Shown piece by piece: positions 1-64,000 of a DNA stretch of 64,000 bases. Location of the stretch: positions 32,575 through 96,574 of the forward strand of contig CAZTNC010000002.1 in the NCBI GenBank assembly GCA_964614915.1, given 5' to 3'. The stretch comes from an uncultured Thiotrichales bacterium (lineage in GTDB: Bacteria > Pseudomonadota > Gammaproteobacteria > UBA4575). The position numbers were made by a program, and so were the translations under genes. The notes under the pieces are model-generated. The model did not search any database. It saw only the letters and a list, made by a program, of their open reading frames with translations, and was not told the DNA's origin. Within the stretch, counting starts at the first letter, position 1. Every line of letters begins with the position of its first letter.

Positions 1-1788
1 ATTCTGTTCATCGACGAACTGCACACCATGGTGGGTGCCGGCAGGGCGGAGGGAGCCATGGATGCGGGCAACATGCTCAAGCCGGCACTTGCCCGCGGAG
101 AACTCCACTGTGTCGGGGCGACTACCCTGAATGAGTACCGCCAGTACATCGAGAAGGATGCAGCGCTTGAGCGGCGCTTCCAGAAAATCCTGGTCGATGA
201 GCCGGGCGTGGAGGACACGATCGCAATCCTGCGCGGCCTGAAAGAGCGTTACGAGACTCATCACGGGGTGGACATCACAGATCCCGCCATCGTCAATGCA
301 GTCACCCTTTCTCATCGTTACATCTCTGACCGGCAGCTGCCGGACAAGGCCATCGACCTGATCGACGAGGCCGCCTCGCGCATCCGCATGGAAATTGACT
401 CCAAGCCGGAGTCCATGGACAGGCTGGACCGCAAGCTGATCCAGCTCAAGATCGAACGGGAAGCACTGAAAAAGGAATCCGATGATGCTTCCAGGAAGCA
501 TCTGGACGAGCTGGAGGCAGAAATTGCCCGGCTGGAGAAGTCCTATGCCGACCTCGAGGAGGTCTGGCGTTCGGAAAAAACGGTCCTGCAAAGTTCCCGG
601 GAAACCAAGGAAGCGCTGGAGCAGGCACGCATTGAGTTGGATGCCGCACATCGAGCCGGGGACTTGGCAAAAATGTCGGAGATGCAGTACGGGCGCATCC
701 CCGAACTGGAGAAACAGTTACGCGAGGCGGCCAATGCGGGCAGCGAGGAGAACAAGCTGCTGCGGAACAAGGTGACGGACACTGCTGTTGCCGAGATCGT
801 ATCGCGCTGGACGGGGATTCCGGTGGCAAAAATGCTCTCCGGGGAGCGTGAGAAGTTGCTGCGCATGGAACAGGAGTTGCGTGCACGAGTCATCGGTCAG
901 GATGAGGCGGTGCAGGTGATCTCCGATGCCGTTCGAAGATCGAGGGCCGGGATCTCCGATCCACGGCGCCCGAATGGCTCGTTCCTGTTCCTTGGCCCGA
1001 CCGGGGTGGGCAAGACTGAGTTGACCAAGGCGCTGACCGAGTTCCTGTTCGACAACGAGGATGCCCTGATTCGCGTCGACATGTCCGAGTTCATGGAGAA
1101 GCATTCCGTGGCCCGGCTGATCGGTGCCCCTCCGGGATACGTGGGTTACGAAGAGGGTGGCTACCTGACCGAGGCTGTACGTCGCAAGCCGTACAGCGTG
1201 GTACTGATGGATGAAATCGAGAAGGCGCATCCGGACGTGTTCAATATCCTGCTGCAGGTGCTCGATGACGGGCGCCTGACCGACGGGCATGGCAACACCG
1301 TGGACTTCAAGAATACCGTGATCATCATGACCTCCAATCTCGGCAGCGATGTCATCCAGGGGTTTGCATCTGCGGAGGGAGAGGACGCGGACCATTACGA
1401 GGAGATGAAGGCGGCGGTGATGGCGCTGGTGAACACCCGGCTGAAACCGGAGCTCATCAACCGCATCGACGACTGCATCGTGTTCCATTCGCTGCGCAAG
1501 GAACACATCCGCGCCATCACGGAAATTCAGCTGGATCATCTGCAAAAGCGGGTGACAGACCGGGACATCACCCTGGAGTATTCCGAGGCCACCCTGCACA
1601 AGCTTGCCGAAGCCGGTTTTGATCCCGTGTACGGTGCCCGTCCCCTGAAGCGGGCTGTCCAGGAGATGGTGGGAAATCCGCTGGCTCAGGCCCTGCTTGC
1701 CGGCGAGATCAGTCCCGGCCAGACCGTCCGCATCGATGTGCACGGAGACGGGCTGAGCTTTGCCGCCACGAATCCCAAGGCCGCCTGA
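1..1788 (+). CDS. clpB: ATP-dependent chaperone ClpB (5'-truncated by window edge)
   Basis: Frame open from base 1 (ILFIDELHT, Walker B of NBD1); [13 protein letters not shown], coiled-coil M domain, NBD2 Walker [28 protein letters not shown]. Confidence 0.97.
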
Positions 1789-2052
1789 CCAGGTCGCATC
1801 ACTCCTGGGATCTGAAAACGGGATGTCCGGCTGTTGAATGAGCCGGTTTCAGGGGTCTGGCAGACCCCCTTCCGGACCCGGGTCCTCGGTGGCGAAACCG
1901 GCCACTGCAGGTGATTTTATGGCGTGGAAATGGGCAAACGATTGTGTCCTGTTGGTTGATCTGGTAAGGCACCCCCAAAATCAACTTAAGTATTTGAATT
2001 TTATATTATTTTATAGGTCATGTCTGCGCCTTTCATGCAAACACCGGAGTAT

Positions 2053-2081
2053 TTGCAGTTACAGAATCATGCTTGTATAAT
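2053..2081 (+). promoter_or_regulatory. Putative sigma70 promoter of the monooxygenase gene
   Basis: TTGCAG (2053-2058), 17-bp spacer, perfect TATAAT (2076-2081); GGAGG RBS at 2200-2204 before ATG 2215. Confidence 0.6.
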
Positions 2082-2214
2082 CGAGCGTATCTAATGCCCC
2101 CGAATGGGCGAGTATCCGTATGGATATGCAGTTCATGAGAGAGGGCAACGGAAAAAGATATGCTAAACAATTAAATTTGTAGTTAACCGAGCGAATGCTG
2201 GAGGTGCATATACA

Positions 2215-3369
2215 ATGATGAAACTTATGATTAACGCAAGGTACTGGTTCGCCCCGTTCCTGATCATCGTTACGATGTTCGGAGTGCTGATGGGCGGCAT
2301 GTTCGTATGGGTCGGACTGCTGCTGCTGGGCGTTGGTATCGTGATCGACACAGCCATGAAGTGGCAAAGTTCCGGTGCAGGATTTGACCGGAACGGCGAA
2401 ACGATGGGTGTGCCCTGGCTACAGAACAGCGTGATGTACGTCATGTTGGGAGTATTCGTACTCCTGCAACTGGCGCTCGCATGGCGTATCTACCAGTACG
2501 TCAATGGCGTCCCGCTGAGTGCCGGATTCGACCATGTCATGTTTGGATTCCTGCCCTATATGAATGGAATCTCCGGACTTGACCTGATCGGTGCCACGAT
2601 ATCCTCAGGCATCTTTGCCGGTATTGGTATTATCTACGGACATGAACTGAGCCATACGAAGGGATTTGCCTTTGTCATTTCCCGCTCAATGATGGCGCTG
2701 AGTGGCAAAGCTCACTTCAGCTATGCGCATGTCTATAACCACCATCTGGAACTGGCGCATGAAGATGACCCTGCCACGTCACCGCGTGGAAGAACCATCT
2801 ACCGACACTATCCATTGGCCGGAATCGGGCAGTCCCGCTTCCTGTACAGAATGGAAAAGCAACGTCTGGAGCGTCTGGGCAAATCCTGGTTCACATGGGA
2901 AAATCGCTGGCTGCGTGGCTATGCCATGAGCCTGCCGACCCTGTTCCTGTTCTGGTTTGCCGGCGGCTGGATTGGTATTGCCTGCCTGTCAGTTGTATGG
3001 CTGATCTCAAACTTTGAGCTCGAAGCCCTCAACTACATGGAGCATTACGGCTTGATTCGAGAGAAGGGACAGCCGATTGACTATCGTCATTCATGGGACA
3101 ACGCAACAGCGTTCACCAGCTGGTTCTTCATCGAGATTGGCCGTCAGGCAGATCACCATGACCGTGGTGAAACCCACTTCTGGGAGCTGGATGACGTAGG
3201 TGCTCCTAACACCGGATGGGGTTACTTCACCTTGTTTGCCATCGCGCTCATTCCGCCGCTTTACCACATGTATATGAAGAAGGAACTGGCAAAGTGGGAC
3301 AGAGAGCGTGCCTCAGAGGGCGAGCGTGCGATTGCTGATCGCCTCAACCGTCAGGTTGGTTACGCTTAA
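2215..3369 (+). CDS. Membrane non-heme di-iron monooxygenase, AlkB/XylM (fatty-acid-desaturase-like) superfamily
   Basis: Several hydrophobic TM segments; His boxes HELSH, HVYNHH, NYMEHYG, QADHH; DPATSPRG motif; C-terminal WDRERASEGER resembles XylM-type enzymes; strong RBS. Confidence 0.9.
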   Translation: MMKLMINARYWFAPFLIIVTMFGVLMGGMFVWVGLLLLGVGIVIDTAMKWQSSGAGFDRNGETMGVPWLQNSVMYVMLGVFVLLQLALAWRIYQYVNGVPLSAGFDHVMFGFLPYMNGISGLDLIGATISSGIFAGIGIIYGHELSHTKGFAFVISRSMMALSGKAHFSYAHVYNHHLELAHEDDPATSPRGRTIYRHYPLAGIGQSRFLYRMEKQRLERLGKSWFTWENRWLRGYAMSLPTLFLFWFAGGWIGIACLSVVWLISNFELEALNYMEHYGLIREKGQPIDYRHSWDNATAFTSWFFIEIGRQADHHDRGETHFWELDDVGAPNTGWGYFTLFAIALIPPLYHMYMKKELAKWDRERASEGERAIADRLNRQVGYA

Positions 3370-3405
3370 GCTCTGATTTCGGAGAACGCAAATTTTTAGC
3401 ATGGT

Positions 3406-3434
3406 CATGTGCCCGGGCTCGTCCCGGGCACATG
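3406..3434. repeat. GC-rich inverted repeat downstream of the monooxygenase (possible terminator or mRNA stabiliser)
   Basis: CATGTGCCCGGG-ctcgt-CCCGGGCACATG, perfect 12-bp arms; no U-tract. Confidence 0.6.
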
Positions 3435-3876
3435 CGCTGAAAAGAAGCGTTGAATGACGGGGGAAAGCCGGGCTGCAACAAGGAGAAGAACCCGGCGATA
3501 ACACCTGCGGTCGATAAGAAGAAACTGGACCACAGTGTCTGCAAACGACTGATCGCTCAATACGTTCTGAACGCGAGCAGCACCGTGGAAAGTCCAGGCA
3601 GGAAAGAATAACAATTTGTAATTATCGGTCTTGGGGCCGACACGGCAAGAATCAAGACGGTAAACTTCAATCCTGTACCCGGTGGGAACAGGAGGAGAGG
3701 GGCTCGGGGTCTGGAAACCCCGGCATTTACAGATATCAGGAGGACGCTATAAACGTTATGTGCGTGTAGCCGTAGGGACGGCTTATTCTATCCTGACTGT
3801 TTTTACTACCCTGGGTGACCGGCATAAGGTAACCCCGGACATAACAAACAACTCCAAACATAACGAGGTATAAACA

Positions 3877-4557
3877 ATGTTAGGTGATCATTTGGCGGAC
3901 AAAATGAAATTTTATGGGAACCCCTCATGCCTGCGCAGCGCGATGTGCATGTTCACCGCTGCCGAGAAGGGCGTGGACTTAGAGGGCCACTTTGTCGATC
4001 CCAATGGAACGGGTGCGGCTGACGTTCAGGCGCTTGCGCCGCACGGCTTGTTGCCTGTACTGAAGGACGTCGATTTTGTCGTCTGCGGACAACAAGGCAT
4101 CATGTCCTACCTGGACGACAAGGGCTTTGGCCCATCCCTGATTCCCCGTAACGGCGTTGTGCGTGCAATCCATTACATGTGGAATCAGCTCGCCTCCGAT
4201 ATCGCACTGCCTGCGGTTGCAGGATTGATGTCCGGCGATGGGGATGCCGCAGCTGCATCAGGCTGCTTCGATCTTCTGAATTCGCATCTGGCATCCAAGA
4301 GCAATCCTGCGCTGCGCGGTGATTTCATTTGTGGAGCCTTCAGCCTCTCAGATATCCACTGGGCGGCTCTGGCACAAGGCTGCATGCTTGCTGACAGCAG
4401 TGATGTGGTGGAGTCCAGACCAGCTGTTGCAAAATGGTGGGGCCTGGTCAAGTCGCATCCCAGCACCAGCAAGGAAAACATCCGTGGCTATGATGTGCTT
4501 CCGACCAAGACGGACATCAGCGGCAACAGCCTGCGTGGTGTCACGATTAATGTCTAG
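3877..4557 (+). CDS. Glutathione S-transferase-fold protein, paralog 1
   Basis: AAEKGV, LAPHGLLPVL (cis-Pro loop), C-terminal FSLSDIHW N-capping box; GAGG RBS. Confidence 0.8.
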   Translation: MLGDHLADKMKFYGNPSCLRSAMCMFTAAEKGVDLEGHFVDPNGTGAADVQALAPHGLLPVLKDVDFVVCGQQGIMSYLDDKGFGPSLIPRNGVVRAIHYMWNQLASDIALPAVAGLMSGDGDAAAASGCFDLLNSHLASKSNPALRGDFICGAFSLSDIHWAALAQGCMLADSSDVVESRPAVAKWWGLVKSHPSTSKENIRGYDVLPTKTDISGNSLRGVTINV

Positions 4558-4847
4558 AAGAGCTGGGCCTCTTACTATTCATTGATCACCGGTTTCCTTG
4601 AAAGCGGACCTGCAGGGCGGCATCGTCCGGTCAGGTCCCGGGGAAACACGAGCAAGTCATTGTGGATTGACCTCGGTGGGAATGCCGGGGCTGATCGTGA
4701 AGTGACGATGCCTTGAGTCCCTGTAGAGGGGCTGGGGGGATGGCGCTTCAAAAAGAATTTACGGGCCACAGGGTTTTCAGATTACTCTGGGGGACTCCGG
4801 TTGCATTATAAATACTCGAATTTAATCTGAGTCAGGAGGTGTGACTA

Positions 4848-5054
4848 ATGTATTCATTCAGAGCAATCGTTGTGATGCTGATATTTTCTGCGGCCGTCTA
4901 CTACGGCATGGGTATGCTGGGTCTCACTGCAGCCCATTCCGATCCCTTGATGGCGCTTGCCGGAGCAGTAGTCCTGCTGGTGGCCTTGATCATCAATGTG
5001 TGGATCTACCTCAAGCTCGCTGGCGAGCATCCGTTTAAATGGTTCAAGGAGTAG
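4848..5054 (+). CDS. Small membrane protein (68 aa, 2 predicted TM helices)
   Basis: AGGAGG RBS upstream; two long hydrophobic stretches; amphipathic C-terminus HPFKWFKE. Confidence 0.7.
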   Translation: MYSFRAIVVMLIFSAAVYYGMGMLGLTAAHSDPLMALAGAVVLLVALIINVWIYLKLAGEHPFKWFKE

Positions 5055-5231
5055 AATCCTCCTACTGAAGGAAGCCATTCATAGCGCGCAAGCGCGATCC
5101 TAATAAAAGTGTCAGGCAACTGGGCCTGGAGCAAACAGACGTTTGCCCCAGGCCCAGCCATCCGTTTTGTAAAAAACCGGACAAAAGGGCGCCTGCATCT
5201 TGAGTCTGTCATAGTAGCGACATAACTGACC

Positions 5232-5900
5232 ATGGGACTATTTTCACGCAAAAAGAAAACCACCGAGAAGGTTCGCCTGCTCGGTTACCCCGGGCATGCC
5301 GACACCTGCAAGAGCCTGTACCTGGCCGCTGAAAAAGGGGTCCAGCTGAATCCCGAGCTCATTGACATCCGAAGCGAACAGCATCCCGATGAGGTGCTGC
5401 GGTCACTGTCTCCTTTTGGCAAGCTTCCCTGCCTGGTTGAGGGGGAGGTTGTCACGTCCGGTATCGCGGCCGTTTTGCCCTACCTGGATGTGCGCGGTGG
5501 TGGGCAACCGCTGACGCCTCGCAAGGCCCAACATCTGGGCACCCAGAACTACTGGATTGAGATCGGCGCGCAGCAGGTGCTGCCGCGGATCGAGGCACTG
5601 GTGGATGGCCAGCCCGCAGAGGCAGCCAAAGACGGATTGCAAAAAATCTTTGATGGCATGGATGCACAGCTGCAGGGCAAGGAGTGTATCGTCGGTGCAT
5701 TTTCCTTCGCGGATGTCCACTGGGTGGCTTACCTGCACCTGTTGCAGGTGGCCGGTCAAGACAGCCTCATCGACGAGCGGCCCAACCTGAAAGCCTGGTT
5801 CGAGCACATGAAGGCCCGCAAAGGCAACCACGGCATTGCCTATACGGCGTTGCCGTCGGCAGCGGAGATCCAGCGCAATGAATTCACAAGGGCTGCCTGA
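5232..5900 (+). CDS. Glutathione S-transferase-fold protein, paralog 2
   Basis: AAEKGV, LSPFGKLPCL, FSFADVHW, RPNLKAWF. Confidence 0.82.
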   Translation: MGLFSRKKKTTEKVRLLGYPGHADTCKSLYLAAEKGVQLNPELIDIRSEQHPDEVLRSLSPFGKLPCLVEGEVVTSGIAAVLPYLDVRGGGQPLTPRKAQHLGTQNYWIEIGAQQVLPRIEALVDGQPAEAAKDGLQKIFDGMDAQLQGKECIVGAFSFADVHWVAYLHLLQVAGQDSLIDERPNLKAWFEHMKARKGNHGIAYTALPSAAEIQRNEFTRAA

Positions 5901-5947
5901 ACTGCCGGGCACGTTGGTCAGAACACCCCTTTGGAGCCACAACCAAT

Positions 5948-6730
5948 ATGAGTAATTTGTTTGAGTTCGGTCGTGCTGCTGACCCGACGGCGAGCAGCCA
6001 GTACGGGGCCAGTGGCGATATGAAAAAAACCCAGTACGTGCTGCAACTGCTGGGATTTCCGGGAGATGCAGGAACGCTGAAATGCCTGATCACGGCGGTG
6101 GAAGTGGGCATGGAAACCGATTGCGGAATCCTTGACATCACGGCAGGTGCCCACGAGGCGGGCGAATACCTGCAGGTCTCACCCTTGGGGTTGGTGCCTG
6201 CACTCAAGGAAGCCGATTACATCGTTACCGGAGAGTTGGGCATCATGAGCTATATAGAGGCCCGGGGCCTGGGCAAGCGTCTGCCACCCAAGAATGCAGG
6301 CCTGCTGGCAGCCCAGAACTACTGGGGCGATCTTGCCTGCAGCGAGGCCAAACCGCACGTGGAGGCGATCGTGCAGCAGCGCATTTATGCACCGATGCAA
6401 GGCGAAGACCCTGATGATGCGGCGGTGGACCAGGCCCGTGCAGGGCTTTCCGCGGTGCTGGATGCCCTGGACGGGCAGCTTGCCGGCAAGGAATTCATCA
6501 TCGGAGACTATTCATTTGCCGATATCCACTGGTCGGCCTACATCCATCTCCTGTATGAAGCAGGAGAGGGGGACCTGGTTGATTCCCGCGCCAATATCAG
6601 GGCCTGGTTTGACCGTATCCGGGCACATAAGAGCTATTGCGGGCAGAACATCGTGGCCTATGACCTGCTTCCGAAGCTTGAAGACATCAAAAACAAGCAG
6701 TTACGCTCGGTGGAAGTGTCAGACTATTGA
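5948..6730 (+). CDS. Glutathione S-transferase-fold protein, paralog 3
   Basis: EYLQVSPLGLVPAL, LDALDGQLAGKEFIIGDYSFADIHW, RANIRAWF; GGAG RBS. Confidence 0.85.
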   Translation: MSNLFEFGRAADPTASSQYGASGDMKKTQYVLQLLGFPGDAGTLKCLITAVEVGMETDCGILDITAGAHEAGEYLQVSPLGLVPALKEADYIVTGELGIMSYIEARGLGKRLPPKNAGLLAAQNYWGDLACSEAKPHVEAIVQQRIYAPMQGEDPDDAAVDQARAGLSAVLDALDGQLAGKEFIIGDYSFADIHWSAYIHLLYEAGEGDLVDSRANIRAWFDRIRAHKSYCGQNIVAYDLLPKLEDIKNKQLRSVEVSDY

Positions 6731-6763
6731 TTATCGAGTACCGGTGGGGAAGAATGGCGGATC

Positions 6764-7207
6764 ATGTGGGGATCATCTAAAAATCAGGACCGTCAGATCA
6801 AGGGTGTCACCGGTGCCATTACACCTTTTGTCACGGATACGCTCGCCAGGCTGGACCCGGAAGAAGACCTCGAGGCAGGCTCGATCAAGCGCCGGTATGC
6901 GATTTACTACATATACGGTGCCGTTTTATACTTGGCCGAGTATGATGACCTGGGCAAGGACGTCAAGGCGGTGCTGGTCACCAACATCCTGGGCGAGCAC
7001 ATGAGCGTCGATCAGGCGACGATTGACAAATTGCCGGTGACCGAGGACCATGCAGATGCTGTCAGGGAAACGCAGTTCATGATTGAGGGGGCCAGTGCGC
7101 TGCGCAACTGGCTGACTACCGGGGAGCGCGAAAAGAACGCCGCGTACCTGAAGGAATTGCTGGACAACCCGGATTGTATAACCGGGGAGAGTGAAACGGA
7201 GCACTGA
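6764..7207 (+). CDS. Hypothetical protein (147 aa, acidic)
   Basis: Co-oriented ORF 33 bp after GST paralog 3 with host-like codon usage; no recognisable motif. Confidence 0.65.
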   Translation: MWGSSKNQDRQIKGVTGAITPFVTDTLARLDPEEDLEAGSIKRRYAIYYIYGAVLYLAEYDDLGKDVKAVLVTNILGEHMSVDQATIDKLPVTEDHADAVRETQFMIEGASALRNWLTTGEREKNAAYLKELLDNPDCITGESETEH

Positions 7208-7313
7208 ATCGATTGAATTTTAGACAGCGCCTGGACATTCGCATAAATAATATTCAGGCGTTATGATAAGTAATTAGCATTAGCGGCAAAAAACAATTAC
7301 AAAGGAGGCGTGT

Positions 7314-7421
7314 ATGTCTGATGGTGGAGGAAATGATGCCATGGTATTCGTGGTTGCAATGGTCTTCGGCGTTGCTGTGATCGTACTCACGTTATATCTG
7401 GCTGGCTTAATTCCTATGTAA
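7314..7421 (+). CDS. Unannotated 35-aa single-pass membrane microprotein MSDGGGNDAMVFVVAMVFGVAVIVLTLYLAGLIPM
   Basis: AAGGAGG RBS (7302-7308) before ATG 7314; one uninterrupted hydrophobic helix; TAA 7419-7421; below the ORF-track length cutoff. Confidence 0.7.
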   Translation: MSDGGGNDAMVFVVAMVFGVAVIVLTLYLAGLIPM

Positions 7422-7497
7422 AAAATGGTTCGGGAGCAGAGGGGCTCCTGGTCCGTATTCAATTTGCGAAAGGGGGGTTGCAACTCATCCCAGGCTC

Positions 7498-7525
7498 GTC
7501 AAATCGGCAGACCTGCCGATTTGAC
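7498..7525. repeat. Perfect 13-bp inverted repeat
   Basis: GTCAAATCGGCAG-ac-CTGCCGATTTGAC. Confidence 0.7.
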
Positions 7526-8152
7526 TCGCGGGGGAGCAGCCCGTCTCCCTTTCCCGCTTTCATAAATCTTTCAGTTTCTCGCCGGAAATCTGGCCGGGAT
7601 TCAGGTCCAGGTGCCCAAGGCTTTATCCTCTATACACGTATATCTGATCATGTTTTGATCACTTCAAAGGGATGATGAGCTGAAGTCCTGGGTCGAGGAG
7701 CAAAAAAGCATCAATCCGTGAGGTATGCCTTCAGGTCATGATTCAGTCTACGGGGTACCATTTGCCTTGATTTCACGGTAATATTCATTACACTTATATG
7801 ACAAGTATGCGGGACCTATAGTGATCCGGCTGAATGGCGCTTGCAAAACAATGCAAGATGCCACTTTCAAGAAGCCTTCAATCTCGATAGGTAGCTGCAG
7901 AGATACAAGAATCAGGCTGTTCAAAGCCGGGATAGAGAGGAAAAGGGGGGATCTGGATTGATACTGACAGCGATTACGATGCCAGCCTCAATTCAATCTA
8001 TAGAACTTACTTCTGTCAAAACCAAATCGTCAGTCACCTGTAAATCATACGACTAGCGGCTGGCACGAGAACAAGAAATTCAAACAAATTTTAGTTAGCA
8101 AGTATCATCGTAACCAATCAAACAAGACTACTTATAACCGGGAGGGTAACCA

Positions 8153-9685
8153 ATGAGAGAAGTTTTTAATCGGTGGTTAGCAATTGCGTTGCTGGCATCG
8201 CTGGCCATTTCAGGGACTGCCTATGCAGGCCCGTACGGCTACGATCTGCACAACGTGCTGGCTCCACGTTCAGCGGGTATGGCGGGTACCAGTATTGCCA
8301 AGCCTCTGGATAACGTGTCGGCAATCTTTGGTAACCCTGCCGCATTGACGGACTGGACGGGAACGGAATTTACGTTCGGTGCTACCTACTACAAGCCTGA
8401 AGTGCGTTTAGATCATGCTGGTGGTTTAGGTCTCCCAACCTACGCTGGCAGTGTACCGCAAGCTACACTTGATCTTCCTGCCGTGGCCCCTAATGATGTG
8501 GTGCCAGGTGTAGCCCTTGGATGTAATAGTGCTGAGGGTTTTTGTATAACTGATTCGTATTTTGATGATGCGGTCAACGGTAACGAGGGCTATATCGTAC
8601 CCCAGGTTGGTGTGACACAGGATCTGCGGCCGTTAGGCTTGCCAGCTGTATTGGGTGCTGGTCTGACAGCAGTTTCAGGTATTGGCGTGGAGTTTCGCCA
8701 TGTGGAAGAAACACTGGGACTGGGAGCTGAGTTCATTGTCCTGGGCGCTAACTTCTCACTTGGTTGGGAGCTCAATGAACAGGTCTCCATCGGTGGTGCT
8801 GCGACAGTAACGTACGCTTATCTAGACCTCGGTCTTGCAGCGACCTCCGGTGTCACGCATGACACTGGGATGCGCGGAACAATAGGTATTACCTATGACG
8901 ACATCGTTCCAGGCACAAGACTGGGCCTGTTCTACATGACGGAACTGCAGCATGTGTTTGATGATATCGTCGCAGTACCAGCTTTTGATCACCAAGACTA
9001 CAATCGTAGTGGTGCGGTAAATAGTGGGGCTGCGCTAGATGGGTATGGAGCCCAAGGACCTGTTCGCTATGCTTCAATCCCTATTGAAGAGCCGCGCACC
9101 ATTGGTATCGGTATCGCCAACGAGACATTCATGGATGGCAACCTGCTGATCGCCGCCGATGTCATGTGGAAGAACTGGGAAGAAGCTGATTTCTGGGGTG
9201 ACGTGTATGAGGACCAAATGGTCTACAGCGTCGGTGCCCAGATGAAGATGGGCAACTGGCGTTTCCGTGCTGGTTATGGCTACGCGGATGATCCAACAGA
9301 CCGTGATGCAGATCACATCAAGGGCCTGCCCGCTGTGTGTTCATCTGCAACTAATTGTAATGCTATTCCAATAGGTAGCCCAGATGGTTCACCATTATTG
9401 CTAGGACAATCTGTGCTGGAATTCCTCCAAGCTTCACAAACAGAGGTAATCTACCGTCATCGTGCTACGTTGGGAGTAGGTTATATGGGATTCCTGGCCC
9501 CGTTCCTGAACATCGACGGCCATGTTGGTGTGCAGTTCAAGGAGCGTAACCATTACAGTGCAGGTACACCGCCGCTTAACGCGACAACCCATCCTGCAGC
9601 GCCCCTTGCAACGGCAACTACTACTGCGGCAGATGTCTGGTCGTGGCATGCAGGCTTTGCACTGACGTGGAACTTCCAGTACTGA
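8153..9685 (+). CDS. FadL/OmpP1/TodX-family outer-membrane channel for hydrophobic substrates
   Basis: Sec signal (AYA cleavage); hatch motif SAGMAGTSIA...SAIFGNPAAL typical of the FadL family; alternating beta-strands; aromatic C-terminal beta-signal WNFQY. Confidence 0.88.
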   Translation: MREVFNRWLAIALLASLAISGTAYAGPYGYDLHNVLAPRSAGMAGTSIAKPLDNVSAIFGNPAALTDWTGTEFTFGATYYKPEVRLDHAGGLGLPTYAGSVPQATLDLPAVAPNDVVPGVALGCNSAEGFCITDSYFDDAVNGNEGYIVPQVGVTQDLRPLGLPAVLGAGLTAVSGIGVEFRHVEETLGLGAEFIVLGANFSLGWELNEQVSIGGAATVTYAYLDLGLAATSGVTHDTGMRGTIGITYDDIVPGTRLGLFYMTELQHVFDDIVAVPAFDHQDYNRSGAVNSGAALDGYGAQGPVRYASIPIEEPRTIGIGIANETFMDGNLLIAADVMWKNWEEADFWGDVYEDQMVYSVGAQMKMGNWRFRAGYGYADDPTDRDADHIKGLPAVCSSATNCNAIPIGSPDGSPLLLGQSVLEFLQASQTEVIYRHRATLGVGYMGFLAPFLNIDGHVGVQFKERNHYSAGTPPLNATTHPAAPLATATTTAADVWSWHAGFALTWNFQY

Positions 9686-9707
9686 TTGAAAGTCAGTAGT
9701 CTTATGG

Positions 9708-9743
9708 AAAAAGGGGTGGCATATGCCACCCCTTTTTTTGTTT
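9708..9743. terminator. Rho-independent (bidirectional) terminator after the fadL-like gene
   Basis: AAAAAGGGGTGGCATATGCCACCCCTTTTT palindrome followed by a T-run. Confidence 0.9.
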
Positions 9744-9914
9744 TCTGACCATACTCCCAAAAGTTCCACTTGAGAAAACAGGGACTAGTTCCAATTAGAA
9801 CCCTGTATGGTCTAAATTATTAGAATTTTAAATTCAGTCATAGGCAGGCCAAATCAAGCATATTTTCTCAACATCGCCGTCCAATTCTGTATAATTCATC
9901 TGGTTGATCAATCG

Positions 9915-9930
9915 TTTCTGTATACAGAAA
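9915..9930. promoter_or_regulatory. Perfect 16-bp palindromic operator upstream of the RiPP precursor
   Basis: TTTCTGTATACAGAAA; extra half-site TTCTGTATA at 9885-9893 overlapping a TATAAT (9890-9895). Confidence 0.6.
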
Positions 9931-9982
9931 TTGTGCCTTGCTCCGCAGGACACACATAACAATTGTTGGAGGTTTTATAACG

Positions 9983-10363
9983 ATGGATAAGAAACGTCGT
10001 GATTTTAATAAGCTAATGGTGGCTGCAGCAGCTGGATTGATGGCAGGAAGCCAGACGGTTGCCTTGGCGGGCCACCCAGGCCACGAAGGTTGTCCGAAGC
10101 ATAGCTGTAAAGGCCAAAACGAATGCAAGGGCAAGGGCGGTTGCAAATCAAGCGACAACGGTTGCGCAGGCAAAAACTCATGCAAAGGCAAGGGTGGTTG
10201 TGACCCAGCCCACACGTATGAGAAGCATGCTTGTAAGGGCCAGAATGCCTGCAAATGCCAGGGTGGCTGCAAGTCAGGTGACAACGGCTGTGCCGGTAAA
10301 AATTCATGTAAAGGCAAGGGCGGATGCCAGCTACCGGTTGACCCCAGCCACATGGAAGGATAA
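9983..10363 (+). CDS. Cys-rich MNIO RiPP precursor (BufA2/bufferin-like) with Tat signal peptide
   Basis: GGAGG RBS then ATG 9983; KRRDFNK twin-Arg, h-region, ALA|G cleavage; 14 Cys in repeated CxG(Q/K)NxCKGxGGC units; lies directly upstream of DUF692. Confidence 0.85.
   Translation: MDKKRRDFNKLMVAAAAGLMAGSQTVALAGHPGHEGCPKHSCKGQNECKGKGGCKSSDNGCAGKNSCKGKGGCDPAHTYEKHACKGQNACKCQGGCKSGDNGCAGKNSCKGKGGCQLPVDPSHMEG
10097..10327 (+). repeat. Two 35-codon direct repeats inside the precursor (10097-10201 and 10223-10327)
   Basis: KHSCKGQNECKGKGGCKSSDNGCAGKNSCKGKGGC vs KHACKGQNACKCQGGCKSGDNGCAGKNSCKGKGGC. Confidence 0.9.
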
Positions 10364-10421
10364 GCAGTACCTAGCAACACATTTGTTGTAAAGTTCTGAC
10401 ATTTCCAAAAACGGTTTGAGC

Positions 10422-10459
10422 ATCGACAGGGCTGCTGGATCCAGCATGCCCCTGTCGAT
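10422..10459. repeat. Long stem-loop between precursor and MNIO gene
   Basis: ATCGACAGGG...CCCTGTCGAT arms enclosing the palindrome TGCTGGATCCAGCA. Confidence 0.65.
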
Positions 10460-10515
10460 TGCTTGAATACTTTCTCTGCTGGTAACATGCTTACCAGACA
10501 AATCTGATTCACAAG

Positions 10516-11376
10516 GTGGTTTCTGTGTCTGTAAAAAACCGCTGGGGCTTTCCTGACCTTGGACTCGGAATCGGACTGCGCACAGTCCATTTCAATCACA
10601 TCCTCGAACACTGGCCCAAGGTCGACTGGTTCGAGATCCTGTCCGAGAATTTCATGGACACCGAAGGAAATCCCGTGCGTGTGCTGGACCAGATTGCAGA
10701 ACGCTATCCGATAGTCATGCACGGGGTCTCCATGTCGATTGGCAGCACGGACCCCATCGATTTTGAATACTTCGGAAAGCTGAAGGCCCTGGCCGAACGG
10801 GTGAACGCTCACTGGCTGGGGGACCATGTATGTTGGACCGGGGTGCATGGAAAAAACGGCCACGACCTCTATCCACTGCCCTACAACGAGGAATCCTTGG
10901 CCTTTCTGGTGGACCGGATCCGTACCGTTCAGGATTTTCTTGAGCGTCCCCTGATCCTGGAGAACCCATCGACCTACATGGCTTTTGCAAACTCCACTAT
11001 GCCCGAGGAGGAATTCCTGGCCCGCATGGCCGAGGAGTCGGATTGCGGACTGCTACTGGACGTCAACAACGTCTACGTCACCTGCCGCAATCATGGGCTG
11101 GATTCCAACGCTTACCTGGATGCGATCCCGTACGACCGGGTGGTGCAGATTCACTTGGCCGGACATACCGACAAGGGCACGCATTGCATTGATACGCACA
11201 ACGGCAGAGTCATTGACCCGGTGTGGGACCTGTATGCCGAGGTGCAGCGCCGTGCCGGAAACCGTGCCACGTTGATTGAGTGGGATGCCGACATCCCTTC
11301 GTTTGAAGAGGTCCATGCCGAGGTTTTGAAGGCGGCGCAATTCCGCCACATGACCGAACTGCGTCATGCCTCGTGA
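10516..11376 (+). CDS. Multinuclear non-heme iron oxidase (MNIO, DUF692; BufB/HvfB/MbnB/TglH/ChrH family)
   Basis: [61 protein letters not shown] motifs; GTG start uncertain. Confidence 0.95.
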
Positions 11377-12220
11377 TGATTCGCGGCTGGAGAGCCTCGA
11401 GCAATGGATGTATTCGGTCATCAGCCACCCCGAGGGAGCCGAGGCCGGAGTCAAAGCAAGTTCCAAACCAGGCAGCCAAGCAGCACATGACCTGGAACAA
11501 ACCGTCCTGCCTTCCGATAAGCTGACTCCACTGGAGTGCGTGTCGGTTTACGCCGATATGTACTTCTGGCGGTTCATCGACATCATGTCGGAGGAATACC
11601 CGACGGTGCAGCACATTCTCGGAAAGGAGTTATTCAACCAGGTGGTCAGGGATTATATTGCACGCCATCCCTCAACACACTACAACCTCAACCGCCTGAG
11701 CATCAAGTTCCCGGATTACCTGCTCAAGGAAGCCGGGGAGATTCCACATCAGCCTTTCGTGGCTGCAGTTGCCACGGTTGAACGTGTCATGGAGGATGCC
11801 TTCGATGACCCGCATCGGGAGAAGATCTCCCCGGAAGCGATACAGGGCATCCCGGGGGAGCAATGGCCCGACATCCGGCTGCAGTTCAACCCGGCCCTGT
11901 ATCTGCTGGAACTGGAGTATCCGGTCAATGACTACATGACCGCAGTGTATGAAAACCGCCATATGGACATCCCACAGGCCCAGAAGACATTTGCAGTGGT
12001 GTATCGCTCAAACTACACGGTCTGGCGTGAAGATCTCGACTATGAAAGTTACCTGCTTTTATCGCGGCTCAAGGACGGGGAGTCCTTGGGTGAGGCCTTG
12101 GAGAACTGCACTCAGCAAGAGGGGGTTGATGCCGACAAGATCACGGCCAGCCTGGGCGAGTGGTTTCAGCAATGGACAGCCCAGGAATTCTTCTGCGGTC
12201 TCGAAATCGATTCTGATTGA
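11366..12220 (+). CDS. DUF2063 (BufC/HvfC-like) MNIO partner with RiPP-recognition/DNA-binding-like N-terminal domain
   Basis: Overlaps MNIO stop; [10 protein letters not shown]...[12 protein letters not shown]...Y...HPS, FPDYL, VATVER, EYPV motifs typical of DUF2063. Confidence 0.85.
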
Positions 12221-12332
12221 CTCCAGTCTGAGCCTGTAAAAGATCTAAGGACCATAGAATGGTTCAAGCCTGATAGGTGCCAAATTGCAAGCCCACCAGA
12301 GGCCAAGCTAGGGCGAGTAAGAGTTCAGTGTG

Positions 12333-12662
12333 TTATGGGATACAGCGAAAGACGGCAAAAGTCTGCTGCCCACGGTCAACTTTCGACATCGGCACGACAG
12401 TGTCACCACCCATATGGATTGCGCTGTTGCGTGCCAGACGCTGTAGCTGATGTGCAATCGTGGAAGCACTTTTGGGTACGAGACCTAAGTAGTTCTCACC
12501 GATACTGACCGTTGCTGCACCATTTTTCTGGCAGTTTTTTACATCATCGGGGCTCAGCACGCGTGCCTTTTCCCCTTCAATAGTCAGTTCGATGGTTTCA
12601 CAGGAGGCCAGGACAAATAGGGCTGCAGTGATCAAGGCTGCAATACGGAGTTTGGAAATCAT
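12333..12662 (-). CDS. DUF4156-like lipoprotein
   Basis: Lipobox LASC; ARNSAIHMGGDTVVP and C-terminal FRC motifs. Confidence 0.7.
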   Translation of the reverse strand: MISKLRIAALITAALFVLASCETIELTIEGEKARVLSPDDVKNCQKNGAATVSIGENYLGLVPKSASTIAHQLQRLARNSAIHMGGDTVVPMSKVDRGQQTFAVFRCIP

Positions 12663-12865
12663 GGCCGGTTCAGTGTGGGTCAGATTGGGTATGCTGCAGA
12701 TCTGTTATGACCCCGCAAATGGTACAGGAATATATTTAAAAAATACAGAACTGTTCCTAGATTGCAGTGTCTTGCCGAGCAAGATCGAAGGGAGCTGAAA
12801 TGGCTTGTCTCAGGCCGAGTTTTTATTCTTCGGACATGGACAGGAGCGTCCAGTATTTCCTGGCA

Positions 12866-14593
12866 TCAGGTCTGAGGTGTGCCAATCCGGTCCTGCAGAA
12901 ATTCCAGGATGTGTTCCCTCGGGATCTGCCGGGCTTCGGGTTCGTGCCGACTTTTGTACTCGATCTCGTTTTGTTGCAGGCTACGCTCGCTGACTACGAT
13001 GCGATGGGGGATGCCGATCAACTCATGGTCGGCAAACAATAGGCCAGGACGCAAATCCCGGTCATCCAGCAGAACTTCCAGCCCTAGGGCTTCCAGTTCG
13101 CGGTACATCTCTTCACTGGTCTTTGCAACCTGGTCGGATTTACTTGCATTGATGGGGATGATGGAGATACTGAACGGAGCAATCGCCTGTGGCCAGAGGA
13201 TACCTTGCTCATCAAAATTCTGTTCGATGGCCGCCGCAATCACCCTTGTGACCCCGATTCCGTAACAACCCATCGTAACCACCTGTTCACGCCCGTTCTG
13301 GTCCAGCACGCAGGCCTTGAGTGCCGTGCTGTACTTGTCGCCCAACTGGAAGATATGACCGACCTCAACGCCGCGCTTGACGATGACCGTGCCTTTACCG
13401 TCCGGACTGGCATCGCCAGTAGCAATCTTGCGCAGGTCCCGGCTCTCGTTGCGGCCAAAGTCCGGCAGGTCCCGATCCCAGTTTACCCCCGTGTAATGAA
13501 ACCCCTCCTCATTGGCTCCGCATACAAAATTACGAAGGGCGTGAGCGGTATGGTCCATGACGACAGGGCAATTCAGTTCCAGCGGACCGAGTGAGCCTGG
13601 CTTACAGCCAAGCTGCGCCTCGATTTCCGGTTCGCTGGCAAATTCCAGTGGAGTTGCCACACTCTCAAGCTTCTGAGCCTTCACTGCGTTCAGGTCGTGG
13701 TCACCGCGAAGCACCAGTGCGACCAGCGGATCCGACTCCCCTTTCACGATCAGGGTCTTGGCCACCTGATCGGGTTCGACCTTCAAAAATGCGCACACTT
13801 CCTCGATGCTGTGACAGTCTGGGGTGGCTGTTTTCTCGAGCGGTTTTGCAGTATCGGCCTCGGTGTTTTCTACAGGGGCAACCGGGGCAAGCTCCACGTT
13901 GGCGGCATAGTCACTTTCCGTTGAGAATGCGATGGCATCCTCTCCGGACTCGGCCAGCACGTGAAATTCATGCGATACGTTGCCCCCGATGCTGCCGGTG
14001 TCTGCCTCCACGGTTTTGAATTGCAGGCCGAGGCGGGTGAAGATGCTGACATAGGTGTCGTACATCACTTGATAAGTGGATTCCAGGCTCTCCTTGCCGA
14101 GATGGAAGGAATAGGCATCTTTCATGATGAATTCTCGCGCTCTCATGACTCCAAAACGCGGGCGGATCTCGTCGCGAAACTTGGTCTGGATCTGGTAATA
14201 ATTGACCGGCAACTGCCTGTAGCTCCGGATCTCACGGCGCACCAAATCGGTAATGACCTCCTCATGCGTCGGGCCATAACAGAAGTCCCTGTGATGGCGG
14301 TCCTGCATGCGTAGCAACTCAGGCCCGTACTCGTCCCAGCGTCCGGACTCCTGCCAGAGTTCGGCGGGTTGTATGGAAGGCATCAGCACCTCGATGGCAC
14401 CCGACTTGTCCATTTCTTCGCGGATCACGTTTTCTACCTTGCGCAGGATACGAAGGCCCAGTGGCAGCCACGTATATAGGCCCGAGGCCAGGCGGCGGAT
14501 CATTCCAGCCCGCAGCATCAGCTGGTGACTTACGAGTTCCGCATCTGCAGGCGACTCCTTGAGGGTCGACAATGGGAACTGACTTACGCGCAT
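12866..14593 (-). CDS. proS: Prolyl-tRNA synthetase
   Basis: [28 protein letters not shown] editing domain, [16 protein letters not shown]. Confidence 0.98.
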
Positions 14594-14817
14594 GCCTGTC
14601 TGGTGGTTGTGAAGTTCCAGCCCGAAAGTCCGTTGTTCAAGCCGATGATCATCCGCTTATGGGCAACCGGAAGGAACTGTGTGTCGAGTTCGAGCAATGA
14701 TACCTGCCAGGATGCATTATATTTTTTTTATGGGGTATAAAAATCATACACATGCGTACCTAGCATGCGTGTATACTACGTTAATCTGCAACCAAAACAA
14801 GCTCCAAGGGAGTTGAG

Positions 14818-15726
14818 ATGGCAGATCGTCGGCTACAAGTGTTTCACACCGTTGCGAAATTGCTGAGCTTCACCAAGGCCGCAGAAACGCTGCACATGAC
14901 GCAACCGGCCGTGACCTTCCAGGTGCGCCAGCTTGAGGAGCATTTCAACACCCGGCTATTCGACCGAACGCACAACCGTGTCACGCTGACCGAGGCCGGG
15001 CGCAGGTGCTACGAGTATGCCGAGCAGATCTTCGAGTTGTACGCGGAGATGGAAAACTTTGTCAAGGAGCTGACTAGCGACGTCAGCGGCACGCTGACCT
15101 TGGGTGCCAGCACGACCATCGCCGAGTACATGCTACCGAGCCTGCTGAGCGGGTTTACCAAGAAATTCCCTGAAATCCAGTTGCGCCTGAAGGTGTCCAA
15201 CACCGAAGGCATTGTTTCCATGATCGAGAACAGCATGATCGATCTGGGCATTGTGGAAGGCCCGGTTACCAACAAGAATCTGCTGGTCGAGGTCTGCCGG
15301 GTTGACCATCTGGTGGTGATTGTCCCTCCCGGGCATGAACTCGCCAAGCGTGCCTCCATCTCCATGGAGGAACTCATGCATTTCCCGTTCATTGGACGTG
15401 AGGAGGGTTCCGGCACGCGCGATGTGATCATGGCCCATATGACCAAGATGGGGCTGGACCGCAACAACCTGAATGTCTGCATGGAACTGGGCAGCCCGGA
15501 ATCCATCAAGGGTGCGGTCGAGGCTGGCATGGGAGTGTCGATTGTGTCCGGTGCCACGATTGAGAAAGAACTCAAGCTCAAGGTACTGAACAAGCTCGAC
15601 CTGGACCCCCAGCTTGAGCGGGAATTTTCCTTTGTCCGCCAGCGCCAGAAGTTTCGCCTTCGCGCCATGGACGAACTGCTGGACTATGCGCGTGGCTATT
15701 GCGGCCCGAAAAAACAGGCGGTATGA
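14818..15726 (+). CDS. LysR-family regulator (CysL-like)
   Basis: SFTKAAETLHMTQPAVTFQVRQLE HTH; GASTTIAEY; REEGSGTR; GSPESIK. Confidence 0.92.
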   Translation: MADRRLQVFHTVAKLLSFTKAAETLHMTQPAVTFQVRQLEEHFNTRLFDRTHNRVTLTEAGRRCYEYAEQIFELYAEMENFVKELTSDVSGTLTLGASTTIAEYMLPSLLSGFTKKFPEIQLRLKVSNTEGIVSMIENSMIDLGIVEGPVTNKNLLVEVCRVDHLVVIVPPGHELAKRASISMEELMHFPFIGREEGSGTRDVIMAHMTKMGLDRNNLNVCMELGSPESIKGAVEAGMGVSIVSGATIEKELKLKVLNKLDLDPQLEREFSFVRQRQKFRLRAMDELLDYARGYCGPKKQAV

Positions 15727-15780
15727 GTTCCCGAACGGGCATCTGATGCAGCTGCCCCATCCACAGCATCGAAGCGATCC

Positions 15781-16878
15781 ATGATCGAATACATCAAAAA
15801 CTGGTACCAGCAGAACTTCTCGAATCCGCAGATTGTCATTCTGGCACTTTGTCTGATCATCGGATTTGCCAGCGTGCTGTTGTTTGGCGATCTTCTCGCC
15901 CCCCTGATCGCCAGCATCGTCATCGCATACGTGCTTGATGGGGTCGTGGGACTGCTCCAGCAGGGCAGGATCCCCCGATTCCTGGCGTTACTGCTGGTCT
16001 TTCTTGGCTTTATCGCCCTGTTGATTTTGATTCTGTTCGGGCTGATCCCGAAACTGTCGCAGCAGCTCACCCAGTTTTTTCGAGAACTTCCAGGCATGAT
16101 CACGCAGGGACAAAGCCTGCTGATGCAGTTGCCGGACAAATACCCAAGCCTCGCCCAGATCTTCACGGAAGCGCAAATGACAGAGATGATCGACTCGCTG
16201 CGCTCGCAACTGATTGCCGTGGGCCAGAATGTCCTCAGCCAGCCGCTGGAATCCGTGGTGGGCCTGATCACGATCATCGTCTACCTGATCATCGTTCCCC
16301 TGCTGGTGTTCTTTTTTCTCAAGGACAAGGGCAAGATCCTGGAGTGGGCAGAAAGCTTTCTGCCTTCAAACCGCGAGTTGACGAACGAGGTCTGGGCCGA
16401 GGTCAATAAAAAGATAGCGAGCTACATCCGCGGCAAGGTGATTGAAATCCTGGTGGTCTGGGTCGCCACCTATGTCACGTTTGCCTTCTTCGGCCTCGAC
16501 TATGCCATGCTGCTTTCATTCCTGGTCGGCATCTCCGTGATCATCCCCTACGTGGGGGCAGCCGTGGTGACCGTCCCGGTGGTATTCGTAGCCTACTTTC
16601 AATGGGGGCCAAGTGCGCAGTTCGTGTACGTGTTGCTGGCGTACGCTGCGGTTCAGCTCCTTGACGGCAACGTTCTCGTGCCCCTGCTGTTTTCCGAGAT
16701 TGTCAATCTGCATCCGGTTGCCATTGTTGCAGCGGTGCTGATTTTCGGGGGGATCTGGGGGGTCTGGGGCGTGTTTTTCGCTATTCCCCTAGCGACACTT
16801 TTCCATGCGGTGATCCGGGCATGGTCCTCGATCAACCAGGGCTCATGGCAAAAACAGCAATCCCTGTCCGGTGGGTGA
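15781..16878 (+). CDS. perM: AI-2E/PerM-family permease
   Basis: FFFLKD, YIRGK, IPYVG, QLLDGNVLVP, LHPV, GVFFAIPLA. Confidence 0.85.
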   Translation: MIEYIKNWYQQNFSNPQIVILALCLIIGFASVLLFGDLLAPLIASIVIAYVLDGVVGLLQQGRIPRFLALLLVFLGFIALLILILFGLIPKLSQQLTQFFRELPGMITQGQSLLMQLPDKYPSLAQIFTEAQMTEMIDSLRSQLIAVGQNVLSQPLESVVGLITIIVYLIIVPLLVFFFLKDKGKILEWAESFLPSNRELTNEVWAEVNKKIASYIRGKVIEILVVWVATYVTFAFFGLDYAMLLSFLVGISVIIPYVGAAVVTVPVVFVAYFQWGPSAQFVYVLLAYAAVQLLDGNVLVPLLFSEIVNLHPVAIVAAVLIFGGIWGVWGVFFAIPLATLFHAVIRAWSSINQGSWQKQQSLSGG

Positions 16879-16999
16879 GGTGTATGCCATCATCACGTCG
16901 GATCGTCAGCGCATCAGAACCTGTTATTTTCTTGTAATGACAGGGTTCGGTCAGTACCATCCAAAGCCTTTCTGATCTGAACTTCATTTGGGGAATCCG

Positions 17000-17875
17000 G
17001 TGTTCAAAGGCAGCATGGTCGCAATGGCTACGCCGATGCATGAAGGTGGCGCAGTCGACTACGACACCCTGGCGGACTATGTCGAATTCCATATCGAGAA
17101 TGACACGGATGTATTGGTGCCGGCTGGCACCACAGGCGAGTCCGCAACGCTCGATCATGCCGAGCACTGCGAACTGATTCGATTTGTCGTCAAGCAGGCC
17201 CGGGGCCGGGTACCGGTCATTGCCGGTACGGGTTCGAACTCAACCCATGAGACGATCGAGCTGACGCAGTGCGCCAAGGACGCGGGTGCAGATGCCTGCC
17301 TGCTGGTTACCCCCTACTACAACAAGCCCACCCAGGAGGGGTTGGTCCTGCATTATGAAGCCGTTGCCAAAGCGGTCGCGATTCCGCTGATTCTGTATAA
17401 TGTGCCCGGGCGCACGGCATGTGACATGTCGGCGCAGACAGCGGTCCGACTCTCCAAGGTGGACAACATCATCGGGATCAAGGAGGCGACAGGGGACATC
17501 AGTCGTTGCCAGGAGATTCTTGCAGGCTGCCGAGAAGGGTTTTTGTTGATCAGTGGCGATGATGCCACCGCCATGGAATTCATGCTTTCCGGTGGCAGGG
17601 GCGTCATTACCGTGACAGGAAATGTTGCACCAAGGCTGTTTCATACATTATGCATGGCCTGCCTGGAAGGGGACCGGAGCAAGGCACAGCAGACCAATGC
17701 CCGGCTCGAGCGCCTGAACAGCGACCTGTTTGTGGAATCCAATCCGATCCCGGTAAAGTGGTGCCTGACTGAAATGGGCCTGTTTCCAGCGGGCATACGC
17801 CTGCCCATGACTCCGCTGTCGAGTGCCCACCATGAAACATTGCGTGAAGCCCTGCGGCTGGCAGGCAGTTTATAA
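17000..17875 (+). CDS. dapA: 4-hydroxy-tetrahydrodipicolinate synthase
   Basis: GTTGES, VTPYYNKP, LYNVPGRT, GIKEATG, ESNPIPVK; GTG start at 17000 assumed. Confidence 0.97.
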   Translation: MFKGSMVAMATPMHEGGAVDYDTLADYVEFHIENDTDVLVPAGTTGESATLDHAEHCELIRFVVKQARGRVPVIAGTGSNSTHETIELTQCAKDAGADACLLVTPYYNKPTQEGLVLHYEAVAKAVAIPLILYNVPGRTACDMSAQTAVRLSKVDNIIGIKEATGDISRCQEILAGCREGFLLISGDDATAMEFMLSGGRGVITVTGNVAPRLFHTLCMACLEGDRSKAQQTNARLERLNSDLFVESNPIPVKWCLTEMGLFPAGIRLPMTPLSSAHHETLREALRLAGSL

Positions 17876-17885
17876 ACATGACCGG

Positions 17886-18965
17886 ATGACCACTATGTGC
17901 AAGTATCTATTTTCCGTACGATTTGTATTCGCGGTGGCCCTGTTGCCCCTGGCGCTAGGTGGCTGCGGTTTTCTGAAGACAGGGGATCAGGATTATTCGG
18001 GCAGCGCCTCGACAAAACCGCTTGAGGCACCGCCCGACCTCGTGACTCCGGATTGGGAAGACAGCCTGAGGATTCCGAAAACGGCAAGTGACAGGGTCAG
18101 CGCCCTGCAGACACAGATACCGGCAGTGGGTGCCAGCGTGCTCCCCGAGTTTCTCGAAATGCGCGTGCGCCAGGAGGGCCCGACGCGCTGGCTTGAAGTG
18201 GACACCGATCCGGTCACACTGTGGCCGCTGCTGCGCATGTTCTGGCAGGAGGAAGGTTTCAGAATCGCCGAAGACGAACCGATACTGGGCTACATGGAAA
18301 CACACTGGGCCCAAAACCTGGACCGTCTCCGCGATGCGTCATCCAACCGGGAGGGGATAGACGCGGTCACGGAGAAGTTCCGGATGCGTCTTGAGCGCCA
18401 ACCCAATGCGGTGACCAACCTCTACCTGACGCGCCGTGGCCTGGAGGTGGCAGCGGTCAATGCAGATGACCAGATTCTGTGGAAACCGCAACCCCCGAAC
18501 CCTGAACGCGAAGCGGAGATGACGGTTAGGCTGATGGAGTTTCTGGGCACTTCAAAAGAAGAGGCCGCACTCAAGTTTGCGAGCCCGGGTTCCCGTGCCC
18601 TGTACCTGGACATCCGGGACATCGAAGGAATCCCGGTGCTGATGGTTGGCGATGTTTTCCCGCGGGTCTGGCGCAGGACAGGTGTGGCCCTGGATCGCTC
18701 AGGCCTGGTTATCGAGGATCACAATCGCGACAAGGGAATTTACTTTGTTTCCATGGAGCCGGACCCGGTCTCCTCGGAGACGGGTGTACGGGACGGCAAT
18801 GCCGCAGCGGTGCACTACCAGATACACCTGCTCGGCAAGGGCAAGCAGACGCTGATCACGGCCCACAGGGACGGTCAAGAGCAGGTGGTAATCCCGGCAG
18901 AAACCGCCAGGAAAGTGCTGCGCAGAATTATCTCTGCCTATCCGGGCCACTTCCCGCGCGCGTAG
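17886..18965 (+). CDS. bamC: Outer-membrane assembly lipoprotein BamC (NlpB/DapX)
   Basis: Lipobox LGGC; PLEAPPDL; GYMETHW; WRRTGVALDR; directly follows dapA. Confidence 0.8.
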   Translation: MTTMCKYLFSVRFVFAVALLPLALGGCGFLKTGDQDYSGSASTKPLEAPPDLVTPDWEDSLRIPKTASDRVSALQTQIPAVGASVLPEFLEMRVRQEGPTRWLEVDTDPVTLWPLLRMFWQEEGFRIAEDEPILGYMETHWAQNLDRLRDASSNREGIDAVTEKFRMRLERQPNAVTNLYLTRRGLEVAAVNADDQILWKPQPPNPEREAEMTVRLMEFLGTSKEEAALKFASPGSRALYLDIRDIEGIPVLMVGDVFPRVWRRTGVALDRSGLVIEDHNRDKGIYFVSMEPDPVSSETGVRDGNAAAVHYQIHLLGKGKQTLITAHRDGQEQVVIPAETARKVLRRIISAYPGHFPRA

Positions 18966-18979
18966 CCGCAGGATTTATT

Positions 18980-20905
18980 TCAAGAGGCCGTTTTGGTTTT
19001 TCGTCGTCGGGTTCGCTTGACGGCAGGCTTGGTTTTCTGACTTTCTTTTACGAATTGCTGGATGGACTCCAGGATGCCGTCTGCATCCAGTCCTGCATCT
19101 GACAACTGTTCCTCGCGGGTGGCGTGGTTCAGGTAATGATCCGGCAAGCCCAGGTTTTTGATGCAAACAGGAAGCTGGCCGACCGCCAAAACCTCGTTGA
19201 CCGCAGAGCCTGCACCTCCTGCCACGACATTGTCCTCGATCGTGACTATAAACTCGTGCGCCTTGGCAACATCGATAATGAGGGCCTGGTCGATCGGTTT
19301 GACGAACCGCATGTCGACTACAGTGGCATCCAGCTGTTCTCCGACAGTGAGGGCATCATGCACGGGGCTTCCAAAGGCCAGGATGGCAATGCGTTTGCCT
19401 TGGCGCAACACCTTGGCCTTGCCGACCTCCACTGCATTCATCTCAGGCTCGACCGGAGTGCCTGGTCCGCTGCCTCGAGGATAGCGCACGGCAGCCGGAC
19501 ACTCCTGCAGGTAGGCCGTGTAGAGCATCCGCCGTGTCTCATTTTCATTGCTGGGTGTCATCACCACCATGTTCGGGATGCAACGCAGGTAGGTCAGGTC
19601 AAAACTGCCCGCATGTGTCTGCCCGTCGCCACCCACTACCCCGGCCCGGTCGATCGCAAACATGACCGGAAGGTTTTGCACTGCCACATCATGGACCAGC
19701 TGGTCGTAGCCGCGCTGCAGGAAGGTTGAGTAGATGGCCACAATCGGCTTGACATCCTCACAGGCCATGCCGGCGGCAAGTGTTACGGCATGCTGCTCTG
19801 CAATGGCAACATCGAAGTAGCGGTCAGGAAATTCCTTGGAGAACCGGACCAGGCCCGAGCCCTCACGCATGGCAGGCGTGATCGCCATTACGCGCTCATC
19901 CTGCTTGGCAATGTCGCACAGCCAGTCGCTGAAAACCTGCGTATAGGTGACCTTCTTCGGCTGCCCCTTGGATTTGACCACCCCGACACTTGGCTCAAAG
20001 GTGGGCACGGCATGGTAGCCTACCGGATCCGATTCTGCCTTCGCATAACCCTTGCCCTTGACCGTGCAGATGTGCAGCAGCCGGGGGCCTTCCAGGCGTT
20101 TGAGGTTTTTCAGAATCTTGATCAGGCTGCTCGCATCATGCCCGTTTGCAGGGCCGTAATAGCTTACACCCAGTTCCTCAAACAGCGTTCCGGGGGGTGT
20201 CACCACACCCTTTACGTGTTCGGTGATGCGTCCGACAAACTCATTCGCAAACGGGATAGGCTGCAGCAGTTTTTCACTGCTCTTGCTGATGGTGGCCGAC
20301 ATTTGTCCGGAGAGTATCCGGGTCAGGTAATTCGTCATGGCACCGATATTGGGCGAAATCGACATTTCGTTGTCATTGAGTATGACCAGCAGGTCGGCAT
20401 TGCTGTCCCCCAGGTGATTCAGGGCCTCATACGCCATTCCACCCGTGATGCCGCCGTCTCCGATGACCGCGATGACTTTGCGCTTCTTGCTCTGCGGCGC
20501 ACTGGCAATGGCCATCCCCAGGGCAGCACCGATGGAAGTGCTCGAATGGCCGGTTCCAAAATGGTCATGTTCACTTTCGCTGCGTTTCGGGAAGGGCGCC
20601 AGTCCGTCCTTGGTTCGAATGGTTGTAATGCGGTCTTTGCGGCCCGTGAGGATCTTGTGCGGGTAGCACTGGTGGCCGACATCCCACACGATGCGGTCAT
20701 GCGGGGTATTGAAGACATAATGCAGGGCAACGGTGATTTCGACAGCACCGAGACCACCCCCGAAGTGCCCGCCACAACTGGCAATGGAATCCAGCAAGAA
20801 GTCCCGCAGCTCATCTGCCACGGCGGGCATCTGCTTTTCCCTCAGCGCCCGCAGATCTGCAGGGCTGTCAATCCTGGATAACAGGGGATAGCGGGATGTG
20901 TCCAT
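18980..20905 (-). CDS. dxs: 1-deoxy-D-xylulose-5-phosphate synthase
   Basis: WDVGHQ, GHSSTS, GDG...NDN, IAEQHA, DRAG, RYPRG. Confidence 0.98.
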
Positions 20906-20957
20906 AGGTATCAGGAGTAGTCAGACTGGTCGCCGCAGCAAGGCCGAAGCCGGTGCG

Positions 20958-21860
20958 CTATGAAATTCGTCTTATTATGTATTGACTAACAGCGTACAGC
21001 GTTGCCCACTGAAAATCCAGATGGTCAATTTCCCGGCAGGCTTGCTGTAACAACTCTTCAGCCATGTTTCCGGCTTGCTCCATTCCTACGATGCTCGGAT
21101 AGGTGGGCTTGTTTTGCGCCGCATCGGAACCTTGCGGTTTGCCCAGAACTTCCGTCTCACTCTGAATGTCGAGAATATCGTCCCGGATCTGAAACAGCAG
21201 TCCGATGCAATCGGAAAAGCGGGCAAACCGCTCATAGATCTCGGGTGTATCCATCTCACTCGCAGCCACGGCCATCAGCACGCTGGCCCTGATCAGCGCC
21301 CCGGTCTTGAGGCGATGCATGTGCTTCAGATCTTTTTCATCAAGTGATTTGTTGACAGAAGCAAGATCAATCGCCTGTCCGCCGACCATACCCTGTGAGC
21401 CGGCTCCATCACCGAGGAGTTGGGCCATCTTGATCCGCCGTTCTGGCGGGTTGGCAGGATCGTTGGCCAGTACGGAAAATGCTAAAGCCTGAAGGGCATC
21501 GCCTGCCAGAATGGCATTGGCCTCTCCGAAGGCATTGTGGCAGGTTGGTCGTCCACGACGCAGGTCATCGTCGTCCATTGCCGGGAGATCGTCATGGATC
21601 AGGGAGTAACTGTGTATCAGTTCCACGGCACAGGCCGGCGCATCCAGTCTGTCCACAGGCACGTCCAGTGCCTCTCCAGTGGCATACAGCAGTACCGGGC
21701 GTATTCGTTTGCCTTCTCCCAGTACGGTATAACGCATGGCCTCATGCAGAACTGCAGGCGGTTCGGATGCTGCAGGAAGCCAGTTTTCGAGTTGCTGGTT
21801 AACACGCCCAGCATAGAGACTGAGAATCTCGTCAATCTTTTTCGGGCTTTTCTCCGTCAT
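20958..21860 (-). CDS. ispA: Farnesyl diphosphate synthase
   Basis: [38 protein letters not shown]. Confidence 0.95.
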
Positions 21861-22062
21861 CGAAGCTCTTTTCTGTCCAGTCTCCATTTTCCTTGCTCAG
21901 AACCGAAATTTTCTGTTCCGCCTGCTGCAATGCCTGGCGGCACTGGCGTGTGAGCTTGACGCCCTGTTCAAAGCACTTCAGTGACTCCTCCAGGGACAGG
22001 CCACCTTTTTCCAACTTGTCGACCAGTTCTTCAAGTTGTTTTAATGATTTTTCAAAATCCAT
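21832..22062 (-). CDS. xseB: Exodeoxyribonuclease VII small subunit
   Basis: [25 protein letters not shown]; xseB-ispA-dxs synteny. Confidence 0.93.
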
Positions 22063-22304
22063 GAGTTGCGCTGTAGTTTTTTGTAACGATTTTGGAAGGG
22101 AACACAGATCGACTGCACACGGCTTTTCCTGCAGCAAGGAGCTGTACCTGTGCAGATCGTCATGCGCCGTATCATAGCATGCCGCTCAGAATGCTGAGGC
22201 ACATGACCAGCACATGCACGGATCAGGTGAACGCATTTTGCCGGGTGTTGGCCCAAGGTACTGGACTGGATACAGGGGAGGGTACGGGTCTGGCCGTGTC
22301 AACT

Positions 22305-22327
22305 AATATGTTATACTGTAATACTAA
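22305..22327. promoter_or_regulatory. Zur box
   Basis: AATATGTTATA-C-TGTAATACTAA resembles gammaproteobacterial consensus GAAATGTTATA-N-TATAACATTTC; upstream of zur-znuCB. Confidence 0.75.
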
Positions 22328-22395
22328 ATCCTATGGGGCTCCAGGATACGGGTTCCACATCGTATCGTTACTCCCTTCTGACCAAGGTGACATCC

Positions 22396-22899
22396 ATGGA
22401 CCAGCCGTCTTTTCCGCAACGCCAGCACGATCACGAGGCCTGTATTCATGCGGGCATGGCGCATGCGGAGGCTACATGCGAGAGCCGTAATGAGCGCTTC
22501 ACCGCGAATCGCCGTTCTGTCCTCGAGTTGCTGCTGGCCGGGCATCGCCCGCTGGGAGTCTACGAACTCATGAAACAGTTTGACTGGAAAGGGCGCAAAC
22601 CTGCACCTGCCCAGATTTATCGTGCACTTGAGTTCCTGGAATCCATCGGTCTTGTGCACCGTATCGAAAGCTGCAATGCCTATCTCGCATGCAACCGTCC
22701 AGGGCGTCACCACTGCACCATATTTCTGGTGTGTGAGCAGTGTAAGACGGTCGCTGAAGTCGAGGCGGAACGCATGCAGGATGCCATCACCGACCTTGCG
22801 GGACAGACTGGCTTTGAGCTTCACTCCCAGGTACTTGAGGCCCGCGGGCTTTGTCCGGAGTGCGCCGAGTCTGGGGCCACCGACGAGGTCGGCCGTTGA
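22396..22899 (+). CDS. zur: Zinc uptake regulator (Fur family)
   Basis: HDH N-terminus, YRALEFL, VHRIES, CxxC twice; adjacent to znuCB. Confidence 0.9.
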   Translation: MDQPSFPQRQHDHEACIHAGMAHAEATCESRNERFTANRRSVLELLLAGHRPLGVYELMKQFDWKGRKPAPAQIYRALEFLESIGLVHRIESCNAYLACNRPGRHHCTIFLVCEQCKTVAEVEAERMQDAITDLAGQTGFELHSQVLEARGLCPECAESGATDEVGR

Positions 22900-22901
22900 G
22901 C

Positions 22902-23702
22902 ATGGGCGGGACCCGGTTGATCGGAGCCCAGGGAGTCAGCGTTCGCAGAAGAGGGCGCTTGCTTCTTCACGGGGTGGATATCCACGTGAACCGGGGCGAG
23001 GTGGTGACCCTGATTGGGCCAAACGGTGCCGGCAAAACCACACTGGTCCGCGTCCTGCTCGGATTGCTGTTGCCGGATACGGGTCACGTGCAGCGTGGAC
23101 CCTCTGTCCGGGTAGGCTATGTGCCCCAGCATCTCCATCTGAACTCGACCATGCCGATCTCGGTAAAGCGCATGATGAGCCTGACCGGGCAGCCTCCTCC
23201 AGGCGCCATCGAGGAAGCCCTTGATGAAACCGGGTCACGAGGGTTACTGGAAGCCCGCATGTCTGAGCTTTCAGGTGGTGAACTGCGCAGGGTGTTGCTA
23301 GCACGTGCGTTACTGAATCACCCTGACCTGTTGATCCTGGATGAGCCTGTGCAGGGAGTGGATTACATTGGCGAAGCAGACATGTATGCGCTGATTGCAG
23401 AGATTGTCGCACGCCACGGTTGCGGTGCGCTCATGGTGAGCCATGACCTTCATATCGTGATGGCCGCCACGGACCGGGTCGTCTGTCTGAATCACCATAT
23501 ATGCTGTACCGGAGTGCCTCAGGAAGTGGTCGGGCACGACGAATTCCAGCGGCTGTTTGGTACTCGTGCAGGAGTCGTTACTGCGCTCTATCAGCACAGC
23601 CATGATCACGTGCATGATTTCGCCAAGGTTGCACCGGTGGCATCCGACGAGCATGTATATCCGCACATGCGGCCTGCAGAGGAAGTCAAGGATGCTGGAT
23701 GA
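22902..23702 (+). CDS. znuC: Zinc ABC transporter ATPase
   Basis: GPNGAGKT, LSGGE, LDEPVQGVD, CLNHHICC, His-rich tail. Confidence 0.92.
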   Translation: MGGTRLIGAQGVSVRRRGRLLLHGVDIHVNRGEVVTLIGPNGAGKTTLVRVLLGLLLPDTGHVQRGPSVRVGYVPQHLHLNSTMPISVKRMMSLTGQPPPGAIEEALDETGSRGLLEARMSELSGGELRRVLLARALLNHPDLLILDEPVQGVDYIGEADMYALIAEIVARHGCGALMVSHDLHIVMAATDRVVCLNHHICCTGVPQEVVGHDEFQRLFGTRAGVVTALYQHSHDHVHDFAKVAPVASDEHVYPHMRPAEEVKDAG

Positions 23703-24501
23703 TTTTTTTGTTCGCGCACTTTTGGCGGCAGCCAGTGTAGGCTGTGTTGCTGGACCGCTTGGCTGCTTTTTGCTGTGGCGCAGGATGGCCTATTTTGGGG
23801 ATACCATGGCACATTCTGCACTGCTAGGCGTAGCGCTTGGGATGGTCCTTGGCAGTTCACCGGTTCTCGGGGTTTTTGCCATCGTGTTTGTAACTGCATT
23901 GTCCCTGCTGTTTCTGCAAAGAACCGTCCATCTTGCCAGTGACACCCTGCTGGGACTGCTCTCGCATACGGCTTTGGCCCTGGGAGTAGTGGTGCTTGCT
24001 ATCTCCGGCTCGGCAAGCGGGCATAGCCTTTTGGGATACCTGTTTGGTGATGTACTGGCCGTGACCCGCACGGACCTCGCCATGGTCTGGGTCGGGGGGT
24101 TCATTTGCCTCGCCGTGCTGGCCTACATCTGGCGCCCACTGGTCGCGCTTACCGTGCACGAGGACCTTGCTCGTGCCGAAGGCAGCCCGGTCGAACGCAG
24201 CCAGATCATCTACATGATCCTGATGGCTGCAGCCGTGGCAGCCGGTATGAAGGTAGTTGGTGTACTGCTGGCGGTGGCCATGCTCATCATCCCGGCTGCA
24301 GCAGCCCAATCCCTGTCCCGTACACCGGAGCAGATGGCGGTACTTGCTGCCATCATCGGTATCATTTCAGGAAGCGGCGGCCTGTACGGTTCACTGGTAC
24401 TGGATACTCCCTCCGGCCCGTCGATCGTGGTGATGGCAGGAATTCTTTTCCTGATCAGCCTTTTGGTCCAGCCCATAAGCCGGGCACTGGAATCCGCCTA
24501 A
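23692..24501 (+). CDS. znuB: Zinc ABC transporter permease
   Basis: WRRMAYFGDTMAHSALLG, YLFGDVL, PSGPSIV. Confidence 0.93.
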   Translation: MLDDFFVRALLAAASVGCVAGPLGCFLLWRRMAYFGDTMAHSALLGVALGMVLGSSPVLGVFAIVFVTALSLLFLQRTVHLASDTLLGLLSHTALALGVVVLAISGSASGHSLLGYLFGDVLAVTRTDLAMVWVGGFICLAVLAYIWRPLVALTVHEDLARAEGSPVERSQIIYMILMAAAVAAGMKVVGVLLAVAMLIIPAAAAQSLSRTPEQMAVLAAIIGIISGSGGLYGSLVLDTPSGPSIVVMAGILFLISLLVQPISRALESA

Positions 24502-24628
24502 GCCAGACTAGTCCCGCTAAATCCTCGTTGGTGGTTTTGCGTTGTTGTACCACGCAGGATTGTATGCTCGTTTAGTTCAATATTATTAAGTGTTCATTGA
24601 TATTGGACATATTTTTTTAATGAACTAA

Positions 24629-25474
24629 TCAGGATCGGGGTGGAGGTTTGGGGCGCGCATCAAATTCGATTTGCTCCGCGCCGTGGTATACGAGAAAGGC
24701 ACGCCCTTTGGCACGCGCGATCATCATAATGCCTAGGTCACGAGCCAGTTCCAGGCCCATGTGAGTGACTCCCGAGCGCGACAGTAGCACCGGAATACCC
24801 ATGTGTGCAGATTTCATGATCATCTCGGAGGTCAGGCGACCGGTGGTATAGAAAATCTTGTCCGCACCTGCAACATGCTCGAGCCACATCCAGCCCGAGA
24901 TGGCATCCGCAGCATTATGCCTGCCAACGTCTTCGACGAATTTAAGGATTTCAGTGTCGTGGCAAAGTGCACAGCCATGTACCGCACCGGCTCGCTTGTA
25001 AATTTCGTTGAACCGGGTGATGGCCGCCAGCAAATCATAGATTTTCGACTGCTTCAGGGACACTTTCGGGAGTCGGGCATCGTACAGCTTGTCCAGTGTG
25101 CAACTGAAGACTGTGCCCTGTCCGCAGCCTGAAGTCACAGTCCGGCTGCTCAGTTTTTCCTCCCAGTCGGTGATTTCCCGGCCTTCACAGGTCATGATCT
25201 CGACGGTTTCCCGCTCCCAGTCCACCTCGACCGAGGCAATATCGGAAATATCCTCTAGCAGGCGCTGGTTACGCAGGTAGCCGAGCGCAAGCTCTTCCGG
25301 ATGGGTGCCCAGTGTCATCAGTGTCACGAGCTCGCGGCCGTTCACTTTCAGGGTCAGGGGGGACTCTCCTGCAACCTGCACCTCGCGCTGCTCATGAAAC
25401 TGGTTGGTGACGGTCACCGCATGCGTGGGTGCAAGCCCCTGCCGTGACATTTTGGGTCGGTAATGCTGGTTCAT
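24629..25474 (-). CDS. fdhD: Formate dehydrogenase accessory sulfurtransferase FdhD
   Basis: TSGCGQG, GAVHGCAL, EDVGRHNA.D, TGRLTSEM. Confidence 0.92.
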   Translation of the reverse strand: MNQHYRPKMSRQGLAPTHAVTVTNQFHEQREVQVAGESPLTLKVNGRELVTLMTLGTHPEELALGYLRNQRLLEDISDIASVEVDWERETVEIMTCEGREITDWEEKLSSRTVTSGCGQGTVFSCTLDKLYDARLPKVSLKQSKIYDLLAAITRFNEIYKRAGAVHGCALCHDTEILKFVEDVGRHNAADAISGWMWLEHVAGADKIFYTTGRLTSEMIMKSAHMGIPVLLSRSGVTHMGLELARDLGIMMIARAKGRAFLVYHGAEQIEFDARPKPPPRS

Positions 25475-25478
25475 CGCA

Positions 25479-26831
25479 CTAGGCAATGTGCCTGACCGCC
25501 TCGCCAAGCTGGCGGACGGTAATCACTTCCAGTCCGGGCAGCCGGGTCTTGGGTTGATTGGCCTCGGGGATGATCGCCTTGGTCACACCGTGCTCGCGCG
25601 CCTCTTTCAGACGTGCCAGGCCGTTATAGACCGGGCGAACCTCGCCCGTCAGTCCGATCTCGCCAAAGGCCGCAAGCCCGCGGTCCAGGGTGTGGTTTTT
25701 GAAACTGGAGTAGGTCGCCAGCAGCACTGCAAGGTCTGCTCCGGTTTCCTTCAACTGGATGCCCCCGACGATGTTTACGAACACATCCTTGTCATAGATC
25801 TCGACACCTCCATGCCTGTGCAGTATCGCAAGCAGCATGGTCAACCGGTTCTGTTCAATCCCGATTGCAACTCGCCTCGGATGGGTTGCCGGGGTGTCTT
25901 CCACCAGGGACTGTACTTCCAGCAACAAGGGTCGGGTGGCTTCACAGGTTACGGTGATCACGCTGCCGGGGGCAGTGTCTGCGTGCCGCGATAAAAAGAT
26001 GGCCGATGGGTTTTTAACACCCTTCAGGCCCGTATCCTGCATCACGAAGACTCCCAGTTCGTTGACGGCTCCGAAGCGGTTCTTGGCTGCCCTCAACACG
26101 CGGTAACGCCCGCCATCGTCACCCTCGAAATACAACACGGTATCCACAACGTGCTCGAGCACCCGCGGTCCGGCAATCGAGCCTTCCTTGGTGACGTGGC
26201 CAATCATGAAAACCGTAGTGTCGGTCTGCTTGGCGAACTGGGTGACGCGGTTTGCACATTCTCTCACCTGGGAAATGGAGCCGGCGGCCGAAGGAGTCTT
26301 CTCGGAGGCCAGCGACTGGATCGAGTCGATGACCATGATGCTCGGGCGCTCCCTCGTGGCACAGGCCAGGATTTCCTCAAGTCGTGTGGAGGCCAGCACT
26401 CGCAGAGGTGCATTCTTGTAGCCAAGCCGCTCTGCGCGCAGGGCCACCTGCTGCAGGGACTCTTCGCCGGTCACGTACAGGGCGCGCTGGTGATCCAGAG
26501 CACACAGGACCTGCAGCAGCAGGGTCGATTTGCCAATGCCGGGATTGCCGCCGACCAGTACCACTGAGCCCGTGACAATTCCGCCGCCCAGCACACGGTC
26601 GAGTTCTGCAAGGGTGGTGGCCGTGCGGTCCTGTGACTCGAAGGTAATTTCGCTGACGGTCTGGATTTCAGTGACATCCCCGGCATGCAGCAGCGAGATG
26701 GCCTTGTTTTGCCTGAACACGGCCGACTGCTTCTCGATCGTGTTCCAAGCCCCGCAGCTGGGGCACTGGCCCGTCCACTTGGTGAAAAGACCGGTGCATT
26801 CCGTACAGACAAAGCTTGATTCCTTGGCCAT
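25479..26831 (-). CDS. radA: DNA repair protein RadA/Sms
   Basis: C4 zinc finger, GNPGIGKS, KNRFG, Lon-like C-terminus GEIGLTGE. Confidence 0.97.
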   Translation of the reverse strand: MAKESSFVCTECTGLFTKWTGQCPSCGAWNTIEKQSAVFRQNKAISLLHAGDVTEIQTVSEITFESQDRTATTLAELDRVLGGGIVTGSVVLVGGNPGIGKSTLLLQVLCALDHQRALYVTGEESLQQVALRAERLGYKNAPLRVLASTRLEEILACATRERPSIMVIDSIQSLASEKTPSAAGSISQVRECANRVTQFAKQTDTTVFMIGHVTKEGSIAGPRVLEHVVDTVLYFEGDDGGRYRVLRAAKNRFGAVNELGVFVMQDTGLKGVKNPSAIFLSRHADTAPGSVITVTCEATRPLLLEVQSLVEDTPATHPRRVAIGIEQNRLTMLLAILHRHGGVEIYDKDVFVNIVGGIQLKETGADLAVLLATYSSFKNHTLDRGLAAFGEIGLTGEVRPVYNGLARLKEAREHGVTKAIIPEANQPKTRLPGLEVITVRQLGEAVRHIA

Positions 26832-26889
26832 TTGGATATTGTACCCGAGAGGTGAGGGCAACTCTGGGCTGTGCTGCAGGCGTGCGGGG

Positions 26890-28167
26890 CTAGACTGCCT
26901 CTTGGGGCTTGCGCAGTTGCGGGCTGATCCTGGCCGTGCGGACTGCATTCTTGTGGGTGCGCACGACTTCGATCGGATATCCGTCGATCAGCACGGTGGT
27001 GCCCGGTTCCGGAATGGATTCCATCTGTTCCAGAATCAGGCCATTGATGGTCTTGGGCCCGTGATCATGCAGTTCCAGGTTCAGGGCCTTGTTGATGTCC
27101 CGGATATGTGTGCCACCGTCCACGAAGTACGTGCCATCCTGCTGGGGATGAATCTCGACATCATAGGTGGCCGGGTCATTGGTGAACTCGCCGACGATTT
27201 CCTCAAGCAGGTCTTCAAGCGTGACCAGCCCCTGGATGTCGCCGAATTCGTCCACCACCAGGCTGGATCTCCGTTTCTTGTCCTGCAGTTCGAACAGCAA
27301 TTTTTTCAGATTGGTGCCTTCCGGGATGAAATACGGCTCGCGTAACGCCTGTTCCAGATCCTCAAGCGCGATTTCCTTTTGGATGACGCTGGTGAACAGC
27401 TTGCGCACATGCAGGAAGCCGACCACATTGTCGATGCTGCCACGGCAGACCGGAATTCGTGTGTAGGAAATGTTCTTCAGTTGCGAGACGGTTTCTTCCC
27501 AGTCATCGTCAAGGTCGATGGCGACAATCTCGTTTTTCGGGATCATGATGTCTTCCACTGTGATCTTTTCCAGGTCGAGCACCCCCAGCAGCATCTGCTG
27601 GTGTTCGCTGGAGATGGAGATGTGCTCGTCATCGACCACGGTGCGCAATTCTTCGTGACTGAGCTTGTTGCCAGTGCTGTCCTTGACTTCAATCCCGAAC
27701 ACCCTCAGCAGGTTATTGGCAAACAGGTTCACGGTCCAGACGAAGGGATAGGTCACGGCAAGCAACGGCACGTAGACCACAGCCGCCGGCAGGGCCAGTT
27801 TTTCTGCATGCAGTGCCGCAACGGTTTTCGGAGTCAGTTCGGCAAAGATCAGGATCACAAAGATCAGGATGAAGGTGGCGACCGCAATGCCGATATCGCC
27901 ATGCAAGCGATACCCGATGTAGGCGGACAGCTGGGCAATCAGGATATTGACCACATTGTTGCCGAGCAGGATCAGACCAATGAGGCGGTCAGGTTTTTCG
28001 AGCAGCTTTTGCGCCTGCTTTGCACCGCGGCGACCGGTGCGGACCATGTGCCGGAGGCGATAGCGATCCAGCGCCATCAATGCCGTTTCCGAGCCTGAAA
28101 AAAATGCGGAGAGGATAAATAGAATAAACAACACTGAAAACAGTGTGCCTATCGAAAAATCGTCCAA
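26890..28167 (-). CDS. CNNM/CorB (YfjD) Mg/Co transporter with CBS and CorC domains
   Basis: SAFFSGSETA, ILLGNN, ELTPKT, VVDEFG, LEDLLEEIVGE. Confidence 0.92.
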   Translation of the reverse strand: MDDFSIGTLFSVLFILFILSAFFSGSETALMALDRYRLRHMVRTGRRGAKQAQKLLEKPDRLIGLILLGNNVVNILIAQLSAYIGYRLHGDIGIAVATFILIFVILIFAELTPKTVAALHAEKLALPAAVVYVPLLAVTYPFVWTVNLFANNLLRVFGIEVKDSTGNKLSHEELRTVVDDEHISISSEHQQMLLGVLDLEKITVEDIMIPKNEIVAIDLDDDWEETVSQLKNISYTRIPVCRGSIDNVVGFLHVRKLFTSVIQKEIALEDLEQALREPYFIPEGTNLKKLLFELQDKKRRSSLVVDEFGDIQGLVTLEDLLEEIVGEFTNDPATYDVEIHPQQDGTYFVDGGTHIRDINKALNLELHDHGPKTINGLILEQMESIPEPGTTVLIDGYPIEVVRTHKNAVRTARISPQLRKPQEAV

Positions 28168-28227
28168 GGTCTACACGACCCTCCGGTAATAAAGATACCT
28201 ACATTAACGGCTGTAGCGCCGAAATTG

Positions 28228-29055
28228 TCAAGTAACCGGAATGGAAATCACGCGCTGCAGGATCAATTCCAGGACGAACTTGCTGCCGAGGTAGGACAAA
28301 AACAAGAACCCGAAGCCACCCAGGGTCCAGCGCATGGCCATGGACCCCCGCCAGCCGAACTGCCAGCGACCCCAGAGCAACAGTGCAAATACCAGCCACG
28401 CCAGAACCGACAGGACGGTCTTGTGCACCACATGCTGTTCGAACATGTCTTCCAGAAACAGGAATCCGGTGAATAGAGCAACACTCAACAGCAAAAACCC
28501 GACGCCAATGGTCTGGAACAGGAATCTCTCCGTATCGTGCAGTGGTCCCAGCGCGCGTGTCATGCCACCCAGTTGATGCTTGCGCAGATGCCGGTCCTGG
28601 GCAAATAGCAGGATGGACTGCAGGGCGGATATTGCCAAAACGCTGAAGGCAAACAATGAGGCGACTATATGCAACTGCAGGCCATGCAGGTTGAGCGCGG
28701 AGGCTGCGATTTCAGGCCTGTAGATGGTCAATGCAATGCTGGTCACGACGATCGGCAACACGAGCAGGCCAAGAAGTTCTGCCTTGCGGGCCATGGACAG
28801 GGCCAGCACCAGGACCGCGATGATAAAAAACAAGATGGACACCGCATTGTAGAACGTCAGGTTGAGGCCCTGTGCGGTAAAGGTCTGCGGGTACAGGTAC
28901 GCGGCATGCAGGAGGCATGCAACGCCCCAGACTGTCAGCATCAGGCTGCGGTTGCCGTCATGCTCGCTTTCACTCAGCTTGTGCGTGCGCCACAGGATGA
29001 CCACGAAAGTCAGGGCGTAGAATGCGATCGCTGCAAACTTCAATAGGCTTGACAT
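28228..29055 (-). CDS. ypjD: Cytochrome c assembly-family inner-membrane protein (YpjD-like)
   Basis: Multi-TM; HKTVLS, GWRG, YLGSKFVLE; divergent from ffh. Confidence 0.85.
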   Translation of the reverse strand: MSSLLKFAAIAFYALTFVVILWRTHKLSESEHDGNRSLMLTVWGVACLLHAAYLYPQTFTAQGLNLTFYNAVSILFFIIAVLVLALSMARKAELLGLLVLPIVVTSIALTIYRPEIAASALNLHGLQLHIVASLFAFSVLAISALQSILLFAQDRHLRKHQLGGMTRALGPLHDTERFLFQTIGVGFLLLSVALFTGFLFLEDMFEQHVVHKTVLSVLAWLVFALLLWGRWQFGWRGSMAMRWTLGGFGFLFLSYLGSKFVLELILQRVISIPVT

Positions 29056-29198
29056 GGCCGTTACATGAACAGGTGGACCTGGAAAATTGTCTTCATGCGC
29101 AATCCCTGAAAAAGGTCGTGGCGTTTTTCCACTATACTATGCAACAGGCAAAATGCTACAGCTTGCAGCTTGGCTGAACCGGAGGTTTGCAAAAGCAC

Positions 29199-30557
29199 AT
29201 GTTTGAAAATTTGACGGGCCGTCTTGGCGGAACCGTAAAAAAACTGCGTGGGCAAGCACGCCTGAGCGAGGAAAATATTCAGGATACGCTACGTGAAGTC
29301 CGAATGGCCCTGCTTGAGGCGGATGTGGCTTTGCCCGTGGTGCGTGGATTCATTGACAGCGTCAAGCAGAAGGCGCTGGGTAAGGAGGTTTTGCAAAGCC
29401 TTTCCCCTGGTCAGTCCTTTATCAAGGTCGTGCATGATGAACTGATCCACCTCATGGGGGATGCCAACGAGGAACTCACCTTGGCGGCGCAGCCTCCGGT
29501 GGTAATCCTGGTCGCGGGCCTGCAAGGGTCCGGCAAGACGACTAGCATAGCCAAGCTTTCCCGCTGGCTGAGCGAGCAGCGTAAAAAAAGCGTCGCGGTG
29601 ACAAGCTGCGACGTGTACCGGCCAGCAGCGATTGACCAGCTGGAGACGCTGGCCCGGCAGGTGGGCGCCGAGTTCATTCCGAGTGAAACCTCGGAGAAGC
29701 CGGTCGAGATTGCCCGTCGCGCCGTGGACCATGTTCGCAAACAGTTCAAGGATGTCTTGCTGATCGATACGGCAGGCCGCTTGCATGTCGATGACGACAT
29801 GATGCAGGAAATCAGCGCCCTGCATGCTGCCGTGCAGCCTACGGAAACCCTGTTTGTGGTGGACAGCATGAGTGGCCAGGATGCTGCGGTCTCCGCCCAG
29901 GCCTTCAATGATGCCCTGCCGCTGACAGGTGTGGTCCTGACAAAGACCGACGGGGATGCGCGCGGGGGAGCTGCCCTGTCCGTGCGGGAAATCACGGGCA
30001 AGCCGATCAAGTTTTTGGGTACGGGTGAAAAAGTCACGGCGCTGGAACCCTTTCACCCGGAGCGCATCGCCTCACGCATCCTCGGCATGGGCGATGTCGT
30101 AAGCTTGGTCGAGAAGGTTGAGCAGGAAGTCGATCAGGCGCAGGCACACAAGCTTGCCCGGAAAATCAAAAAGGGGAGGGGCTTTGACTTGGTGGACCTC
30201 AAGCAGCAGCTTGAGCAGATGATGAACATGGGCGGCCTGACCAGCCTGGTCGACAAGATTCCCGGAACAGCAGGCATGTTGCCCCAGAATGCCAAGGCGC
30301 TGGCGGACGAGAAGATGCTGCCCCGGATGATCGCAATCATCTCTTCAATGACACCCCACGAGCGCCGTTTTCCAGATGTGATCAAGAATGCGCGCAAGCG
30401 AAGAATTGCAGCCGGCTCCGGCACACAGGTACAGGACGTCAACCGCCTGTTGAAACAGCATATGCAGATGAAGAAAATGATGAAGAAAGTTTCCAAAAAA
30501 GGGGGGTTGCAGAGAATGATGCAGGCCATGCAGGGCAAGGCCCCGCCTCCCCACTAG
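29199..30557 (+). CDS. ffh: Signal recognition particle protein
   Basis: GLQGSGKTT, DTAGR, TKTDGDARGGAALS, Met-rich M domain. Confidence 0.98.
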   Translation: MFENLTGRLGGTVKKLRGQARLSEENIQDTLREVRMALLEADVALPVVRGFIDSVKQKALGKEVLQSLSPGQSFIKVVHDELIHLMGDANEELTLAAQPPVVILVAGLQGSGKTTSIAKLSRWLSEQRKKSVAVTSCDVYRPAAIDQLETLARQVGAEFIPSETSEKPVEIARRAVDHVRKQFKDVLLIDTAGRLHVDDDMMQEISALHAAVQPTETLFVVDSMSGQDAAVSAQAFNDALPLTGVVLTKTDGDARGGAALSVREITGKPIKFLGTGEKVTALEPFHPERIASRILGMGDVVSLVEKVEQEVDQAQAHKLARKIKKGRGFDLVDLKQQLEQMMNMGGLTSLVDKIPGTAGMLPQNAKALADEKMLPRMIAIISSMTPHERRFPDVIKNARKRRIAAGSGTQVQDVNRLLKQHMQMKKMMKKVSKKGGLQRMMQAMQGKAPPPH

Positions 30558-30650
30558 TCCTGCACGCTGCGGAACAGGAGTGGTTTGGCTTTCTTTTCGG
30601 ACTAAATTGCGTACAATGCACGATCTTCTGACACGTACTGGATGATATTT

Positions 30651-30902
30651 GTGGTAACGATTCGACTGTCCCGGGGCGGAGCGAAAAAACGCCCTTTTTA
30701 CAACATTGTGGTCACGGATTCCCGCAAGCGCAGGGACAGTGGGTATATCGAGCGCATCGGCTATTTCAATCCGGTTGCAAAAGGCCAGGAAGTTGGCTTC
30801 TTCATTGAAGCTGAGCGCTATGAGCACTGGCTGGGGCATGGCGCACAACCGAGTGAGCGCGTGGACAGCCTGGTCAAGCAGCACCTCAAACAGGCGGGAT
30901 AG
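30651..30902 (+). CDS. rpsP: 30S ribosomal protein S16
   Basis: [24 protein letters not shown]. Confidence 0.97.
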
Positions 30903-30927
30903 CAGGAGCCGCAACCCGTTCGGGAAG

Positions 30928-31446
30928 TTGGGCCAGCATCCGGGCATCCAGGTAGGCTACGTACAGGGAGCCTTTGGGATTAAAGGCTGGCTCAGGATTC
31001 ATTCCTTTTGCCGCCCGAAAGAGCAGATCCTTGAATATGCCTCGTGGGATTTGCGCATGGGCCATCTCGAGAATTCCTATCAGCAGGACCAGGGCAGATT
31101 GCATGGCCATGGAGTGGTCGCGCATCTGTCGGGGATTGATACACGCACTCAGGCCGAGGCCCTCAAACGTGCCCAGATCTGGGTATCGACCGCGCAGTTG
31201 CCGTCATTGCCCGCAGGCGAATATTACTGGTACCAACTCATCGGGCTTGATGTGAACACGGTGGCCGGACAGTGGCTGGGGAAGATCGAGCGCCTGATGG
31301 AAACAGGTACGCATGACGTGCTTGTGGTCAAGGATGGCGGCAGCGGAACAGAAGTCTTGATCCCTTACCTGCCGGGTGATGTGGTCAAAGAAGTCGATCT
31401 CGAGCGCAAGCGGATGACAGTAGACTGGCTGCTGGAATTCAGCTAG
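30928..31446 (+). CDS. rimM: Ribosome maturation factor RimM
   Basis: GAFGIKGW, EYYWYQLIG, ETGTHDVLVV, LIPY; TTG start at 30928 inferred. Confidence 0.92.
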   Translation: MGQHPGIQVGYVQGAFGIKGWLRIHSFCRPKEQILEYASWDLRMGHLENSYQQDQGRLHGHGVVAHLSGIDTRTQAEALKRAQIWVSTAQLPSLPAGEYYWYQLIGLDVNTVAGQWLGKIERLMETGTHDVLVVKDGGSGTEVLIPYLPGDVVKEVDLERKRMTVDWLLEFS

Positions 31447-31455
31447 AAAGTTCTG

Positions 31456-32196
31456 ATGATGCGGATCCGGATTATTACCCTGTTTCCCGAGATGGTCCAG
31501 AACCTGGCCCGCTTCGGGGTCATTGGCCGTGCCATCGAGGGGGGTCTGGTGAAACTGGATACACTGAACCCGCGTGACTACTCAACGGACCCCCATGGCC
31601 GTGTCGACGATCGGCCTTTCGGGGGCGGACCGGGCATGGTGATGCGCTATGAGCCACTGCAAAAGGCAATTCACCAAGCCCGTGACAACGAGCCGGACAG
31701 CCATGTCGTGTGCCTGTCTGCACAGGGCAAGCTCTTCGAGCAAACGGATGTGGCTCGCCTGCTCACCCATGCCAATCTCGTGCTTGTGGCAGGGCGCTAT
31801 GAGGGCATTGATGAAAGACTGGTCGAAGCCGAAACCGATGAGGAGCTCTCAGTGGGCGATTTTGTTGTCAGTGGCGGAGAGCTGCCGGCAATGCTGCTGG
31901 TGGATGCCCTGATCCGGCATGTGCCCGGTGCGCTGGGGCACGAGGAATCGGCCCGGCAGGATTCCTTTGTTGACGGGATGCTCGATTGCCCGCATTATAC
32001 GCGCCCGGGGAAGATTGATGGCCGCGAGGTCCCGGAAGTACTGCTTCAGGGAGATCATCAAGCCATCGAGCGCTGGCGAGAGAAGCAGGCGCTGGGGCGT
32101 ACCTACCTGCGCAGGCCGGATGTGTTTGCCAGGCTGGACCTCAGCGAGGAGCAGAAAGTCCTGCTGGAGGAGTACCTGCAGGAGCAGGGGATTTAA
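31456..32196 (+). CDS. trmD: tRNA (m1G37) methyltransferase
   Basis: VDDRPFGGGPGM, GRYEGIDER, SGGELPA, PHYTRP. Confidence 0.98.
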   Translation: MMRIRIITLFPEMVQNLARFGVIGRAIEGGLVKLDTLNPRDYSTDPHGRVDDRPFGGGPGMVMRYEPLQKAIHQARDNEPDSHVVCLSAQGKLFEQTDVARLLTHANLVLVAGRYEGIDERLVEAETDEELSVGDFVVSGGELPAMLLVDALIRHVPGALGHEESARQDSFVDGMLDCPHYTRPGKIDGREVPEVLLQGDHQAIERWREKQALGRTYLRRPDVFARLDLSEEQKVLLEEYLQEQGI

Positions 32197-32220
32197 TGAA
32201 TACCAAGGTAAGAGACAGTC

Positions 32221-32565
32221 ATGACCAACATCATCGAAGAGCTGAACCGAGAGCAGCTTAAACAAGACATTCCGGAATTCAATCCCGGTGATACCGTGGT
32301 GGTGCAGGTCAAGGTAAGGGAGGGAAACCGTCAGCGTTTGCAGGCTTTCGAAGGAGTCGTCATCGCCAAGCGCAATCGCGGAATCAACTCGGCATTCACC
32401 GTGAGGAAGCTTTCCCATGGAGAGGGAGTCGAGCGCACCTTTCAAACGCACAGTCCCCTGATTGCGGGCATCAAGGTCAAGCGCAGGGGCAAGGTAAGAC
32501 GCGCCAAGCTGTACTACCTGCGGGGCAGGACTGGCAAGGCCGCCCGAATCAAGGAAAAAATCTAG
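32221..32565 (+). CDS. rplS: 50S ribosomal protein L19
   Basis: [26 protein letters not shown]. Confidence 0.98.
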
Positions 32566-32652
32566 CCTCTTCCAGCTTTTGCAGAATCTCCATTCCCGCT
32601 TCAATGGGGAATATACGCCCGACAGCAGACACGGGTAAAATCAGCCATTCCA

Positions 32653-33123
32653 ATGAGAAAAACGATCTTAGCGACGCCGATCGGAAACCTTGCAGTGGAA
32701 TACGAAGGTGATTTCGTGGTGGCTGTGCGGTCTACGAGTGCAGACACGCTCACCGCTAGAGACTCCTTTGCAAGGGAGGTGCGAAGACAGCTCAAAGCCT
32801 GGTTCGCGGGACGGCTGAAGACGTTTGACATCCCGTTCCTGTTTCCGGATGCGACCGACTTTCAGGTGCGTGTCTGGGACCAGATCACAAAGATTCCGTT
32901 TGGTGCCACGCAAACGTATGGAGAGATTGCCGGAAAAATCAAATCCGGGCCCCGAGCCGTGGGCGGCGCCTGCAGGTGTAATGACCTGCTGCTGATCGTG
33001 CCCTGTCACCGTGTAGTGGCAGCAACCGGCCTGGGAGGATTCATGGGCGACAGGGATGGCAGTCTAGTGCGCCGCAAGCAATGGCTGCTCGATCACGAGC
33101 ATAAATATCGGCACGGACGCTGA
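32653..33123 (+). CDS. ogt: Methylated-DNA-protein-cysteine methyltransferase
   Basis: FQVRVW, RAVGGAC, PCHRV active site. Confidence 0.93.
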   Translation: MRKTILATPIGNLAVEYEGDFVVAVRSTSADTLTARDSFAREVRRQLKAWFAGRLKTFDIPFLFPDATDFQVRVWDQITKIPFGATQTYGEIAGKIKSGPRAVGGACRCNDLLLIVPCHRVVAATGLGGFMGDRDGSLVRRKQWLLDHEHKYRHGR

Positions 33124-33157
33124 GGAAGGTCTGCGTCGGTAAACGGCCATTCAAGTT

Positions 33158-33859
33158 ATGCATATCCATTACCTCAAGCATGTGCCTTTTGAGGGTCTTG
33201 GAAGCATGGAGAATATTTTCGTTTCCGAGGAACACCGCCTTTCGAATACGTGCCTGTATCTGGGACAGGCGTTGCCACCCGTTCACAGCATCGATGCGCT
33301 GATCATCATGGGCGGACCGATGGGTGTGCATGACACTGCCCGCCATCCATGGCTGCTGCAGGAAAAGGAATTTATTGAGTCCGTGATGCACCGTCAGATT
33401 CCCGTGCTGGGTGTGTGCCTGGGTGCACAGCTGCTTGCCGAGGTGCTTGGGGCTCGTGTAACGAAAAACGCATGCGAGGAGATCGGCTGGTTTCCGGTGA
33501 GGCGCACACAGGAGCTTGATGGAACCTGTGCGCAAGATTTCCCGGCGAGCTTTGAGGCCCTGCACTGGCATGGGGACACGTTTTCGATCCCCTCAGGTGC
33601 GACCGGCTTTATTGCAAGCGAGGGCTGTGCGAACCAGGCCTTCGTGTACGGGGATCATGTGCTGGCCCTGCAATTCCACCTCGAGATGCTGCCCAGCCAT
33701 GTACAGGCCATCTACCAGGCATGCGGTGATCCTGACCAGACCGGTGCCTACATCCAGGGACTCGATGAGATGCTGGAGCCGGTCGAAAAATTTTGTCAGG
33801 CTCAGAAAATCCTGAGGAAATTCCTGAGAACCTTTATTTCTCGGGAAACGGCCATATAA
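33158..33859 (+). CDS. Type 1 glutamine amidotransferase (GMP-synthase-like)
   Basis: HVPFEG, MGGPM, GVCLGAQL, WHGDTF, QFHLE. Confidence 0.9.
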   Translation: MHIHYLKHVPFEGLGSMENIFVSEEHRLSNTCLYLGQALPPVHSIDALIIMGGPMGVHDTARHPWLLQEKEFIESVMHRQIPVLGVCLGAQLLAEVLGARVTKNACEEIGWFPVRRTQELDGTCAQDFPASFEALHWHGDTFSIPSGATGFIASEGCANQAFVYGDHVLALQFHLEMLPSHVQAIYQACGDPDQTGAYIQGLDEMLEPVEKFCQAQKILRKFLRTFISRETAI

Positions 33860-33893
33860 ACTAGCCAGTGGACTTGATTCACGGGAGAAGACG

Positions 33894-34100
33894 ATGGAAG
33901 ACAACAGCAGAAAAGACATTCGTGGACTGCTCAAGACGTTTGGCGTGCGCGCGGATGAAGCAATCGTGGGCCACTTGGCTAGGAACCCCGGGGTTGGCAA
34001 ACTCCGGCTGAAAGTGTGCCTGTGCGACCTGACGGACTACGGGGATCACACGCCGGACGAGGCTTTGTCATTGGAAGTGGAAGGTGACATCAACCGGTGA
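33894..34100 (+). CDS. Small hypothetical protein (68 aa)
   Basis: GGAG RBS; co-oriented between the GATase and htpG. Confidence 0.6.
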   Translation: MEDNSRKDIRGLLKTFGVRADEAIVGHLARNPGVGKLRLKVCLCDLTDYGDHTPDEALSLEVEGDINR

Positions 34101-34130
34101 ATTCCTGCAACTGATTTTTAAAGAGACAAG

Positions 34131-36035
34131 ATGAGCACGGAAACCAAAAAAGAGACTTTGCAGTTCGAGACCGAAGTCACTCAGCTGTTACACCTGATGA
34201 TTCATTCTCTTTATTCGAATAAGGAGATATTCCTGCGTGAGCTGATTTCCAATGCCTCGGATGCCTGTGACAGGCTGCGCTTTGAGGCCGTGTCCAATGA
34301 TGCCTTGCTGAGCAAGGACCCTGATCTCAAAATACAGGTCGAGTTTGACAAGGATGCCGGCACCGTCACGGTTCGTGACAACGGCATCGGCATGAGCCGT
34401 GAAGAAGTGGTCGGCAATATTGGTACCATTGCCCGCTCGGGAACCCGGGAGTTTCTCGACCAGCTCACCGGGGACCAAAGCAAGGACTCGCATCTCATCG
34501 GCCAGTTCGGAGTTGGCTTTTATTCCGCGTTCATTGTCGCCGAGAAAGTCACCCTGACCACCCTGAAGGCGGGCCTTGAGGATGACCAGGCGGTTCGCTG
34601 GGAATCCCAGGGTACGGGCTCGTACACCCTGGAAGATGTGAAAAAGGCCAAGCGTGGCACCGAAGTCGTCCTGCATTTGAAAAAGGATCAGGAAGAGTTG
34701 CTCAACAGCTGGCAACTTCGCTCCATCATTACGAAGTACTCTGACCACGTGCCTCTGCCGATTGAAATGCGGGAACTGAACGACAAGGGCGAGGCTACGG
34801 CGAAATGGGAAACCGTCAACAAGGCATCGGCACTCTGGGCCCGTCCCAAAGGCGAGATCAGTGATGAGGAATATGCGGAATTCTACAAGCATGTAAGCCA
34901 CGATTTTGCGGAACCCCTGGTCTGGACACACAATCGTGTCGAGGGCAAAACGGAATACATCTCGCTGTTGTATATTCCGAAGCAGGCCCCCTTCGACCTG
35001 TTCGAACCCAATCCTGCGCACGGTGTGAAACTTTATGTGCAGAGGGTATTTATCATGGATGATGCCGAAAAACTGCTGCCCCGGTACTTGCGTTTCATCC
35101 GGGGAGTCATCGACTCCAATGATTTGCCGCTCAACATCTCGCGCGAGATTCTGCAAAGCAACAAGATCATCGACAACATCCGTTCGGGCTCGGTCAAGAA
35201 GATTCTGGGTCTGCTGGAGAACATGGCTGCCAGCGAACCGGAAAGGTACCAGGAGTTCTGGTCCGTGTTCGGCAAGGTCCTGAAAGAGGGTCCTGGTGAA
35301 GATTTTGCCAACCGAGAAAAAATTGCCGGGCTCCTGAGGTTCGCCTCCACGAATCAGGACAGCGAACACCAGAATGTCTCGCTGGATGAATACATTGCCC
35401 GTATGAAACCGGAGCAGGACAAGATCTACTACATCACCGCGGACAGTCACGCAACGGCCAAGAGCAGCCCCCACCTGGAAATCTTTCGCGACAAGGGTAT
35501 TGAAGTGCTGTTGCTTGCGGACCGGGTGGATGAATGGCTGATGAGCCATCTGACCGAGTATCAGGAAAAATCCTTCGCGTCCATTGCCAAGGGTGAACTC
35601 GACCTGGGGGAGATCAGCGATGAAGAAGACAAGAAAGCGCTGAAGGAGAAGGAAAAGGAAGCCGAAAAGCTGGTCGAGCGTATCGGGAAAGTCCTGGAAG
35701 ACAAGGTGGAAGCAGTGCGGGTTTCACATCGGCTGACGTCCTCACCCGCATGCATTGTCCTGAGTGAGCATGAGATGGCCCTGTACATGCAGCATTTGAT
35801 GAAGCAGGCAGGGCATGAACTGCCCTCGACCAAGCCTGTCCTGGAAATCAACCCCGACCATACCCTGGTCAGACGAATGGAAGATGAACCGGCCGAGGAC
35901 CGGTTCGAAGACTGGGCCAGGATCCTGTTCGACCAGGCAATTCTTGCAGAGGGCGGGCAACTCGAAGACCCGGCGGCTTTCGTGAACCGGCTGAACCGGC
36001 TGATCAGCGAAATCAGCAGCGAAGCCGGCGCTTAG
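34131..36035 (+). CDS. htpG: Chaperone HtpG (Hsp90)
   Basis: [45 protein letters not shown]. Confidence 0.98.
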
Positions 36036-36107
36036 ACGAGCGTTTCCGATTATTGCATGGGGTCGGAAGCCCCCAGAGACAAGTGGATACCGGGTGCCGG
36101 CCCGGCC

Positions 36108-36767
36108 CTACAGCAGGCTTCCCAGATGCCCGTTTTGCGCCCTGATCTTGCTGGTGTAGTGCAACTCGAAATCTTCGATGATTGATTTCTGCACCGACTC
36201 CAGGGTGAGCAGGTTTTCTTTCCATCGCTGCAGCTTCGGAAAACGGCCCCAGTCCAGGAAATCGATCTTTCTACATATGAAATCCAGGCGTATCAGCAGC
36301 GGCGCATAGGCCGCATCAACCAGGGCGAAATTGTCACCATTGAAAAAAACAGTGTGTGCCAGAATGTTCTCCACATACTGCAGCCGTTCTTCACATACAC
36401 TCATTTGCTGGCGCATCTCGTTTTCCGTCTTGGCATCGGCCATCATGTAGAGGTCTGCTAGGCATGTGCCCCCGAATTCGATCCACGCACGGTTTTTTGC
36501 CAGGGTAAGCGGGTCCGATGGCTTGAGCGTGCCCGGGGTCACATCGTCAACAAATTCATTGATCACTGCGGACTCGAACAGCACCTCGGAGTCGTCCACT
36601 TTGAGGACCGGTACCCTGCCAAGTGGCGAGATTTGCAGGAACCAGTCCGGAGGGTTGGCCAAATCGATGAAAGTGATCCCGTACTCGCAGCCTTTGTGAT
36701 TCAGCGTGATCACGCTGCGCTGTACGAACGGGCAGACATTAAAGCTTACAAGTTCCAGATTGGCCAT
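36108..36767 (-). CDS. Canonical glutathione S-transferase family protein
   Basis: CPFVQR, SPLGRVPVL, LFESAVI, FALVDAAYAP. Confidence 0.9.
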   Translation of the reverse strand: MANLELVSFNVCPFVQRSVITLNHKGCEYGITFIDLANPPDWFLQISPLGRVPVLKVDDSEVLFESAVINEFVDDVTPGTLKPSDPLTLAKNRAWIEFGGTCLADLYMMADAKTENEMRQQMSVCEERLQYVENILAHTVFFNGDNFALVDAAYAPLLIRLDFICRKIDFLDWGRFPKLQRWKENLLTLESVQKSIIEDFELHYTSKIRAQNGHLGSLL

Positions 36768-36959
36768 TTTCCGACATGAAGTTTGGAAAGTGCGACATTA
36801 TACGTGCTGCAGGCGAAATGGGAACACGCATGCCGGTCCGGTATCAGAATGGCGGAATGGCAGCGCCCAGTTTCACGGGCACTACGAGGCGAGGGGTCGG
36901 GAGTCTTTAGGAAAGGGGGAGGCAGTCCGATATGGAACGCCTCCCCTGTGTTTACACAA

Positions 36960-39173
<2,214 letters not shown>

Positions 39174-39237
39174 TTATCAGATCTTTATTATTGCTAATTC
39201 GTGTTGCATTTATATTGTACTGGCATGAAGTTTTCTA

Positions 39238-39274
39238 ATTCATTTTCCCGAATGTATTAATCGATTTTGCTAAT
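39238..39274. promoter_or_regulatory. Putative OxyR-type binding site upstream of katG
   Basis: ATTC-N7-CGAA-N7-ATCG-N7-TAAT, a degenerate match to ATAG-N7-CTAT-N7-ATAG-N7-CTAT. Confidence 0.45.
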
Positions 39275-39534
39275 GGATGGGGTGTCTGGGAGCAATTTGG
39301 AACCAATAATAAGGGCGTTTTGCGCATGCTGTTTGCCACTTGATCATGCCTTTCAAACTTGGAACTAGATCGAGTACCAGGCCGTCGGCCGGGTCTTGTG
39401 AGTTCGCCGAAGTGGCCTGCCAGATGGCCAGAGACGCGGACCAGAAGGGTGGTTTCGTCTGTTTTGCATGTGCCAGAGGCTGGGTGCAGTGGTATATTGC
39501 ACCAAGTACATTTCCTCGAAGATCTTTTTTTTTC

Positions 39535-40824
39535 ATGAAACCTTCTGCAACTGGCCGGCGCCGGGCGAATCCAAATCCCGGTGCGCAGGTCGACATTGAT
39601 ACCTCGCATATCAACCGCGATGCCCAGCGCGTGATTTCCGGGCTGCACGCGGCAGGATTCCAGGCCTACCTTGTCGGCGGCGGTGTCCGTGACCTGCTTC
39701 TGGGGTTTTCACCCAAGGATTTCGACATTGCGACCGATGCGCATCCCGAAGACGTGCGCAGGCAGTTTGAAAACAGTCGCATCATTGGCCGGCGTTTCCG
39801 GATCGTGCACGTATATTTCTCCCGCGGGTACGTGGAAGTTGCGACATTTCGTGCGGCCGGGCGTGCGCATGTCAACAAGCAGGGCCGGATTCTCGCCGAC
39901 AATACCTACGGGAGTATCGAGGAGGATGCATTTCGCAGGGATTTTACGGTCAATGCCCTGTATTACGATCCCGAGGCAGGACAGCTGCTTGACCTGGTGC
40001 AGGGCCGGCAGGATCTTGATGCCAAGCTGTTGCGGGTGATCGGTGATCCGGAGTTGCGCTTTCGAGAAGACCCGGTGCGCATGCTGCGCGCTGTGCGCCT
40101 GGCCGCCAAGCTGGGATTCAGGATCGAGGCGCAGGCGCAGGCCACCATTGGCCGTCTGGGTTACCTGCTGTCTGAGGTGCCGCCGGCGAGGCTGTTCGAT
40201 GAAATGCTGAAGCTGTTTCACGGTGGGTCTGCGGTACGGACCTTCAGGGCACTGCACGACTCCGGTCTGTTCAAATATCTGTTGCCGCTGACCGAAAAGG
40301 CACTGCTGGACCCGTCCCAGGAGAAGTTCGGTGATCTGGTCTACGGGGCCTTGCAGAACACGGATGAGCGAATTCGTGCGGGGAAACCGGTCACCCCCTC
40401 TTTTTTGTACGCGGTCTTTTTGTGGGGACCGATGCAGCGGCTTTCCCGGCAACTGGAACTGGAAGGCCTGTCTCCCAGGGTTGCACGAGAAGCCGCCATG
40501 AAAGACACCATCCTCTCGCAGTTGCGGTACACCGCGATCCCGAAAAGACTGGGGTTTCCGATACGCGATGTCTGGGAGCTGCAGTACCGGTTTTACCGCA
40601 AGCGCGGCAAGCAGGTGTTTCGCCTGTACCGCCATCCCCGTTTCCGTGCAGCCTATGATTTTCTGTGCCTGCGTGCCGGTGCAGGGGAACCGGTAGACAG
40701 GTTGTGTGAATGGTGGACAGTGTTTCAGGAGGCCGATCCGGCCACGCAAAAGAAAATGGCACGTTCGTCGGGCACCAAGGCGGGAAAAACGCTGTACCGG
40801 CCCGCGTCCAAGACCTACCACTAG
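39535..40824 (+). CDS. pcnB: Poly(A) polymerase I
   Basis: VGGGVRDLL, DFDIAT, IIGRRFRIVHV, RRDFTVNAL, HPRFRAAYDF; start uncertain. Confidence 0.95.
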   Translation: MKPSATGRRRANPNPGAQVDIDTSHINRDAQRVISGLHAAGFQAYLVGGGVRDLLLGFSPKDFDIATDAHPEDVRRQFENSRIIGRRFRIVHVYFSRGYVEVATFRAAGRAHVNKQGRILADNTYGSIEEDAFRRDFTVNALYYDPEAGQLLDLVQGRQDLDAKLLRVIGDPELRFREDPVRMLRAVRLAAKLGFRIEAQAQATIGRLGYLLSEVPPARLFDEMLKLFHGGSAVRTFRALHDSGLFKYLLPLTEKALLDPSQEKFGDLVYGALQNTDERIRAGKPVTPSFLYAVFLWGPMQRLSRQLELEGLSPRVAREAAMKDTILSQLRYTAIPKRLGFPIRDVWELQYRFYRKRGKQVFRLYRHPRFRAAYDFLCLRAGAGEPVDRLCEWWTVFQEADPATQKKMARSSGTKAGKTLYRPASKTYH

Positions 40825-40842
40825 GCACACATGGCCTGAAGC

Positions 40843-41367
40843 ATGGACCCGGGAGCCGACACCATGCTGGCATACATCGGTCTGGGCAGTAATCTGGAGA
40901 GTCCCGAAAAGCAGGTCCCGCGTGCCATGCAGACCTTGCATCAACGGCCTGACATCCAGTTGCTGCAAAGTTCGAGCCTGTATCGAAGCCAGCCCATGGG
41001 GATGGCCGGACAACCCGATTTTGTCAATGCGGTTGCCAAGATTTCCACGGACCTCTACCCTATGGAGTTATTGGCCATTCTGCAGGAAATCGAGCAGCAG
41101 CATCAGCGTGTGCGAACGGAGGAACGCTGGGGCCCGAGAACGCTTGATCTCGACATCCTGCTGTACGGGGACCTGCAGATGCACACGAAAGACCTTCAGA
41201 TACCGCATCCCGGCATAAGTGAGCGGGAATTTGTATTGATTCCTTTACAGGAGATAGAGGGGGACCTCATGATTCCCGGCAAGGGCAGCCTGCGTGAATT
41301 GATCGACAAGCTTCCCAGCTACCAGTTAACCAAGATCGCGAACCCGGATGTCGGAGCACAACCTTAA
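40843..41367 (+). CDS. folK: HPPK (folate biosynthesis)
   Basis: GLGSNL, DFVNAV, WGPRTLDLDIL, IPHP. Confidence 0.96.
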   Translation: MDPGADTMLAYIGLGSNLESPEKQVPRAMQTLHQRPDIQLLQSSSLYRSQPMGMAGQPDFVNAVAKISTDLYPMELLAILQEIEQQHQRVRTEERWGPRTLDLDILLYGDLQMHTKDLQIPHPGISEREFVLIPLQEIEGDLMIPGKGSLRELIDKLPSYQLTKIANPDVGAQP

Positions 41368-41998
41368 ATACATCGTTATCGAAGGATCGATCGGTGTTGG
41401 CAAGACCAGTCTGGCGCAGCGCCTAGGAGATGAGTTTGGCTCGTACCTGCTGCTTGAGCAGGCGGATGAAAATCCCTTTCTTGAGCAGTTCTACCAGAAC
41501 CCCAGGGAAGCGGCCCTGTCCACACAGCTGTTTTTTTTGCTGCGGCGGACCAAGCAGTTGCAGGAATTCAGGCAGGCCGATATCTTTTCCCCGGTCCGGG
41601 TATCCGATTTCCTGATTGAAAAAGACCAGCTGTTTGCGCAGATCACCCTCAATGCCAGCGAATATGAACTGTACAAGCAGGTGTACTCGTACCTGACGAT
41701 TGATGCTCCCAAGCCAGATCTGGTGGTGTATCTGCAAGCGCCTGTGGAAGTCCTGCTGCAACGCATACGAAAACGCAAGCGGGGCTACGAGCGCCTGATC
41801 GGTTCCGCCTACCTGGAACAACTGAATGCGGCCTATGCAAAATTCTTTTACAACTACACCGACGCCCCCTGTCTGATCGTGAACGCGAGCGAAATCGATT
41901 TCATCAACAGCGAAAAGGACTACCAGCAACTGCTGCAACAGATCCTGGGTACCACGGCAGGGAAACGCTATTTCAATCCGCTGCCGTTCGCCAGCTGA
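41348..41998 (+). CDS. Deoxynucleoside kinase
   Basis: IEGSIGVGKT, ENPFLEQFY, PDLVVYLQA. Confidence 0.9.
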   Translation: MSEHNLKYIVIEGSIGVGKTSLAQRLGDEFGSYLLLEQADENPFLEQFYQNPREAALSTQLFFLLRRTKQLQEFRQADIFSPVRVSDFLIEKDQLFAQITLNASEYELYKQVYSYLTIDAPKPDLVVYLQAPVEVLLQRIRKRKRGYERLIGSAYLEQLNAAYAKFFYNYTDAPCLIVNASEIDFINSEKDYQQLLQQILGTTAGKRYFNPLPFAS

Positions 41999-42022
41999 TT
42001 CCGTAACGGTCCAGCACATCCC

Positions 42023-42826
42023 ATGAGTGTTCATCATCCCGCCAAAAGCATCACCCTGAAGCGCCTGCAGGCCATGAAGGCGCAAGGCGAGAAAATTGCC
42101 TGCCTGACAGCCTATGACGCGAGCTTTGCCGCAGTGCTGGATGAGGCAGGGGTTGATGTGATTCTGGTCGGTGACTCCCTGGGTATGGTCATTCAGGGCC
42201 GCGACAGTACGGTATCCGTGACTATGGACGACATGATCTACCACAGCCAGTGTGTCATTTCGGCAATCCGGCATGCTTTTGTGATCGCAGACATGCCCTT
42301 CATGACCTACACCAGCGTGCAGCAGGCCTTGGACAATGCGACCGACCTGATCCAGCTGGGGGGTGCCCAGATGGTCAAGCTGGAGGCCTCGGTCCGTCAG
42401 GCAAGCATCGTGCAGGAACTGAGCGAATGCGGGATCCCCGTGTGTGCGCACCTGGGGTTGCGCCCGCAGTATATTCACAAGCTTGGCGGATATTCCATGC
42501 AGGGCAACGACGAAAAAAGCTCAGATGACTTGCTGAGAAGTGCAGAAAGCCTGCAGGCCGCAGGTGCCGACATGCTTCTGCTCGAGTGCATACCTGAAAC
42601 GCTGGCCCGGCAGATCACAAGCAACAGCTCCATACCTGTCATCGGCATCGGTGCCGGGCAGGATTGCGACGGACAAATTCTGGTGCTGCACGATGTGCTG
42701 GGCATCACCCGGGGTGTTACGCCGAAATTCGCGAAAAATTTTCTTGCAGACACGCACGACATTCCATCGGCGATCCGCGCATACGTGGATGCTGTGAAAA
42801 GCAGCGCTTTTCCATCGAAATCCTGA
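42023..42826 (+). CDS. panB: Ketopantoate hydroxymethyltransferase
   Basis: LTAYDA, LVGDSLG, DMPF, VKLE, IGIGAG. Confidence 0.97.
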   Translation: MSVHHPAKSITLKRLQAMKAQGEKIACLTAYDASFAAVLDEAGVDVILVGDSLGMVIQGRDSTVSVTMDDMIYHSQCVISAIRHAFVIADMPFMTYTSVQQALDNATDLIQLGGAQMVKLEASVRQASIVQELSECGIPVCAHLGLRPQYIHKLGGYSMQGNDEKSSDDLLRSAESLQAAGADMLLLECIPETLARQITSNSSIPVIGIGAGQDCDGQILVLHDVLGITRGVTPKFAKNFLADTHDIPSAIRAYVDAVKSSAFPSKS

Positions 42827-42842
42827 TCGCACCAAAGGATCC

Positions 42843-43694
42843 ATGCAAACCGTTGCTACAGTGGCTGACCTGCGCCAGCAAATCTCCTTGTGGAAGACAC
42901 AGGGCGAGCGCGTTGTGCTGGTGCCCACCATGGGAAACCTGCACGAGGGGCACCTTGCACTGGTTCGGCATGCCGCCCGCTGTGGCAGCAAAATCGTGTG
43001 CAGCATTTTTGTCAACAGCCTGCAGTTTGACCGTCAGGAAGACCTGGCCGCCTACCCGAGGACTCCTGGTGAAGATCTGGATGCCTTGCGCCGTGAGAAT
43101 ACCGACCTGGTGTTCATGCCGGAACACGAAGAAGTCTACGCCGAGCGCTACCGCGTTCAAAAAAGCCTGCCTGTGAATCCACTGTACAGGCAACTGTGCG
43201 GGGAGTTTCGGCCGGGATTTTTTGATGGTGTCGCCGAGGTGGTGAGCCGGCTGTTTCACATGACAGACCCCGACGTGGCGGTATTCGGAGAGAAGGACTA
43301 TCAGCAGCTGCTCATCATCAAGCAGCTTGTGGAAGACCTGGGGCTGTCCATACAGATTGAGCAGGTGGCAACCCAGCGTGAGCATGATGGTCTGGCATTC
43401 AGTTCTCGCAATGCCTATCTTGACCCACAGGAGCGTGCCATGGCCCCGCGGCTGTACGCCGAGCTGGTCCGTGTAGGCGAGCGGCTCAAAGGTGGCCTGC
43501 GCACATTTTCGCATATGGAATCTCAGGCCGCTGAGCGACTGCTGCGGGCAGGATTCCATCCGGATTATGTCGCCATCAGGGATGCCGAAACGCTTGAGGG
43601 CGCCCGGGATGGAACCGCACACATGGTCGTTCTGGCGGCTGCCTGGCTCGGCAAGGCCCGGCTGATCGACAACATCCTGGTGCGGCCGGGGTGA
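42843..43694 (+). CDS. panC: Pantoate-beta-alanine ligase
   Basis: VPTMGNLHEGH, FGEKDYQQL, SSRN, RLIDN. Confidence 0.97.
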   Translation: MQTVATVADLRQQISLWKTQGERVVLVPTMGNLHEGHLALVRHAARCGSKIVCSIFVNSLQFDRQEDLAAYPRTPGEDLDALRRENTDLVFMPEHEEVYAERYRVQKSLPVNPLYRQLCGEFRPGFFDGVAEVVSRLFHMTDPDVAVFGEKDYQQLLIIKQLVEDLGLSIQIEQVATQREHDGLAFSSRNAYLDPQERAMAPRLYAELVRVGERLKGGLRTFSHMESQAAERLLRAGFHPDYVAIRDAETLEGARDGTAHMVVLAAAWLGKARLIDNILVRPG

Positions 43695-43790
43695 ATGAGC
43701 GGCCAGCTTTTCCTGCCCGTCGAGTTCTTTTGCACAGGCGGGATTTCGCCTTGCGGTAGTTGATGTACCGGCCGCACGGCAGAGAAGGCG

Positions 43791-45368
43791 ATGCGTAGAC
43801 CCCTTGAAAAACTGGCTTCCTACAGGGCGCTTCGCTCCCATGCACAGGAAATTGAGAAACGCACCTTGCGTGACTGGTTTGCACAGGATCCGTTGCGGTT
43901 TGAGACCTTTTCACTGGAACTGGAGCATTTCCTGTTTGATTTTTCCCGAAACAGTATCTGCGACAAAACGGTAGACAAGCTGCTCACCCTTTCTTCGGAA
44001 TGCGAAGTCGAGTCCTGGCGTGACAGGATGTTTGCCGGTGAACACATCAACCTGACGAAGGACCGGCCTGTCCAGCACACGGTACTCCGTGATCCAGATT
44101 CTGTGTCCGGTGAGCCGGGAAAGTCGCAAAACCGGATACTGGAACGCATGGAGGCACTTGCTGCAGAGATCCGTGAGCAGGGTTTCACGGATGTGGTCCA
44201 CCTGGGAACAGGCGGTTCTTTGCTAGGTCCCCGGCTGGTATGCGATGCGTTCAGTGATGATGCGCGGGCCGACCTGAACATGCATTTCGTAGCCAATGCG
44301 GATGCCAGGGAAATCAACAGGGTACTGACGGGGCGGGAAGCGGATAACACGCTTTTCATTATCGCGTCGAAAAGCTTTGCAACACCGGAAACCCTGGCCA
44401 ATGCGCAGGCCGCAAAAAACTGGCTCTTGCAGAATGGCCTCAAAGACCCAACGATTGCACGGCATTTTATTGCCGTGACCTCCAGGCCTGAACGGACCAG
44501 TGCATGGGGGATTCCAGAATCCCGGGTGCTGCCGGTTTGGGATTCGGTGGGCGGGCGTTTTTCAGTATGGTCCGCTGTCGGGCTCGGTATCGTGCTTTAC
44601 CTCGGCATGCCGGCATTCAGGCAACTGCTACAGGGTGCCAGGGAGATGGACCGCCATTTCATGACCGCACCTCCAAGGCAGAATGTGCCGCTGCTGCTCG
44701 CCTTGCTGGGCATATGGAATCTGCATTTCATGGGTACGGTTGTGCAGGTCGTCCTACCATACGATACGCGCTTGCGCTACCTGCCGGGATATCTGCAGCA
44801 ACTGGAGATGGAAAGCAACGGCAAGTCTGTGGACCGGGCCGGGCGCGCGCTAGGCGTACCGGATTCTGCGATCGTTTTCGGAGATATCGGCACGAATGCA
44901 CAGCACGGATTTTTCCAGTTTTTGCACCAGGGAAGCCATGTGGCGCACTGTGATTTCATCGGCGTTGTGCGGGCCGGGCACTCCAACCGCTCCCAGCATG
45001 AAATGCTGCTCTCCAACATGATTGCACAGGCCGGAGCTCTGATGCATGGCCAGACACTGGAAGAGGCCCAGGCCGAGGGCCAGACTGCGTATGCCGAGCA
45101 CAGGGTGCTTCCCGGCAACCGTACCAGCAACACGATTTTGCTCAAGGAGCTTACCCCGTACAGCCTGGGTCAGTTACTGGCCCTGTACGAGCACAAGGTG
45201 TTTGTCGAGGGCATCATCCTGAATATCAATTCGTTTGATCAGCCAGGCGTCGAACTGGGGAAGAACCTGGCCGCATGCCTGCTCGAGAGCCTGCGGGCCC
45301 CGGATTCAGAGCAGGGTCTCGACCCCACAACGCGTGCGTTACTGGATTACTACAGGAAACATGCCTGA
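43791..45368 (+). CDS. pgi: Glucose-6-phosphate isomerase
   Basis: GTGGSLLGP, SKSF, VGGRFSVWS, QQLEMESNGK, FDQPGVELGK. Confidence 0.95.
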   Translation: MRRPLEKLASYRALRSHAQEIEKRTLRDWFAQDPLRFETFSLELEHFLFDFSRNSICDKTVDKLLTLSSECEVESWRDRMFAGEHINLTKDRPVQHTVLRDPDSVSGEPGKSQNRILERMEALAAEIREQGFTDVVHLGTGGSLLGPRLVCDAFSDDARADLNMHFVANADAREINRVLTGREADNTLFIIASKSFATPETLANAQAAKNWLLQNGLKDPTIARHFIAVTSRPERTSAWGIPESRVLPVWDSVGGRFSVWSAVGLGIVLYLGMPAFRQLLQGAREMDRHFMTAPPRQNVPLLLALLGIWNLHFMGTVVQVVLPYDTRLRYLPGYLQQLEMESNGKSVDRAGRALGVPDSAIVFGDIGTNAQHGFFQFLHQGSHVAHCDFIGVVRAGHSNRSQHEMLLSNMIAQAGALMHGQTLEEAQAEGQTAYAEHRVLPGNRTSNTILLKELTPYSLGQLLALYEHKVFVEGIILNINSFDQPGVELGKNLAACLLESLRAPDSEQGLDPTTRALLDYYRKHA

Positions 45369-45398
45369 ATCCGGATCACCGCAGTCCTGGATTTCGCC

Positions 45399-46499
45399 TC
45401 ACCGGGCAGCATGCTGTTCCAGGGCCCAGGCGACGTGCTCGCGCACCAGGTCGCTCGAATGATGCTGTTTCGCTTTCAGCGCCTGGATGACCTCTGTGGA
45501 GGATTCGGCATTGCCCAAGGCCACAGCGAGATTCCTGAGCCAGCACTCATAACCGATTCTGCGGATTGCGGACCCTTGCGTCCTGCACAGGAAGTCATCT
45601 TCACTCCATGCGAACAGTTCGACGAGCTGCGGCGCATCCAGCCGGTGGCGTACCGCGAAGTCCGCCAGCGTGGCTTTTTCCCCGAAACGGTTCCACGGAC
45701 AAAATAGCTGACAGTCATCGCATCCGAAAATGCGGTTGCCGATGGCTTTGCGGAACTCGAGCGGGATGGTGCCCCTCAACTCGATCGTGTGATAGGAGAT
45801 GCAGCGCCTCGCATCCAGCTGGTAGGGGGAGATGATTGCCTGTGTGGGGCAAACCTCCATGCAGGTACTGCAGGTGCCGCAATGGTTTTGAGAAGGCGAA
45901 TCCACTGGCAGCGGCAGGTCCGTGTACAACTCCCCGAGGAAAAACCAGGAACCGGATGTACGGCTGATCAGGTTGGTATGCTTGCCAATCCAGCCCAGCC
46001 CGGCTTTCTCTGCAAGCGCTTTTTCAAGTACGGGCGCGCTGTCTGCAAACGCACGGTAGCCGAATGGCCCCACTTTCGTTGTGATGCGTTCGGCAAGCTT
46101 CTGGAGGCGCTTGCGGATCAACCGGTGATAGTCGCGGCCCAGGGCATACCTGGAGATGTACGCCAGGTTGCGGTTGGCCAGCACTTCGGTTTCATCCACG
46201 GCATCCGGAGGCTGGTAGTTCATGCGCACGGAGATGATGCGAACGGTGCCGGGCACCAGCGTTTCCGGTCGGGACCGCTTGTGGCCATGCTGGCTCATGT
46301 AACCCATCTCCCCGTGGAGTCCTGCATCCAGCCAGTTGATGAGGTGGGCTTCGTGCTCATCCAGTCGGGTGTCGGTGATCCCGACCTCATCAAACCCAAG
46401 ATCCCGGGCCCAGGTCCGGATGTCTTCGGCCAGGCCGGAGAAGTCTGAGAAAGGAGGGTTCATGCAGGGCTCGTCTTCATCTGCCATGATCGTGGGCAT
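45399..46499 (-). CDS. queG: Epoxyqueuosine reductase
   Basis: YALGRDYH, DSAPVLE, CGTCSTC...CPT, GCDDCQ..CPWN; start uncertain. Confidence 0.95.
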   Translation of the reverse strand: MPTIMADEDEPCMNPPFSDFSGLAEDIRTWARDLGFDEVGITDTRLDEHEAHLINWLDAGLHGEMGYMSQHGHKRSRPETLVPGTVRIISVRMNYQPPDAVDETEVLANRNLAYISRYALGRDYHRLIRKRLQKLAERITTKVGPFGYRAFADSAPVLEKALAEKAGLGWIGKHTNLISRTSGSWFFLGELYTDLPLPVDSPSQNHCGTCSTCMEVCPTQAIISPYQLDARRCISYHTIELRGTIPLEFRKAIGNRIFGCDDCQLFCPWNRFGEKATLADFAVRHRLDAPQLVELFAWSEDDFLCRTQGSAIRRIGYECWLRNLAVALGNAESSTEVIQALKAKQHHSSDLVREHVAWALEQHAAR

Positions 46500-46522
46500 C
46501 GTTAATTAAGTATAATTTATCG

Positions 46523-48010
46523 ATGTCTTTCATCCCTGGAAATATGTACCTGGTCAGGCAGGTCCGTGAAATGGACCGCATGGCGATCGATACATGCGGG
46601 ATTCCCGGCTACACGCTGATGCAGCGCGCGGGCCAGGCCGCCTTTGACCTGGTCCGGGCAAGCTGGCCGGATGCCGAGGATCTTGTGGTGGTCGCCGGGC
46701 CCGGGAACAATGGCGGAGACGGCTATGTCATAGCCCGCCTGGCCCGCGAGGCCGGGATGCGGGCACACGTCCTGCAGTCGGGCGATCACACCGGGCTCAC
46801 CGGCGATGCTGGGCATGCCCGCGACGAGTACCTGGAACATGGTGGTCAATGCGAGGCCTTTGCCGGGCAGCCGACACTTCCGGACTGCGATCTTGTCATC
46901 GATGCCTTGCTGGGTTCCGGGCTGACCCGGGCCGTAGAGGGGGAGTTTGCGGCTGCGATACAGGCCATGAATGCCCAGTCCGCTCCGGTCCTGAGCGTGG
47001 ATGTCCCCTCGGGACTCGATGCCGACCGCGGCATGGCCCTGGGAGAAGCAGTGCTTGCGAAGGCCACCATCACCTTTGTCGGCATGAAGCTGGGCTTGAT
47101 CACCGGGGCCGGGCGCCGTCATGCCGGCAGCATCTTTTTCGACGATTTGCAGATTCCGGATGAAGTGTCCCGGGCGATTCCGGCCTGCTGCCATCGAGTG
47201 ACCCTCGAAGGGTTGCGTGGGTTGCTCGGGGTGCGGCCTCCGGACGCCCACAAGGGCGATTTCGGGCATGTGCTCCTGGTCGGAGGCAATGCGGGCATGG
47301 CCGGGTCTGTGAGACTGGCGGCCCAGGCCGCCGCACGGGTCGGCAGCGGGCTTGTATCGGTGGCCACGGTGCCGCAGCATGCTGCCCAGATCAGTGCTTC
47401 CTGTCCCGAGGTGATGGTGCACGGCGTGCGCAATCGCCGGGAACTTGATGCGCTGGTCCGCCGCGCCACAGTCGTGGCAATCGGACCCGGGCTTGGTCAG
47501 GATTCGTGGGCCGGGGAGCTGTTTGCCAGGGTTCTGGAACTGGATCTCCCGACAGTCGTGGACGCCGATGCGCTGAATTTGCTTGCGCTCGACCCGGCGC
47601 ATAAGGAATCCTGGGTTCTTACCCCGCATCCGGGGGAAGCTGCCCGGCTATCAAAGACAGGTACCGGGGAAATCCAGCAAGACCGCCTTGAACGGGTACA
47701 GGCCTTGCAGAAGCAATACGGCGGCGTCTGCGTCCTGAAAGGCTGCGGCACGCTGGTGGCTGGAGGAGACCGGGTGTCCGTGTGTACGGATGGAAATCCC
47801 GGCATGGCCTCAGGCGGCATGGGGGATGTGCTGACAGGCATCATTGCAGGTCTCCTCGCACAAGGGCTGGAGTCGTACGATGCGGCACGTTTCGGCGTGC
47901 AACTGCATGCACAAAGTGCGGACATGGCAGCACGGCACGGACAGCGCGGTCTGCTGGCCAGCGATTTGTTTTTACCGCTGCGCACCCTTGTCAATGAGGC
48001 CGGTGACTGA
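46523..48010 (+). CDS. nnr: Bifunctional NAD(P)HX epimerase/dehydratase
   Basis: GPGNNGGDG, DALLG, HKGDFG, TPHPGE, GGMGDVL. Confidence 0.95.
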   Translation: MSFIPGNMYLVRQVREMDRMAIDTCGIPGYTLMQRAGQAAFDLVRASWPDAEDLVVVAGPGNNGGDGYVIARLAREAGMRAHVLQSGDHTGLTGDAGHARDEYLEHGGQCEAFAGQPTLPDCDLVIDALLGSGLTRAVEGEFAAAIQAMNAQSAPVLSVDVPSGLDADRGMALGEAVLAKATITFVGMKLGLITGAGRRHAGSIFFDDLQIPDEVSRAIPACCHRVTLEGLRGLLGVRPPDAHKGDFGHVLLVGGNAGMAGSVRLAAQAAARVGSGLVSVATVPQHAAQISASCPEVMVHGVRNRRELDALVRRATVVAIGPGLGQDSWAGELFARVLELDLPTVVDADALNLLALDPAHKESWVLTPHPGEAARLSKTGTGEIQQDRLERVQALQKQYGGVCVLKGCGTLVAGGDRVSVCTDGNPGMASGGMGDVLTGIIAGLLAQGLESYDAARFGVQLHAQSADMAARHGQRGLLASDLFLPLRTLVNEAGD

Positions 48011-48015
48011 TCGGC

Positions 48016-48459
48016 ATGTATCTGGAAGATGACACATCGACACTTGAGTTTGGTGCCAGCGTGGCCCATCTCAGCCATCCGCCACTGGTCATACACCTGC
48101 GTGGTGACCTGGGCACGGGCAAGACCACGTTCGCGCGCGGCTTCATTCGCGCCCTCGGGCATTCCGGCCGGGTAAAAAGCCCGACATTTTCCCTCCAGGA
48201 AAGCTATGTGCTTGAGCAGGCAACACTTTTTCACTTCGACCTGTACCGGATACAAGACCCCGGCGAGCTTGAGTTTATCGGCATTCGCGACGCCGCCGGC
48301 GAATCCGATAGCATCTGCCTGATCGAATGGCCGGAGCGCGGAGCGGGGGCGACTCCCAAGGCCGATGTCGAACTTGCATTCCAGTATGCCGGGGAGGGTC
48401 GCCAGGTCGATTTCCGTGGCAGCTCGCCCAAAGGTCGGTCAGTTATCCAGCTGTTGTAA
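48016..48459 (+). CDS. tsaE: tRNA t6A ATPase TsaE
   Basis: GDLGTGKT, VKSPTF, HFDLYR, LIEW. Confidence 0.95.
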   Translation: MYLEDDTSTLEFGASVAHLSHPPLVIHLRGDLGTGKTTFARGFIRALGHSGRVKSPTFSLQESYVLEQATLFHFDLYRIQDPGELEFIGIRDAAGESDSICLIEWPERGAGATPKADVELAFQYAGEGRQVDFRGSSPKGRSVIQLL

Positions 48460-48577
48460 GACAGGACTCTAACTTGGGCGGCTATGCTAATAATTCCATT
48501 ATAAAAATCACTTGTAGTCTCGTAAAATCTTTGCCACACTTTCACCATGGTTTTATAACCAGGGTTGTATTTTCTCA

Positions 48578-49948
48578 GTGCGACGGCAGACAGGCATGGT
48601 TTTGCAGGCGGGTCGGTTCGGTGCGGACATGCGCCGGGCAGGGGTCTGCGCGCTGCTGATCCTGTTTCTGTTCCCGGCGCTGACGGCAGCCGGGGCATCC
48701 AAAATCGAGGATGTCCGGATCGCAGATCGCGGCGACAGCACGCGCATCGTGTTTGACCTGTCTTCTCCTGTAAAACACAAGGTCTTCGTACTGTCGAACC
48801 CGCACCGGGTAGTCCTGGATATCGAGCGCTGCAAGGCGAACGGCAAGCTCAGTTCCGTCAAGACCAAAGGCACCCTGCTGAAAAGTCTGCGCTATGCCCA
48901 AAAGTCGCCTCAGAAGCTGCGCGTGGTGCTGGACATGCATACTGCAGTGGCACCGAAAAGCTGGCTGCTTGGCCCCTCCAGCGGAAAAGGGCACCGGCTG
49001 GTACTGGATCTGTCTTCAGAGGCAAAACGACCGGCTGCCAAGCCCGTACTCGCCATGCCGGATACTTCGCACAAAAGGCGGGATGCCATCATCGCCATCG
49101 ATGCCGGGCATGGCGGCAAGGACCCGGGGGCGATCGGGCGAAAGGGCACATACGAAAAGGTGATCGTGCTGTCCATTGCAAAACGGCTCAAAAACCTGAT
49201 TGACAAGGAAAGGGGCATGCGCGCCGTGATGATCCGCAACCGCGACACCTACGTACCCTTGCGAACGCGGATCAGTAAGGCGAGCCGGCTGAATGCGGAT
49301 ATGTTTATCTCCATCCATGCGGATGCGTCGGTGAACCGCAATGCACGGGGTTCGTCCGTGTACGTCTTGTCCCAGCGAGGCGCCACCAGCGAGGCGGCCC
49401 GGATCCTGGCACGGCGTGAAAACGCGGCGGACAAGATCGGCGGAGTCAGCCTGGATGACAAGGACAAGGTGCTCAAGTCAGTGCTGGTCGACCTGTCGCA
49501 GACGGCCACGATTGACGCCAGTATCGATCTGGCCGAAGATATCCTTTACGAGCTCGGTGCGATCGGGAATCTGTTGCACAACCGCGTGGAACAGGCTGGA
49601 TTCGCAGTGTTGAAATCGCCCGACATCCCTTCCGTGCTGGTGGAGACGGCCTTCATTTCCAACCCCCAGGAAGAGAAGCGTTTGCGAACCCGGGAACACC
49701 AGCAGAAGCTGGCAGTGGCCATTCTGAAAGGTATACGAAGGTACCTGAAGGACCACGCCCAAAGTGACATGCTCCTGGCGGCATCCGGCGGTGGCAGCCA
49801 GCATGTGATTCGAAGAGGCGAGACCCTGTCCACCATTGCCAATTACTACCAGGTCGGTGTCGGCGAACTGCGCAAGGCCAATGCCCTCAAGTCAGACAAG
49901 ATCCGGGCAGGGCAGGTGCTTAGAATCCCGGGGTCTACTGGAACCTAG
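48578..49948 (+). CDS. N-acetylmuramoyl-L-alanine amidase (AMIN + Amidase_3 + LysM), AmiB/AmiC-like
   Basis: IDAGHGGKDPGA, SIHAD, LVETAFISN, C-terminal LysM; real start probably further downstream. Confidence 0.92.
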   Translation: MRRQTGMVLQAGRFGADMRRAGVCALLILFLFPALTAAGASKIEDVRIADRGDSTRIVFDLSSPVKHKVFVLSNPHRVVLDIERCKANGKLSSVKTKGTLLKSLRYAQKSPQKLRVVLDMHTAVAPKSWLLGPSSGKGHRLVLDLSSEAKRPAAKPVLAMPDTSHKRRDAIIAIDAGHGGKDPGAIGRKGTYEKVIVLSIAKRLKNLIDKERGMRAVMIRNRDTYVPLRTRISKASRLNADMFISIHADASVNRNARGSSVYVLSQRGATSEAARILARRENAADKIGGVSLDDKDKVLKSVLVDLSQTATIDASIDLAEDILYELGAIGNLLHNRVEQAGFAVLKSPDIPSVLVETAFISNPQEEKRLRTREHQQKLAVAILKGIRRYLKDHAQSDMLLAASGGGSQHVIRRGETLSTIANYYQVGVGELRKANALKSDKIRAGQVLRIPGSTGT

Positions 49949-50031
49949 TCCAAATCTGGCAGCAGCCGGCGATACCCCGTTTTCATACTCTCAGGCAACC
50001 CGGGTGGGGCTTCCTTCGGGGCGTTTGCCGC

Positions 50032-51060
50032 TCAGGCCATGAACCTCGAATCCTGCGCTTTTTGCCACCAGGAAAAAAACACCTTTTCGGTGCTGGCATG
50101 GACGCTCGCTGCAATACGCTCGCTGAGGGTCTTGGGCACCGTGTAGTTGACCTCGTAGATATCCGCATCATGGCTGGCCTGCAGCAGGTAGTCATCGCTG
50201 GTTATCAGCGTGTCCACCAGGTTCAGTTCAAGGGCACGGCTCGCCAGCCAGTGTTCCCCGGTAGACACCTTGTCAATCTCAAGTCCAGGACGGTGGTCTT
50301 TGACGAACTCCTTGAACAGGGCGTGGGTGTCTTCAAGCTGGCGATTGAAATGTTCGCGGTCCTCATGGGTATTTTTGCCAAACATGGTCAGGGTGCGTTT
50401 CAGTTCGCCGGCTTTCATGAGTTCGAAATCGACACCGTGCTTGTCAAGCATGCGGTTGAAGTTGGGTATTTGTGCCAGCACACCAATCGAGCCGACCACG
50501 GCAAACGGGGCGGCAATGATCTTGTCGGCGACACAGGCCATCATGTATCCCCCGCTCGCGGCCACCTTGTCTATGGATACAGTAAGGGGGATGTCCTTTT
50601 GTTTGATGCGCAGCAACTGTGATGCGGCAAAACCGTGTTCATGCACCAGGCCGCCGGTGTTTTCCAGACAGACCAGCACCTCGTCCCTGCTGGTGGCCAC
50701 AGACAGGATCGCGGTAATCTCTTTGCGCAAATGGCGCACGGCTGTGGCGCGGATGTTGCCCAGAAAGTTCAGCACAAAAATGCGTTTGCGAGCTTCTGAA
50801 GACGTTTTCTTTTTTTCCTGGCGGGCTTCCTTTTTGCTTTGTTTTCGCGTTTTCCTAAATTCCTTCTTGGGCAGCAGGGAGGCCAGCAGGGTGTCCGCCA
50901 TGGATTTGTATTTCTTGTTCAGGTGCGTGATTTCCAGATGGTCAACCACACGTGATTTCTTGGACAAGGAAGACAGCAGGCTGATGACGATCCACACGAA
51001 GACCAATATGGTCAGTACCTTGGTTAGGAATAATCCATACTCTGAAATGAACTCAAGCAT
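50032..51060 (-). CDS. sohB: S49 peptidase SohB
   Basis: N-terminal TM; GGLVH, DKVAASGGYMMAC, GSIGV, KRTLT. Confidence 0.93.
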   Translation of the reverse strand: MLEFISEYGLFLTKVLTILVFVWIVISLLSSLSKKSRVVDHLEITHLNKKYKSMADTLLASLLPKKEFRKTRKQSKKEARQEKKKTSSEARKRIFVLNFLGNIRATAVRHLRKEITAILSVATSRDEVLVCLENTGGLVHEHGFAASQLLRIKQKDIPLTVSIDKVAASGGYMMACVADKIIAAPFAVVGSIGVLAQIPNFNRMLDKHGVDFELMKAGELKRTLTMFGKNTHEDREHFNRQLEDTHALFKEFVKDHRPGLEIDKVSTGEHWLASRALELNLVDTLITSDDYLLQASHDADIYEVNYTVPKTLSERIAASVHASTEKVFFSWWQKAQDSRFMA

Positions 51061-51079
51061 GTCGGATGCCTCTCGTTGG

Positions 51080-51919
51080 TTATGTATCGTAAATGCATTC
51101 GTAGCTGGCAAAAAACTGCCCGCAGCCATTGTCTGAAACCTCGTCCAGCAGCAGTGAACTCAGCCGAAGCCTGCAGTGTGTCAGCGTTTCCCCCTCCAGC
51201 AGGGTCCTGTACGTTTGTCCGCCAAGCACCTGATGCGAGACGCTGATGTACAGCGTGTCCAGTTGCCGGTCCTCGAGCATGGTGTGCAGCATCCTGGGCC
51301 CTGCGATCAGGTAGATGTTGCGGTATCCGCGCCGGGCAAGTGCATCGACCAGGGGTTTGCCCTGCACCGAGCCGGATTTTCCGGCAAGCAGGACTTCCAG
51401 CCCCTGTGCCTGCCAGTGCTTGTGTCGGGCAGGATCCGTGGCCTGCCCGGCTGCAACGTAAACCTTTTGCCCGCTTTCCTTCAGTGAAGGATGCAATGGA
51501 AATTCCAGGCTCGAACTTGCAATCACGACGTCCGGATGTTCACGTAGGCCCTGTTGCCTGCGCCAGACATGCAGATCCTCATACTCGGAGATGTTCGGCA
51601 GTTGCAGGATATTTCCAAGTTCGGATGCAGCGAGGCTTCTCATGTACTTGCCGTGCGTGATCAGACAATCTGCCTGCGCATGAAGTTCCAGAAACAGGCG
51701 GAAGTCCTCCCCGCTGGTGAGGGATTCGGGCAGGTGAAGTTTCGGGTTGGTCCGGGTCGTGGCAGCAATCCGGCCATCCAGGCTGGTCACGAAGTTGGCC
51801 GCCACGACCGGTTTTTCCCGGCTGGATTGTCGCCAGCCGAACTGCTGGAGGTAGACGTTCTTCAGGGTGCAGGCTGCCGAGGGCTGGGGAAAAAGCCGCA
51901 ACAGCTGTTTGGTACTCAT
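51080..51919 (-). CDS. RibD C-terminal/dihydrofolate-reductase-like protein
   Basis: ANFVTSLDGRIA, AQADC, GPRML motifs. Confidence 0.8.
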   Translation of the reverse strand: MSTKQLLRLFPQPSAACTLKNVYLQQFGWRQSSREKPVVAANFVTSLDGRIAATTRTNPKLHLPESLTSGEDFRLFLELHAQADCLITHGKYMRSLAASELGNILQLPNISEYEDLHVWRRQQGLREHPDVVIASSSLEFPLHPSLKESGQKVYVAAGQATDPARHKHWQAQGLEVLLAGKSGSVQGKPLVDALARRGYRNIYLIAGPRMLHTMLEDRQLDTLYISVSHQVLGGQTYRTLLEGETLTHCRLRLSSLLLDEVSDNGCGQFFASYECIYDT

Positions 51920-51982
51920 TGTTAAATGATATAGGTATGTGCCGGATCGTGTATTATCCTAGCATGCCAACCTTCTGGACCC

Positions 51983-52348
51983 ATGCGAAAACCGAATATT
52001 TGCAGAGCCATTCCAAAGCAGCGTTACAAGCTTGGGGAGTACACGATCGTTGTGCTCGAAGACATTGAGAGTGAGGACGGGATCGAGTACGAATATCTGC
52101 TAGCCGCCGTCAAAGACGGGCATCACGAGCCCGAGGTGTACATCAGTTGTGAAAAGTCGCGGAAGGAATCAGCGACTGACAGCCACGCAGTCCGCGTGTT
52201 TGCTGCCCGCCTGGGAGACCAGGCATCTGGACAGATCATCGAGCACTCCGAGCGGTGGTCCAGCCAGGATGCGTTTGTGGCCTATGCCCTTTCAGGGTTT
52301 CAGCAAATGCTGCAATTGCAGGACGAAAATCCTGTTCCGATAACATGA
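51983..52348 (+). CDS. Hypothetical protein (121 aa)
   Basis: Stop overlaps the mutL start (ATGA); host-like codon usage. Confidence 0.7.
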   Translation: MRKPNICRAIPKQRYKLGEYTIVVLEDIESEDGIEYEYLLAAVKDGHHEPEVYISCEKSRKESATDSHAVRVFAARLGDQASGQIIEHSERWSSQDAFVAYALSGFQQMLQLQDENPVPIT

Positions 52349-54171
52349 GCAGGCCTGCAGTGCCGTCCATTCAGCATTTACCCCCACAGCTTGTAAACCA
52401 GATTGCGGCAGGCGAGGTCATCGAGCGGCCCGCTTCGGTCCTGAAAGAGCTTCTTGAAAATGCCCTGGATGCGGGTGCCACGAAAATCTCGATCGAGCTC
52501 GAGCGTGGCGGAATGGAGTGCGTGCGGGTACGTGACGACGGCAACGGCATACCCAGGGAAGAAATTCCGCTGGCCCTGCAGCGTCATGCGACCAGCAAGA
52601 TTTCGTGCCTGGAAGATCTTGAGCACATTACTACCCTGGGATTTCGTGGCGAGGCCTTGCCCAGCATCGCCTCGGTGTCCAGGTTCAGCCTTGCCTCCAA
52701 TCCCGATGGCACTACCAACGAAGGCTGGATGATCTCGGCAGAAGGTGGTGAATTTGTACAGGGTGCAGTGCCGGCACGCCAGGCCAAGGGCACGATGGTG
52801 GAGGTCAGGAACCTGTTTTTCAATGTGCCTGCCCGCAAGAAATTTCTGCGCACCGAGAAAACCGAATGGCAGCATTGTCAATCCATGCTGCTCAGGATTG
52901 CCCTGAGCCGTTTCGATATCGAGATGTCGGTCCGGCACAATGGCAGGGACTGCCTGCAGCTCAATGCTGCCAAGGACAATCCCGGCAGGGTCCGACGCCT
53001 GCAGCAGGCATGCGGACAAAAATTTGCGCAGCAAAATATCGGTCTGGAAAATTCCGCACAGGATCTGCACATGGATGGCTGGATCAGCCTGCCCACATTC
53101 TCACGCAGCCAGGCGGACCTGCAATACTTCTATGTGAACGGTCGTGCCATACGGGACAAGGTGATTGCACACGCCATCAAGCAGGCCTACCAGGACGTGT
53201 TGTATCACGGGCGCTTTCCTGCCTTTGTGTTGTTCTTGGAAGTGGACCCCGCCCAGGTGGATGTCAATGCCCATCCCATGAAACATGAAGTGCGTTTCCG
53301 ACAGGCCCGCTACGTACATGATTTTGTCCGGCACACGGTGGGCAAGGCGATCGCAGAAACCATGCCCGAATCGGGGCAGCAGGATGTCGGAAAATACCGT
53401 GAAGTCGTGGATGACTATGCGCACACACCTCAGTCCGGCATGTTCCCCCGCAGTACCCTGGGGGATGGGTTACCAGGTGCACCTTCCATGGCCTCCCAGG
53501 TGCAGGCCGCGGCCGTATTGTACGGGGATACGGCGATGGAAGGGGTGCACAGTGCCAATTTCGAGGATGGCGAGAAGCCTATGCCACCGCTGGGCTATGC
53601 CCTGGCCCAGTTGCAGGGAATATACATACTTGCGCAGAATGACCAGGGCCTGATCATCGTGGACATGCATGCCGCGCATGAACGCATCGTGTACGAGAAG
53701 CTGAAGACGGCGTTTCAGCAGCAGGGGGTTCCCGTGCAGGCCCTGCTGGTACCCCTGACCCTCGAACTCAGCCAGCAGGAAGCGGCCCTGGCTGAACAGC
53801 ACGCACGGCTGTTTTCGAAATTCGGTTTTGGAGTTGAACGGTTCGGCAACGAGAGCGTGGTCATACGGGAAATTCCGGCATTGCTGCAGCAGGGCGAGAT
53901 CGACGTTGGGAGTCTGGTCCGGGATGTGTTGTCGGACTTGAGCGAATACGACGCTTCGGGAAGGCTGGAGCAGGCCAGCAACGAGATCTTGTCGACCATG
54001 GCGTGCCATGGTTCCGTGCGCGCCAACCGCAAGCTGATGATCACTGAAATGAACGCCTTGCTGCGCGACATGGAAGCTACGGAGCGAAGCGCGCAGTGTA
54101 ACCACGGGCGTCCTACCTGGATGCAGTTGAGCGTGGACCAGCTGGACAAGCTGTTCAAGCGTGGCCGCTGA
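52345..54171 (+). CDS. mutL: DNA mismatch repair protein MutL
   Basis: NQIAAGEVIERP, GFRGEAL, DMHAAHERIVYE endonuclease motif, ACH, CNHGRP. Confidence 0.98.
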   Translation: MSRPAVPSIQHLPPQLVNQIAAGEVIERPASVLKELLENALDAGATKISIELERGGMECVRVRDDGNGIPREEIPLALQRHATSKISCLEDLEHITTLGFRGEALPSIASVSRFSLASNPDGTTNEGWMISAEGGEFVQGAVPARQAKGTMVEVRNLFFNVPARKKFLRTEKTEWQHCQSMLLRIALSRFDIEMSVRHNGRDCLQLNAAKDNPGRVRRLQQACGQKFAQQNIGLENSAQDLHMDGWISLPTFSRSQADLQYFYVNGRAIRDKVIAHAIKQAYQDVLYHGRFPAFVLFLEVDPAQVDVNAHPMKHEVRFRQARYVHDFVRHTVGKAIAETMPESGQQDVGKYREVVDDYAHTPQSGMFPRSTLGDGLPGAPSMASQVQAAAVLYGDTAMEGVHSANFEDGEKPMPPLGYALAQLQGIYILAQNDQGLIIVDMHAAHERIVYEKLKTAFQQQGVPVQALLVPLTLELSQQEAALAEQHARLFSKFGFGVERFGNESVVIREIPALLQQGEIDVGSLVRDVLSDLSEYDASGRLEQASNEILSTMACHGSVRANRKLMITEMNALLRDMEATERSAQCNHGRPTWMQLSVDQLDKLFKRGR

Positions 54172-54216
54172 CATGGCAGGACATGCGCCGGCCCTGCGAG
54201 CCTGAATTCAAGAGCA

Positions 54217-55182
54217 TTGGATGCGATACCTGCAGTTAGCCTGATGGGCCCGACGGCCAGTGGCAAGACCAGCCTGGCATTGAAGATTGCGGCAAAATTC
54301 CCGTGCGAAATCATCAGCGTGGACTCGGTCATGATTTACCGTGGCATGGACATCGGTTCCGCCAAACCGGACAAGACCGTCCTACAAACTGTGCCCCATC
54401 ACCTGATCGATATTCTGGACCCGCTTGAAACCTATTCGGCAGCAAATTTCAGGGCTGACGCCGTGCGGCAGATCCGTGCCATTCATGCCCGCAAACATAT
54501 CCCCTTGCTGGTGGGCGGCACCATGCTTTATTTCAGTGCCCTGATGCGTGGCCTGTCAGACATGCCAGGGGCCAATGTCCGGGTCCGGGAAAAAATCAGC
54601 CACGAGGCAAAAATGCATGGCTGGGAAGCCCTGCATGCGCGGCTTGCCCGGGTCGACCCGAAAGCTGCTGTACAGATTCATCCGAATGATCCGCAGCGCA
54701 TACAGCGAGCGCTGGAAGTCTATGAAATCAGCGGTATCCCGATCAGTGCATGGCATGCGAAATCCAAAATGCCCCAACCGGTGTTCCAGGCCCTGAAGAT
54801 TGCGCTGGTCCCGGAAGACCGCGGCCTTTTGCATGAGCGCATCCAGCAGCGTTTTGATGCCATGCTGGCAGACGGATTCCTGGACGAGGTGGAGGCATTG
54901 CGACGCAGGAAGGAGCTGCATTGCAGCTTGCCATCGATCCGTTCGGTGGGCTACAGGCAGGCTTGGTGTCACCTGGCCGGCGAGTACGGTTACGAGACGA
55001 TGTGTGAGAAAGCGGTGGCAGCTACGCGCCAGCTCGCGAAAAGGCAGCTGACCTGGTTACGCGGCGAGACGGAGTTGACACAGGTGCGCGCCGAGCAATT
55101 CGATATTGGAAATATCTATCGTGCAATTGACTCCCATATAGGAACATCGACCTGTTACACTACAGGGACACCGAGCCGGTGA
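54217..55182 (+). CDS. miaA: tRNA dimethylallyltransferase
   Basis: GPTASGKT, SVDS, GGTMLY, AKRQLTW. Confidence 0.97.
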   Translation: MDAIPAVSLMGPTASGKTSLALKIAAKFPCEIISVDSVMIYRGMDIGSAKPDKTVLQTVPHHLIDILDPLETYSAANFRADAVRQIRAIHARKHIPLLVGGTMLYFSALMRGLSDMPGANVRVREKISHEAKMHGWEALHARLARVDPKAAVQIHPNDPQRIQRALEVYEISGIPISAWHAKSKMPQPVFQALKIALVPEDRGLLHERIQQRFDAMLADGFLDEVEALRRRKELHCSLPSIRSVGYRQAWCHLAGEYGYETMCEKAVAATRQLAKRQLTWLRGETELTQVRAEQFDIGNIYRAIDSHIGTSTCYTTGTPSR

Positions 55183-55242
55183 GGGTACAACTCGCTAGTA
55201 GGTAGTAATAACAATGCATAATAAACTAGAGGTACTACAGTG

Positions 55243-55479
55243 ATGTCAAAAGGCCAAACTTTGCAGGAGCCTTTTCTGAATGCGCTGCGGAAAGAGAAGG
55301 TTCCCGTTTCAGTCTATCTCGTAAACGGAATTAAGTTACAGGGCCAGGTTGACTCTTTCGATCAATTTGTGGTGTTGTTGAAAAACAGTGTGAACCAGAT
55401 GGTCTATAAGCATGCGATATCAACCATCGTTCCGTCGCGCATGGTGAAAATTCCCTATAACGACGAGCGCCGGGAGTAG
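55243..55479 (+). CDS. hfq: RNA chaperone Hfq
   Basis: [27 protein letters not shown]. Confidence 0.98.
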
Positions 55480-55516
55480 CGACACCTGGTGAATCTCAGC
55501 AGACCGGAGCAATTGT

Positions 55517-56800
55517 TTGTTTGAGCGCCCTGATACGGGTGAGCGCGTGATCCTCGTGCATACGAGGTTTCGAAGCGTAGCCAACAATCAGGAACTGAAC
55601 GAATTTGAGGAACTGGCCCGTTCGGTCAGTGCAGAAATTGCCACCGTCATCACGGTACAGCGTGACAGGCCGGATGCGAAGCTTCTGATTGGCAGCGGCA
55701 AGGCGGCTGAACTGGCTCAGCTGGCCTGCCTGCTGAATGCAGACATCATCATCTTCAATTACGCCCTGTCCCCGAGCCAGGAACGCAACCTCGAAAAAAT
55801 CTGCAAGCGGCGGGTGCTGGACAGGACCGGGTTGATCCTGGATATCTTCGCCCAGCGTGCACGTTCCTACGAGGGCAAGTTGCAGGTCGAGCTTGCGCAG
55901 CTGAAATACCTTTCCACCCGGTTGATACGCGGGTGGAGTCACCTGGAGCGCCAGAAAGGCGGGATCGGCCTGCGAGGACCGGGGGAGAAGCAGCTGGAAT
56001 CCGACCGGCGGCTACTGAGACTGCGCATCAAGCAAATTTCCAAACGCCTGGAAAAAATACGCATCCAGCGCAACCAGGGACGGGCCGCACGGCGCAAGAC
56101 CACGACCCCCACCGTGGCGCTGGTTGGTTACACCAATGCAGGGAAATCCACGCTCTTCAACCGGCTCACCAATGCCAACGTGTATTCTGCGGACAAGCTG
56201 TTCGCCACCCTGGATCCTACCCTGCGACGCATGGAACTTTCGAAAAGCCGGCATGTCGTACTTGCAGATACGGTCGGCTTTATCCAGGACCTGCCGCATG
56301 ACCTGATTGAAGCGTTTCATGCGACTCTCCAGGAGACCGGCGAAGCCGATCTGCTGCTGCATGTTGTGGATGCCGGCGACGACAACCGGACGCACAATAT
56401 TCTAGAGGTCGAGTCCGTGCTCCGGCAGATCGACGCTTTGGATATACCCCAGATTATGGTTTACAATAAGATCGATCTGATCAACATGTTGCCCAACATA
56501 CAGTTGGACCCGCAGGGCCGCATACAGCAGGTGTGGGTGTCTGCGCAAGAGGGGCAGGGTCTGGATTTGCTGGAACAGGCGCTGCGGCAGCATTTTGACA
56601 TTCAGTGTGAGTGCATCTGGTTGCGTTTGCCGCCCTCCGCGGGCCACATTCGCAGCGAGTTGTACGCCAAAGACCATGTCGTGCAGGAATTTGTCGATGA
56701 TGAAGGGCATTGGCAGATCGAAGCCGAGGTACCTGCGCAAAGAGTCAAGCATTTTGCAGACTACCAGATTGCAGTGCAGTCTGAGCAGTTAGCAGGTTGA
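55517..56800 (+). CDS. hflX: Ribosome-splitting GTPase HflX
   Basis: GYTNAGKST, LFATLD, DTVGF, NKID. Confidence 0.97.
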   Translation: MFERPDTGERVILVHTRFRSVANNQELNEFEELARSVSAEIATVITVQRDRPDAKLLIGSGKAAELAQLACLLNADIIIFNYALSPSQERNLEKICKRRVLDRTGLILDIFAQRARSYEGKLQVELAQLKYLSTRLIRGWSHLERQKGGIGLRGPGEKQLESDRRLLRLRIKQISKRLEKIRIQRNQGRAARRKTTTPTVALVGYTNAGKSTLFNRLTNANVYSADKLFATLDPTLRRMELSKSRHVVLADTVGFIQDLPHDLIEAFHATLQETGEADLLLHVVDAGDDNRTHNILEVESVLRQIDALDIPQIMVYNKIDLINMLPNIQLDPQGRIQQVWVSAQEGQGLDLLEQALRQHFDIQCECIWLRLPPSAGHIRSELYAKDHVVQEFVDDEGHWQIEAEVPAQRVKHFADYQIAVQSEQLAG

Positions 56801-56885
56801 AGCTACTTTTTGCAGGTAGCTTGATACAATAGCTGACCGCTTCAGAATTGAAGCACTGGTTCAGTAACCATTCTTGGAGAAAACC

Positions 56886-58028
56886 ATGCCCTGGAACAGC
56901 CCGCAAGGCGGCAAAGATGATGATCCATGGGGTCAGAAGTCGAGCAATCAGGGACCGCCTGACCTGGACGAGGTATTCCGCAACCTAGGCAAGAAATTCG
57001 GCGGAATTTTCGGCTCCGGCACGCAGAGCGGTTCGTCGGGTCCCAAAAAACCCTACCTGTTGCTTGCACTGGCCGCAGTCATTGCGATCTGGGGCGTCTA
57101 CGACCGGTTCGGGTTCTACACCGTGCAGCAGGCGGAAAGAGGCGTTGAATTGCGTTTCGGCAAGTACAGCCAGACCACGACCGCAGGGCTCAACTGGAAG
57201 ATGCCGTTTCCGATCGAACGGGTTGAAATCGTCAACATCGATGAAGTGCGTGAAGTCACCAACAAGACCTCGATGCTGACGCAGGACGAGAACATCGTCG
57301 AGGTATCGCTGGAGGCCCAGTACAGGATCAAGAGCGCAGAGGATTACCTGTTCAATCTTCGTGATCCTGACATGACGGTAAAAGACGCCATGGAGAGTGC
57401 GGTGCGTGAGATCGTGGGCAAGAGCACCATTGATTTTGTCCTCTTTGAAGGACGTGGCCAGATTTCAAGCGCCACGCGGGAACTCCTGCAAAGCATCATG
57501 GACGAATACGGATCCGGCATCTACATCCAGAAGGTGAACCTGGAGAAGTCACAGCCGCCGGACCCGGTCAAGGCGGCGTTTTCCGATGCGATCAAATCCC
57601 GGGAGGACTATGAACGCTACATCAAGGAAGCCGAAGCCTATGCGAACAGCATACTGCCCCAGGCAAGGGGTGAAGCTGCCCGGCTCATGCAGGAAGCCAA
57701 CGCCTACCGCGACCAGGTGATCGCAAATTCGGAAGGTGAGGCCAAGCGGTTCCTGAAATTACTGGGCGAATATGAAAAGGCACCGGAGGTGACCCGGGAG
57801 CGCTTGTATCTGGAGGCGGTCGAGTCAGTGTTTGCCAATAGCAACAAGCTGCTTATGGACGTTGAAGGGGGAAACAATTTGATCTATCTGCCACTGGACC
57901 AGATTGTCAGGCAGCGCCCCATGACAGACAGCGCGTCCACGGTCCAGGACCGGTTCTCCCCGGAAGTCGGCATGAACAACCCGCAGAGTGGCCTGATCCG
58001 GCCCGGGCGGGGCAGAGGGGAGCGCTGA
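56886..58028 (+). CDS. hflK: FtsH modulator HflK
   Basis: DPWG, GPPDLDE, MLTQDENIV, PEVTRERLYL. Confidence 0.95.
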   Translation: MPWNSPQGGKDDDPWGQKSSNQGPPDLDEVFRNLGKKFGGIFGSGTQSGSSGPKKPYLLLALAAVIAIWGVYDRFGFYTVQQAERGVELRFGKYSQTTTAGLNWKMPFPIERVEIVNIDEVREVTNKTSMLTQDENIVEVSLEAQYRIKSAEDYLFNLRDPDMTVKDAMESAVREIVGKSTIDFVLFEGRGQISSATRELLQSIMDEYGSGIYIQKVNLEKSQPPDPVKAAFSDAIKSREDYERYIKEAEAYANSILPQARGEAARLMQEANAYRDQVIANSEGEAKRFLKLLGEYEKAPEVTRERLYLEAVESVFANSNKLLMDVEGGNNLIYLPLDQIVRQRPMTDSASTVQDRFSPEVGMNNPQSGLIRPGRGRGER

Positions 58029-58029
58029 C

Positions 58030-58893
58030 ATGAACGGCAAGGTGATTCTTGGAGTAGTAATCGCGACCATCGTTGCGATCTGGGCATTCACATTCCAGGT
58101 CGATCAGCGGCAAAAAGTCATCAAGGTGCAATTTGGCGAAATCAAGGATGCGACGCTTGAGCCCGGGCTGCATTTCATGATTCCCATCGTGCACAAGATC
58201 AGACGAAATGACGGGCGCATTCTCACGCTTGACGTGCCTCCGACCGAGTTTCCCACGAGTGAGAAGAAGTATGTAAAAGTTGACTTCTACGCCAAGTGGC
58301 GCATCGAGGACGTGGAGAAATACTTCATTGCCACGGGAGGTCAGGAAACACGGGCAAACCAGCGTCTGGAGCTGATCCTGGTAGATGGACTCAAGAATGA
58401 GTTCGGCAAGCGAACCATCCAGGAAGTCGTTTCAGGGGAACGCAGCAAAATCATGGATGTCATCCAGGTGCAGTCCAATGAAGATGCCAAAAGATTCGGC
58501 ATCCAGGTGGTGGACGTGCGTGTCAGCAAGATTGACCTGCCGGATGATGTGAGCGACTCGGTATTCAATCGCATGCGCGCGGAACGCGCGCGGGTCGCCA
58601 AGGACTTCCGTGCACGCGGGAAAGAACAGGCAGAAATCATCCAGGCCACGGCAGACAAGGAGCGTACCATCATTTTGGCCAATGCCTACAAGGAGGCTGA
58701 GCAAATCCGCGGGGAAGGCGATGCGCAGTCGGCAAAGATTTATGCGGATGCGTATCAAAGTAACGAAGAGTTCTACACGTTTACACGAAGCCTGAAGGCT
58801 TATATCAATACCTTCACGGGAAACAACGACTTCCTGATCATGCAGCCGGATTCCGATTTCTTCCGTTACTTCAAGCAGTCGGAACAAAACTAG
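58030..58893 (+). CDS. hflC: FtsH modulator HflC
   Basis: PGLHF, RMRAER, RGEGDA, RSLKAY. Confidence 0.95.
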   Translation: MNGKVILGVVIATIVAIWAFTFQVDQRQKVIKVQFGEIKDATLEPGLHFMIPIVHKIRRNDGRILTLDVPPTEFPTSEKKYVKVDFYAKWRIEDVEKYFIATGGQETRANQRLELILVDGLKNEFGKRTIQEVVSGERSKIMDVIQVQSNEDAKRFGIQVVDVRVSKIDLPDDVSDSVFNRMRAERARVAKDFRARGKEQAEIIQATADKERTIILANAYKEAEQIRGEGDAQSAKIYADAYQSNEEFYTFTRSLKAYINTFTGNNDFLIMQPDSDFFRYFKQSEQN

Positions 58894-58918
58894 CAGTTTT
58901 TCCGGCTTATCTGTTTCA

Positions 58919-59113
58919 ATGTGGGATGAACTACTGGTCGCAGTTGCACTGGTGCTCGTGCTTGAAGGTATTTTCCCTTTTCTGGCACCGGAAAAATTCA
59001 AGCAGGCGCTGTCCCAGCTGGACGAGCTGTCCGGCCAGACCCTGCGGATTGCCGGCCTGGCCAGCATCACGATCGGAATCCTTCTCCTGTACATTCTCAG
59101 ACCCGGTGGATGA
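58919..59113 (+). CDS. DUF2065 (YjeT-like) membrane protein
   Basis: ALVLVLEG..PF..P, LR..GL; conserved position after hflC. Confidence 0.85.
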   Translation: MWDELLVAVALVLVLEGIFPFLAPEKFKQALSQLDELSGQTLRIAGLASITIGILLLYILRPGG

Positions 59114-59119
59114 GTCGCC

Positions 59120-61601
<2,482 letters not shown>

Positions 61602-61676
61602 TGCCCGCCGCATAGCAGGAGTAAGCCTGCCAGTGCATGGCGGGCCGAAAGAAGCTTGATTGATACGGAGGTGAAA

Positions 61677-62189
61677 ATGAGTTTTTTGCGATATCTGTGC
61701 GTAGTCGTGTTAACCCTGGGGCTTGGAGCCGTCGTCGGCCATGCCGAACCTGAACGCACGGCCTCAGTGCAGGCACCCGGGTCCGGCAAGATCTGGCTGG
61801 ACGTGTACAAGAGCCCGACCTGTGGCTGCTGTACCAAGTGGGTGGAACATGCGCAAGCCAGTGGTTTTGATACGGCCGTCCATCATCCGAAAGACCTGGC
61901 CCAGGTCAAAGACAAGTATGCAATTGCTTCAGACTACTGGGCTTGCCACACTTCAGTCTCCGAAGACGGCTATGTGTTCGAGGGGCATATACCTGCCCGG
62001 TACATCCGCGAGTTTTTCGCAAGCCCGCCGAGGGGTGCAGTGGGCCTTGCGGTTCCCAGGATGCCTGTCGGCAGTCCGGGAATGGAGACGGAAAACAAGT
62101 TTGCTCCCTACCAGGTGCTGCTGCTCAAGGCCAACGGCGAAAGCGAGGTATTTGCAGAAGTCAAAAGCGCACAGGAGCAGTATCGTTGA
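61677..62189 (+). CDS. DUF411 (CopG-like) exported metal-binding protein
   Basis: Signal peptide; YKSPTCGCC..W, CHT, EGHIPA, MPVGSPGME; GGAGG RBS. Confidence 0.88.
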   Translation: MSFLRYLCVVVLTLGLGAVVGHAEPERTASVQAPGSGKIWLDVYKSPTCGCCTKWVEHAQASGFDTAVHHPKDLAQVKDKYAIASDYWACHTSVSEDGYVFEGHIPARYIREFFASPPRGAVGLAVPRMPVGSPGMETENKFAPYQVLLLKANGESEVFAEVKSAQEQYR

Positions 62190-62231
62190 CCCAGGGATGT
62201 CTTGCTTGCCGGCCTGGAGGGCCGGGTCATC

Positions 62232-62318
62232 TGGTGCCGAGGAGAGGACTCGAACCTCCATGGGATTGCTCCCACTAGCACCTGAAGCTAGCGCGTCTAC
62301 CAATTTCGCCACCTCGGC
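62232..62318 (-). tRNA. tRNA-Leu (anticodon CAG)
   Basis: Reverse complement GCCGAGGTGGCGAAATTGGTAGACGCG CTAGC-TT-CAG-GT-GCTAG, long variable arm, GGTTCGAGTCC, ending CCA. Confidence 0.96.
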
Positions 62319-62471
62319 ATTCCCCCGTCCCGGGCCGGATCTGGCCCGCCGGAAGGTGGGCACTTTACGAAGCGCCCGGATACTTGTCAACGCGGCTCAC
62401 GATGATGTGACCGGCCTGACAGGATCGGGAAGTTTCCGGTTTTCGATATGAAAAGGTAAAGGGCATTCCCC

Positions 62472-64000
62472 ATGACAAGGAAGAAAAAGAAATCCAAGGA
62501 TCCTTACAGCCGGCGCGAGGCTGCAAAATACAAGCACCCGATCGCCAGCCGGGAATTCATTCTTGACGTGCTCGAAGACAGCAAGGGTCCACTGTCGGCG
62601 CCGGCACTGCACCGGGCACTGGACATCCATACAGAGAAGGCTGTGAACGCGCTGAAGCGGCGCCTGGTGGCGATGGAGCGCGATGGCCAGATCATCCGCA
62701 ACCGTCAAAACCATTATCTGCCGGTCGCCAAGGTCAACCTGGTACGGGGGCGGGTGATGGGCCACGCCAGCGGTTTCGGTTTCCTGATTCCGGACGAAGG
62801 AGGGCCGGACCTTTTCCTGTCTCCCTACGAAATGCGCTCCCTGATGCATGGAGATCGTGTGGTCGTTAGGCCCACTGGAAATTCCAAGGACGACAAGCCG
62901 CAGGGAAAGCTGGTTGAGATCATCAAGCGTCACAACAAGCAGATCGTGGGCAGGTACTACCAGGAGTCCGGTATCGGGTATGTGGTGCCCGATGACAAGC
63001 GTCTGGGTCAGGATGTCATGATTCCTGACGGGTCTGCAGGGGAGGCGGTAAACGGACAATTCGTGGTGGCTGCCATCGTGGAGCCACCCAACCGCGCACG
63101 ACAGGCCATCGGCAAGGTCGTCGAGGTGCTCGGGAACCATCTTGCTCCCGGCATGGAGATCGATGTCGCCATCCGGTCCTACGACATACCGCATCGCTGG
63201 CCCGAGGAGGTATTGCGCGAAGCCGATCAGTTCAGGAAAAGCACGATCAAGCAGCAGGTCGGGAAACGCAGGGATCTGCGCACACTCAACTTCGTCACCA
63301 TCGATGGCAGCGATGCCAAGGACTTCGATGATGCAGTGTACTGCGAGCCGCGTGAAAACGGTTGGCGCCTGTGGGTCGCGATAGCCGATGTCTCGCATTA
63401 TGTACAGATGGATTCGGCACTGGATCTTGAGGCCCGCAAACGTGGCACCTCGGTGTATTTCCCGGAGCGCGTGGTGCCCATGCTTCCCGAACGGCTTTCC
63501 AACGGACTGTGTTCGCTCAAACCGGGCACCGACCGGCTTTGCATGGTGTGCGAGATGTTTGTCTCCAGAGACGGCGTGTTGAAACGTTACAGTTTCTACG
63601 ATGCGGTCATGCGCTCTGCGGCGCGTCTGACCTACGAGCAGGTCCAGAAGATCCTGTACGACAGGGACAAAAAAATGCGCAAGCGTTTCAGTCATGTCCG
63701 GCCTGACCTGGAACACCTGCGAGGCGTCTTTCGCGCCCTGAGAAAGCAGCGCAAGAAAAGAGGGGCGATCGACTTCGATACCCAGGAAAGTTTTTTTGAG
63801 TTCGATGAGCACAAGAAGATCAAGGCCATCATCCCGCAAGAGCGTTTCGAGGCTCACATGATCATTGAGGAATGCATGATCAGCGCAAACATTGCAGCGG
63901 CCAGATTCATTAGCAAACGCAAACTACCCACCCTGTACCGTGTTCACGACGGGCCGACCGGTGAGAAAACGCGGGAGCTGAGGGAGTTCCTGCAGACGCT
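62472..64000 (+). CDS. rnr: Ribonuclease R (3'-truncated; missing from ORF track because no stop lies in the window)
   Basis: MTRKKKKSKDPYSRREAAKYKHPIASREFIL, GFGF, FVTIDGSDAKDFDDAV, VAIADV, RGTSVYFP, IEECMI. Confidence 0.95.
   Translation, partial: MTRKKKKSKDPYSRREAAKYKHPIASREFILDVLEDSKGPLSAPALHRALDIHTEKAVNALKRRLVAMERDGQIIRNRQNHYLPVAKVNLVRGRVMGHASGFGFLIPDEGGPDLFLSPYEMRSLMHGDRVVVRPTGNSKDDKPQGKLVEIIKRHNKQIVGRYYQESGIGYVVPDDKRLGQDVMIPDGSAGEAVNGQFVVAAIVEPPNRARQAIGKVVEVLGNHLAPGMEIDVAIRSYDIPHRWPEEVLREADQFRKSTIKQQVGKRRDLRTLNFVTIDGSDAKDFDDAVYCEPRENGWRLWVAIADVSHYVQMDSALDLEARKRGTSVYFPERVVPMLPERLSNGLCSLKPGTDRLCMVCEMFVSRDGVLKRYSFYDAVMRSAARLTYEQVQKILYDRDKKMRKRFSHVRPDLEHLRGVFRALRKQRKKRGAIDFDTQESFFEFDEHKKIKAIIPQERFEAHMIIEECMISANIAAARFISKRKLPTLYRVHDGPTGEKTRELREFLQT

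What the first reader, a model, noticed from the sequence alone, without database searches (positions are those of the whole stretch)
2215..9743. Candidate undescribed catabolic system: XylM/AlkB-type monooxygenase + three GST-fold paralogs + two microproteins + FadL channel, with no electron-transfer genes
Seen: eight co-oriented genes in the block between clpB and proS, namely a membrane di-iron monooxygenase, GST1, a 68-aa membrane protein, GST2, GST3, a 147-aa hypothetical protein, a 35-aa membrane protein and a FadL/TodX channel, closed by a strong terminator. Established: AlkB and XylM need rubredoxin/AlkT or XylA-type reductases; FadL-family channels import hydrophobic substrates; GST pairs open epoxides after alkene epoxidation in isoprene (IsoI/IsoJ) and Gordonia styrene (StyI/StyJ) degradation, but those pathways use soluble di-iron or flavin monooxygenases, not membrane AlkB/XylM enzymes. 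Inference: import, then membrane oxygenation of an alkene, terpene, thioether or halocarbon, then thiol conjugation by a GST-fold complex. I know no described pathway with this architecture.
Basis: partly seen in the sequence, partly recalled or inferred. Interest (0 to 1): 0.85.

Follow-up and report, generated by a model that had tools for sequence, protein, structure and literature searches.

The report
Candidate membrane dimethylsulfide monooxygenase gene cluster
A sponge-associated marine bacterium carries a conserved gene cluster built around an unusual cousin of the alkane and xylene monooxygenases, and across genomes this enzyme travels with the gene for methanethiol oxidase, which makes it a testable candidate for the still unknown enzyme that starts bacterial breakdown of the climate-active gas dimethylsulfide.

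Summary
All eight genes and the terminator exist as described. The oxygenase (MO) has the AlkB fold but sits in a sharply separate clade: members are at least about 50% identical to it, and AlkB and XylM only 31-35%. One of AlkB's nine iron-binding histidines is glutamine.

"No electron-transfer genes" holds only locally. In relatives a XylA-type reductase, and often a truncated globin, lie inside the cluster. This genome keeps the orthologous reductase alone at the ancestral msrB-dksA site.

The 68-aa membrane protein follows MO in two paralogue classes and is predicted to dock on it (score 0.87, best control 0.00).

MO tracks methanethiol oxidase (MtoX):
- 17 of 17 MO-bearing genomes in a 400-genome class sample have it, against 33 of the other 383.
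- The same 3 of 37 genomes of one genus hold both.
- In six fetched loci from genomes of at least four families the two genes lie 0.2-8 kb apart.

The genome also has MtoX with its maturation genes, and Fae.

Best reading (about 0.5): a dimethylsulfide-to-methanethiol monooxygenase. No assay exists, and alkane hydroxylation is not excluded. The epoxide-plus-GST model is not supported. Earlier notes of this scan reached the same reading on other genomes.

The parts
2052..2081 (+). Promoter-like site (TTTGCA, 18 nt, TATAAT) ahead of MO.
   Evidence: scores it 10 of 12. RNA-library contigs of three studies begin at 2099-2143 and none covers 1800-2066. This is a weak hint only.
2215..3369 (+). MO: an AlkB/XylM-type membrane di-iron monooxygenase of 384 aa. 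It belongs to a separate clade in which Gln311 replaces the first His of the last His box.
   Evidence: Pfam FA_desaturase. AlkB structures 8sbb and 8f6t match at E 5e-28 by sequence and TM 0.79 by fold. Clade gap. Q311.
3370..3876 (.). Non-coding spacer, at the place where relatives carry a truncated-globin gene.
   Evidence: No globin remnant was found (all E above 3). Strain variants carry 1-nt indels at 3405-3824. Globin in relatives.
3877..4557 (+). GST1: a GST-fold protein of 226 aa with a Cys at the position of the Phi-class catalytic Ser.
   Evidence: An orthologue stands next to MO in 40 of 80 loci.
4848..5054 (+). mp68: a two-helix membrane protein of 68 aa and the predicted small subunit of MO.
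   Evidence: Found in 39 of 80 loci, and also beside the 58%-identity MO paralogue. Complex score 0.87 against a best control of 0.00.
5232..5900 (+). GST2: a GST-fold paralogue of 222 aa with His at the catalytic position.
   Evidence: Found in 14 of 80 loci. A GST2-like plus GST3-like pair also precedes the 58% MO paralogue.
5948..6730 (+). GST3: a GST-fold paralogue of 260 aa with Asp at the catalytic position.
   Evidence: Found in 15 of 80 loci.
6764..7207 (+). hyp147: a soluble all-helical protein of 147 aa with no known family or fold.
   Evidence: No Pfam or NCBIfam hit. Model pLDDT 85.5. Best PDB fold match E 0.57. Found in 15 of 80 loci.
7314..7421 (+). mp35: a single-helix membrane microprotein of 35 aa.
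   Evidence: Found in 14 of 80 loci. Twelve invariant columns in 7 sequences.
8153..9685 (+). FadL/TodX-family outer-membrane channel of 510 aa. Its N-terminus looks like a signal peptide by eye.
   Evidence: Toluene_X 37.1 bits. A FadL-like gene lies downstream on the same strand in 17 of 80 loci (my count). A separate RNA-library contig covers 7887-9572.
9704..9741 (+). Intrinsic terminator that closes the block.
   Evidence: -25.4 kcal/mol, z -5.86, with a U run after the stem.

Best explanation
The block is the oxygenase half of a XylMA/XylN-like membrane monooxygenase system. It most likely turns dimethylsulfide (DMS), or a close volatile methyl-thioether, into methanethiol plus formaldehyde.

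Shown:
- MO has the AlkB fold with eight His and one Gln at the di-iron site.
- Relatives carry a XylA-type NADH:[2Fe-2S] reductase inside the cluster.
- This genome keeps that reductase's orthologue alone at the ancestral msrB-dksA site.
- mp68 co-occurs with MO and is predicted to dock on MO helix 233-255.
- MO co-distributes with MtoX and is in places syntenic with it.

Inferred:
- The FadL channel admits the volatile.
- NADH electrons pass through the unlinked reductase to the di-iron site.
- A methyl C-H bond is hydroxylated, and the hemithioacetal falls apart to methanethiol and formaldehyde.
- MtoX (on C15/C6) oxidises the methanethiol.
- Fae and the H4MPT route take the formaldehyde.
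- GST1 (Cys-type) does thiol-disulfide chemistry on methanethiol adducts or protects the cell.
- GST2 and GST3 are non-catalytic partners.
- The roles of hyp147 and mp35 are unknown.
For: Fold and family:
- Model pLDDT 90.9; TM 0.79 to 8f6t and 8sbb; the next hit scores TM 0.37.
- Clade gap: one full-length 50%-cluster representative at 72% identity, then 33-40%.

Reductase:
- It lies inside the cluster in 29 of 80 loci.
- The own C6 gene is 85% identical to L042's in-cluster copy and sits in a starred clade of in-cluster copies.
- Eleven loci of the order have MO-GST1-red-mp68 between pnp-msrB and xseA-guaB, with dksA detected between in 3 (L027, L042, L044). The own genome has msrB, 934 bp, red, dksA at the same site.

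mp68:
- ipSAE 0.87 against a best control of 0.00.
- That mark was reached by 58 of 80 solved complexes and 2 of 110 mismatched pairs.
- The runs agree in at least 98% of contacts and the partner's pLDDT is at least 86.
- My own alignments were used, so the counts hold only roughly.

MtoX link:
- Class sample: 17 of 17 MO-clade genomes (10 families) have SBP56, against 33 of 383 others.
- Order: all 50 MO-positive genomes of 56 have it.
- Genus of G001: both genes in the same 3 of 37 genomes and in none of the other 34.
- Same-strand clusters: MO-globin-red-MtoX-Sco1/MauG (L102), MO-mp68-globin-MtoX (L103), and MO-GST1-red-mp68-FadL-MtoX (L104, L105).
- Divergent neighbours: L077 and L118.

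Own genome:
- MtoX 65% identical to the Methylophaga-type enzyme, plus Sco1/MauG and TlpA.
- Fae, 220 bits.
- An SfnG equivalog.
- Neither of its two luciferase-like monooxygenases reaches the NtaA/DmoA family cut-off.

Literature (passages read):
- PMC6548844: on DMS, M. thiooxydans strongly up-regulates a 'fatty acid desaturase', an 'NAD(P)H flavin reductase' and a FadL-like porin. Its primary DMS enzyme is unidentified.
- Preprint 10.64898/2025.12.05.692484 still marks that step '?'.

Expression: contigs from sponge RNA libraries of 3 studies cover MO into GST1, and one contig runs from MO through GST1 to mp68.
Against: - No enzyme of this clade has been assayed.
- In this genome MO, the reductase and MtoX are unlinked.
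- Only 1 of the 80 loci has MtoX within the fetched +-10 kb.
- MtoX occurs without MO in 33 of 383 sampled genomes. Three of those 33 (G175, G319, G329) are flagged unpublished.
- MO paralogues also sit beside fabA with a MerR/B12-type regulator, and beside ccoNOQP with hemerythrin. Neither context concerns sulfur.
- PMC6548844 reports, citing Boden 2010, that DMS monooxygenase activity was not detected in DMS-grown M. thiooxydans. Its authors read the desaturase as membrane repair.
- I could not show that their gene MDMS009_226 belongs to this clade. None of the 120 proteins listed is named for that species, and the supplements are closed.
- The genome has FadE-like and FadB-like genes, so hydrocarbon use is not excluded.
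- Related genomes are not independent, so the Fisher values overstate the case.
Confidence: 0.5

Rival explanations
1. An ordinary hydrocarbon hydroxylase. FadL imports an alkane or alkyl compound, for example algal or sponge hydrocarbons. MO makes the alcohol, and housekeeping dehydrogenases and beta-oxidation finish the job.
For: - The closest characterised relatives are alkane and xylene monooxygenases.
- The 34-35% relatives lie beside an XylA-type reductase gene (Hydrocarboniclastica) or carry it fused, with GMC oxidoreductase, acyl-CoA ligase, aldehyde dehydrogenase and OmpW genes (Polaromonas).
- Sources label homologues 'alkane 1-monooxygenase'.
- The own genome has FadE-like and FadB-like genes.
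Against: - None of the clusters I annotated with Pfam (window, L012, L018, L028, L061, L097) holds an alcohol or aldehyde dehydrogenase or an acyl-CoA ligase.
- This reading does not explain the co-distribution and synteny with MtoX.
- The clade is near-universal, with 1-4 matches per genome, in an order of 1.2-3.1 Mb genomes.
- A di-iron ligand is changed.
Confidence: 0.17
2. The same enzyme system acts on another small volatile, or does other chemistry on DMS. Examples are S-oxygenation of DMS to DMSO, dimethyl disulfide or other methylthio compounds, and methyl halides. In this reading MtoX is a neighbour in the wider C1-sulfur metabolism and not the next step.
For: - The context evidence (MtoX, Fae, SfnG) points to C1-organosulfur metabolism in general, not to one reaction.
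- From my own recollection, not checked here, AlkB of P. putida can sulfoxidise thioethers.
- GST1's Cys suits disulfide exchange.
Against: - The same-strand order MO-red-MtoX and MO-...-FadL-MtoX is most simply read as consecutive steps.
- No DMSO-handling or halide-handling gene was seen in the clusters I annotated with Pfam.
Confidence: 0.15
3. A membrane-lipid or stress enzyme. MO modifies an endogenous lipid, and the GSTs repair oxidised lipids. This is how PMC6548844 read the DMS-induced 'desaturase'.
For: - MO is in the Pfam FA_desaturase family.
- Thirty-one of 80 MO loci lie beside fabA, a MerR/B12-type regulator or the 236-aa ORF.
- The authors give this reading themselves.
Against: - MO carries the AlkB-specific NYxEHYGL motif and the AlkB fold, not a desaturase fold.
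- Outer-membrane FadL channels are linked to two paralogue classes.
- A dedicated oxygenase-type reductase is present.
Confidence: 0.08
4. One reading: epoxidation of an alkene or terpene, followed by opening of the epoxide by a GST-fold complex, as with IsoI/IsoJ or StyI/StyJ.
For: Three GST-fold genes lie next to an oxygenase.
Against: - GSTs are absent from half of the MO loci and from deep-branching clusters.
- GST2 and GST3 lack a catalytic Ser, Cys or Tyr at the aligned position.
- No dehydrogenase or CoA-transferase partner stands in the clusters I annotated with Pfam.
Confidence: 0.05

Closest known systems
Xylene monooxygenase XylM/XylA with the XylN channel (TOL plasmid pWW0, NC_003350.1)
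   Same: A membrane di-iron hydroxylase, a Fer2-FAD-NAD reductase and a FadL-family outer-membrane channel stand in one operon. Relatives of the window cluster have exactly these three parts.
   Different: - Only 31% identity, over residues 143-383.
- XylM keeps the His that is Gln311 here.
- XylM has no mp68-like gene, no GSTs and no globin beside it.
- Here the reductase is unlinked.
- The neighbours are C1-sulfur genes, not benzyl-alcohol and benzaldehyde dehydrogenases.
Alkane 1-monooxygenase AlkB (FtAlkB structures 8sbb and 8f6t; P. putida-type alkB on plasmids)
   Same: The fold matches (TM 0.79). The four His motifs and NYxEHYGL are present.
   Different: - Eight of the nine His called invariant in PMC10110569 are present; H321 of FtAlkB is Gln here.
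- The partner is a XylA-type reductase and not rubredoxin.
- The genome's single rubredoxin gene stands alone on another contig.
- No small membrane subunit is annotated beside alkB or xylM in the three annotated plasmid loci I read, and none is known to me for AlkB (recalled).
Ferredoxin/FNR-linked AlkB-like enzymes (Hydrocarboniclastica marina psoil36-7; fused form on Polaromonas naphthalenivorans pPNAP01)
   Same: These are the nearest annotated relatives, at 34-35% identity. They share the reductase type, encoded alongside or fused.
   Different: They sit in classical alkane-degradation clusters with GMC oxidoreductase, acyl-CoA ligase, aldehyde dehydrogenase and OmpW. They keep the ninth His.
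DMS monooxygenase DmoAB (Hyphomicrobium sulfonivorans), cited in PMC6548844
   Same: It catalyses the reaction proposed here: DMS to methanethiol plus formaldehyde.
   Different: It is an unrelated soluble FMNH2-dependent luciferase-like enzyme. Neither of this genome's two luciferase-like proteins reaches the NtaA/DmoA family cut-off.
IsoI/IsoJ and StyI/StyJ glutathione transferases of isoprene and styrene degradation (recalled, not fetched)
   Same: GST-fold genes stand next to an oxygenase.
   Different: Those pathways use soluble di-iron or flavin epoxidases plus dehydrogenase and CoA-transferase genes. Here the GSTs are dispensable across the family, and two of the three lack a catalytic residue.

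Membership tests
AlkB/XylM membrane di-iron monooxygenases | Pfam FA_desaturase domain and the AlkB-type NYxEHYGL motif | tested here: met
   The domain scores 87 bits against a cut-off of 29.7. The motif reads NYMEHYGL.
AlkB/XylM membrane di-iron monooxygenases | Nine iron-binding His from four motifs, said to be invariant across species (PMC10110569, passages read) | tested here: not met
   Eight of the nine are present. Position 311, which aligns with FtAlkB H321, is Gln in 90 of 92 clade members. It is His in all 5 outgroups and all 7 distant representatives.
AlkB/XylM membrane di-iron monooxygenases | AlkB fold | tested here: met
   The model has pLDDT 90.9. It matches 8f6t at E 2.6e-15 and TMq 0.79, and 8sbb_A at TMq 0.79.
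AlkB subfamily | Rubredoxin (AlkG) as electron donor, usually encoded nearby or fused | tested here: inconclusive
   No rubredoxin gene lies in the cluster. One stands alone at C3:53219-53356. I saw none in the related clusters I annotated.
XylM subfamily | XylA-type Fer2-FAD_binding_6-NAD_binding_1 reductase as partner | tested here: met
   It lies inside the cluster in 29 of 80 related loci. The own orthologue is at G000:C6:81015-82112 and is unlinked. Physical partnership was not tested.
XylM or AlkB orthologue groups | Close sequence kinship to a characterised member | tested here: not met
   Identity to annotated XylM and AlkB is 31-35% at most. The clade is separate and well supported, with SH-aLRT 95-100 on its deep branches.
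Glutathione S-transferases (cytosolic GST fold) | GST_N and GST_C domains | tested here: met
   GST2 and GST3 pass GST_C. The window's GST1 is just under the cut-offs. The family profile hits Phi-class GSTs at E 1.8e-30 over the full length.
Glutathione S-transferases (catalytically active) | A Ser, Cys or Tyr at the N-terminal catalytic position, and the Glu-Ser pair that binds glutathione | tested here: inconclusive
   GST1 has a Cys aligned with the Phi-class Ser. GST2 has His there and GST3 has Asp. The Glu-Ser pair reads Gln-Gln in GST1, Thr-Ser in GST2 and Gly-Glu in GST3. I read this by eye; where the motif lies is recalled.
FadL/TodX/XylN outer-membrane channels | Toluene_X domain over the cut-off and an N-terminal signal peptide | tested here: met
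   The domain scores 37.1 bits against 29.7, over residues 41-386 of 510. The signal-like N-terminus was read by eye, without a predictor.
DmoA-type DMS monooxygenase | Luciferase-like FMNH2-dependent enzyme of the NtaA/DmoA family | tested here: not met
   MO is an integral membrane di-iron protein. The genome's two luciferase-like proteins are an SfnG equivalog (529.6 bits) and an unassigned one. TIGR03860 scores 111 bits against a cut-off of 279.7 on the SfnG equivalog and is not listed for the other.
Isoprene/styrene-type epoxide-GST pathways | Soluble epoxidase plus a GST pair plus dehydrogenase and CoA-transferase genes in one cluster | tested here: not met
   Pfam found no such genes in the clusters I annotated: the window, L012, L018, L028, L061 and L097. 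The definition of the pathway is recalled.

The most novel reading that the evidence does not exclude
MO, its 68-aa subunit and the XylA-type reductase together form the long-sought membrane-bound DMS monooxygenase of marine methylotrophs and sulfur-oxidising symbionts. It would be a third, structurally unrelated route from DMS to methanethiol. It would use an eight-His, one-Gln di-iron site and be served by oxygen carriers (globin, hemerythrin) and NorQ/NorD-type metal chaperones. Sponge symbionts of this order would then live partly on host- or community-derived DMS.
Probability: 0.45. Interest if true: 0.9.

Novelty: new variant of a known kind. Interest (0 to 1): 0.75.

Why it matters
DMS is the main biogenic sulfur gas leaving the sea. 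The enzyme that starts its breakdown in Methylophaga and many other carriers of methanethiol oxidase is still marked unknown in the papers I read (PMC6548844; preprint 10.64898/2025.12.05.692484).

This clade offers a concrete gene set that can be tested at once. Its homologues come from marine, sponge and Tara metagenome sources, where sources file them as 'alkane 1-monooxygenase' or 'fatty acid desaturase'. Surveys of hydrocarbon degradation may therefore count them wrongly.

For enzymology, it is a natural AlkB-fold enzyme with one iron ligand changed and with a predicted extra membrane subunit.

For genome evolution, this window shows a clean case of complementary loss. One cluster copy kept only the reductase and the other kept everything else.

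Tried and rejected
- **Remnants of the missing genes.** Profile searches of all six frames of 1789-9900 found nothing (best E 3.2 for globin and 0.82 for reductase).
- **Globin elsewhere in the genome.** No tblastn hit at E 0.01 or better.
- **RNA families.** Rfam found no match in 1-14000 at E 0.1 or better.
- **Naming an M. thiooxydans orthologue.** Searches yielded only the M. sulfidovorans name. The supplement with fold changes and locus tags is closed, so the link to MDMS009_226, _61 and _906 is unverified by me.
- **Glutathione-linked formaldehyde route as a role for the GSTs.** There is no frmA match over the cut-off and no fghA match at all, so I dropped the idea that GST1 feeds S-hydroxymethylglutathione to that route. 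gshB is present.
- **The 236-aa ORF next to the fabA-side MO copies as a hidden GST.** hhalign probability is 0.09.
- **hyp147.** The Atlas lists only unnamed clusters at score 0.90. The best PDB fold match has E 0.57.
- **ORFs 3682-3873 and 7478-7675.** I rejected both as genes. Strain indels cross the first. The second is only 43-62% conserved where its neighbours are at least 82%.
- **Beta-oxidation absent as an argument against alkanes.** It failed, because FadE-like and FadB-like genes exist.
- **Other.** The terminator scan missed the real terminator. The search of earlier findings 'near' gave nothing.

Full report
**What is in the window**

Pfam calls the first a FA_desaturase-family protein (87 bits). 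It calls GST2 and GST3 glutathione transferases, and the last ORF a FadL/TodX channel (37.1 bits against a cut-off of 29.7). The window's GST1 lies just under the GST cut-offs.

A profile of the three paralogues and their orthologues matches plant Phi-class GSTs at E 1.8e-30. It also matches LigF at 3e-16 and SspA near 1e-12. A hairpin of -25.4 kcal/mol (z -5.86) followed by a U run closes the block. Downstream, before proS, lies an unrelated MbnB/DUF2063 cluster.

**The oxygenase (MO)**

MO has the AlkB/XylM motifs HELSH, HVYNHH and NYMEHYGL. It matches the two solved AlkB structures by sequence at E 5e-28 and 6e-24. Its model (pLDDT 90.9) matches them by fold at TM 0.79, and the next PDB hit scores TM 0.37.

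It is not an ordinary AlkB or XylM, for three reasons:
- Among 1.84 billion 50%-cluster representatives, one full-length cluster lies at 72% identity. The next full-length hits lie at 33-40%.
- Annotated XylM (pWW0) is 31% identical, and the nearest annotated relatives are 34-35% identical.
- Position 311 aligns with H321 of FtAlkB, one of nine His that PMC10110569 (passages read) calls invariant. It is Gln in 90 of 92 clade members and His in all 5 outgroups and all 7 distant representatives.

**The missing reductase**

A scan of one genome per species found 351 stretches that encode relatives. I studied the best 80, with up to 10 kb on each side. Some of these loci are cut short, so the counts below are floors.

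Next to MO:
- GST1 stands in 40 of 80 loci.
- The 68-aa ORF stands in 39 of 80.
- GST2 and GST3 stand in 14 and 15 of 80.
- hyp147 stands in 15 of 80 and mp35 in 14 of 80.
- A truncated globin was found in 20 of 80.
- A Fer2-FAD_binding_6-NAD_binding_1 reductase, the XylA architecture, lies between GST1 and mp68 in 29 of 80.

The window's lineage (L002-L009) lacks both the globin and the reductase. No remnant is detectable.

The own genome has one full-length reductase of this kind, at C6:81015-82112. It is 85% identical to the in-cluster reductase of L042 and nests in a starred clade of in-cluster reductases (FastTree).

In 11 loci of the same order, the cluster MO-(globin)-GST1-reductase-mp68 lies between pnp-msrB and xseA-guaB, and dksA was detected between the cluster and xseA in 3 of them (L027, L042, L044). 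The own genome has truB-pnp-msrB, 934 bp, reductase, dksA-xseA-guaB. The ancestral cluster therefore kept only its reductase. The window cluster groups with L010-L016 in the MO tree and has everything but the reductase.

This answers 'no electron-transfer genes'. A single rubredoxin gene also exists on another contig.

**The 68-aa protein (mp68)**

mp68 has two helices and a conserved C-terminal AGExPxxW motif with an invariant Trp. It also follows the 57-60%-identical MO paralogue, whose cluster reads: Crp/FNR regulator, then GST2-like, GST3-like, MO, mp68-like, SCO1, ccoNOQP, FadL-like, DUF302 and hemerythrin.

A complex prediction gave ipSAE 0.87 against a best control of 0.00. That mark was reached by 58 of 80 solved complexes and by 2 of 110 mismatched pairs. 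The runs agree in at least 98% of contacts, and the partner's pLDDT is at least 86. My own alignments were used, so these counts hold only roughly.

The model supports binding of mp68 to MO helix 233-255 but does not show it. None of the three annotated plasmid xylM and alkB loci I read lists such a gene beside the oxygenase, and I know of no such subunit for AlkB or XylM (recalled).

**The link to methanethiol oxidase (MtoX)**

I reached this link through PMC6548844 (passages and section 22 read). DMS-grown Methylophaga thiooxydans strongly up-regulates a 'fatty acid desaturase', an 'NAD(P)H flavin reductase' and a FadL-like porin. Its primary DMS enzyme is unidentified. The authors suggest that M. 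thiooxydans and M. sulfidovorans share that unknown enzyme. M. sulfidovorans carries a 70%-identical MO (P0093).

I then tested co-distribution with SBP56, the Pfam family of MtoX:
- The own genome and 5 of 5 other carriers have it.
- In the window's order, 50 of 56 genomes have MO and 54 of 56 have SBP56. The two genomes without SBP56 also lack MO.
- In an even sample of the class, 17 genomes from 10 families have a clade member, and all 17 have SBP56. Among the others, 33 of 383 have it. G276 was not scored. Three of the 33 (G175, G319, G329) are flagged unpublished.
- In the genus of G001 (37 genomes), MO is in 3 genomes and SBP56 in the same 3, with neither gene in the other 34.

Fisher values are 2.9e-17 for the class sample and 1.3e-4 for the genus. 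Related genomes are not independent, so the within-genus result is the fairer test.

Synteny adds weight:
- L102: MO-globin-reductase-MtoX-Sco1/MauG.
- L103: MO-mp68-globin-MtoX.
- L104 and L105: MO-GST1-reductase-mp68-FadL-MtoX-Sco1/MauG-TlpA, in 1.1-Mb genomes.
- L077 and L118: divergent neighbours, with NorQ/NorD genes between MO and MtoX.

Against this, only 1 of the first 80 loci has MtoX within the fetched flanks.

**The own genome fits the pathway**

- MtoX is 65% identical to the Methylophaga-type enzyme and is split over two contig ends. Sco1/MauG and TlpA follow it.
- Fae scores 220 bits.
- An SfnG dimethylsulfone monooxygenase equivalog is present, and no DmoA-family match reaches the cut-off.
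- gshB is present, but no glutathione-linked formaldehyde dehydrogenase or hydrolase was found.

**Expression**

Contigs from sponge metatranscriptome libraries of three studies cover the cluster at 90-99% identity:
- One contig in each of X1 and X2 runs from about 2100 through MO into GST1.
- One X5 contig runs from MO through GST1 to mp68.
- A separate contig covers 7887-9572, which holds the FadL gene.
- None covers 1800-2066.

DNA carry-over cannot be excluded, and contigs do not prove single transcripts.

**Reading**

The module is a XylMA/XylN-like two-component membrane monooxygenase (confidence about 0.85). It most likely hydroxylates a methyl group of DMS, which yields methanethiol and formaldehyde (about 0.5).

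The roles of the GSTs are inferred. GST1's conserved Cys aligns with the Phi-class catalytic Ser. GST2 has His and GST3 has Asp at that position. hyp147 is a confident helical bundle with no fold match. mp35 is a conserved single-helix microprotein.

**Evidence against and open rivals**

- No clade member has been assayed.
- PMC6548844 cites a failure to detect DMS monooxygenase activity.
- MO paralogues sit beside fabA with a MerR/B12-type regulator (31 of 80 loci) and beside ccoNOQP.
- FadE-like and FadB-like genes keep hydrocarbon use open.
- I could not confirm that the induced M. thiooxydans gene is a clade member (supplements closed).

**Prior knowledge**

I found no description of this clade or architecture in ten full-text searches. 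A December 2025 preprint still marks the non-DmoA route from DMS to methanethiol as unidentified.

After reaching this reading I found that earlier agents of this scan had reached it on other genomes. Those are unchecked AI notes, not independent evidence.

As far as those notes show, the following are added here:
- the complementary-loss explanation of the missing reductase;
- the within-genus co-distribution test;
- the predicted MO-mp68 complex.

Noticed in passing
window 9938-12220: Right after the terminator lies a three-gene cluster on the + strand. It holds a 141-aa ORF (weak DUF7640 match), an MbnB/TglH/ChrH-family enzyme (352 bits) and a DUF2063 protein. The genome has two more MbnB/DUF2063 pairs, on C19 and C8. 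From recall, it looks like a bufferin-type RiPP locus.
   Followed up: no
L026/L039, L027/L028, L041/L042, L032/L033, L049/L051, L047/L053, L020/L025: In seven genomes the MO copy beside GST1-reductase-mp68 and the copy beside fabA and the MerR/B12-type regulator are identical in protein sequence, although their neighbours differ. This suggests ongoing gene conversion between the two loci.
   Followed up: partly
L096, L097, L100, L101: A third MO paralogue (57-60% identical) stands in the cluster Crp/FNR, then GST2-like, GST3-like, MO, mp68-like, SCO1, ccoNOQP, FadL-like, DUF302 and hemerythrin. An oxygenase is thus wired to a high-affinity oxidase and an oxygen-binding protein.
   Followed up: partly
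L061, L038, L056, L062, L071, L076, L077, L080, L021, L118: NorQ/NorD-type AAA+/VWA gene pairs lie divergently upstream of MO in ten fetched loci. They may act as metal-insertion chaperones for the di-iron site.
   Followed up: no
G000:C6:69410-70582 (L112:1423-2595): An equivalog of dimethylsulfone monooxygenase SfnG (529.6 bits against a cut-off of 382.95) lies 11 kb upstream of the orphan reductase. It is one more C1-organosulfur enzyme in a 1.7-Mb genome.
   Followed up: no
G000:C15:155979-157013 and G000:C6:111209-111547: The MtoX gene is split over the ends of contigs C15 and C6. These two contig ends are therefore probably adjacent in the chromosome.
   Followed up: no
L082:6083-7015 (G000:C6, between msrB and the reductase): The 934-bp gap left where relatives have MO-GST1 holds a short Cys-containing ORF of about 59 aa. 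I saw it in the printed sequence and tested it with no tool.
   Followed up: no
window 6764-7207: hyp147 gives a confident helical-bundle model (pLDDT 85.5) with no PDB fold match better than E 0.57 and TM 0.37. It may be an undescribed small fold.
   Followed up: partly

Follow-up and report, generated by a model that had tools for sequence, protein, structure and literature searches.

Near one end of the window (the whole 64,000-nt stretch of DNA analyzed here) lies an open reading frame (2215–3369, plus strand) for a 384-aa protein, an AlkB/XylM-type membrane di-iron monooxygenase that belongs to what we call the Gln clade and is a candidate dimethylsulfide (DMS) monooxygenase. Its sole Pfam match is FA_desaturase (PF00487), and its AlphaFold2 model has a pLDDT of 95.6. 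Four stretches on the plus strand encode the presumptive metal site. His box 1 (HELSH, from residue 143; 2641–2655) contains His143 and His147, equivalent to AlkB His137 and His141. His box 2 (HVYNHH, from residue 172; 2728–2745) contains His172, His176, and His177, equivalent to AlkB His167, His171, and His172; both boxes are present in 263/263 clade sequences. The third stretch (3016–3051), mapped by alignment, extends from Glu268, at the AlkB channel position Leu263, to NYMEHYG (from residue 273), including Glu276 (AlkB Glu271, an Fe2 ligand) and His277. The last box (IEIGRQADHHD, I306–D316; 3130–3162) retains His314 and His315 and has Gln311 (codon CAG, 3145–3147) at the position of the AlkB Fe2 ligand His311.

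A preliminary description of this DNA had reported the Gln codon alongside the three intact boxes HELSH, HVYNHH, and NYMEHYG, and a check of the translation and residue positions found it exact. It had also stated that the replaced His binds iron in AlkB, as published structural work confirms: in Fontimonas thermophila AlkB, Fe1 is held by His137, 141, 167, 172, and 314, and Fe2 by His171, 272, 311, and 315 together with Glu271, with the substrate methyl closer to Fe2 (Chai et al.; PMC10113152). The only solved relatives found by sequence were two F. thermophila AlkB chains, and alignment to both places Gln311 opposite the first His of LQRHSDHH. By this alignment the protein has eight of the nine AlkB His ligands plus Glu276, with no equivalent of His311. 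This would be a natural AlkB-family site lacking one of nine His residues termed invariant and indispensable (Guo et al.; PMC10110569).

The genes that follow are on the same strand. We compared them with the neighborhoods of 80 genome loci (the best 80 of 351). GST-fold protein 1 (3877–4557) matches Pfam GST_N_2 below the cut-off and belongs to a GST cluster seen in 39/80 loci. A 68-aa two-helix membrane protein (4848–5054), the predicted small subunit of the monooxygenase, had tblastn matches in 43/89 loci and no match in Pfam or NCBIfam. It is followed by GST-fold protein 2 (5232–5900; Pfam GST_C, conserved in some loci), GST-fold protein 3 (5948–6730; GST_N and GST_C), a conserved 147-aa protein of no known family (6764–7207; 14/80 loci), and a 35-aa single-helix membrane ORF (7314–7421; conserved in 14/89 loci, no Pfam match). 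A FadL/TodX-type outer-membrane channel (8153–9685; Pfam Toluene_X, 18/80 loci) is the probable route of substrate uptake. A bufferin-type RiPP cassette (9938–12220, plus strand), composed of a Cys-rich precursor, a BufB above the cut-off, and a partner protein, adjoins the monooxygenase operon in the closest relatives only.

Glutamine 311 across the clade

The preliminary description had asked whether the Gln is conserved in homologs. It was present in 121/121 best homologs (query counted) and, in a later and larger set, in 334/334 close relatives. We collected 422 distinct sequences, dropped 30 that did not cover the region, and compared the remaining 392: all 263 sequences with at least 55% identity had Gln, and all 129 below 55% had His. 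Both Gln codons are in use (CAG in 52 and CAA in 35 of 87 genome loci, some of which come from one genome), which suggests that the residue itself is under selection. A sequencing error or a single mutation is excluded by the Gln of all close homologs and by the use of both codons. Glu276 and the NYxEHYG motif were found in 263/263 clade sequences, and Glu268 in 260/263, compared with 0/129 in the outgroup. Ordinary hydroxylases might also have carried QADHH; XylM of pWW0, both F. thermophila AlkB chains, and two plasmid AlkBs have His instead. Among the plasmid matches listed (40 of 53) there was no clade member, and all 53 were below 60% identity. In a phylum-wide sample the clade was found in 2/401 genomes, the window's own and another of the same class, so this sample gives no test outside the class.

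In quick trees the Gln sequences formed a single branch (support 100, length 1.88), and the distinct subfamily that had been suggested for this protein thus corresponds to a long branch. That branch is shared. One genome of the host family has a paralog at 49% identity with His, and nine clusters at 48%–50% identity, all with His at the 311 position, form a sister group with the same long branch, Glu268 (9/9), and Glu307 (8/9). Support for the Gln group alone was 80, and ∼34 fixed positions separate it from the His-bearing sister group, including 311, Gln85, Asn175, Asp295, Asn296, and His321. Gln may therefore be a late acquisition, or the His group may have reverted. His is kept in both the sister group and the outgroup, so the Gln most likely arose independently of that of the front-end desaturases. 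Earlier suppositions of ours fell to the same sequences. The apparently empty gap between 40% and 60% identity is filled by the His-bearing group at 48%–50%, and Gln does not define the entire long branch; Glu307 was dropped as a Gln-specific compensating ligand because 8/9 His-type relatives retain it, and Glu268 (9/9) likewise.

The His-bearing sister proteins (L133:6733–7941 on G880:C3; P0466–P0474) offer a natural control for the role of the Gln. The single His-type locus seen is a lone gene with no surrounding operon. The window's own genome (G000) also encodes a second, His-type AlkB-like protein of 832 aa (C11:2635–5133, minus strand; 27% identity), apparently a fusion.

Fold, substrate channel, and partner proteins

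The model matches AlkB (PDB 8F6T) with a Z score of 40.9 (rmsd 2.4, 352 aligned residues), and Foldseek gave the same match (E = 2.6e-15, TM 0.79); stearoyl-CoA desaturase SCD1 scored only Z 5.4. With AlkB of F. thermophila (8F6T, 8SBB) the protein thus shares the fold, eight of nine His ligands, the Fe2 glutamate (Glu276), and NYxEHYG. It differs in its low identity (23%–25%), in Gln for His311, in Glu268 and bulkier channel residues, and in its setting: a Fer2/FAD/NAD reductase rather than a rubredoxin among the neighbors, a predicted extra small subunit, and a sulfur/C1 context. Rubredoxin was absent from the common neighbors, as judged in the neighborhoods from called ORFs of at least 90 aa. 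The residues that contact dodecane in AlkB (PMC12262299) map to I133 (A127), I140 (N134), E268 (L263), L269, L272, F305 (L305), I308, F338 (A339), and F341 (L342), with the AlkB residue in brackets, and all are fixed or almost so in the clade. The iron-proximal positions (L269, L272, I308) are aliphatic and the distal ones bulkier or polar, which suggests, from sequence, a pocket shorter and more polar than that of AlkB; distant His-type relatives are often bulkier than F. thermophila AlkB at these positions too.

XylM/XylA of the TOL plasmid pWW0 offers a second comparison. It has the same two-component layout with a Fer2/FAD/NAD reductase and a Glu four residues ahead of the last box, and it hydroxylates an activated methyl group, as we propose by analogy for the Gln clade. 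On the other hand, XylM is only 27% identical, its last box keeps the His, its residue at the Glu276 position is Gln, and it belongs to an aromatic pathway of which there is none near the Gln-clade loci. Placement of the clade with XylM had support of 90 in an open fork and 75 in another tree; long branches meet there, and no well-supported branch joins the two.

The preliminary description had likened the His-to-Gln change to front-end (delta-5/delta-6) desaturases, and a Gln opening the last His box is indeed typical of these enzymes (PMC5785352). Kinship with them, or their chemistry, is not supported: the clade has the AlkB fold and motifs and no cytochrome b5 domain. The cytochrome b5 motif HPGG occurred in 3/263 clade sequences (lengths 258–431), and the query matches PF00487 alone. 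DmoAB of Hyphomicrobium sulfonivorans converts DMS to methanethiol (PMC13360808), the same net reaction that we propose, yet DmoA is a soluble flavin-dependent enzyme of the luciferase family (by NCBIfam family name), whereas ours is a membrane di-iron fold; the two folds are unrelated. The enzyme is thus like AlkB or XylM but has eight rather than nine His ligands, and is neither a front-end desaturase nor DmoA.

The commonest neighbor in the 80 loci was a Fer2/FAD/NAD reductase (40), with GST-fold proteins (39) next. Others were a MerR/B12-binding regulator (21), a FadL channel (18), and, less often, a truncated globin (15), a VWA protein (14), or a CbbQ/NorQ ATPase (9). The usual order starts with the monooxygenase and continues with globin, GST, reductase, 68-aa protein, and FadL. 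Of this set, the window contains the monooxygenase, GST-fold genes (three of them), the gene for the 68-aa protein, and FadL, and the reductase of this genome is elsewhere (C6:81015; 56% identical to the reductase of locus L016), placed after pnp and msrB in the slot that the entire operon occupies in relatives. When the 68-aa protein was co-folded with the monooxygenase, the complex score was 0.87, compared with 0.06 for the best control. The score mark is reached by 116/157 solved complexes and by 2/215 mismatched pairs, a calibration that applies roughly here, where our own alignments were used. At least 98% of contacts were shared between runs, the partner had a pLDDT of at least 88, and the predicted contact lies mainly on enzyme residues 233–255. 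This model supports binding of the 68-aa protein, a putative subunit, to the monooxygenase.

Several other arrangements were noted. The CbbQ/NorQ and VWA genes are divergent from the monooxygenase in nine and 14 of the 80 loci (e.g., L036:4803–7712), are unlinked to it in the window's genome (C8:115261 and C15:13491), and possibly act as metal-insertion helpers. In four loci (L134–L137) a Gln-type paralog at 57%–59% identity comes after two GST genes and before a small protein. The group is divergently oriented to a Crp/FNR-type regulator, some of these loci have the cytochrome oxidase genes COX1 and FixO downstream, and this type is possibly a low-oxygen isoform. A molybdoenzyme of the DMSO-reductase family, below all NCBIfam cut-offs, followed by the reductase, is found near the merR-side copy of the gene in L024 (12061–14382) and 10 other loci.

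Nine genomes have two copies of the gene far from each other, one in the operon and one beside fabA (mostly also merR), that are 99.4%–100% identical in DNA (pairs L024/L025, L026/L028, L033/L041, L040/L044, L042/L043, L046/L050, L058/L066, L060/L061, and L067/L068). This identity is mostly confined to the ORF and its ribosome-binding site, and the median between genomes is 74%. Five further within-genome pairs are 72%–94% identical. The duplicates are probably kept alike by gene conversion or concerted evolution, to which assembly polishing may contribute. Gene conversion is known for pmoCAB and amoCAB. Given their near identity, the regulator-side copy is the same enzyme; we had considered a separate light-controlled enzyme linked to MerR and rejected it on these grounds, while light regulation of that copy is possible.

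Association with methanethiol oxidase, formaldehyde oxidation, and DMS

As a control, we searched one even sample of the class with the enzyme (401 genomes; 16 carriers) and with methanethiol oxidase, MtoX (400 genomes; 31 carriers). MtoX was found in 14/16 carriers of the enzyme, from nine families (G384 counted from a fragment), and in 17/384 noncarriers (Fisher's p = 1e-14 without the window's genome, a value overstated by kinship). The two carriers without a close MtoX were G144 (80% complete) and G381 (97%). Among the 80 loci, the genomes of 50 were searched for MtoX, and each gave a match, 48 of them at 65%–95% identity and the other two at 43% and 30%. All 24 genomes of the host family have both enzyme and MtoX. 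In the genus of a Methylophaga MAG (37 genomes), the enzyme was found in G023, G484, and G486, and MtoX in exactly the same three. That survey returned 47 desaturase-family matches: 30 sequences were compared, one of which was of the query type, loci elsewhere in the set confirmed two more, and for the remaining 15 the judgment used length and profile range alone.

Physical linkage points the same way in some genomes. In G060 a single strand encodes the monooxygenase, globin, and reductase, next mtoX with SCO1/MauG, and after these S-(hydroxymethyl)glutathione dehydrogenase and S-formylglutathione hydrolase. Downstream of the monooxygenase, mtoX is 1.2 kb away in G384 and 4.5 kb in G226; the distance between the two is 7.7 kb in G486 and reaches 22 kb in G484. 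In G226 mtoX adjoins Fhc and formate dehydrogenase genes. Overall, mtoX was within ∼20 kb in 6/16 class-sample carriers and not in the rest, the window's genome included. The formaldehyde-activating enzyme Fae was present in 42 of 47 carrier handles (G032 and G381 being one genome); G060 is without Fae and has the glutathione-dependent formaldehyde enzymes.

In the window's genome, the monooxygenase, reductase, and mtoX are on separate contigs. Its mtoX spans a contig break and is followed by SCO1, MauG, and H4MPT genes; the partial protein reaches 603 bits, where the cut-off set for the whole protein is 650. Fae, SoxB, RuBisCO, and the reductase are also encoded, and neither of the two luciferase-like proteins is DmoA. 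This 1.7-Mb genome further encodes a dimethylsulfone monooxygenase, SfnG (C6:69410–70582), above the NCBIfam cut-off, which is unusual at such a size. SfnG was found in 7/47 carriers, and we rejected it as a general downstream path.

Clade members are present in M. sulfidovorans and M. thiooxydans. According to Table S8 of a transcriptome study, these two are the only ones of six Methylophaga species with mto, and dmoA and ddhA are in none (Kroeber and Schaefer 2019; PMC6548844). The M. thiooxydans member (EEF81234.1, "Fatty acid desaturase domain protein") is 69% identical and has Gln. It is probably the DMS-induced MDMS009_226, matched by identical name alone; genomes of the genus contain two to three desaturase-family genes. 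Table S6 of the same study gives MDMS009_226, which is annotated with that same name, values of 1359 on DMS and 10 on methanol, an induction of about 136-fold. It also reports a NAD-binding oxidoreductase (618 vs. 12) and an HbN globin (601 vs. 21), all three on the minus strand, and mtoX genes up ∼200- and ∼470-fold on DMS (PMC6548844). The porin MDMS009_906 (1469 vs. 18) is on the plus strand and hence is probably not the operon's copy (PMC6548844). Among nine supplements of that paper, the word "desaturase" occurs in one, the transcript table.

Methanethiol is reported as an intermediate in M. thiooxydans, and the study's authors described the first DMS enzyme as missing, suggested a hydrolase or monooxygenase, and read the desaturase gene as serving lipid repair or homeostasis in response to H2O2 (PMC6548844). 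Three reports (PMC6548844, PMC9563715, PMC4611497) state that the enzyme that opens DMS catabolism in Methylophaga and bacteria like it has yet to be identified, and a 2026 review names DmoA as the sole enzyme for DMS to methanethiol (PMC13360808). Our literature search, with most subscription journals outside its coverage, found no paper assigning a DMS function to the Gln clade. Older inhibitor data reportedly favor a methyltransferase for DMS. Boden et al. (2010), as cited in PMC6548844, looked for DMS monooxygenase activity, found none, and suggested a methyltransferase instead. Growth on DMS is reported for M. aminisulfidivorans, which lacks mtoX (PMC6548844). Extracts could lose the activity of a membrane enzyme that depends on a separate reductase and a subunit.

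Proposed reaction and competing readings

Beyond the fold, the residue changes, the conserved operon, and the co-occurrence and linkage with MtoX and formaldehyde oxidation, all shown here, the genomic context suggests a substrate. We consider the enzyme a likely DMS monooxygenase that would hydroxylate one S-methyl group to give methanethiol and formaldehyde. DMS would enter through the FadL channel, and electrons would pass from NADH through the XylA-like Fer2/FAD/NAD reductase to the monooxygenase, with the 68-aa protein as its modeled subunit. O2 activated at the di-iron site would abstract hydrogen from the S-methyl group, and rebound would give a hemithioacetal. This unstable product is predicted to decay to methanethiol and formaldehyde, which MtoX, Sox enzymes, and the H4MPT or glutathione pathway would consume. 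The hydroxylation would follow, by analogy, the established methyl hydroxylation of AlkB and XylM. With Gln311, the ligands of Fe2 may be three His and Glu276 plus a weakly bound amide oxygen or water, and this altered Fe2, with the bulkier, partly polar channel, might suit a small substrate with an activated C–H bond.

Among the points against this reading, induction on DMS could stem from methanethiol, sulfide, or H2O2; related genomes inflate the co-occurrence counts; and co-occurrence fits any substrate that yields methanethiol. The last would hold equally if the substrate were a different small C1 or methylated sulfur compound feeding the same pathway, such as dimethyl disulfide, methanethiol itself, or a methylthio-alkane or acid, whose product the GST-fold proteins would handle. 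That reading would account for the GST-fold genes in 39/80 loci, which otherwise lack an explanation, and the 57%–59% paralogs beside a Crp/FNR-type regulator suggest a range of conditions or substrates. It seems unlikely, as the probable ortholog is induced with DMS as carbon source in an organism in which the DMS step is the stated gap (PMC6548844), and in G060, G310, and G384 the adjacent genes include no GST. The preliminary description had listed S-oxidation among possible chemistries. A sulfur compound was the right direction, while the partners, methanethiol oxidase and formaldehyde enzymes, favor C–H hydroxylation of the S-methyl over a DMSO/dimethylsulfone route. Oxygenation of DMS to DMSO, perhaps to dimethylsulfone, for downstream use or detoxification is thus quite unlikely in our view, even with SfnG in the window's genome, a DMSO-reductase-family molybdoenzyme nearby in 11/80 loci, and the precedent of DsoB and Tmm, oxygenases that make DMSO (PMC13360808): SfnG is found in few carriers and in 0/3 carriers of the Methylophaga genus, MtoX and Fae track the enzyme, and the M. 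thiooxydans intermediate is methanethiol (PMC6548844).

We regard it as improbable that the enzyme desaturates or hydroxylates membrane lipids as a protection from MtoX-made H2O2, close to the published proposal of lipid homeostasis (PMC6548844), or from light under a CarH-like regulator. The fold is that of AlkB rather than SCD1, the partners are a XylA-like reductase and a FadL channel, and the channel positions are bulkier or polar; moreover, 17/31 MtoX genomes are without the enzyme, and a search of the window's genome returned no CarH-like match. The front-end-type Gln (PMC5785352) would fit a lipid role, as would the MerR/B12-binding regulator divergent from the gene in 21/80 loci and fabA nearby in 22/80, although in nine genomes this regulator- and fabA-side copy is nearly identical to the operon copy. 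Finally, many members are labeled "alkane 1-monooxygenase" in source databases, in keeping with an ordinary short-alkane or alkene monooxygenase, or an epoxidase whose epoxide the GSTs open. GSTs open epoxides in the isoprene and styrene pathways. Such a function is highly improbable: no alcohol, aldehyde, or beta-oxidation operon recurred among the 45 commonest neighbor clusters, the tie to MtoX and the induction by DMS would be left unexplained, and no evidence emerged for the epoxidation that the preliminary description had also proposed.

Returning to DMS S-methyl hydroxylation, we lean slightly toward the broader reading that the clade is the missing primary DMS oxidizer of marine Gammaproteobacteria, an eight-His, one-Gln enzyme with a new 68-aa subunit. 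It would be a core gene, with identical duplicates, of a whole small-genome family that includes sponge symbionts and lives on DMS through formaldehyde and sulfur oxidation. If true, it would be a marker gene for a biological DMS sink overlooked by dmoA surveys. It offers a named, expressible candidate for the first DMS step and a specific survey motif, and the His-bearing sister at ∼50% identity is a ready comparison for the Gln site.

Near-identical DNA was found in sponge and reef metagenomes and in nine RNA-labeled runs from four studies. Region 5209–6944 had no RNA-library contig cover in the runs compared, which is uninformative on expression. Sponge RNA-library contigs covered the gene in 4/4 runs compared, which were chosen for containing it and may include DNA, and one such contig spans 2943–3473 with 0 differences.

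Follow-up and report, generated by a model that had tools for sequence, protein, structure and literature searches.

Bufferins are described as the largest group of RiPPs made by MNIO enzymes and as a means by which bacteria commonly meet copper stress (PMC11626156, PMC12452194). In the available text of these papers, conversion of central Cys to 5-thiooxazoles (-4 Da each, with absorbance near 305 nm), copper binding and induction by copper are reported, as far as bufferins are concerned, for Caulobacter Buf1 and Buf2 only. The buf2 operon of Caulobacter vibrioides (CCNA_02999-03001) encodes a precursor, an MNIO and a DUF2063 partner in that order, and its chemistry and induction by copper are described in PMC11626156, where four central Cys of the six in Buf2 carry a shift of -4.03 Da. 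Published bufferins are described as Sec-exported, and the same authors name a resulting problem, the retention of the precursor before modification: a Sec signal should export the precursor still unmodified, and some factor must therefore retain it (PMC12452194).

The window analysed here, a 64,000-nucleotide stretch of DNA from an uncultured Thiotrichales bacterium, contains an operon designated bufABC. It resembles Caulobacter buf2 in its gene order, its BufB-equivalog MNIO, its 6-Cys module, the absence of a DoxX gene and a cleavable N-terminal signal (PMC11626156, PMC12452194, as far as their text was available), and very probably belongs to the known bufferin system of the Buf2 type (BUF_6/12Cys). 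We read bufABC as encoding a Buf2-type bufferin that is thiooxazole-modified, most likely exported by the Tat route and active in copper buffering, and give this reading a probability of about 0.6. Apart from its export signal, the operon is a routine member of a described family; the twin-arginine-type signal is the one feature for which no description was found in the bufferin literature.

Organization of the bufABC operon

Features of the operon and its surroundings are collected in Table 1. Among the open reading frames of the window, the three genes stand in the strict order precursor, MNIO, partner. An earlier note on this DNA had proposed a RiPP cluster of the bufferin type with MNIO and DUF2063 genes. 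The features it gave for the three genes were all recovered, positions included, and the proposal was borne out by the MNIO, which passes the BufB equivalog cut-off, and by the precursor, whose sole NCBIfam match is BufA2. The order precursor, MNIO and DUF2063 partner is kept in 69 of 79 related loci. An MNIO gene lies directly downstream of the precursor in 74 of the 79, spread over three phyla, and the five loci without an MNIO next door are mostly explained by contig ends.

Table 1 Features of the bufABC region, with positions in the window.
Feature	Position	Strand	Evidence	Remark
Perfect 15+15 nt inverted repeat, then T run	9708..9737	+	Repeat search, sequence	Likely intrinsic terminator of the upstream FadL-like outer membrane protein gene
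Sigma-70-like promoter candidate TCAACA, 16 nt spacer, TATAAT	9868..9895	+	10/12 matches	
Perfect 16-bp palindrome TTTCTGTATACAGAAA	9915..9930	.	Between -10 hexamer and ribosome-binding site	Candidate operator or 5'-UTR hairpin
Ribosome-binding site GGAGG	9968..9972	+	10 nt before bufA ATG; kept in relatives	
bufA-bufB-bufC operon	9983-12220	+		3 genes: precursor, MNIO, DUF2063 partner
bufA, bufferin-2-type precursor	9983..10363 (stop codon included)	+	ATG start	126 aa, 14 Cys
Signal peptide, residues 1-29	9983..10069	+		Predicted cleavage after A27-L28-A29, before G30
Twin-arginine motif K4-R5-R6-D7-F8-N9-K10	9992..10012	+	Sequence, conservation	
6-Cys module 1, H40-C73	10100..10201	+	Alignments	C42, C48, C54, C61, C67, C73
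6-Cys module 2, H82-C115	10226..10327	+	Alignments	C84, C90, C96, C103, C109, C115, plus lineage-specific C92
C-terminal tail QLPVDPSHMEG	10328..10360	+	P118 invariant in 18/18 sequences	Contains His and Met
Strong RNA hairpin in the bufA-bufB spacer	10414..10468	+	Folding and inverted repeat I2	
bufB, MNIO (DUF692) bufferin maturase	10516..11376	+	NF050167 MNIO_BufB, 354.6 bits (cut-off 310); PF05114, 352.5 bits	
bufC, DUF2063 partner	11366..12220	+	PF09836, 64.5 bits (cut-off 27.2)	Overlaps bufB by 11 nt

The start of bufB may be an in-frame GTG at 10525, behind AAGGTGG. By sequence, the nearest solved structure to BufB is 3BWW (E 8.4e-45), and a PDB sequence search with BufC found no solved relative. 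The C-terminal part of BufC matched the RRE-type NGO1945_C domain (PF22106) with 25.3 bits, slightly under the cut-off of 27, and BufC scored 60.4 bits against the HvfC equivalog NF050145, far under the cut-off of 142.

A Pfam scan of the 15 neighbouring open reading frames (window 28-21887) identified a ClpB-like protein, a desaturase, two GST-like proteins, a FadL-like outer membrane protein, a DUF4156 protein, ProS, a LysR protein, an AI-2E transporter, DapA, NlpB, Dxs and IspA; two frames had no match. No DoxX or sigma-factor family was matched among these 15 frames, in agreement with what had been noted before, and among the same frames no copper-resistance gene or sigma/anti-sigma pair adjoins bufABC. 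Unlike for Buf2, no SigF/NrsF-type regulation is in evidence around the operon. The genes for the FadL-like and DUF4156 proteins were considered as parts of the system and rejected because they are syntenic in the three closest relatives only.

BufA is a duplicated Buf2-type precursor

The precursor had been described as a chain of four Cys units with a His-rich start. The sequence does contain four C-x5-C-x5-C units, a GHPGHEGC start, a DPAH linker and a DPSHMEG tail. The units are more aptly taken as a pair of 6-Cys modules with two extra Cys. None of the 12 module Cys varies among the 18 sequences aligned, and BufA shares C37 and C92 only with its three closest relatives. The His-rich start, present in BufA itself, is not kept even in those three, which have GEGYKGC, GDPDSGC and GEAATGC at this place.

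Among 8000 candidates scored, 6791 were related to BufA at E <= 0.001. The BufA2 model NF050166 matched BufA in two stretches with 50.7 bits, under its cut-off of 60 bits, and was seen in all 104 aligned relatives; when 28 relatives were scanned singly, three exceeded 60 bits, two of them with a twin-arginine (RR-type) signal. Pfam DUF7640 also stayed below its cut-off (22.3 against 28.1 bits). We read the low BufA2 score as the mark of a divergent branch of the family and not of a different family. In a six-frame control in Caulobacter the NF050166 search gave no signal. Six-frame searches with so short a model are therefore insensitive, and BufA2 genes may be undercounted across the genome. 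Structure added little: an AlphaFold2 model built on the 104-row alignment had a mean pLDDT of 50 and a pTM of 0.19 and gave no structure-based support, and a PDB profile search with the precursor returned one chance-level match only (E 0.47).

The idea of a distinct precursor subfamily did not stand, in view of the NF050166 match in every aligned relative. BufA belongs to the published BUF_6/12Cys (Buf2/BufA2) precursors as their duplicated 12-Cys form, which according to PMC12452194 accounts for about 10% of Buf2 precursors. It has in addition two Cys specific to its lineage. These two residues (C37, C92) and the score under the BufA2 cut-off set it apart from Buf2/BufA2.

The signal peptide of BufA resembles the twin-arginine type

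In bacteria, twin-arginine export is the route made for folded proteins; it is post-translational and tolerates folded cargo. Tat signals follow the consensus S/T-R-R-x-F-L-K, with consecutive Arg-Arg in a short n-region, and differ from Sec signals in a weakly hydrophobic h-region and a basic c-region. BufA begins with M-D-K-K-R-R-D-F-N-K, followed by a Gly/Ala-rich h-region and the cleavage site, and holds Asn at the Leu position of the consensus. The twin-arginine consensus claimed in the earlier note is present, and it is conserved in relatives. Of 79 related loci fetched, 78 could be classified, and 41 of these, from Gammaproteobacteria, Acidobacteriota and Planctomycetota, have an RR-type signal. 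In these 41 loci RR and the F at +2 are invariant, and K, R or Q stands at +4 in most. Among the best 120 full-length matches to BufA, 109 carry RRx[FLIVMA]. When the signal was left out and the core alone was searched, RR was found by pattern in 43 of the best 150 representatives at 50% identity, four of which were doubtful by eye. A tie between this signal and the duplication fell away, since the signal occurs on both 6-Cys and 12-Cys relatives. On an MNIO tree of 71 rows the RR label required 5 changes, against a mean of 24 after shuffling, with none of 500 shuffles as low, and the label persists down to about 60% MNIO identity.

The physical properties of the signals were compared across related loci, whose rows are kin and not independent. 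Mean h-region hydrophobicity was 1.93 for RR-type signals (n=41), 2.11 for non-RR signals (n=26) and 2.39 for lipobox signals (n=11). A basic residue follows the h-region in 21 of 41 RR-type and 5 of 26 non-RR signals, with the same kinship among rows; the c-region of BufA itself has none. Across the 1.72 Mb genome, only four open frames fit a strict pattern, RR.F.[KRQ] within 20 residues of the N-terminus followed by an h-region without charge. One of them is BufA, and of the remaining three, two are Tat substrates positive for TIGR01409. The genome encodes a TatC scoring 228.5 bits, and TatA and TatB (PF02416) and TatC (PF00902) lie in one operon. A direct scan of BufA with TIGR01409 (TAT_signal_seq, cut-off 16.7 bits) gave no match at E <= 10, and BufA was not among the eight sites found by a genome search with this model at the same limit. 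Within the 104 aligned relatives, TIGR02811 (formate_TAT) was weakly matched by 12 and TIGR01409 weakly by four. As judged from these features of the sequence, BufA is probably Tat-routed.

Relatives without RR have the 12-Cys core too, behind signal peptides of clear homology, so that this architecture does not depend on Tat. RRxF could serve recognition by BufC instead. G18 is invariant in 18 of 18 sequences, and both G18 and G22 reach at least 90% in 104 sequences. Drawing on the Discussion of PMC12452194, we consider that the signal peptide is probably also a leader read by BufB/BufC.

The published descriptions speak of Sec only, as had been claimed, and the RRxFxK type of the BufA signal differs from them in this respect. 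Tat is not mentioned in the available text of either main bufferin paper (PMC11626156, PMC12452194), and a wider literature search gave no relevant match. In the two supplementary spreadsheets of PMC12452194, signals are not labelled by type and five RR motifs are all absent; its figures S1-S3 might show signal types.

Proposed maturation and export of BufA

The first 29 residues of newly made BufA would be its export signal and, probably, its leader. In the cytoplasm, the iron enzyme BufB, an MNIO, would work with BufC, with its DUF2063 and RRE-like domains, and the two would oxidise the central Cys of both 6-Cys modules to 5-thiooxazoles. Up to eight such sites are expected in place of the four suggested earlier, because four central Cys per six are modified in Caulobacter Buf2 (PMC11626156). 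The modified mini-protein would then be exported, most likely via TatABC because of the conserved RRxFxK signal, and cut after Ala-Leu-Ala. Mature BufA would bind and buffer copper in the periplasm. Both the thiooxazole chemistry and the copper role are proposed by homology with Caulobacter Buf1 and Buf2.

The same bufferin system could instead be Sec-exported, with RRxF either part of a leader read by BufC or BufB or a neutral trait of the lineage. This would agree with the description of characterised bufferins as Sec-exported and with preliminary evidence by the same authors that the recognition sequence includes the signal peptide (PMC12452194). It would also suit the lack of a TIGR01409 match in BufA, the h-region and core shared with non-RR relatives, and an unusually conserved signal peptide, in which G18 and G22 would fit a leader role. 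However, the RR and F (+2) present in 41 of 41 loci and followed in most by K, R or Q (+4) make up the very consensus of Tat signals; the hydrophobicity and c-region charge of the RR-type signals move in the Tat direction; some relatives match Tat models; and elsewhere in the genome the strict pattern picks HMM-confirmed Tat substrates in two of three cases. Sec export of BufA is less likely than Tat export.

The function and the modification are also open to other explanations. A bufferin by chemistry could have a main job other than copper buffering, either binding a different soft metal (Ag, Au, Hg or Zn) or dealing with redox or sulfur stress. The 15 neighbouring frames lack copper-resistance genes and a copper-responsive sigma/anti-sigma pair, PMC12452194 mentions fusions to MerC and 'gold-induced' gig operons and considers that bufferins may have roles other than in copper handling, and the related mmr cluster of Microbulbifer was not copper-induced (PMC12538549). 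This explanation is nevertheless unlikely in view of the characterised MNIO/DUF2063 thiooxazole or oxazolone products described in PMC11626156, PMC12452194 and PMC12538549, all of which bind copper, and a His conserved ahead of the first Cys in both modules, together with the His and Met residues in the tail, would suit copper as well. Far less probable still is that BufA is an unmodified, metallothionein-like periplasmic protein whose adjacency to MNIO genes has no functional meaning. BufA has a very high content of Cys, Gly and Lys, precursor genes that stand alone with no MNIO have been reported (PMC12452194), and five of the 79 loci lack an adjoining MNIO; yet the MNIO directly downstream in the other 74, across three phyla, its score over the BufB equivalog cut-off, and the overlap of bufB with bufC under one promoter region for all three genes argue against it.

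Implications of a probable Tat route

If the Tat reading is correct, Tat would be used by about half of the close relatives of the 12-Cys precursor BufA and by roughly a quarter of the core-only representatives. Since Tat is post-translational and tolerant of folded cargo, part of the bufferin family may then have solved the retention of the precursor in another way. Genome mining that filters for predicted Sec signals might then overlook or misclassify RR-type precursors. An extended scenario, which we regard as improbable, is that a large cross-phylum Buf2 clade moved from Sec to Tat, with a signal read twice, as a leader by BufB/BufC and then by TatBC. As Tat accepts folded cargo, the mini-protein with its heterocycles could in this scenario be folded, and perhaps loaded with Cu(I), before it leaves the cytoplasm, and its export would be a sacrificial copper efflux that goes beyond periplasmic buffering. 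The RR and non-RR sister clades, with their homologous signals, would then amount to a natural experiment on how premature export of signal-bearing RiPP precursors is prevented.

The multicopper oxidase CueO is a Tat-exported periplasmic copper protein; it is a cofactor-requiring enzyme and not a RiPP. BufA would share with it a twin-arginine signal on a periplasmic copper-handling protein, the two being unrelated in fold and function.

Relation to other MNIO systems

Buf1 (BufA1, DUF2282) has the same enzyme pair as bufABC and shares with it the presumed thiooxazole chemistry and role in copper buffering. Unlike BufA, its core has four Cys and belongs to a different sequence family, and it is often accompanied by DoxX and a sigma/anti-sigma pair. 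The host genome also carries a Buf1 locus (DUF2282, 75.8 bits, with MNIO and DUF2063), whose precursor has a Lys-rich n-region without RR. At a third MNIO locus, no convincing small Cys-rich, signal-bearing precursor frame was found within about 3 kb on either side.

In the methanobactin system MbnABC, an MNIO and its partner likewise act on Cys of a ribosomal peptide, and the product binds copper, as is predicted for BufA. BufB is distinct from MbnB, with 48.6 bits on TIGR04159 against a cut-off of 325 and MbnB structures in the PDB at E 8e-10 or weaker. Methanobactins are secreted by dedicated transporters. They serve copper uptake, and their precursors have a leader and no signal peptide (PMC12452194).

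Oxazolins (HvfA, Buf_EGKCG) and the Microbulbifer bulbicupramide (MmrA) resemble BufA in their repeated Cys-Gly cassettes, in modification by an MNIO/DUF2063 pair and in copper binding (both predicted for BufA), and in clusters without a protease or dedicated exporter. The oxazolin cassette is EGKCG, whereas BufA has C-x5-C-x5-C and no EGKCG repeats, and BufB scored 247.2 bits on the HvfB model, below its cut-off of 360. The oxazolin modification was originally reported as an oxazolone-thioamide.

Candidate regulatory elements

The likely terminator upstream sets bufABC apart as its own transcription unit. The sigma-70-like promoter remains a candidate because promoter-like sites are no commoner in the region than in shuffled sequence; the three closest relatives have the same -10 region. 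The palindrome behind it is identical in loci L005 and L007, differs by two changes in L006, and is unique in the genome at up to one mismatch. A palindrome regulon was rejected, as the genome holds two sites with two mismatches and neither adjoins other buf loci. The bufA-bufB spacer (10361-10520) folds with a minimum free energy of -52.2 kcal/mol (z -3.77), a value as low as that of none of 200 shuffles. Its hairpin may act as a 3' stabiliser or a partial attenuator, giving more precursor than enzyme message.

A Buf2-type bufferin operon

Three same-strand genes, delimited by ORF calling and Pfam, lie between the likely terminator of a FadL-like outer-membrane protein (OMP) gene and a DUF4156 gene. 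The earlier note had described a precursor, an MNIO enzyme and a DUF2063 gene at this locus, and this observation was confirmed, as all three genes are present with the expected domains. BufB scored below the respective cut-offs of the HvfB, ApyH, ChrH and MbnB models (NCBIfam), and bufB and bufC overlap by 11 nt. No match to a DoxX or sigma-factor family was found by Pfam among the 15 neighbour ORFs scanned (28-21887), which agrees with the same note. The locus belongs to an already described system and represents the 12-Cys form of the Buf2-type bufferin operon.

Features of the bufABC region and the other MNIO/DUF2063 loci of the genome (window positions unless a contig is given)
Feature	Position	Strand	Description
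FadL/Toluene_X-like outer-membrane protein gene	8153-9685		510 aa; 37.1 bits; own terminator
Perfect 15+15 nt inverted repeat	9708-9737		Likely terminator for the OMP gene ahead of the operon
Sigma-70-like promoter candidate	9868-9895
Perfect 16-bp palindrome, TTTCTGTATACAGAAA	9915-9930		Between -10 hexamer and bufA RBS
bufA	9983-10363	+	126 aa; GGAGG ahead
Strong hairpin	~10414-10468		bufA-bufB spacer; z -3.77; 0/200 shuffles as low
bufB	10516-11376	+	Pfam MbnB_TglH_ChrH 352.5 bits; NCBIfam MNIO_BufB 354.6 bits (equivalog cut-off 310 bits)
bufC	11366-12220	+	DUF2063 64.5 bits; NGO1945_C 25.3 bits, borderline (cut-off 27 bits)
DUF4156 lipoprotein gene	Far side of operon		Convergent with bufABC
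L002	G000:C19:281747-285520		Buf1-type: DUF2282 precursor (Lys-type, non-RR signal), MNIO, DUF2063
L003	G000:C8:33751-37518		DoxX, MNIO, DUF2063/NGO1945_C

The bufABC genes probably have a promoter of their own, and the palindrome ahead of bufA may act as an operator; of the three closest relatives, L005 and L007 have it unchanged, and it occurs once in the genome when up to one mismatch is allowed in a genome-wide search. The hairpin in the bufA-bufB spacer may increase precursor message relative to that of the enzyme. The left half of the palindrome repeats TTCTGTATA, which overlaps the -10 hexamer.

The BufA precursor

BufA begins with MDKKRRDFNK, followed by a Gly/Ala-rich hydrophobic stretch and Ala-Leu-Ala/Gly, and its mature part contains 14 Cys. 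In an 18-sequence alignment, twelve of these are invariant and form two C-x5-C-x5-C-x6-C-x5-C-x5-C modules, as is H82, two residues ahead of the first Cys of module 2. H40, in the equivalent place ahead of module 1, is conserved in at least 90% of 104 sequences, and the extra C37 and C92 are common only to the three closest relatives. PMC12452194 describes Buf2 (BUF_6/12Cys) precursors with six conserved Cys in 90% and twelve, as duplicated 6-Cys domains, in the remainder. The earlier note had counted four repeat units, which correspond instead to two Buf2 modules, and what it had proposed as possibly a separate subfamily is this described 12-Cys subtype. In Caulobacter Buf2, the central Cys carry a shift of -4.03 Da, and the first and last Cys are free and probably form a disulfide (PMC11626156). 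If BufA is modified in the analogous way, as many as eight of its Cys would be affected, rather than up to four as first suggested.

Family assignment was further supported by NF050166 ("BufA2 family periplasmic bufferin-type metallophore"), which matched 104 of 104 members of the larger alignment (best E 1.1e-25). It was the sole NCBIfam match of BufA itself, in two stretches and at 50.7 bits, below the cut-off of 60 bits; three of 28 relatives scanned singly passed that cut-off, two of them with a twin-arginine motif in the signal (RR-type). A six-frame search with the model gave no match in Caulobacter vibrioides, the control and the genome in which BufA2 was defined; true members are therefore missed when so short and Cys-rich a model is run in six frames. 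BufA matched Pfam DUF7640 under threshold and had 6791 relatives at E <= 0.001 among 8000 candidates scored. Its AlphaFold2 model was unusable (pLDDT 50).

A conserved twin-arginine-type signal

RRx[FLIVMA] was present in the first 90 residues of 109 of the best 120 full-length hits, and RRxPhix[KRQ] in 101 of the 120. Because this ranking is biased by the signal of BufA itself, the mature part alone was used against 50%-identity representatives. By pattern, 43 of the best 150 representatives carried the RR motif, four of which were doubtful by eye as the RR was not N-terminal; approximately 28 of the 150 had a lipobox, and the others had Lys-type n-regions. The RR forms were found on both 6-Cys (21) and 12-Cys (16) proteins.

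A scan of species-representative genomes yielded 79 related loci, of which 41 were RR-type, 37 were non-RR (26 Lys-type and 11 lipobox) and one was unreadable; L007, L008 and L043 were classed by eye, the pattern alone giving lipobox for L007 and non-RR for the other two. Among the 41 RR loci, the RR and a Phe two residues on are invariant, and most have K, R or Q four residues past the RR and the start Met two residues ahead of it. Homology extends to the non-RR signals, which have the AG..AG h-region in common with the RR ones. On a tree of the adjacent MNIO proteins (71 rows, quick IQ-TREE, LG+G4), the RR label needed five changes, versus a shuffled mean of 24 (0 of 500 shuffles as low); as kin share labels, this low count is evidence of a trait that is stable and follows clades, and not of function.

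The words "Tat" and "twin-arginine" did not occur in the main texts of PMC12452194, PMC11626156, PMC8692599 and PMC12538549. Full-text literature searches returned, for bufferins with Tat, only work on an outer-membrane copper channel, as far as the text available went, and for MNIO with twin-arginine, only unrelated work. The two supplementary spreadsheets of PMC12452194 carry no signal-type labels. In that paper, candidate precursors were selected by "a predicted Sec signal peptide" (SignalP 6), and its authors regard it as an unsolved problem how the precursor avoids going through Sec too early. A Tat-type signal in much of the Buf2 family was thus not found described in the literature searched, and subscription papers or database annotations may have it. 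The conserved twin-arginine-type signal, a feature found in no paper, is probably real and mechanistically relevant.

Export route and maturation

Signals of the Tat pathway have a less hydrophobic h-region than Sec signals and a basic residue after it. Mean h-region hydrophobicity was 1.93 for RR signals versus 2.11 (Lys-type) and 2.39 (lipobox), and a basic residue lay just past the h-region in 21 of 41 RR versus 5 of 26 Lys-type signals; the rows of both comparisons are not independent. Both shifts are in the direction that would be expected of Tat. The genome encodes tatA, tatB and tatC in one operon, and just four open frames genome-wide satisfy a strict pattern of RR.F.[KRQ] plus an h-region; BufA is one, and of the remaining three, two are TIGR01409-positive. 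Against the Tat route, TIGR01409 found eight sites in the genome at E <= 10, BufA not among them, and a direct scan of BufA was empty at the same E value. This model touched only 4 of 104 relatives, and the formate-dehydrogenase Tat model 12 of 104, all weakly.

If the signal also serves as the leader for BufB and BufC, RRxF might function in that interaction rather than in Tat export. Every one of the 18 aligned sequences has G18 in the h-region, and G18 and G22 each reach at least 90% in the set of 104; such conservation fits a signal peptide that doubles as a leader, a role suspected for Buf1 by the authors of PMC12452194. Weighing these sequence features together, we favor Tat export of BufA, with a probability of roughly 0.6.

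By homology, BufB and BufC would recognize and bind BufA partly through its signal peptide and would convert the central Cys in both modules into 5-thiooxazoles by oxidation. The product would then be exported, probably via TatABC, with predicted cleavage after A27-L28-A29. In the periplasm, the outer Cys may form disulfides and the thiooxazoles may bind copper, perhaps with the conserved His.

Related loci and occurrence

The 79 loci are hosted by small-genome Gammaproteobacteria MAGs (precursor identity 90-94%) and by Steroidobacteraceae, Woeseiaceae, several Acidobacteriota classes and Planctomycetota. MNIO lies directly downstream of the precursor in 74 of 79 loci, and MNIO and DUF2063 occur together in 69, the remainder being mostly contig ends. 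Synteny with the OMP and DUF4156 neighbours is limited to the three closest relatives, with the OMP gene inverted in L005, and the unit is therefore the three genes. A DoxX gene near the precursor was detected in 8 of 79 loci by a single-query search of limited sensitivity.

Two Planctomycetota precursors (L034 and L040) have both RRxF and, past the h-region, a Cys in a lipobox-like setting (ATLGC and AGIGC), and these may be Tat-type lipoprotein signals. Steroidobacteraceae-type precursors (L026, L031, L035, L073, P0069 and P0101) have lost two module-1 Cys (CKGxGGGENAGKNxC) and retain 10 or 11; in certain lineages the duplicated module seems to be degenerating. Non-RR precursors of Thermoanaerobaculia/Sulfomarinibacter (L051, L056, L059, L068, L070 and L074) have an extra short CGGKxGCGG motif, placed after the signal peptide and ahead of module 1, for 14-15 Cys.

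The 1.72 Mb genome holds three MNIO/DUF2063 loci, which is much such machinery for a small genome; no precursor gene was found within approximately 3 kb of L003, the DoxX-containing locus. Two sequencing runs, both labelled sponge metagenome, contained at least half of the sampled words from window positions 9700-12300, and one of them may be where this DNA came from; other sponge and reef runs contained small shares.
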